19,919 nucleotides of DNA from Candidatus Poribacteria bacterium (GCA_965205025.1 CBDBFU010000006.1:1-19919), one strand, 5' to 3'. Shown: positions 1 through 19,919, counted from the first letter of the stretch. Translations and numbers: made by a program. Notes: generated by a model not told the origin, from the letters alone.

Positions 1-1269
1 AAAAGTCTTTCTCGCATTGTTTCCGCTACATTTTCATGTGACCTTAGACCTATTAGATTGCGTAATTCATAAGGATCTGCATCAAGATCGTATAGGTATT
101 GTTCTACATACACATCCGATCCTGCATCTTTACCACCGTTTTTCTTTGGAGCATCCACTCCATACTTCCAACGTTGTGTGCGTACAGCCCGACCGACTTG
201 TGCCTCACTGATTTGAACAAAAACCTCCTCTGGCCAATCATCAGTATCCCTACGTACAAGTGGTAGGATGGATCTACCCTGCATCTCGTCCGGTACTGTT
301 AAACCAGCAGCATCCAGTAATGTTGGTGGTAAATCCACTAAACTCACAAGTTGTTGAATTTGACCACCCCCTACGAAGCCAGGGACCGTGAAATGCTGTT
401 GGAACACGGATAGAACTTTCATGACAGGAACGCTTATACTCACTATTACGTGTCTTGAAATGGCAACCGTGATCAGATGTAAATAGAATGATTGTATTAT
501 CCAAAAGGTCAAGACTCTTGAGTGCATCCATCAATCTACCCAGTGCTTCGTCAAGCCGTTTTACCATGCCGTAATACCCACCTAAATGCTGATGTGTTGA
601 CCCACCAAGTGCAGCAAGGTCCGGTGGAATCCATTTCCCTGTATATCTTTCTCTATAACCATCTGGTGGAGGGTAGTCATCCAAGTGGTTTTGATGATGT
701 GGTTCAATATATGAAGTAAATAGATAGAATGGATTATCTTTCTGTTGGTCTATATATCGAATGACTGCATCCGTCATAGCATCCACTCGATAACCAGGTA
801 AATCAACCGGTTGGTTATCATTGTCAAAAAGTCTTGTTTGATAAGCATCAGAGGTAAATTCCAGTACGTTGGACGCCAACCAATAGTCATAACCACCCCG
901 ATTCTCTGGGGGGACTGGGTCCGGGACCAGTTCCTCCTGAATAGAGATGCCATTTGCCAATATATCCTGTCGCATACCCAGCATCACCAAAGTGATGTGC
1001 AAGTGTCTTTAGATCAGGGGACAACGGTATACCGTTTCGAAAACAGCCAGTTTCTGTTGCATATAATCCGGTTTGTAGACATGAGCGCGCCGGTCCGCAT
1101 ACAGGTTGACATTGTAAATGACCGATGGACATGTGTTCCACGTTGTGCCATAACGATCAAAGTTTGGTGTTAAATCGAGTGGGTTTCCGTGTAAACCTGA
1201 AGTATCCCATCGCTGTTGGTCAGTGAAAAACACAATTACATTTGGTTGTTTGGAATCAGATTGTGCCAT
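1..1269 (-). CDS. Sulfatase (formylglycine-dependent, arylsulfatase-like); four apparent +1 frameshifts; 3' end runs off the window
   Basis: Stitched from ORFs 1009-1269, 887-1141, 274-1002 and an open frame to base 1: PNVIVFFTDQQRWD, CQPVCGPAR (CxPxR), GYIGKWHL, EPHH, IILFTSDHG, HESSIRVP, YLYDLDADPYE. GAGGA RBS before ATG 1269. Extra bases near 1152, 1112, 918 and 383. Confidence 0.93.
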
Positions 1270-1307
1270 CTCTATTTGTTCCTCTGTAACAGATTTTTAA
1301 CAGTCAG

Positions 1308-1336
1308 ATTCTATAGGATTTTACGCTACATGTCAA
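1308..1336 (-). promoter_or_regulatory. Sigma70-type promoter for the sulfatase
   Basis: Minus strand TTGACA (1336-1331), 17 nt, TAGAAT (1313-1308), about 40 nt upstream of the start codon. Confidence 0.7.
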
Positions 1337-1569
1337 GGAGAATTCATTGATGATTAGTAGGTATTTAATCCTTATATAATGGTTATTTATAAAAGATAAG
1401 AAATCATTTCAGAATATTATACATAAGAAGTTATACTTAGAAATATGATGTCTTCAGTATTATATTCTTGTGTAATTATTTTTTTGATGGTAGTATGACA
1501 ACATTGGGATGTGTGTATTAAGAGTGATTCATTTCTTCAAACTGTTTATGAATTATTGAGGACATACAA

Positions 1570-2590
1570 ATGAAAATTACAGGCTTTGAATTTCGGACTG
1601 TTTCGATTCCATTCCTTCCAACAATTCAAGAGTATTTCGGTCAAGAATACCCAACGACATTAGTCTGGGTACATACTGATGAAGGTATAACCGGTTTGGG
1701 AGAGAGCAATTCCTCTCATGGGTCGAATATCACTGACAGCGAGGATAGTTTAGTCGAAAGATATGTTGGTAAGAGTATTTGGGATATAGACCTATCGTCT
1801 GAAGGGTTTACCTCTCCAAAGTGCTTTTTATGATATTGCAGGACAAGCGTTAGGTATTCCAGCATATAAACTCATAGGTCCAAAATATAGGGATAGTGTT
1901 GAACTCGCCTACTGGTCCCCTGCAATGCCAGTTGAGAACACAGTAGCAGAGGCAAAACGTGCATGCCGACTTAGGATTCCGTGTGCACAAACTTAAAGCT
2001 CGGAGTGCCACTATTGTTGAGATTGCAAGACTGGTTCAAGAAGAATGTGGTCCTGATTTTGAAATTAGGGTTGATCCTAATACCGAATTTGGGGACTTAG
2101 AAACAGGTATCCGACTTGCAAATGAGTTAATACCATACAACATTGAAGTGTATGAAGATCCAATTAAGTTTGAAGATCTATCCTGGTATAAAGAACTGAG
2201 AAAGCATACGGATGTTCCGGTTGCACGTCATATAGGAAGTGCATCAGAGATATTAGAGAATATACGTGCTGATGCTGTAGATGCTATGAATACATTTGGA
2301 AATGTTACTGGTCTCCGTAGAAGTGCTGCTGTCTGTGAAGCTGCAGATATTCCTATATGGGTACAAGTCTTTGCCTTTGGATGTTGCGTCGCTTCAACAT
2401 TCGCTGCACATATGGTATGTACAATTCCAAACTGTACCATGCCAATTGACGAACTCCCTCATATCCGAGATAGATGACCTATCGGGTGGAAGTATGGATC
2501 TTTCGAATGGGTGCAATCAATCTCACAGATGAACCAGGTTTGGGTATTACCTTAGATATGGATGCTGTTGAGAAATATAGAATCAGATAG
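1570..2590 (+). CDS. Mandelate racemase/muconate lactonizing enzyme (enolase superfamily) protein; four apparent +1 frameshifts
   Basis: MKITGFE..VHTDEGITGLGES; shifted frame AFYDIAGQALGIPAYKLIG; HKLKAR (KxK), RVDPN, YEDP; C-terminus DEPGLGITLDMDAVEKYRIR* with TAG at 2588-2590. GAGGA RBS. Shifts near 1813, 1964, 2469 and 2510. Confidence 0.9.
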
Positions 2591-2764
2591 TAATTATCAG
2601 TAGAATTTTGTATCGTTCCACTCTGTCATTCAGTAAATTCGATGCATTATACATACAATTTGCATAACTATGTAAGTTTTCATGTAGATTACGAACTGCC
2701 ATACGAGCATGTGATGTATGAAGAGTGAAGACATTGATTTTTAAGATATAGTACGTAGGAAGGA

Positions 2765-3585
2765 TTAGGTATTTTCCGCTTCTGCATGAGCAAGTTGATT
2801 ACGGAGTTCTTCCAATTCTGTTTCCAGTTCTCGTCTCCGTTCTACTTCTTCAGCAGCCTTCGCTTCGGCTGCTTTCCTATGTTCTTGTTCTTGTAATCTC
2901 AGTTCTTGTTCTTGTATTCGAAGTTGTTTATCTTCAAAAGGTGTATTTATTGGTGTGCCATCAGGAAGAAATGGGCGTAATAACCTTACATGAGTATCTT
3001 GTTGTTTTCCCAACGAAATAAGAGGTTCAATGCCTTGCTAAATAAACCACCTTGATTATCTTGTTTTATTTCTTTCACTTTTCCTGAAGCACTACGCTGC
3101 CAACCACGAAATTCTGACTTTTTGTCCATTTCAGGTTGATGGATGAAGTATTCTTGAACCCCTATATCATGTAGATACAGATCTGCCTTGTCATTTCGGT
3201 CATGGTGTGCTGTCGCATCTGACAAAAATTCAAAAACGGCAACAGGTGCTGCACCTTCTGCCCATGTGTAAAAGCTACGTCTTAGTGGATATTTATCTAC
3301 TCCAAAAACAACATAAATATCCGGTGCAACGACCTTTCTGATATCTCCTTCTTGATAGTAAATGAAGCTGTCAATTCCCACGTGAATGTGTGGATCCACA
3401 TAAAAATAAACTGAAAGTTGGTGGAAAAACGTACTTATCTGTAAACCGTGAAAATCCGTTGCTGCCATAGGTTCGTCGTCCTCAAAAGGATAACCTTCGA
3501 TGTAAACAGTTGGGTTTCCACTTGCTTTTGGAAAGTCGGGGATATATTTTTTCTGTTTGAGACTGAAATCGTCTAAGGTATCCAT
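2765..3585 (-). CDS. Uma2 (DUF820) family PD-(D/E)xK endonuclease with coiled-coil C-terminal tail; one frameshift
   Basis: DDEPMA..FH, VAPDIYVVFGV, AVFEFLS, IGVQEYFI. Adding one base to the T4 run at 3005-3008 joins LLFRWE to KQQDTHVRLLRPFLPDG and the QEQE-rich coil. GGAG RBS supports ATG 3585. Confidence 0.85.
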
Positions 3586-3922
3586 ACATTTATCTCCGTT
3601 GCTTATCTGCATTGGAATATATTTAATTTTGGTAATTGGATTATCGTATTAATGAATATTTGCTAAACTATAAATGCTTCTATGTTTAAAGTATACTGAA
3701 TTTTATCAAAATATATGCAATTTTGCAAACCGAAGTTTGGCAATGGGTTTGTAATTTTCTGACATGAAGACTACTTATATTTACAGTTTTTAGACACATT
3801 TCTATAAGAAATACTCAAACATAGATTCGACATCTATTACCGAGTTTCAGGGCATAACATGATTATTCCAAAGTTACAATGCTTCCATTATATGTGCGGT
3901 ATTTCAAGAAGTGAATGCAGTA

Positions 3923-3948
3923 AAGCATCAGAAGTAATTCTGGTGCTT
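3923..3948. terminator. Stem-loop, possible terminator of the minus-strand membrane-protein cluster
   Basis: AAGCATCAGAA-GTAA-TTCTGGTGCTT: 11-bp stem (one G-U pair on the + strand), about 40 nt past the stop at 3989. U-tract is weak. Confidence 0.45.
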
Positions 3949-3988
3949 AATTTATACTGAATTTTGAGTGGGTTTTATGATGCGGAAA

Positions 3989-5423
3989 CTAACACACCTC
4001 TAATAATCCAGATGTATCGTTGGTGACTGTATCATTATCTCCATTTTTAGTTGTCTGTTTTAACCACTCTATCCAGTATTTTCTCTGATTCATACACCCA
4101 ATTAAGAAACCCTTCGTTTCAAAATAGTAGGATATAATCGCAAGACATAAAATTAACAATATTTGTATAGAATCTGAAAAACCTTCAAGAAATAGCATAT
4201 CTGTAATACCGTATGCGAGAACAAAACATAAGGTCCATCCAAGAATGTAGTACACAATTTGTACTGGTTTTTCCATCATCAATTCTAAAGTCAATTTCAT
4301 AGTGTAGAGAAAGGTTTTATCTGAAGACATATCTGAAATTGTTGACATCCGTTACAGGATAATCTGTCTTATTCTGATTGTTTTCATACCAATTATACCA
4401 AAAATTCTGTTCTAACCTTATTCCTTTTATTTTTCCTTTAGCTTCTCTATAGCTCATTATATAGGCAACAATAGAAAAAGGAATTGTAAATGATAAGAAC
4501 ATGTTGGTTAAATCAGATACTATCGAATTATTTCCCATACCCCATAAACCTATACAGAGAACAATAAAGAGTATTGGAATTACTATTACCCATACAAGAA
4601 ACTGTTTATACATGTGTGTTGGGTTTTGAAGTGTGAATATGATTGTTTTTATAACTGCTGAGAAGAAAGACTCTACAGTTTCAGACTGTGATGGCGGATC
4701 GTCAAGATCTTTATAGTGAGATTGATGATTTTGTTTATACCAATACAACCAACTTTCTCTTTCAACAGATATTCCTTTAACATAACCCGTTGATGCACAG
4801 AAACTCGAAAGTACAGTTAATAGAATTGTTGGAATTAAAAAATTAGTGTATATAGTTCCTAATTCAAGCATTGTCTGGCTAAAACCAAAATATGGATTAT
4901 AAATGTGTTTTTCAAAACCAAAGATAACAGTAACCATTATGAAAAAACATGTCCAATACAATACATGCAATGAAATATCTCGTAAATTGGCATAGCTATA
5001 ATTGTTTGATTTAGGTATGTTTGATAAATGCTTACCAGTATCCGATATATTCTCTTCTGCTAAAGAATTATACCAATTCATCCAAATCTTTCTTTCTATT
5101 TCAATTCCTTTCAGAGTATTTCTTGCTATCAAAAAACAAATCATCAATGTTGGAATTATTACCAGCCAAAATCTTTGATAGGATAAATCACGAACAATCT
5201 CTTCTACCATTAATGAAATACCAGTGAATATCTTCCATATTGACCAAGGTAGTGCCGTCGACCAGTTTTCTATTTCTTCCATCGCATCCGGTAAAGTGCC
5301 ATATTGGAAAGGATCATCAGATATAGTCCCTAATGCAGAAAAGATTAACCAACAAATCAAAAAGTATAAGAATAACGGTGATGGATTTTGAATCATGAAT
5401 ATAATTGTCTTTCGAATTTTCAT
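3989..5423 (-). CDS. Hypothetical polytopic membrane protein with four G..E/QR..W..W modules (paralog of 5476-6918); probable frameshift at about 4320-4350
   Basis: ORFs 4317-5435 and 3989-4348 together align with the whole 480-aa neighbour (ALPWSIWK vs ALPWSLWT; LAYGITDMLFLE vs LLYGFTDWLLLE). GGAG RBS supports ATG 5423. No RBS seen before 4348. Confidence 0.75.
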
Positions 5424-5451
5424 ACTACGCTCCACTTCATTGTAGGTTCAT

Positions 5452-5465
5452 TTTCAATTGAAACT
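5452..5465. promoter_or_regulatory. Palindrome TTTCAATTGAAA(CT), putative operator; copy 1
   Basis: Perfect 12-bp palindrome; identical 14-mer at 12662-12675. Confidence 0.4.
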
Positions 5466-5475
5466 CATACCTAAT

Positions 5476-6918
5476 TTAGTTAATGATGGGTGGTAATTCA
5501 GTAAAAGGTAAATCTTCATTTTTCACTTCAATTAACCTATGATACCAAGCAGTCCATTCTTGTCTTTCATGTATCATACCTATTGTTTCTTGCTGCGTCT
5601 CCAAAATGCTCGTAATAAATGTAAGAATGACTACAACCAACAATTGTACAAAGTTATCGTGTCGTTCAAGAAGCAACCAATCTGTAAAACCGTAAAGAAG
5701 TATCAGAGTACAAATCCATCCAGCGAAATGACATACCAGAATTTGTGGTTTTCTGAATATAGCAATAACAGAATCCTGGAGAGTCAAGAAGAATTGGTCG
5801 TATAAATCCCAAATTGAATTTTTAGCCTTCTTAACGATGTTTGTTGATACCCCTTGAAAATTATCTAAATATTCATTTACCCATCTTTCTTGTTCTATAG
5901 CTTTTCCTCTCTGCCTTCCAATTGCTTTACGATAAGAAATTATGAGTGTAAATACAATTGCACTTATACTATATTCCATTAGTAGACGACTTATCCTATC
6001 TGGTTTTAAACTAAGCCAATAGCCCAGAGATAATGAATAGATAAAGTGACAACTTATAATCCAAAAACTAAAATGCAGAATTATTGAGATGGGTTGACGT
6101 AATATCAGATTCAGTGTACTTATATGGTTTTTAAGAAGAGTATATAAATGAATATCAACCGATTTTGGTGGTTCATGATGATGTTTCTCTTGTGAGATGT
6201 ATTTAGAATTTACAAAATACCATTTTGTCCAGACATGTCTCTCTGATTTGGCTCCATTGATGATACTATTTGCTTCTATGTAAGTTGAAGCAATAGTACA
6301 TATTGTTGATAGAATACTTATTACGAGCAGATTAATTAGGTCTATACTAAAGGATGAAATTATAGATCGTATTAGTATTAATATTGTAAAAGCAATTAGA
6401 TGATAGAGGAAATGACGAACCAATAATATAGGTGTGCGAACGATATATTTTACTGTATTATAAACCCTCTTTAAATGTGAGTTTACTTTAATTGAACCAG
6501 ATAGAATGGGGAGAGTATTTGTGCCTCCATGTCCGTCATCATTTTTCTGTTTTTCATACCATCGTATCCAAACATCCCTTTCTGTTCGGATACCGTTCTT
6601 TCTTCCTCTGTTTGCACAATAGTATGAAATAATTGTAGGTAGTATAGCAAAGGGAAGTATATTGTGACCAAAGTTAACAAATTCACTTACTATTTCTTTC
6701 ACTATATCTGAGAGTGCTAAAACAATTGTCCATAAAGACCATGGTAAAGCATCAAATGAACTACTTATATCTTCAGTAAAGTCTTTAAATGTCCATCTGG
6801 CGAATGAATCGTCTACAACTGTAGCTATTGTTGAAAATATAGATACAAAAATTAGAAAGTAGATTACTAATGAGATCAGATTTAGAATTCTGAGTTTTTC
6901 TGATGTTAGAAATGTCAT
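5476..6918 (-). CDS. Hypothetical polytopic membrane protein with four repeated modules
   Basis: 480-aa ORF with GAGGA RBS and paired hydrophobic segments, each pair followed by GIRTERDVWIRWY, GAKSERHVWTKWY, GKAIEQERWVNEY or GMIHERQEWTAWY. Confidence 0.85.
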   Translation of the reverse strand: MTFLTSEKLRILNLISLVIYFLIFVSIFSTIATVVDDSFARWTFKDFTEDISSSFDALPWSLWTIVLALSDIVKEIVSEFVNFGHNILPFAILPTIISYYCANRGRKNGIRTERDVWIRWYEKQKNDDGHGGTNTLPILSGSIKVNSHLKRVYNTVKYIVRTPILLVRHFLYHLIAFTILILIRSIISSFSIDLINLLVISILSTICTIASTYIEANSIINGAKSERHVWTKWYFVNSKYISQEKHHHEPPKSVDIHLYTLLKNHISTLNLILRQPISIILHFSFWIISCHFIYSLSLGYWLSLKPDRISRLLMEYSISAIVFTLIISYRKAIGRQRGKAIEQERWVNEYLDNFQGVSTNIVKKAKNSIWDLYDQFFLTLQDSVIAIFRKPQILVCHFAGWICTLILLYGFTDWLLLERHDNFVQLLVVVILTFITSILETQQETIGMIHERQEWTAWYHRLIEVKNEDLPFTELPPIIN

Positions 6919-6940
6919 ATACTGTAATCCTCTATTTTGG

Positions 6941-7210
6941 TTATATGACTATAAATAACGCAATACATAAGTATCGTAAAAAGAAATTTGGATTATCAAC
7001 AATTCCTAAAACACCTAAAACCAATGAGATTGAAATAAATGCCATCACACAGATAATTGGTATACCTTCTAAAAGAGACTGTAGATGGTTATTAGATTGA
7101 AAAGGGAGTGTCAAAACTACAAAAAGAAGAAACCAACAACCAAAATGTATAATTATATACATCGGATTTCCCAGCATATATACAAGAGCATATCGGGTTT
7201 TCTGAATCAT
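6941..7210 (-). CDS. Small membrane protein related to the N-terminal half of the repeat module
   Basis: 89 aa, about three hydrophobic segments. YALVYMLGNPMYIIIHFGCWFLLF matches TIIFMIQNPSPLFLYFLICWLIF and LNLILRQPISIILHFSFW in the neighbours. Stop lies 22 nt before the next ATG. Confidence 0.65.
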   Translation of the reverse strand: MIQKTRYALVYMLGNPMYIIIHFGCWFLLFVVLTLPFQSNNHLQSLLEGIPIICVMAFISISLVLGVLGIVDNPNFFLRYLCIALFIVI

Positions 7211-7419
7211 TATTACCTACCAAATACTTCATTGATTAATACATCAATCTTGATGAATACATAATGAAAAATTGGGTTTACCTATATAGTTGCATCATGG
7301 ATTAGTTTTCTTCAAAAAAATAGGTAAGGTAATAATCTATTAAGGTGGAAGGATTAATATGCTGGTGGGAGGGTGTGGGTTTTTATTTAACTATATATTC
7401 TACATATTCTACTTGTGAA

Positions 7420-8493
7420 TTAATTTGCTTTAACTTCATCCCACACTCTACTATATTTCTGGGTGAAGTCACCTAAATCCTTCAACCACTCAAGACTTTG
7501 CATTGTTTCTTTGGAAGGAAATATATATTCATGCTCAAGTAATTTCTTAGGTAAATACTCTTTAGCAGTTGGTACACATGTACCATACATAGTGAATGTG
7601 GAAATTTTGGCATTGATATCGGGTCGAAGTAAATAATTTATGAATTTATGCGCAAGTTCTAAATGTGGTGCTGATTTTGGAATACAAACATTGTCTATAA
7701 ATTGACTGGAACCCTCTTTTGGGATAACATACTTAATTGATGGACGCTTCTCAGCTGCACGAAAAGCATCACCACTCCAGCAATGTGCCATTACTACGTC
7801 ACCAGAAATCAGGAGTTCCTCTGCCTCGTTTTTATATTGTTTTACAAGATCTCTCTGTTCAATTAATTTTTCTTTTGCTTGTTGAAGTTGGTCCATATCC
7901 TTGGTATTAAGACTATATCCCAACAATTTCAAGGCAACACCGGGGGTCTCGCGTTGGTCATCAAGCATACTAAACTGATTCTTATTATTTTCATCCCAGA
8001 AGACTTTCCAACTGTCTACAACTGTTGTTATAATAGATGAATCGTATGCAATTCCTGCTGTACCAAAAGTGTAAGGAATGGAATAGTTGTTATTTGGATC
8101 GAAATACTTATCAAGGTAGAAGGGACTTATTTTTTCAAAATTTGTTATCTTATCACGGTCTAACTTTGCCAATAATTCCAACTGAATCATCTTTGATACC
8201 ATATAATCTGATGGCATGATAATATCGTAACCAGTTGCCCCTGCTTTTAACTTGGCTAATAAGTCTTCATTTGTACCGTATGTATCAACAATAACCTTCA
8301 CCCCATATTCCTGTTCAAAACCTGAACGAATTTCTTCGCTAATATAAGTTGGCCAAGTAAAGATATTTAATTGATTCTGTGAATCACCACAACCTGTTGG
8401 AATAATTAAGACTAATGAAATGCAGAATAATAGTAAACATATATATATCAATGATCTTAAATTTCTACTAAGAAAAACAATTCTTTCAAACAT
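7420..8493 (-). CDS. potD: Spermidine/putrescine ABC transporter substrate-binding lipoprotein (PotD/PotF family)
   Basis: LNIFTWPTYI, FEQEYGVKV..DTYGTNE, GYDIIMPSDYMV, YSIPYTFGTAGIAYD, WSGDA, YVIPKEGS, AHKFINYLLRP; hydrophobic N-terminus with lipobox-like PTGC. Confidence 0.92.
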   Translation of the reverse strand: MFERIVFLSRNLRSLIYICLLLFCISLVLIIPTGCGDSQNQLNIFTWPTYISEEIRSGFEQEYGVKVIVDTYGTNEDLLAKLKAGATGYDIIMPSDYMVSKMIQLELLAKLDRDKITNFEKISPFYLDKYFDPNNNYSIPYTFGTAGIAYDSSIITTVVDSWKVFWDENNKNQFSMLDDQRETPGVALKLLGYSLNTKDMDQLQQAKEKLIEQRDLVKQYKNEAEELLISGDVVMAHCWSGDAFRAAEKRPSIKYVIPKEGSSQFIDNVCIPKSAPHLELAHKFINYLLRPDINAKISTFTMYGTCVPTAKEYLPKKLLEHEYIFPSKETMQSLEWLKDLGDFTQKYSRVWDEVKAN

Positions 8494-8573
8494 ATTTCAA
8501 TTCCTTTCAGATTATTTTAAACTCACAGAATCAATTATGTGTCTGTAGTAATATCTTGTTTATAATTACAAAA

Positions 8574-8602
8574 TTGACATTCAAGCTAATCTATGCTAAC
8601 CT
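8574..8602 (+). promoter_or_regulatory. Sigma70-like promoter pointing antisense into the rhodanese gene
   Basis: TTGACA (8574-8579), 17 nt, TAACCT (8597-8602) with extended -10 TG at 8594-8595. Confidence 0.4.
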
Positions 8603-8622
8603 AAAATAACAGTTAATTGTGA

Positions 8623-8988
8623 TTATTCGTCTGCTTTCTCAGTGTCCAGACCTTCTGTTTTCCAACCACGAAATCCACCAGTAAGGACTGAGACATTTTC
8701 AAAACCCATGTTCCTTAATGTCTGTGCAGAAAGAGTTGCTCGAGTACCACCACCACAATATGTTACAATTTGTGCATTCTCATCTGTTGTGATTTCATCA
8801 ATATCCAGTTCAATATAACCTCGAGGTAATGATACAGCATTTGGTAAATGTTCTTCTTCGAAATCTGACTCATCTCTAACATCCAACAGTATGACAGAAT
8901 CACCTGCTTCAATTAATTCATCTGGTGTTATATCACCCACTATCTCTTTAGCTTCTGCGACAAGTTCCTTAAGTGTTTTCAATGGCAT
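8623..8988 (-). CDS. Rhodanese-like domain protein (single-domain sulfurtransferase)
   Basis: LLDVRDESDFEEEHLPNAVSLPRG, active-site loop YCGGGTRA, LTGGFRGWK. GGAGG RBS supports ATG 8988 rather than TTG 9087. Confidence 0.92.
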   Translation of the reverse strand: MPLKTLKELVAEAKEIVGDITPDELIEAGDSVILLDVRDESDFEEEHLPNAVSLPRGYIELDIDEITTDENAQIVTYCGGGTRATLSAQTLRNMGFENVSVLTGGFRGWKTEGLDTEKADE

Positions 8989-9058
8989 CGTTATCCTCCA
9001 TAATACCAATGTGTTTGTAATTATGAAATGAGTTCGTAGTTGTTGTATATTAGAGGTA

Positions 9059-9087
9059 AATATATCATATAGATAGTGAATCGTCAA
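9059..9087 (-). promoter_or_regulatory. Sigma70-type promoter for the rhodanese gene
   Basis: Minus strand TTGACG (9087-9082), 17 nt, TATATT (9064-9059) with extended -10 TG. Confidence 0.6.
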
Positions 9088-9118
9088 ATATTAAATGAAA
9101 AATCGAATCGGAGGAATA

Positions 9119-9562
9119 ATGGACCAATTAAAAGATGCTCTACAATCTGTCATTGATAAAGACCGTATCGGTAGTCCAGTATTTATACGTGCAATTCTGA
9201 ACATTACTGATAATGTAGAAACTCTAATACAACCTACAACAGGGCTAATTGCCTTTTCCAATGAGTTGCTACCATCAGAATCACATAGTGTATACGCGCA
9301 GGCTTCTGATGATGACATTCAAGTAACTGTTATGTTACATTATGTAGGTGGTCAGATGGCGTTATTGAGTACAAATCGAGTTAATAGCCAAACCGATATT
9401 GATCTAATGTTAGTAGGAAATAAAGGAGTGATTTATCACCAAACACCAATAGGAAGAAATTATCTCAGTGGAACTCCACCAAAACTTGGTGAAACTGGAC
9501 CACTAACCGATGTGATTACACAATCACTTGCTACAGGAAAACCAATTATAGTGGAGGGATAA
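9119..9562 (+). CDS. Hypothetical protein resembling a stand-alone Gfo/Idh/MocA C-terminal domain
   Basis: GGAGGA RBS before ATG 9119. VIDKDRIGSPVFIRA, LMLVGNKGVI and QSLATGKPIIVE parallel VLNDGIIGELKAIHC, VYLVGTDAAL and KSAATGKVIQLE of the next gene. Confidence 0.7.
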   Translation: MDQLKDALQSVIDKDRIGSPVFIRAILNITDNVETLIQPTTGLIAFSNELLPSESHSVYAQASDDDIQVTVMLHYVGGQMALLSTNRVNSQTDIDLMLVGNKGVIYHQTPIGRNYLSGTPPKLGETGPLTDVITQSLATGKPIIVEG

Positions 9563-9564
9563 TT

Positions 9565-10713
9565 ATGTCTAATAATCATAAATATGGAGTTTTATTGCTT
9601 GGAGGACATCGTACACATCAAGAAAACTATTCAATTAACTTTGAAAACGATTCACGTTGTAAGTTGGTAGCATTTGCCGATGAACCAGATGCTCCCGATG
9701 AACGTATTAGGTTGGCACGTTCCCTTGCAGAAGAGAGGGATTTACCATTCATACCTAACCTTGATGAAGCATTATCACGGGAGGATATACACATTGTTAG
9801 TTTATGTATAGATGTAGAACGTCGTGGACGGATTGGTGCGAAATGTGCGAATGCAGGAAAGCATGTATATCTTGATAAACCTATGGCACTAAATGCAGAA
9901 CATGCTCAACAAATTGTCCAAGCAGTTGAAGAAAATAGTGTCATAACACAAATGTTCAGTAATATTCATAGTAGTTGGGCACGTTCAGTTAAGGATGTAT
10001 TGAATGATGGAATAATTGGTGAACTAAAAGCAATTCATTGTGATGTGATGTTTGCCAAAGGACATCCAGGAAGTGCGACTGTTGGGAAAAAACGAAGTCA
10101 GTATCCTACACTTGATAGATACAGTTTCATGGAAGCAAAACCTGAAATGTTTGACGTTGGTGTTTATGCAGTGTCAATGGTGAATTGGTTGACTCAGAGA
10201 CGTGCTTTCCAAGTATTTTGTGGTACAGGTAATTACTTCTTTAAAGAACATCAGAATTGTGATGTAGAAGATTTTGGAGCAATGGTTCTATCTTTAGAAG
10301 AAGGGGTTACTGCAACCATTGCTGCTGGACGCTATGGATGGCAGAGCCATGCACAAGGAGGTATACGCAAAGTATACCTTGTTGGCACTGATGCCGCGTT
10401 GACATTTGATGCGTCAGCAAATAGGTTAGAAGTATTTGCTGCTGAACCAGCATTTATTCCTCCTGAACCCCATCCACTTGACCCAATGGGAATGTGGAGT
10501 AGTACGCAAGCAGAAATCGGTAGGAGTGTAAAAAATCATTGGATAGATGTCGACAACGGTGATGATGGACAAAGAGAATTCAGTGCCTTTATTGACTGTA
10601 TTGATAAGGGTGAAGAAAGTGAGATGAATGCTCAATTTGCTGCACATTCGGTAGAAATTATCTGTGCAGGATATAAGTCTGCTGCTACAGGAAAGGTAAT
10701 TCAACTTGAATAG
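9565..10713 (+). CDS. Gfo/Idh/MocA family NAD(P)-dependent oxidoreductase
   Basis: LDEALSREDIHIVSL, AGKHVYLDKPMA, GIIGEL, FDVGVYAV, VEDFG, AGYKSAATGKVI; GGAGG RBS inside the end of the upstream gene. Confidence 0.92.
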   Translation: MSNNHKYGVLLLGGHRTHQENYSINFENDSRCKLVAFADEPDAPDERIRLARSLAEERDLPFIPNLDEALSREDIHIVSLCIDVERRGRIGAKCANAGKHVYLDKPMALNAEHAQQIVQAVEENSVITQMFSNIHSSWARSVKDVLNDGIIGELKAIHCDVMFAKGHPGSATVGKKRSQYPTLDRYSFMEAKPEMFDVGVYAVSMVNWLTQRRAFQVFCGTGNYFFKEHQNCDVEDFGAMVLSLEEGVTATIAAGRYGWQSHAQGGIRKVYLVGTDAALTFDASANRLEVFAAEPAFIPPEPHPLDPMGMWSSTQAEIGRSVKNHWIDVDNGDDGQREFSAFIDCIDKGEESEMNAQFAAHSVEIICAGYKSAATGKVIQLE

Positions 10714-10779
10714 ATAATGACGTAGAACTCATAGTGGTTTCTTGTAATTAAGTATTCAATGGTAAATGTAATTATTTAT

Positions 10780-12588
10780 CTAACCCGTTATACCTTGTGA
10801 TTCAAGTTGTGCAATCTGTCGCATCCAAGATTCTCGAATTTCAGGGGTGTAGTCAAGAGGTAATAGCGATTTACGAGTACAGTTCAGGTAGGCTTGGAGA
10901 GTTTGATATTTTCGGATCGGTCCAATATTAGGTAAGATTCTATCCGATATTACCTCAATGATTTCTTCTTCAGTTAATTCACCCTTACGTGCTTTTGCTG
11001 CTTCTAAATCAGCGCGGAGTGACCCAAAACTGGCTGCAGAATAACCTTCTGTTAAATCTTCAAAACGTTCAAGTTTTTCTTCATTAACTTCACTTGGAAT
11101 CACATTGTTTAGTGTCCATCGTAAAAATTCTTCACGATCCTCTCCCATAGGATCAAGAACTGGGATTACTATATCTCCCACCCGACCTTCTCTACGTAGA
11201 TCTGGAGAAAGATTGTATATTCGGGCTGTCATTAATAACCAGGTAATGTTTCCTCGTAGGTGAGGATCAGACATCATTGCTTGGATCTTACCAGTCAGTC
11301 GTCGTTCAGTAGAGTGTGCATCTGAACCTACACTTCCAAATTGCGTATCAGCTTCATCAACAAAAATGAGAACATTGACAAGTGCCATCAATAGACGGCG
11401 AAGTCTCTCAAAAATTACATCTGTCTGACCAAACCACATACTCCGAATATTCTTGAGTACAAGAACTGGGATATCAAGTTCACCAGCAAGACCTTCAAAG
11501 ATGAACGTCTTACCGCTACCTATAGGACCACATACACTAAAGCCTGAGATAGCATCTTTTCCAGTTGAGGTAATACGCGGAATAAGTTGTGATCTAAGGT
11601 ATTCAATTAACTTCCTATTACCAATAATATCCTTAAGACTATGATTTGGTTTCTTAAATTCTACAACATCCTCACCTAATTGTGCTTGAATGAACTCGGA
11701 TACTTTTTCTATAACTGTTTCGGGTTGTAGTTTATCTCCAGAATAGCATACCGATAGTAAGAGTTGACGTAACGCTTGAATTGATAGACCTGCTGTAAGA
11801 ATTCCGAGTTGGGACTGACTACCCCAGAGGTTTAATACCTTATCTTTAGGTTTCTGTGTTCTATTAAACCATGATATAAAATGTCTTCGATCTTCCTCAT
11901 CTGGAGAAGGAATTTCAACACTGACTACTTGAGGTAAACGCATAATTCGAGAGTTTATCAGACTTCTGGATTCAGCAATAAATACTACTGTATCTGAAGA
12001 TTTCATAAAATCTGATTCTGAAATCCAATCTTGTACAATACTGACGCGATGTCTATCTCCAATGTTTAAACTACGTATCTCTCCTTCAGGTAATAACATA
12101 TCTGTTGCTTCAATAAGGATTATGAGTTTGTCAGATAATAAAGGTTCTCCACTGATTTTTTTTGTCCGTGAAATGAGACAAAATTGTCTGAGTAATTCAA
12201 GGGCTAATGTTGGACTACCAATAGCATCATTGAGATATTCATCAAACCTATCCTTAGAAAATCCTTCTGGTTTCTGAGACTTTAATTCTGATAATTCTGA
12301 CAGATTTCGTTCTGATGAAAATGCTGAAGGCTTTGTCAGATCAGACCCGATCAGTTTACGCCAACTGTGAAAAGCAGTCTTCATAGATTTCCTATCATGG
12401 GAATTCAGAAATCTTAAGGGACCATTTAATTCATATACAATGAGTATAAACCCAGGTATATCCCAGCTACGAGTTAGAAATGGTACAAGGGGTATATAGT
12501 CTTCCTGTTTTTTGTCTTGAATAAAAAACAGATCATGTATATTACCATGAAGTACAATACTACGGGATGTACCGGAATTAATGAGCAT
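10780..12588 (-). CDS. AAA family ATPase (classic clade) with a degenerate N-terminal AAA-like domain; true start possibly ATA at 12633
   Basis: Walker A GPIGSGKT, pore loop RSMWFGQT, Walker B LIFVDEAD, SRH LSPDLRREGRVG. N-terminal half has a Walker-B-like LIILIEATD but no Walker A. Confidence 0.92.
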   Translation of the reverse strand: MLINSGTSRSIVLHGNIHDLFFIQDKKQEDYIPLVPFLTRSWDIPGFILIVYELNGPLRFLNSHDRKSMKTAFHSWRKLIGSDLTKPSAFSSERNLSELSELKSQKPEGFSKDRFDEYLNDAIGSPTLALELLRQFCLISRTKKISGEPLLSDKLIILIEATDMLLPEGEIRSLNIGDRHRVSIVQDWISESDFMKSSDTVVFIAESRSLINSRIMRLPQVVSVEIPSPDEEDRRHFISWFNRTQKPKDKVLNLWGSQSQLGILTAGLSIQALRQLLLSVCYSGDKLQPETVIEKVSEFIQAQLGEDVVEFKKPNHSLKDIIGNRKLIEYLRSQLIPRITSTGKDAISGFSVCGPIGSGKTFIFEGLAGELDIPVLVLKNIRSMWFGQTDVIFERLRRLLMALVNVLIFVDEADTQFGSVGSDAHSTERRLTGKIQAMMSDPHLRGNITWLLMTARIYNLSPDLRREGRVGDIVIPVLDPMGEDREEFLRWTLNNVIPSEVNEEKLERFEDLTEGYSAASFGSLRADLEAAKARKGELTEEEIIEVISDRILPNIGPIRKYQTLQAYLNCTRKSLLPLDYTPEIRESWMRQIAQLESQGITG

Positions 12589-12660
12589 TCCAGTTTCAGA
12601 TCTAAATGTGTATGTAGGATCTTTAACTGCTATTGTTCTATCCTCTTAATACATGAAATG

Positions 12661-12675
12661 GTTTCAATTGAAACT
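12661..12675. promoter_or_regulatory. Palindrome GTTTCAATTGAAAC, putative operator; copy 2
   Basis: Perfect 14-bp palindrome at 12661-12674; shares TTTCAATTGAAACT with 5452-5465. Confidence 0.45.
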
Positions 12676-12716
12676 TCAGTTATTGGAATTTGTTTAGTTG
12701 TAGGAACCAACGTATA

Positions 12717-12767
12717 AACGGGCATCTATAGTATCTCAAAATAAAGAGAAATAACTTAGTGCCCGTT
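12717..12767. other. Intergenic stem-loop between the PspA-like and AAA genes
   Basis: AACGGGCA(T)CTA (12717-12728) pairs with TAGTGCCCGTT (12757-12767); inner TCTC/GAGA hairpin. Confidence 0.5.
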
Positions 12768-12800
12768 AATATGTAATAACATAGTACCCGTCAATATGTA

Positions 12801-13640
12801 CTATAATGGTAGTTCAGAATCTGTTTTCTTTTCTTCAGATGTTGCTGAATCGGATTCCACAGGTGCATCTGTCTGTTGTGCACCAAAAATCAATGAATCA
12901 AATTCCTGACTTGAGGCTGCTTCTTGAGCAGCATTAAGGAATTCTTCTTCCTCAGATTTTGAATCAGTTCCAGCAAGTTCCTGTGCAACTTTTGACCGAC
13001 CTTTTGCTTTTTCTCTAATTTCACGCATTCTTGTCAGTTCTGCAGAAGTGCCATCCATACTAATACCTGATAACATATCAGCCACCTCTTCCTGTTCCCG
13101 GGCAGTAATTAAGTCTGCTACTGCCTCAGATTGTTCAGTTTTTATCTTATCTAAATCACGATGAAGTGTGGTGATTTGAATTTTGTGTGATTCAATATCC
13201 TCTTGTGCTCTTTCAATATCTGCTTCTAATTCATCAATCCGAGCGTTTTTCTCATCCAAAGTAGAATGAAAATCGTTAAAGGCTGCTACACAACGTGTAT
13301 ATTCTGGATGTTGCTTTATTTCTTCATCAGCTGTACCAGCCTTCTGTAATTCTGTAGCAGTAGATTTTGCTTTTGCAATTGCACCGGCTTTCTTTTTTTC
13401 TAAATCCTCCACCTCATCTGTTAATTTCTTAACAGATAAATTCTTTTGTTCACAAAGTGCGATCAATTGTCCTATCGCTTGTTTATATCGTTGGATATTT
13501 CCTTGTTTATCGCGAATAATATCTTCATAAGCACCCCGAACAGCTTCTGGATTCTCCATCATCTTATCAGCTTGTTCGTGTGCACGTCCAGTAAGTGAAT
13601 ACCAGATTGCTTTAAAAAAACGGGTTATGCCATTTGCCAT
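12801..13640 (-). CDS. PspA/IM30 (Vipp1/ESCRT-III-like) family coiled-coil protein, divergent
   Basis: AGGAGG RBS; N-terminal amphipathic helix GITRFFKAIWYSL; ENPE equivalent to the PspA EDP turn; long helical hairpin; LSGISMDGTSAELTRMRE hinge; acidic tail; no TM segment. Confidence 0.75.
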   Translation of the reverse strand: MANGITRFFKAIWYSLTGRAHEQADKMMENPEAVRGAYEDIIRDKQGNIQRYKQAIGQLIALCEQKNLSVKKLTDEVEDLEKKKAGAIAKAKSTATELQKAGTADEEIKQHPEYTRCVAAFNDFHSTLDEKNARIDELEADIERAQEDIESHKIQITTLHRDLDKIKTEQSEAVADLITAREQEEVADMLSGISMDGTSAELTRMREIREKAKGRSKVAQELAGTDSKSEEEEFLNAAQEAASSQEFDSLIFGAQQTDAPVESDSATSEEKKTDSELPL

Positions 13641-13702
13641 TTGTTCCCTCCTGATAGAGTATAATCATTTCTTCTAATATAAATAATACTAATGTACAGT
13701 TT

Positions 13703-13737
13703 TCTTTAGAATCCTAAAAGTCATTAGATTCTTAAGA
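13703..13737. promoter_or_regulatory. Inverted repeat upstream of the PspA-like gene
   Basis: TCTTTAGAATC-N13-GATTCTTAAGA, 10 of 11 positions complementary. Confidence 0.35.
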
Positions 13738-13878
13738 CATCTCAATATTTTAGATTTTGGTACCATAGATAGGGATAAGGTAGTTTCACAAATAATACTC
13801 CAGAAAATAAATGTCTTCTGTCATTTTACATTATAATCTCTATATTTAAATAAATGGATATTATCTTGTCGAGATTTA

Positions 13879-13962
13879 GTCAATTACGATGTAATATCTA
13901 ACATGCGTCAATTACGATGTAATATCTAACATGCGTCAATTACGATGTAATATCTAACATGC
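13879..13962. repeat. Perfect tandem repeat, 3 x 28 bp
   Basis: GTCAATTACGATGTAATATCTAACATGC at 13879-13906, 13907-13934 and 13935-13962, with no spacers. Confidence 0.97.
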
Positions 13963-14392
13963 TAATTCTTTAGAGTGTTTCTGCAATATCTTCTTTACCG
14001 TATGCTAAAATCAAATCAACAAACACCTCATTCTTAATCTCGATTATAGGCAAATCATCCTTTGTACGACAATACGAAACTAATATACATCAATGTTGTA
14101 TCTAATGATTCTTCGTAAATAATTTCATATCATTCCTTCTGTTTTAAAGAGACATTATATTTACCTTCATTTATCTCAAATTAATGTATTGAAACAGTAT
14201 ATGTAATGTTGATTTTTGTGTCTTTTGAAGGTTAAATGTTGAATTTACTTGTAACAATATATAATATAATCTATATTCTATTGACTGTAGATCCAAACTT
14301 TAGTGTATCAAATCTATTTTTTAATTTTTCCCATTATATCATAATACCTAAAATTTAGCAATATAATAGTACTGCCGTTCTATTTCTTGTGA

Positions 14393-14421
14393 TTGACAGA
14401 CATTCAAGACTATGTTACAAT
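14393..14421 (+). promoter_or_regulatory. Near-consensus sigma70 promoter with extended -10
   Basis: TTGACA (14393-14398), 17 nt, TACAAT (14416-14421) with TG at 14413-14414. Confidence 0.75.
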
Positions 14422-14465
14422 ATAGATTCTTTAGAGAATAAAGAGATACTGACTCATTAGAATTG

Positions 14466-14708
14466 AATTCCAAACTGAACTTACGCCAGTGTGTTTCGAT
14501 ACATAGCCGGTAGTTTGGCAATTATATTATTTAGAAAATTACTAAGTTTGGTATAGGCGTGAGAAACGGTACTTACACTGGTAGCTGAAGAAAGATATGT
14601 GGAAGATTAGGTGAATCCCTATAAGGATTCATTACGGTTTAAAACTCAATCCAGCTTGGATGTACATAAGACCTAATAACCTTCCATTTACTTATTCTAC
14701 ATGGAGGT
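14466..14708 (+). ncRNA. Candidate structured 5' leader or small RNA (family not recognised)
   Basis: Multiple complementary segments between the promoter and the RBS, detailed in the findings. Confidence 0.4.
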
Positions 14709-14712
14709 AATA

Positions 14713-15588
14713 ATGAACACGATGAATCCTTTTAAGCAACAGGGTCAATGGTATCGTGGCAATACACATAGCCATAGTACTGAATCAGATGGCCAACTCT
14801 CAGTATCAGATAGGTTTTCTGCATATAGGGATGCAGGATATGACTTCTTAGTACTAACCGATCACAGAAAAGTTAATGACGTTCAACCTTACAGTACTTC
14901 AGACTTCTTAGCTATATCAGGAAGTGAAGTGCATCCATCGAATCCTTACGGTGGTGGTACTTACCACTTTGTCGCTATCAATATCCATGAACAAATAAAT
15001 TGTGCAAAAATGCATCCTAATGCAGTCCTTGATAATATAAAGGAACAAGGGGGAGAGGCAGTACTATGTCATCCGTATTGGTGTGGACATACAATTTCAG
15101 ATTATTTACCATTACGTAATTACTTTGCAGTTGAAGTTTACAATGATACCTGTATGGGTATAGGCAAAGGATTTTCTGAACAGGCATGGGATGACCTTTT
15201 AGATAGAGGGGGTCCCGTTCTTGGTATTGCTTCTGATGATGCACATGGAACAGAACATGATTGCTTCCACGGGTGGATTAATGTAAAAGCAGAAGAATTA
15301 ACAGTAGATAACATCATGGAGTCACTCAGAACCGGGGCATTTTATTCTACATTAGGTCCAGAAATTGTAGATTTAGATCTTACAGATAATCTGGTTACTG
15401 TAAAGTGTTCTGAAGCAAGATCTATTTGCTTTAAAGCAGATTGTACCAGAGGGAAATACATACAAGCTCCAGATGGAGAACTTCTTACCGAAGCATCATA
15501 CAGTGTTCCAGATAGTGCTAAGTATGTTCGGGTTGAAATTACTGATGATACTGGTAAGAAAGCTTGGTCTAATCCTTTCTTTTTCTAA
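14713..15588 (+). CDS. PHP-domain metallohydrolase (CehA/McbA family)
   Basis: WYRGNTHSHSTESDG (HxH), GYDFLVLTDH, SEVH, CHPYW, EVYN, ASDDAH (DxH), AWSNP. GGAGG at 14703-14707 supports ATG 14713. Confidence 0.88.
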   Translation: MNTMNPFKQQGQWYRGNTHSHSTESDGQLSVSDRFSAYRDAGYDFLVLTDHRKVNDVQPYSTSDFLAISGSEVHPSNPYGGGTYHFVAINIHEQINCAKMHPNAVLDNIKEQGGEAVLCHPYWCGHTISDYLPLRNYFAVEVYNDTCMGIGKGFSEQAWDDLLDRGGPVLGIASDDAHGTEHDCFHGWINVKAEELTVDNIMESLRTGAFYSTLGPEIVDLDLTDNLVTVKCSEARSICFKADCTRGKYIQAPDGELLTEASYSVPDSAKYVRVEITDDTGKKAWSNPFFF

Positions 15589-16637
15589 TGCAAAGAATAT
15601 TGGTGTGTCATACCGGCGGTTGGATAGGGGATATGGTTCTCATAACCCCTACTTTACGAAAATTGAAGGAAATCTATCCAAGTTCTTTTCTCACCATATT
15701 ATTGCGTCCACTTGTTGCTGATCTGATGTCATCCAATCCTTATGTGGATAGATGTATAATCGATTCAAAGAATGCTGGAGCTTTGAAATCAATATTTGGT
15801 TTAGTAAAAACAATTCGTCGTTTATTCTTTGATATTGCCATTATTCTACATCCCACCTCCTATCGAAACGCATTTATTCCATATTTGGCTCGAATTCCTA
15901 TGAGGATCGGTTCAAATTATAGAGGACGTGCTACATTTTTCACATCTACTGTTTCTCATACTGAAAGTCAACATGAAGTAGAACGTTATCTAAGAATACT
16001 GCAACTGTTATCTCTTGACGATACGTCAGTTTCCGTTGAATCATACAATACAAGTGATTCACCAGCACATTTAGAGTTTTGGCATTCTGATGATGAAAGA
16101 GAAACAGTCGCGAAGATACTTCTTTCAAATGGTATATCAACATCAGATAGACTAATTGCCTTAAATATTGGTACTACATGGCAGACTAAACAGTGGAAAA
16201 TTAGGAATTTTTCAGAACTCATCAGACGTATTACGGATTTAAAACATAATATTAGCATAATTGTAACAGGATCGAAGACTGAACAGAATCTATCGCATGA
16301 ATTACCAATATCAAATAAGATTGTGAACTTAGTTGGTAAGACTGACATCCTTCAACTTGGTGCATTGTTAGAAAAATGTGAATTATGTATTTCAGGTGAT
16401 AGTGGTCCGATGCATATTGCAGCAGCTGTTGGTACACCTACTATTGCCTTATTTGGTCCTACAGATCCATTGAGACATCGTCCGTATGGAGTAAATCATA
16501 CAATTATAGAGAAACCAATATCTTGTAGACCATGTTATAAGACCTATTGTCATCGAAAAGACGCACCAAACGTTTGTATGAATGAGATAACTGTTCAAGA
16601 AGTAGTTGATGAAATAACAAGAAAATTACAAATCTAA
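15588..16637 (+). CDS. Glycosyltransferase family 9 (LPS heptosyltransferase II-like, WaaF/RfaF)
   Basis: RILV..GWIGDMV..TP, NPYVD, HEVERYL, KQW, NLVGKT, GDSGPMHIAAAVGTPTIALFGPT, CRPC; TAATG overlap with the upstream stop. Confidence 0.93.
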   Translation: MQRILVCHTGGWIGDMVLITPTLRKLKEIYPSSFLTILLRPLVADLMSSNPYVDRCIIDSKNAGALKSIFGLVKTIRRLFFDIAIILHPTSYRNAFIPYLARIPMRIGSNYRGRATFFTSTVSHTESQHEVERYLRILQLLSLDDTSVSVESYNTSDSPAHLEFWHSDDERETVAKILLSNGISTSDRLIALNIGTTWQTKQWKIRNFSELIRRITDLKHNISIIVTGSKTEQNLSHELPISNKIVNLVGKTDILQLGALLEKCELCISGDSGPMHIAAAVGTPTIALFGPTDPLRHRPYGVNHTIIEKPISCRPCYKTYCHRKDAPNVCMNEITVQEVVDEITRKLQI

Positions 16638-16680
16638 TTATTCTAATCTGGCAGAATACAATCATAAATAAGGACATTGA

Positions 16681-17439
16681 ATGAGTAAAATTATTGCATT
16701 AATTTTTGATTTTGGGGGTACATTAGATGGAAATGGAACCCACTGGTTAGAACGAACATATCAGTTCATAAAAACACATCATCCAGATATAAGTCGAGAA
16801 GACTTTGATGTTGCTGATAAAGCTGCTGTCACTGAATTTGCACTTGGTGAAGTTCCAATGGATGCAACATTCCAAGATGGGTCGATTTTACCTGTAGGTG
16901 TAGCTGCAACTGACCTAAAAGCATCAAAATGCAATCTTCGTGAAACAGTTGAAGCAATTGCAATTGGAATTTTTGAACGTCTCCACCTAAGTAAAGAATC
17001 TAAGGATAATTATGTTGAATGGTTTTGTAAAGGTGCAGAAGAACACCTTAGAAAAAATCGTGAATGGCTTCAAACTCTTTATGGGAAATATAAACTTGGA
17101 GTAATAAGCAACAATTTTGGTAATACAGCAGGATGGTGTGATGATTATCAATTTACACCATTGCTGGATGTTATTATAGATTCAACAGTATTAGGTATTT
17201 CTAAACCGGATCCTGGTATTTTTGAAGCAGCTTTGTCTGAACTTAGAGTCTCTCCCACTGAATCTATCTATATTGGTGACAGTTATAAGGTTGATATGGT
17301 AGGGGCAAAAGGAGTAGGGATGTGGACTGCATGGATGGTAGGAAATCAGGCGAAAGAGTGTTTAGACCTGTCTGTCGTAGATGTACAACTATCACATTTA
17401 CACGAATTGACTGATTTCCTTACAACACAGAGAAAATAG
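16681..17439 (+). CDS. HAD family hydrolase (subfamily IA)
   Basis: Motif I FDFGGTL, motif II ISNN, motif III KPDPGIF, motif IV IGDSYKVDMVGAKGVGM; AAGGA RBS. Confidence 0.9.
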   Translation: MSKIIALIFDFGGTLDGNGTHWLERTYQFIKTHHPDISREDFDVADKAAVTEFALGEVPMDATFQDGSILPVGVAATDLKASKCNLRETVEAIAIGIFERLHLSKESKDNYVEWFCKGAEEHLRKNREWLQTLYGKYKLGVISNNFGNTAGWCDDYQFTPLLDVIIDSTVLGISKPDPGIFEAALSELRVSPTESIYIGDSYKVDMVGAKGVGMWTAWMVGNQAKECLDLSVVDVQLSHLHELTDFLTTQRK

Positions 17440-17690
17440 TATATTGTTCTGACATGGTTAACATCAGTCTCAATATACTATATCTGGCTGAATCCTAAAT
17501 CTTCAAGCCAATATTTGATACGGATTTGGAATTTACACGTTTTATAGTTTAGTATTAGTGTATAGGTCTGTAAAGATTCAGAGTCTTATAATTCTATATT
17601 CACATAATTATCTGACTATAAACATGTAATAATTATCTATTACTCCCCTTCTCTCCTAAAGAGACATCTCACCGAACGGAGAATCTATTA

Positions 17691-18296
17691 ATGACGAAAT
17701 ACATTGTATATATAACATTGGTTTTAAGTCTATTATCTATAAAAGTTACAGCAGAGAAAGACGAAACCACAATCAAAATAGATGAAAAAGTTAAAGAGTG
17801 GAGTCTGAAAAATACTGAAAACAAAATTCAGACTCTTACACAGTTAAGAAAAGATAAGAAGATAGTTGTACTTGTATTTATGGCAACACAATGTCCTGCA
17901 GCTGACGATTATGTGGAACGTATATTGAAATTGTATGAAGATTATAAAGAGAAAATGGTACAATTTGTAAGTATTCACTCAAACAAACATGAGACCCTTG
18001 ACGAAATAAAGAAATATTATAAAATACATAAATTTGAATATCCAATTCTTATAGATCCAGAGAATAAAATTGCTGACTATTTTCAAGCGAGAAGAACTCC
18101 TGAGGTGTTTGTTATAGATGAGTCTGCTTTACTCCGATATAGAGGTGGTATTGATGATAGTCGTAAAACCCCAAAAAAACATTACCTGAGGACAATTTTA
18201 GATAAAGTCTTACATGCCAAACCTATACCAGAGAAAGAAAAAAAGACACGTGCAATTGGATGTACAATCAAGAGAGTTAGAAAAAAGAGATATTGA
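17691..18296 (+). CDS. Exported thioredoxin-fold redoxin (AhpC/TSA, PRX-like1 type)
   Basis: Signal peptide; VLVFMATQCP, VQFVSIHSN, ARRTPEVFVID, YRGGIDD, AIGCTIK. Confidence 0.85.
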   Translation: MTKYIVYITLVLSLLSIKVTAEKDETTIKIDEKVKEWSLKNTENKIQTLTQLRKDKKIVVLVFMATQCPAADDYVERILKLYEDYKEKMVQFVSIHSNKHETLDEIKKYYKIHKFEYPILIDPENKIADYFQARRTPEVFVIDESALLRYRGGIDDSRKTPKKHYLRTILDKVLHAKPIPEKEKKTRAIGCTIKRVRKKRY

Positions 18297-18362
18297 CCGA
18301 ACACCATAATTAATGGTATAGAATATATGTTTGACTATTTTATTTGAATCATAGGGAAGTTG

Positions 18363-19919
18363 ATGAAACGTATATTAAATTTTATCCTACAAGTTTTTCT
18401 GACAATTATCTTTACTGGTGCTTTACTGGTATTTTTTGCCGTATGCTTTGCTATTGGGGTCTCGGGTGGTTTCACGTTAGGTTGTTGGGAAGATGTCGTC
18501 GCACTTGATCTGGAGAAATTAAAATATACAGAAGATACACAAACTTGGCGACAACATACTGAGATCTATTCCTCTATCTGTGAAGTCCAACAAAAAGATA
18601 CTACAACATTTCTAATAGATAAATTACAACGATTGGATTATGAGAGTATCAAATCTGGTGGATCTGGAATTTCTTCACCTGGACAATATTTTACAACACT
18701 TAAAGGAGCAAACGAAAAACAAAATGGTTCAATTCAGGTTTTTCTTAAAGAATTCGAATATCCTTATTTGGATGAAGAAACAAAAGCAAAACGCGTAAAT
18801 CTAACTATAAAGAACGGGAAAATTGAATTGATTCAGGATGGCTCAGGAAATGTATTACGTAATTTTTATCTTGAACCTGAGTTAATAAGAGAATTCGCTG
18901 ATACTGATACCGGTTCAACACGAAATATTATCCCTTTGGTGGAAATGCCTGAAAGACTTGTTAATGCATTTATTGCAATTGAGGACCACAGATTTTATCA
19001 ACATTTCGGTATTGATATAATACGACTATTTGGCGCTATGAGGGATGCAGTGTTAAGGAGAAGTATTCCGGAAGGTACAAGTACTCTTACACAACAATTA
19101 ACACGAAACATATATTTGGGTGATGCATCGACAATTGTCAGAAAAGTTCGTGAGATGCTACTCTCGTTTAGAATTGAGAAACAGTTATCTAAGTCGCAGA
19201 TTTTAGAAGGTTATCTCAATTTTATTGACTAGGACGCTTTGGGCACAAACTCTATATGGTGTGCAAAAAGCATCAATGGCATACTTTGATAAAGAGGTGT
19301 CAGAACTTGAGATTGACCAATGCGCACTTCTTGCAGGAATACCTAAAGGTACAACACAATATTCTCCTATTTCAAATCCAGAAATGCAAAAAGACGACGT
19401 GATGATGTCTTAAATGCAATGTATAAAAGAGGTTTGATAACACCACAAGAGTATCTAATAAATCGGAAGAAACCCATATCCGTGCAGAGTTCTTCCGATA
19501 CCACCATAAAACAAAGATACTATACTGCTGGACATTATATAGAATATATTCAATCTCTACTCAAAAACATTCCTGAACTAAAAAACAGCATATATAAGGA
19601 AGGTTTGAAAGTATATACTACTATTGATATGTCTATGCAGTCTGTAGCAATGAAAGCTGTGGCAGATCATCTACGGGTATTAGATAAACCTACTCGATTA
19701 CCTAACTATGATACCAATAAAGACAATCCTAAAGGTATTGATCCTATAAGGAATTACTTACAAGCAGGATTGATTTCAATTGATCCTAAGTCAGGTCATG
19801 TTAAAGCAATGGTTGGAGGACGGGATTTCTTCATCTCAGATAAAAGAAAACCAGAGATTAACTATCTTAATAGAACTATCGGAACTAAGAATAAACCGGC
19901 ACGTCGTCAACCCGGGTCG
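18363..19919 (+). CDS. Class A penicillin-binding protein (PBP1b-like, with UB2H-like insert); frameshifts near 19230-19243 and 19383; 3' end runs off the window
   Basis: N-terminal TM; UB2H-like LQRLDY..PGQY..LEPELI; GT51 motifs EDHRFYQHFGID, GTSTLTQQL, RKVRE, ILEGYLN, ALLAGIPKG; then GLKVYTTID, AMVGGRD and RRQPGS (catalytic Ser) at the last bases. Confidence 0.93.

Follow-up and report, generated by a model that had tools for sequence, protein, structure and literature searches.

Passages of PMC8281802 leave open whether the bacterial relatives of ESCRT-III, PspA and Vipp1, are remodelled by a dedicated ATPase, and state that no such partner of Vipp1 is known; according to a passage of a review from 2025, bacteria seem to lack a Vps4-like ATPase (PMC7619361). 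This question is raised by a locus in the window analysed here, i.e. the whole stretch of 19,919 nucleotides from a Candidatus Poribacteria bacterium, in which a gene for a PspA-like protein (gene 1) is followed by a gene for a AAA ATPase (gene 2). The pair is a possible bacterial equivalent of the membrane-remodelling machine formed by ESCRT-III and Vps4. It represents a widespread candidate at its smallest: two genes, in a genome where gene 1 was the sole PF04012 match of a genome-wide search, and where neither Snf7 nor PspC (PF04024, searched in the whole genome, 95.5% complete) was found. Since this minimal form also offers a clear candidate handle on the substrate, two recombinant proteins would suffice to test the question directly in vitro.

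As the initial annotation stated, PspA-AAA neighbourhoods were noted before. Section 18 of PMC11237479 (mSystems 2024) defines a gene-neighbourhood class comprising PspA and a protein with two AAA+ domains, the N-terminal copy being inactive, and proposes for it an ATP-dependent membrane remodelling comparable to Snf7/VPS4, so that both the association and the membrane-remodelling reading are already in print as comparative genomics. As this section describes the class, our pair shares with it a PspA homologue adjoining a two-AAA+ protein with an inactive first domain and the same proposed role, and the relatives of our pair share its longer operon with an ABC ATPase, a permease and a PBP+OmpA protein. 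It differs in being made of two genes only and in a gene 1 that scores below the PF04012 threshold; the comparison is with the class as described, whose exemplars are AEY64321.1 and OGG56892.1. What is new is a motif in the gene 1 tail, the arrays of tail-less paralogues in relatives, the reduced two-gene form and the putative AUA/AUC/AUU (AUH) start of the ATPase; the motif, the arrays and the AUH start are absent from the section 18 text. Our literature search found no bench characterisation of a PspA-AAA pair and nothing joining 'Poribacteria' with 'PspA', and the passages retrieved from PMC9239133 and PMC5087111 make no mention of the ATPase or PspA in these organisms.

Folds and motifs of the two proteins

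Both open reading frames were recovered at the positions first proposed, co-directional on the minus strand. Gene 1 (12801-13640, ATG preceded by GGAGGG) encodes a divergent PspA/IM30 (ESCRT-III superfamily)-like protein of 279 aa. Its match to PF04012 (E 3.3e-7, 30.6 bits) covers positions 3-205 of the 220 in the profile and falls below the gathering cut-off of 33.9; at E<=0.001, this family is detected in 13 of 20 gene 1 family members and missed in 7. The profile of the gene 1 family matched four solved Vipp1/PspA sequences at 1.9e-6 to 3.9e-6, the next match, unrelated, being at 0.009. In the AF2 model (pLDDT 77.2, above 90 in the hairpin), a helix a0 (residues 3-17) precedes a long hairpin formed by a1 (31-100), a tip (101-111) and a2/3 (112-192), followed by a4 (195-224), a5 (227-241), a short helix (248-251) and a disordered acidic tail reaching residue 279, which is the PspA/IM30 layout. 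Searching with this model, Foldseek placed Vipp1 at ranks 1-6, with only one match at E<=0.001; many unrelated coiled coils resemble long helical hairpins. AF2, Foldseek and the profile comparison thus agree on the ESCRT-III/PspA-type fold first suggested, with Vipp1 as the top match, and the gene 1 product is, as modelled, a divergent PspA/ESCRT-III-like protein. Cyanobacterial Vipp1/IM30, the best structural and profile match, shares with it a0-a5 and a C-terminal extension past a flexible linker, but is about 18% identical and has a shorter hairpin.

The motifs first read in gene 1 were checked individually. The N-terminal helix is amphipathic, with a hydrophobic moment of 0.54 that is the maximum of the protein and is reached by 23 of 5000 shuffles, and the ENPE turn occupies residues 29-32. 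The segment LQKAGTADEEIKQHPEY (residues 98-114), described as an insertion at the hairpin tip, is present and lies at the tip in the AF2 model; its status as an insertion is shown in part, the Pfam match spanning 235 protein residues for 203 profile positions and the tip being 9 residues shorter in two divergent relatives. The C-terminal tail (residues 225-279; 12804-12968, minus strand), which ends in S-E-L-P-L, is acidic as claimed, with 15 D/E vs 3 K/R in the last 55 residues of the protein. It contains QEFDSLIFG at residues 245-253, the conserved short helix EFDSLIFGA being encoded at 12882-12908 on the same strand. Finally, the reported absence of pspB, pspC and pspF from the window was verified by scanning its 16 other ORFs, none of which matched PspB, PspC or a sigma54 activator.

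From its first ATG, gene 2 (10780-12588, minus strand) encodes a classical-clade AAA ATPase of 602 aa, modelled with a pLDDT of 90.6. Its D2 part (10780-11688), comprising a predicted active classical-clade AAA cassette, a lid and C-terminal helices, matches PF00004 at E 2.1e-13. On the minus strand, D2 encodes the Walker A GPIGSGKT (11506-11529), the Walker B VDEAD (11347-11361), the aromatic pore loop SMWFGQT singled out by the initial annotation (residues 383-389; 11422-11442), the arginines R466/R469 (within 11173-11199) and a conserved C-terminal motif, YQTLQAYLNCTRKSLLP (10858-10908). Within 39 family members, K360 is conserved in all 39, D411 in 37, and E412, the aromatic pore loop and R469 in 38 each. 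The N-terminal half (11689-12633, minus strand) is made of a conserved N-terminal peptide and a degenerate D1 with HGNIHDLF at the Walker A position and a helical insert at residues 63-141, partly disordered (85-108). The Walker A pattern GxxxxGK[ST] was found in the D1 of 0 of the 39 members. This half matched no Pfam family and only unnamed clusters in the ESM Atlas, and no recognised substrate-recruiting N-domain was found in gene 2.

The closest PDB sequences to gene 2 are VAT, Cdc48 and p97. With VIA, residues 1-573 of the model align to the D1-D2 tandem of Drg1 (463 residues, Z 21.9), Rix7, NVL, Cdc48, p97 and VAT; the tandem fold, common to Cdc48/p97/VAT, Drg1/AFG2, Rix7, NVL and Pex1/6, yields Z values of 20-22 over about 430-470 residues, and single-cassette matches cover about 250-270. 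Foldseek aligns the tandem proteins at E 1e-17 to 1e-15 over about 600 columns, and the MWFG pore loop is also that of p97 D2. Unlike Cdc48/p97/VAT, the ATPase has no N-domain (double-psi barrel), the alignments beginning at p97 218, Cdc48 228 and VAT 204, and its family has a D1 devoid of Walker A; it scores 47.4 bits vs 802.65 for TIGR01243, which matched 36 of the 39 members, all far below the cut-off. From its motifs and model, the ATPase is a tandem AAA protein of Cdc48-like type, in which D1 is dead and D2 is predicted to be active. The p97 part of the original label 'Vps4/p97-like' is therefore upheld by the tandem alignment, whereas the Vps4 part is not, the protein having two cassettes, a D1 without P-loop and no MIT domain among its Pfam matches at E<=1. 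Assigning the D2 sub-family from structure alone was rejected, as Drg1, FIGNL1, Vps4, spastin, Rpt and FtsH lie within about 2 Z units.

Conservation of the gene pair

Related loci were searched using a 10-row alignment of close ATPases as query. Of 466 confirmed relatives, the analysis retained the best 80, so that more distant branches are under-sampled. A PspA-like gene lies upstream on the same strand in 72 of these best 80 loci, including Planctomycetota, Acidobacteria and CSSED10-310, at a distance of at most 300 nt in 43 of the 72, 300-2500 nt in 21 and more than 2500 nt in 8. Seven of the 8 remaining loci have less than 2.5 kb of upstream sequence; in the eighth, from Verrucomicrobia, the PspA-like gene is found 11 kb away on the same strand and contig, the pair being separated by an insertion of two large opposite-strand ORFs. 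In the genomes that were re-searched, a PspA-like gene was detected in 4 out of 5 (E about 1e-100). Linkage is kept in a branch only 28% identical (L017/L018). In the genus of the window, all 24 genomes encode the ATPase and 22 of them also the PspA-like protein, the two exceptions having their ATPase less than 2.4 kb from a contig end.

The pair is thus conserved across several phyla, as a functional module should be according to the initial annotation. Close kin carrying the label Poribacteria make up most of these best 80 of 466 loci, and the counts consequently overstate the independent support. This kinship of the supporting loci, together with the weak complex prediction reported below, is what one would expect if common descent alone kept the genes side by side, their functions not being directly coupled. 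Such an explanation is very improbable in our view: the distribution over 8 genera is of the both-or-neither kind (both genes in 5, neither in 3), and linkage is found in at least five phylum-level labels and has outlasted the gain and loss of genes in the interval separating the pair.

In Planctomycetota, Acidobacteria, CSSED10-310 and Verrucomicrobia, the pair belongs to an operon of eight genes, taken as ancestral, with a vWA protein, a TM/PBP/OmpA protein, a permease and an ABC ATPase (importer), which leaves room for other substrates of the ATPase. The PspA-like polymer could then be an adaptor that only brings the ATPase to the membrane, where the latter would extract or assemble envelope proteins, for example the vWA/TM-PBP-OmpA/ABC set; Cdc48- and Msp1-type relatives do pull out membrane proteins. 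In the genome of the window, the queries used detected no accessory gene: the 281-aa and 607-aa proteins were unmatched, and the 535-aa protein was matched only through an OmpA domain located elsewhere. Upstream of gene 1, 1 kb of non-coding sequence showed no recognisable trace of the accessory genes or extra PspA-like copies of relatives (best match 37 residues, E 0.06). Yet the pair is retained there, tightly linked, so the two genes alone must be functional. This, and the short gap (<=300 nt) in 43 of the 72 loci from the best 80 of 466, makes the adaptor role quite improbable.

Tail motif and proposed mechanism

The pattern EF[DESN]xL[IVL] and the terminal LP of the gene 1 tail are kept from the relatives of the window to Planctomycetota, Acidobacteria and CSSED10-310. 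Relatives also present arrays of PspA-like paralogues lacking the tail: among the best 80 of 466 related loci, the motif was detected in 71 of 72 ATPase-proximal copies and in 0 of 27 extra (distal) copies. Complex prediction between the ATPase and residues 190-279 of gene 1 reached 0.39 (runs at 0.39, 0.39 and 0.47), rated as 'weak support', vs 0.00 for the best of 3 controls; the partner pLDDT was at least 52, at least 70% of the contacts were common to the runs, and no interface was returned. Among solved complexes, 58 of 80 attain the mark applied, and among mismatched pairs, 2 of 110 do. Scores of 0.60 or less comprise 7 of the 80 solved complexes and both passing mismatches, and a pass at 0.39 lies in a range that the tool rates as more often wrong than right unless there is a strong prior. 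From this weak pass and from the restriction of the motif to the ATPase-proximal paralogue, we infer that the ATPase may thread the gene 1 tail, as initially suggested. The motif has no known resemblance to the MIM motifs of ESCRT-III. In Vipp1, a C-terminal helix located past a flexible linker acts on lipids and self-assembly, and the motif could accordingly serve a function unrelated to the ATPase.

On the computed basis of folds, motif states, conservation of the pair and of the tail motif, and start-codon pattern, we propose that the pair may form a two-gene membrane-remodelling module in which the ATPase disassembles, recycles or remodels the PspA-like polymer, a proposal to which we give an even chance of being right. 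The amphipathic helix a0 of the gene 1 product would bind the inner face of the cytoplasmic membrane and, by homology to Vipp1/PspA, the a1-a5 core would polymerise into rings, rods or coats, from which the flexible acidic tail with its EFDxLI..A helix and terminal LP would jut. The nucleotide-free D1 ring would provide a scaffold and docking platform, while the Cdc48-like D2 ring would pull the tail-bearing subunit through its aromatic pore loop. Extraction of subunits would result in disassembly, recycling or dynamic remodelling of the polymer, which is the job of Vps4 on ESCRT-III. If the ATPase does disassemble the polymer, an ATP-driven cycle either predates archaeal Vps4 or was invented twice from Cdc48-like stock.

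The comparison with ESCRT-III and Vps4/CdvC can be carried further. In both cases the gene of an ESCRT-III-superfamily polymer protein immediately precedes that of a classical-clade AAA ATPase whose pore loop is aromatic, and a C-terminal tail motif is borne by some paralogues only. Superposition of the D2 cassette on Vps4 gives Z 20.9 over 269 residues (rmsd 3.2), the pore loop, Walker A/B and arginine fingers of the cassette being intact (37-39 of 39 members). In contrast to Vps4/CdvC, the ATPase lacks MIT, has two cassettes instead of one and is found in a bacterial host; it scores 30.5 bits vs a cut-off of 650 for the CdvC model NF041006. Its sequence is nearer to Cdc48/VAT. The pair might then be a bacterial functional analogue of ESCRT-III/Vps4, built independently from a Cdc48-like tandem AAA. 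The tail-bearing subunit would recruit the ATPase and the tail-less paralogues of relatives would co-polymerise, like ESCRT-III subunits with or without MIMs; instead of coating the membrane passively, the polymer would bring about membrane scission, vesicle formation or repair through a subunit turnover fuelled by ATP, the weak AUH start fixing a low motor-to-polymer ratio. Taken together, this extended scheme is doubtful.

The roles of the two proteins could also be reversed: the PspA-like protein would inhibit the ATPase in unstressed conditions and free it on moving to damaged membrane, the ATPase acting as an unfoldase or disaggregase of other clients. The conserved pairing and the weak binding signal fit this brake equally well, and an ATPase paralogue of the same genome, 22% identical and adjoining two Hsp20 genes, hints at a chaperone-type ancestry of the family. 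We consider it unlikely. The part of PspA that binds PspF is the hairpin, whereas the feature conserved here, a disordered acidic tail on ATPase-proximal copies only, resembles something for a threading motor to grip rather than a surface that inhibits. As in the PspA-PspF couple of E. coli, a PspA-family protein would be functionally tied to a AAA+ protein. PspF, however, is a sigma54 enhancer-binding protein with an HTH, and the ATPase belongs to the classical clade, not to the bEBP clade, with no sigma54-interaction, HTH or DNA-binding domain among its Pfam/NCBIfam matches at E<=1; PspB and PspC were also missing (window ORFs, and genome-wide for PspC). The precedent on the side of the brake is that E. 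coli PspA negatively regulates the AAA+ protein PspF, as stated in passages of PMC7619361 and PMC8281802.

Start of the ATPase gene and intergenic region

Ahead of the ATG, the frame of the ATPase stays open for another 15 codons, which encode a conserved peptide, I-AVKDPTYTFRSETG. At the head of this extension, a Shine-Dalgarno sequence AAGAGGA (12641-12647, minus strand) is separated by a 7-nt spacer from an ATA codon (12631-12633), a probable non-canonical start. Gene 2 would then probably extend over 10780-12633, leaving a gap of 167 nt to gene 1, not 212. At this position, 67 of 71 close loci have ATA, ATC or ATT and 4 have ATG. An SD-like tetramer precedes the codon in all 67 loci; in 56 of them no ATG, GTG or TTG occurs between the nearest in-frame stop and the ATA/ATC/ATT codon, and the downstream Met of the window is missing in 21. 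This conservation, which is the basis of the assignment, points to AUH initiation of the ATPase. Its near-universal occurrence in the clade would be a separate, checkable oddity of translation control, and would mean that public annotations of the ATPase begin too late or too early.

Right past the stop codon of gene 1, we located a stem-loop followed by UUUAU (12713-12771, minus strand). Its MFE of -27.3 kcal/mol (z -3.41) is equalled by 1 of 200 shuffles. The sequence is kept in 3 close relatives, among which compensatory changes were observed in 0 of 15 pairs, so that it is the energy that argues for the structure. The element is possibly an attenuator or a transcript-stabilising hairpin; combined with a weak AUA start, it would probably make the ATPase scarcer than its substrate. 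A simple terminator scan did not call it, and no match was found in the window with Rfam at gathering scores. Consensus scans of the window gave 13 promoter-like sites vs 18.4 expected and 2 terminator-like sites vs 1.7 expected, all lying outside the interval that separates gene 1 from gene 2. The 5' arm of the stem-loop is duplicated in the window as a tandem repeat of two 25-nt units (12750-12800).

Identification of the two gene products

The two genes lie co-directionally on the minus strand, gene 1 at 12801-13640 (279 aa) and gene 2 at 10780-12588 (602 aa counted from the first ATG), and the neighbouring genes on both sides are unrelated to them. Downstream are GFO/IDH/MocA oxidoreductase ORFs on the opposite strand; upstream, a 1-kb non-coding stretch is followed by a divergent heptosyltransferase cluster. 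The gene pair observed in the initial annotation was confirmed, and each motif quoted there was found where it had been placed.

Residues 9-243 of the gene 1 product matched the Pfam family PF04012 with an E-value of 3.3e-7, the 30.6 bits obtained being below the gathering score of 33.9. Among 20 members of its family, 13 reached PF04012 at E<=0.001, and the profile built from these 20 members (A4) detected four Vipp1/PspA chains in the PDB (1.9e-6 to 3.9e-6), the first match after them being unrelated (0.009). The AlphaFold model (mean pLDDT 77.2, above 90 in the hairpin) comprises helix a0 (residues 3-17), helix a1 (31-100, 70 residues), a hairpin tip (101-111) and helix a2/3 (112-192, 81 residues), followed by a4 and a5; a further short helix spans 248-251, and the end is disordered. 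Using Foldseek against the PDB, ranks 1 to 6 were all Vipp1 at about 18% identity, with E<=0.001 for rank 1 only and many unrelated coiled coils among the lower ranks. Within the protein the hydrophobic moment peaks at the N-terminal helix, where its value is equalled in 23 of 5000 shuffles, and the last 55 residues contain 15 acidic versus 3 basic residues. The gene 1 product is a divergent PspA/ESCRT-III-type protein. It is the sole PF04012 match in its genome (5.66 Mb, 33 contigs, 95.5% completeness), where neither Snf7 nor PspC was found.

For gene 2, the PF00004 match was confined to residues 352-472 and no curated family covered the protein; its top PDB sequence matches were VAT, Cdc48, p97, AFG2 and NVL. 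A model was calculated from a 39-row alignment (A1) containing ATPase representatives as low as 25% identity (pLDDT 90.6, pTM 0.86). Foldseek superposed it over about 600 columns on the D1-D2 cassettes of Rix7, Drg1, Cdc48, p97 and NVL (E-values 1e-17 to 1e-15). With VIA, residues 1-573 aligned on Drg1 259-780 (463 residues, Z 21.9), and similar whole-length alignments were obtained with Rix7, NVL, Cdc48, p97, VAT and Pex1/6. Single-cassette proteins (Vps4, FIGNL1, spastin, Rpt, FtsH) aligned to the second half only, Vps4 with Z 20.9 over 269 residues. The Z values of these matches are tied, so that no sub-family can be assigned from the fold. Across the 39 family members, Walker A is found in no D1 cassette. 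In D2, K360 is kept in all 39, D411 in 37, and E412, the aromatic pore loop, G387 and R469 in 38 each. Matches to the CDC48 model were obtained for 36, and to the CdvC model for 30, of these 39 proteins, all far below the curated cut-offs.

The gene 2 product is therefore a tandem AAA protein, not Vps4: of the proposed "Vps4/p97-like" label, the alignment of D1-D2 with p97/Cdc48 stands, but the Vps4 build does not, since there are two cassettes and no MIT domain. Membership of Vps4 fails on the MIT domain, the single cassette and the family score, and membership of Cdc48 on the N-domain, the active D1 and the family score, whereas the protein fits the class sketched in section 18 of PMC11237479. 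The Cdc48 N-domain, HTH and sigma54 module, like MIT, were absent by family models and structure alignment. A PspF-like control, in which the PspA-type protein brakes the ATPase until stress, is less likely than the polymer-and-motor cycle proposed below, yet compatible with all results computed here. A paralogue of the ATPase with matching two-domain length (616 aa, 22% identical; locus L105, 10925-12775 of contig C20) stands alone in the same genome, with two divergently oriented Hsp20 genes nearby; most relatives have a paralogue of this kind.

Conservation of the pair and its wider operon

The initial annotation had proposed to check whether the pairing is conserved, and it is. Among 40 relatives of this genome, the PspA-like gene accompanies the ATPase orthologue in 5 of 8 genera, and the other 3 have neither. 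Within the genus, the ATPase was detected in 24/24 genomes and the PspA-like gene in 22/24, the ATPase lying at a contig end in both remaining genomes. A scan with one genome per species yielded 466 ATPase relatives, whose best 80 loci were analysed: 71 close loci (68 titled Poribacteria), 2 Hydrogenedentota, 2 Planctomycetota-type and 1 each of Sumerlaeota, Acidobacteria, CSSED10-310 and Verrucomicrobia. Homologues above 75% identity come from sources named "Candidatus Poribacteria".

A same-strand upstream PspA-like ORF was present in 72 of these best 80 loci, at a distance of at most 300 nt in 43 of the 72. In 7 of the 8 others the sequence available upstream is shorter than 2.5 kb; 4 of the 5 non-Poribacteria genomes re-searched among them contain a PspA-like gene (E about 1e-100). 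In the Verrucomicrobia record the whole upstream operon lies on the strand and contig of the ATPase, with two large opposite-strand ORFs in between. In the L017/L018 branch, whose ATPase is 28% identical to that of the window, the PspA-like gene is kept in the operon. As the loci are mostly kin, these counts cannot be read as independent events; independent support for the pairing comes from its occurrence under about five phylum labels and from a linkage surviving gene gain and loss. That the two genes are not coupled at all is very improbable.

Beyond the clade of the window, the pair lies within an eight-gene operon encoding, in order, a vWA protein, a TM + periplasmic-binding-like + OmpA protein (~525 aa), a TM protein lacking a Pfam match (~255 aa), the PspA-like protein, a binding-protein-like protein (~360 aa), a permease, an ABC ATPase and the tandem AAA protein. 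Section 18 of PMC11237479 describes this arrangement. The sponge-associated clade has lost the transporter genes, and the pair in the window is such a reduced form. Among the envelope proteins of the full operon one could seek substrates for an adaptor scheme, in which the ATPase acts on other envelope proteins; this we find somewhat less probable than the PspF-like control, because the pair is kept while accessory genes are lost. In some members of the genus the pair is accompanied by conserved ORFs that lack a Pfam match and encode about 600, 191 and 281 aa (L021, 4134-5957, 7808-8383 and 9161-10006). When used as queries, the accessory proteins of 281 aa and 607 aa from relatives in the genus had no match in the present genome.

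Tail motif and a candidate polymer-and-motor cycle

Across phyla, the sequence downstream of a5 retains the motifs EFLxxA and EF[D/E]xLIxxA as well as a terminal LP. When the last 70 residues were scanned by script for EF[DESN]xL[IVL], 71 of the 72 ATPase-proximal copies in the best 80 of 466 loci had a match. Eighteen of these 80 loci carry one to three extra upstream PspA-like ORFs, and none of the 27 extra copies has the motif. A tail limited to the motor-adjacent subunit would fit a handle for recruitment or threading, short of proof. Complex prediction for the ATPase with PspA-like residues 190-279 gave a weak pass, score 0.39 (runs 0.39, 0.39 and 0.47; best control 0.00), with no interface returned and in a range (<=0.60) that holds 7 of 80 solved complexes and both of the 2 passing mismatches among 110.

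The reading we favour, at roughly even chances, is a polymer-and-motor cycle. The PspA-like polymer would sit on the membrane with its tail-bearing subunits; an ATPase hexamer would engage these subunits, the dead D1 ring docking and the D2 ring threading them, leading to polymer disassembly or turnover. On this polymer-and-motor reading the pair would work like ESCRT-III/Vps4. The proposed mechanism is plausible, and the membrane-remodelling interpretation first offered for the pair is supported in part.

This kind of system has already been described, computationally only, in section 18 of PMC11237479, where a role in the ATP-dependent remodelling of membranes, similar to that of Snf7/VPS4, is proposed; in PMC8281802 the question of such an ATPase is left open. 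Literature searches found neither bench work on this PspA-like/ATPase family nor a paper joining "Poribacteria" and "PspA". The tail motif, the tail-less paralogues, the two-gene form and the AUH (AUA/AUC/AUU) start may be additions to that section, the clade itself possibly figuring in its supplements. Two recombinant proteins would now suffice to put a long-standing question to the test.

The tail-less copies form tandem arrays of one to three ORFs (153-266 aa) upstream of the tail-bearing copy in the same-genus loci L019 (6683-9735), L020 (6169-8241), L021 (7034-9159) and L022 (2299-4286); there are none in the window. Some six-frame matches contain in-frame stops, and in two copies a0 is followed by an acidic insert of 30 residues.

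ATPase start codon, intergenic hairpin and flanking sequence

Upstream of its first ATG, the ATPase frame runs on through another 15 open codons, which encode the family-conserved peptide AVKxPxYxF..EAG. At the position corresponding to window 12631-12633, the 71 close loci among the best 80 of 466 (L023-L092 and L099) have ATA in 51, ATC in 15, ATT in 1 and ATG in 4. An SD-like tetramer lies 5-16 nt upstream in all 67 AUH-start loci; in 56 of them no ATG, GTG or TTG occurs between the nearest in-frame stop and the AUH codon, and in 21 the downstream Met of the window is missing. In the window a strong Shine-Dalgarno site, AAGAGGA, precedes ATA (12633-12631) by 7 nt. Judged from these sequences, the gene appears to start at ATA, ATC or ATT in 67 of the 71 close loci, so that public ATPase records (602-646 aa) would begin at an internal Met or an upstream chance codon. 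Directly after the gene 1 stop is a conserved stem-loop (z -3.41, without covariation). Together, the AUH start and the hairpin suggest that the ATPase would be kept low relative to the polymer.

Right after the same stop, at 12750-12800, a 25-nt unit occurs twice, duplicating the 5' arm of the conserved hairpin; it is single-copy in close relatives. Between 239 and 322 nt upstream of gene 1 (13879-13962), a 28-nt unit is repeated three times, perfectly and head-to-tail, each unit containing the 5-bp inverted repeat ATTAC-3 nt-GTAAT. Its three matches in the genome are all at this site, none was found in 107 other loci examined, and it is possibly a regulator binding array.

Farther away, four consecutive minus-strand ORFs of 208, 119, 372 and 480 aa (2986-6918) match no Pfam family at E<=0.001. 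A 242-aa sulfatase ORF (274-1002), matching profile positions 114-270 of 301 only, and a 172-aa ORF with just an enolase-superfamily C-terminal domain (1959-2477) are possibly truncated genes.
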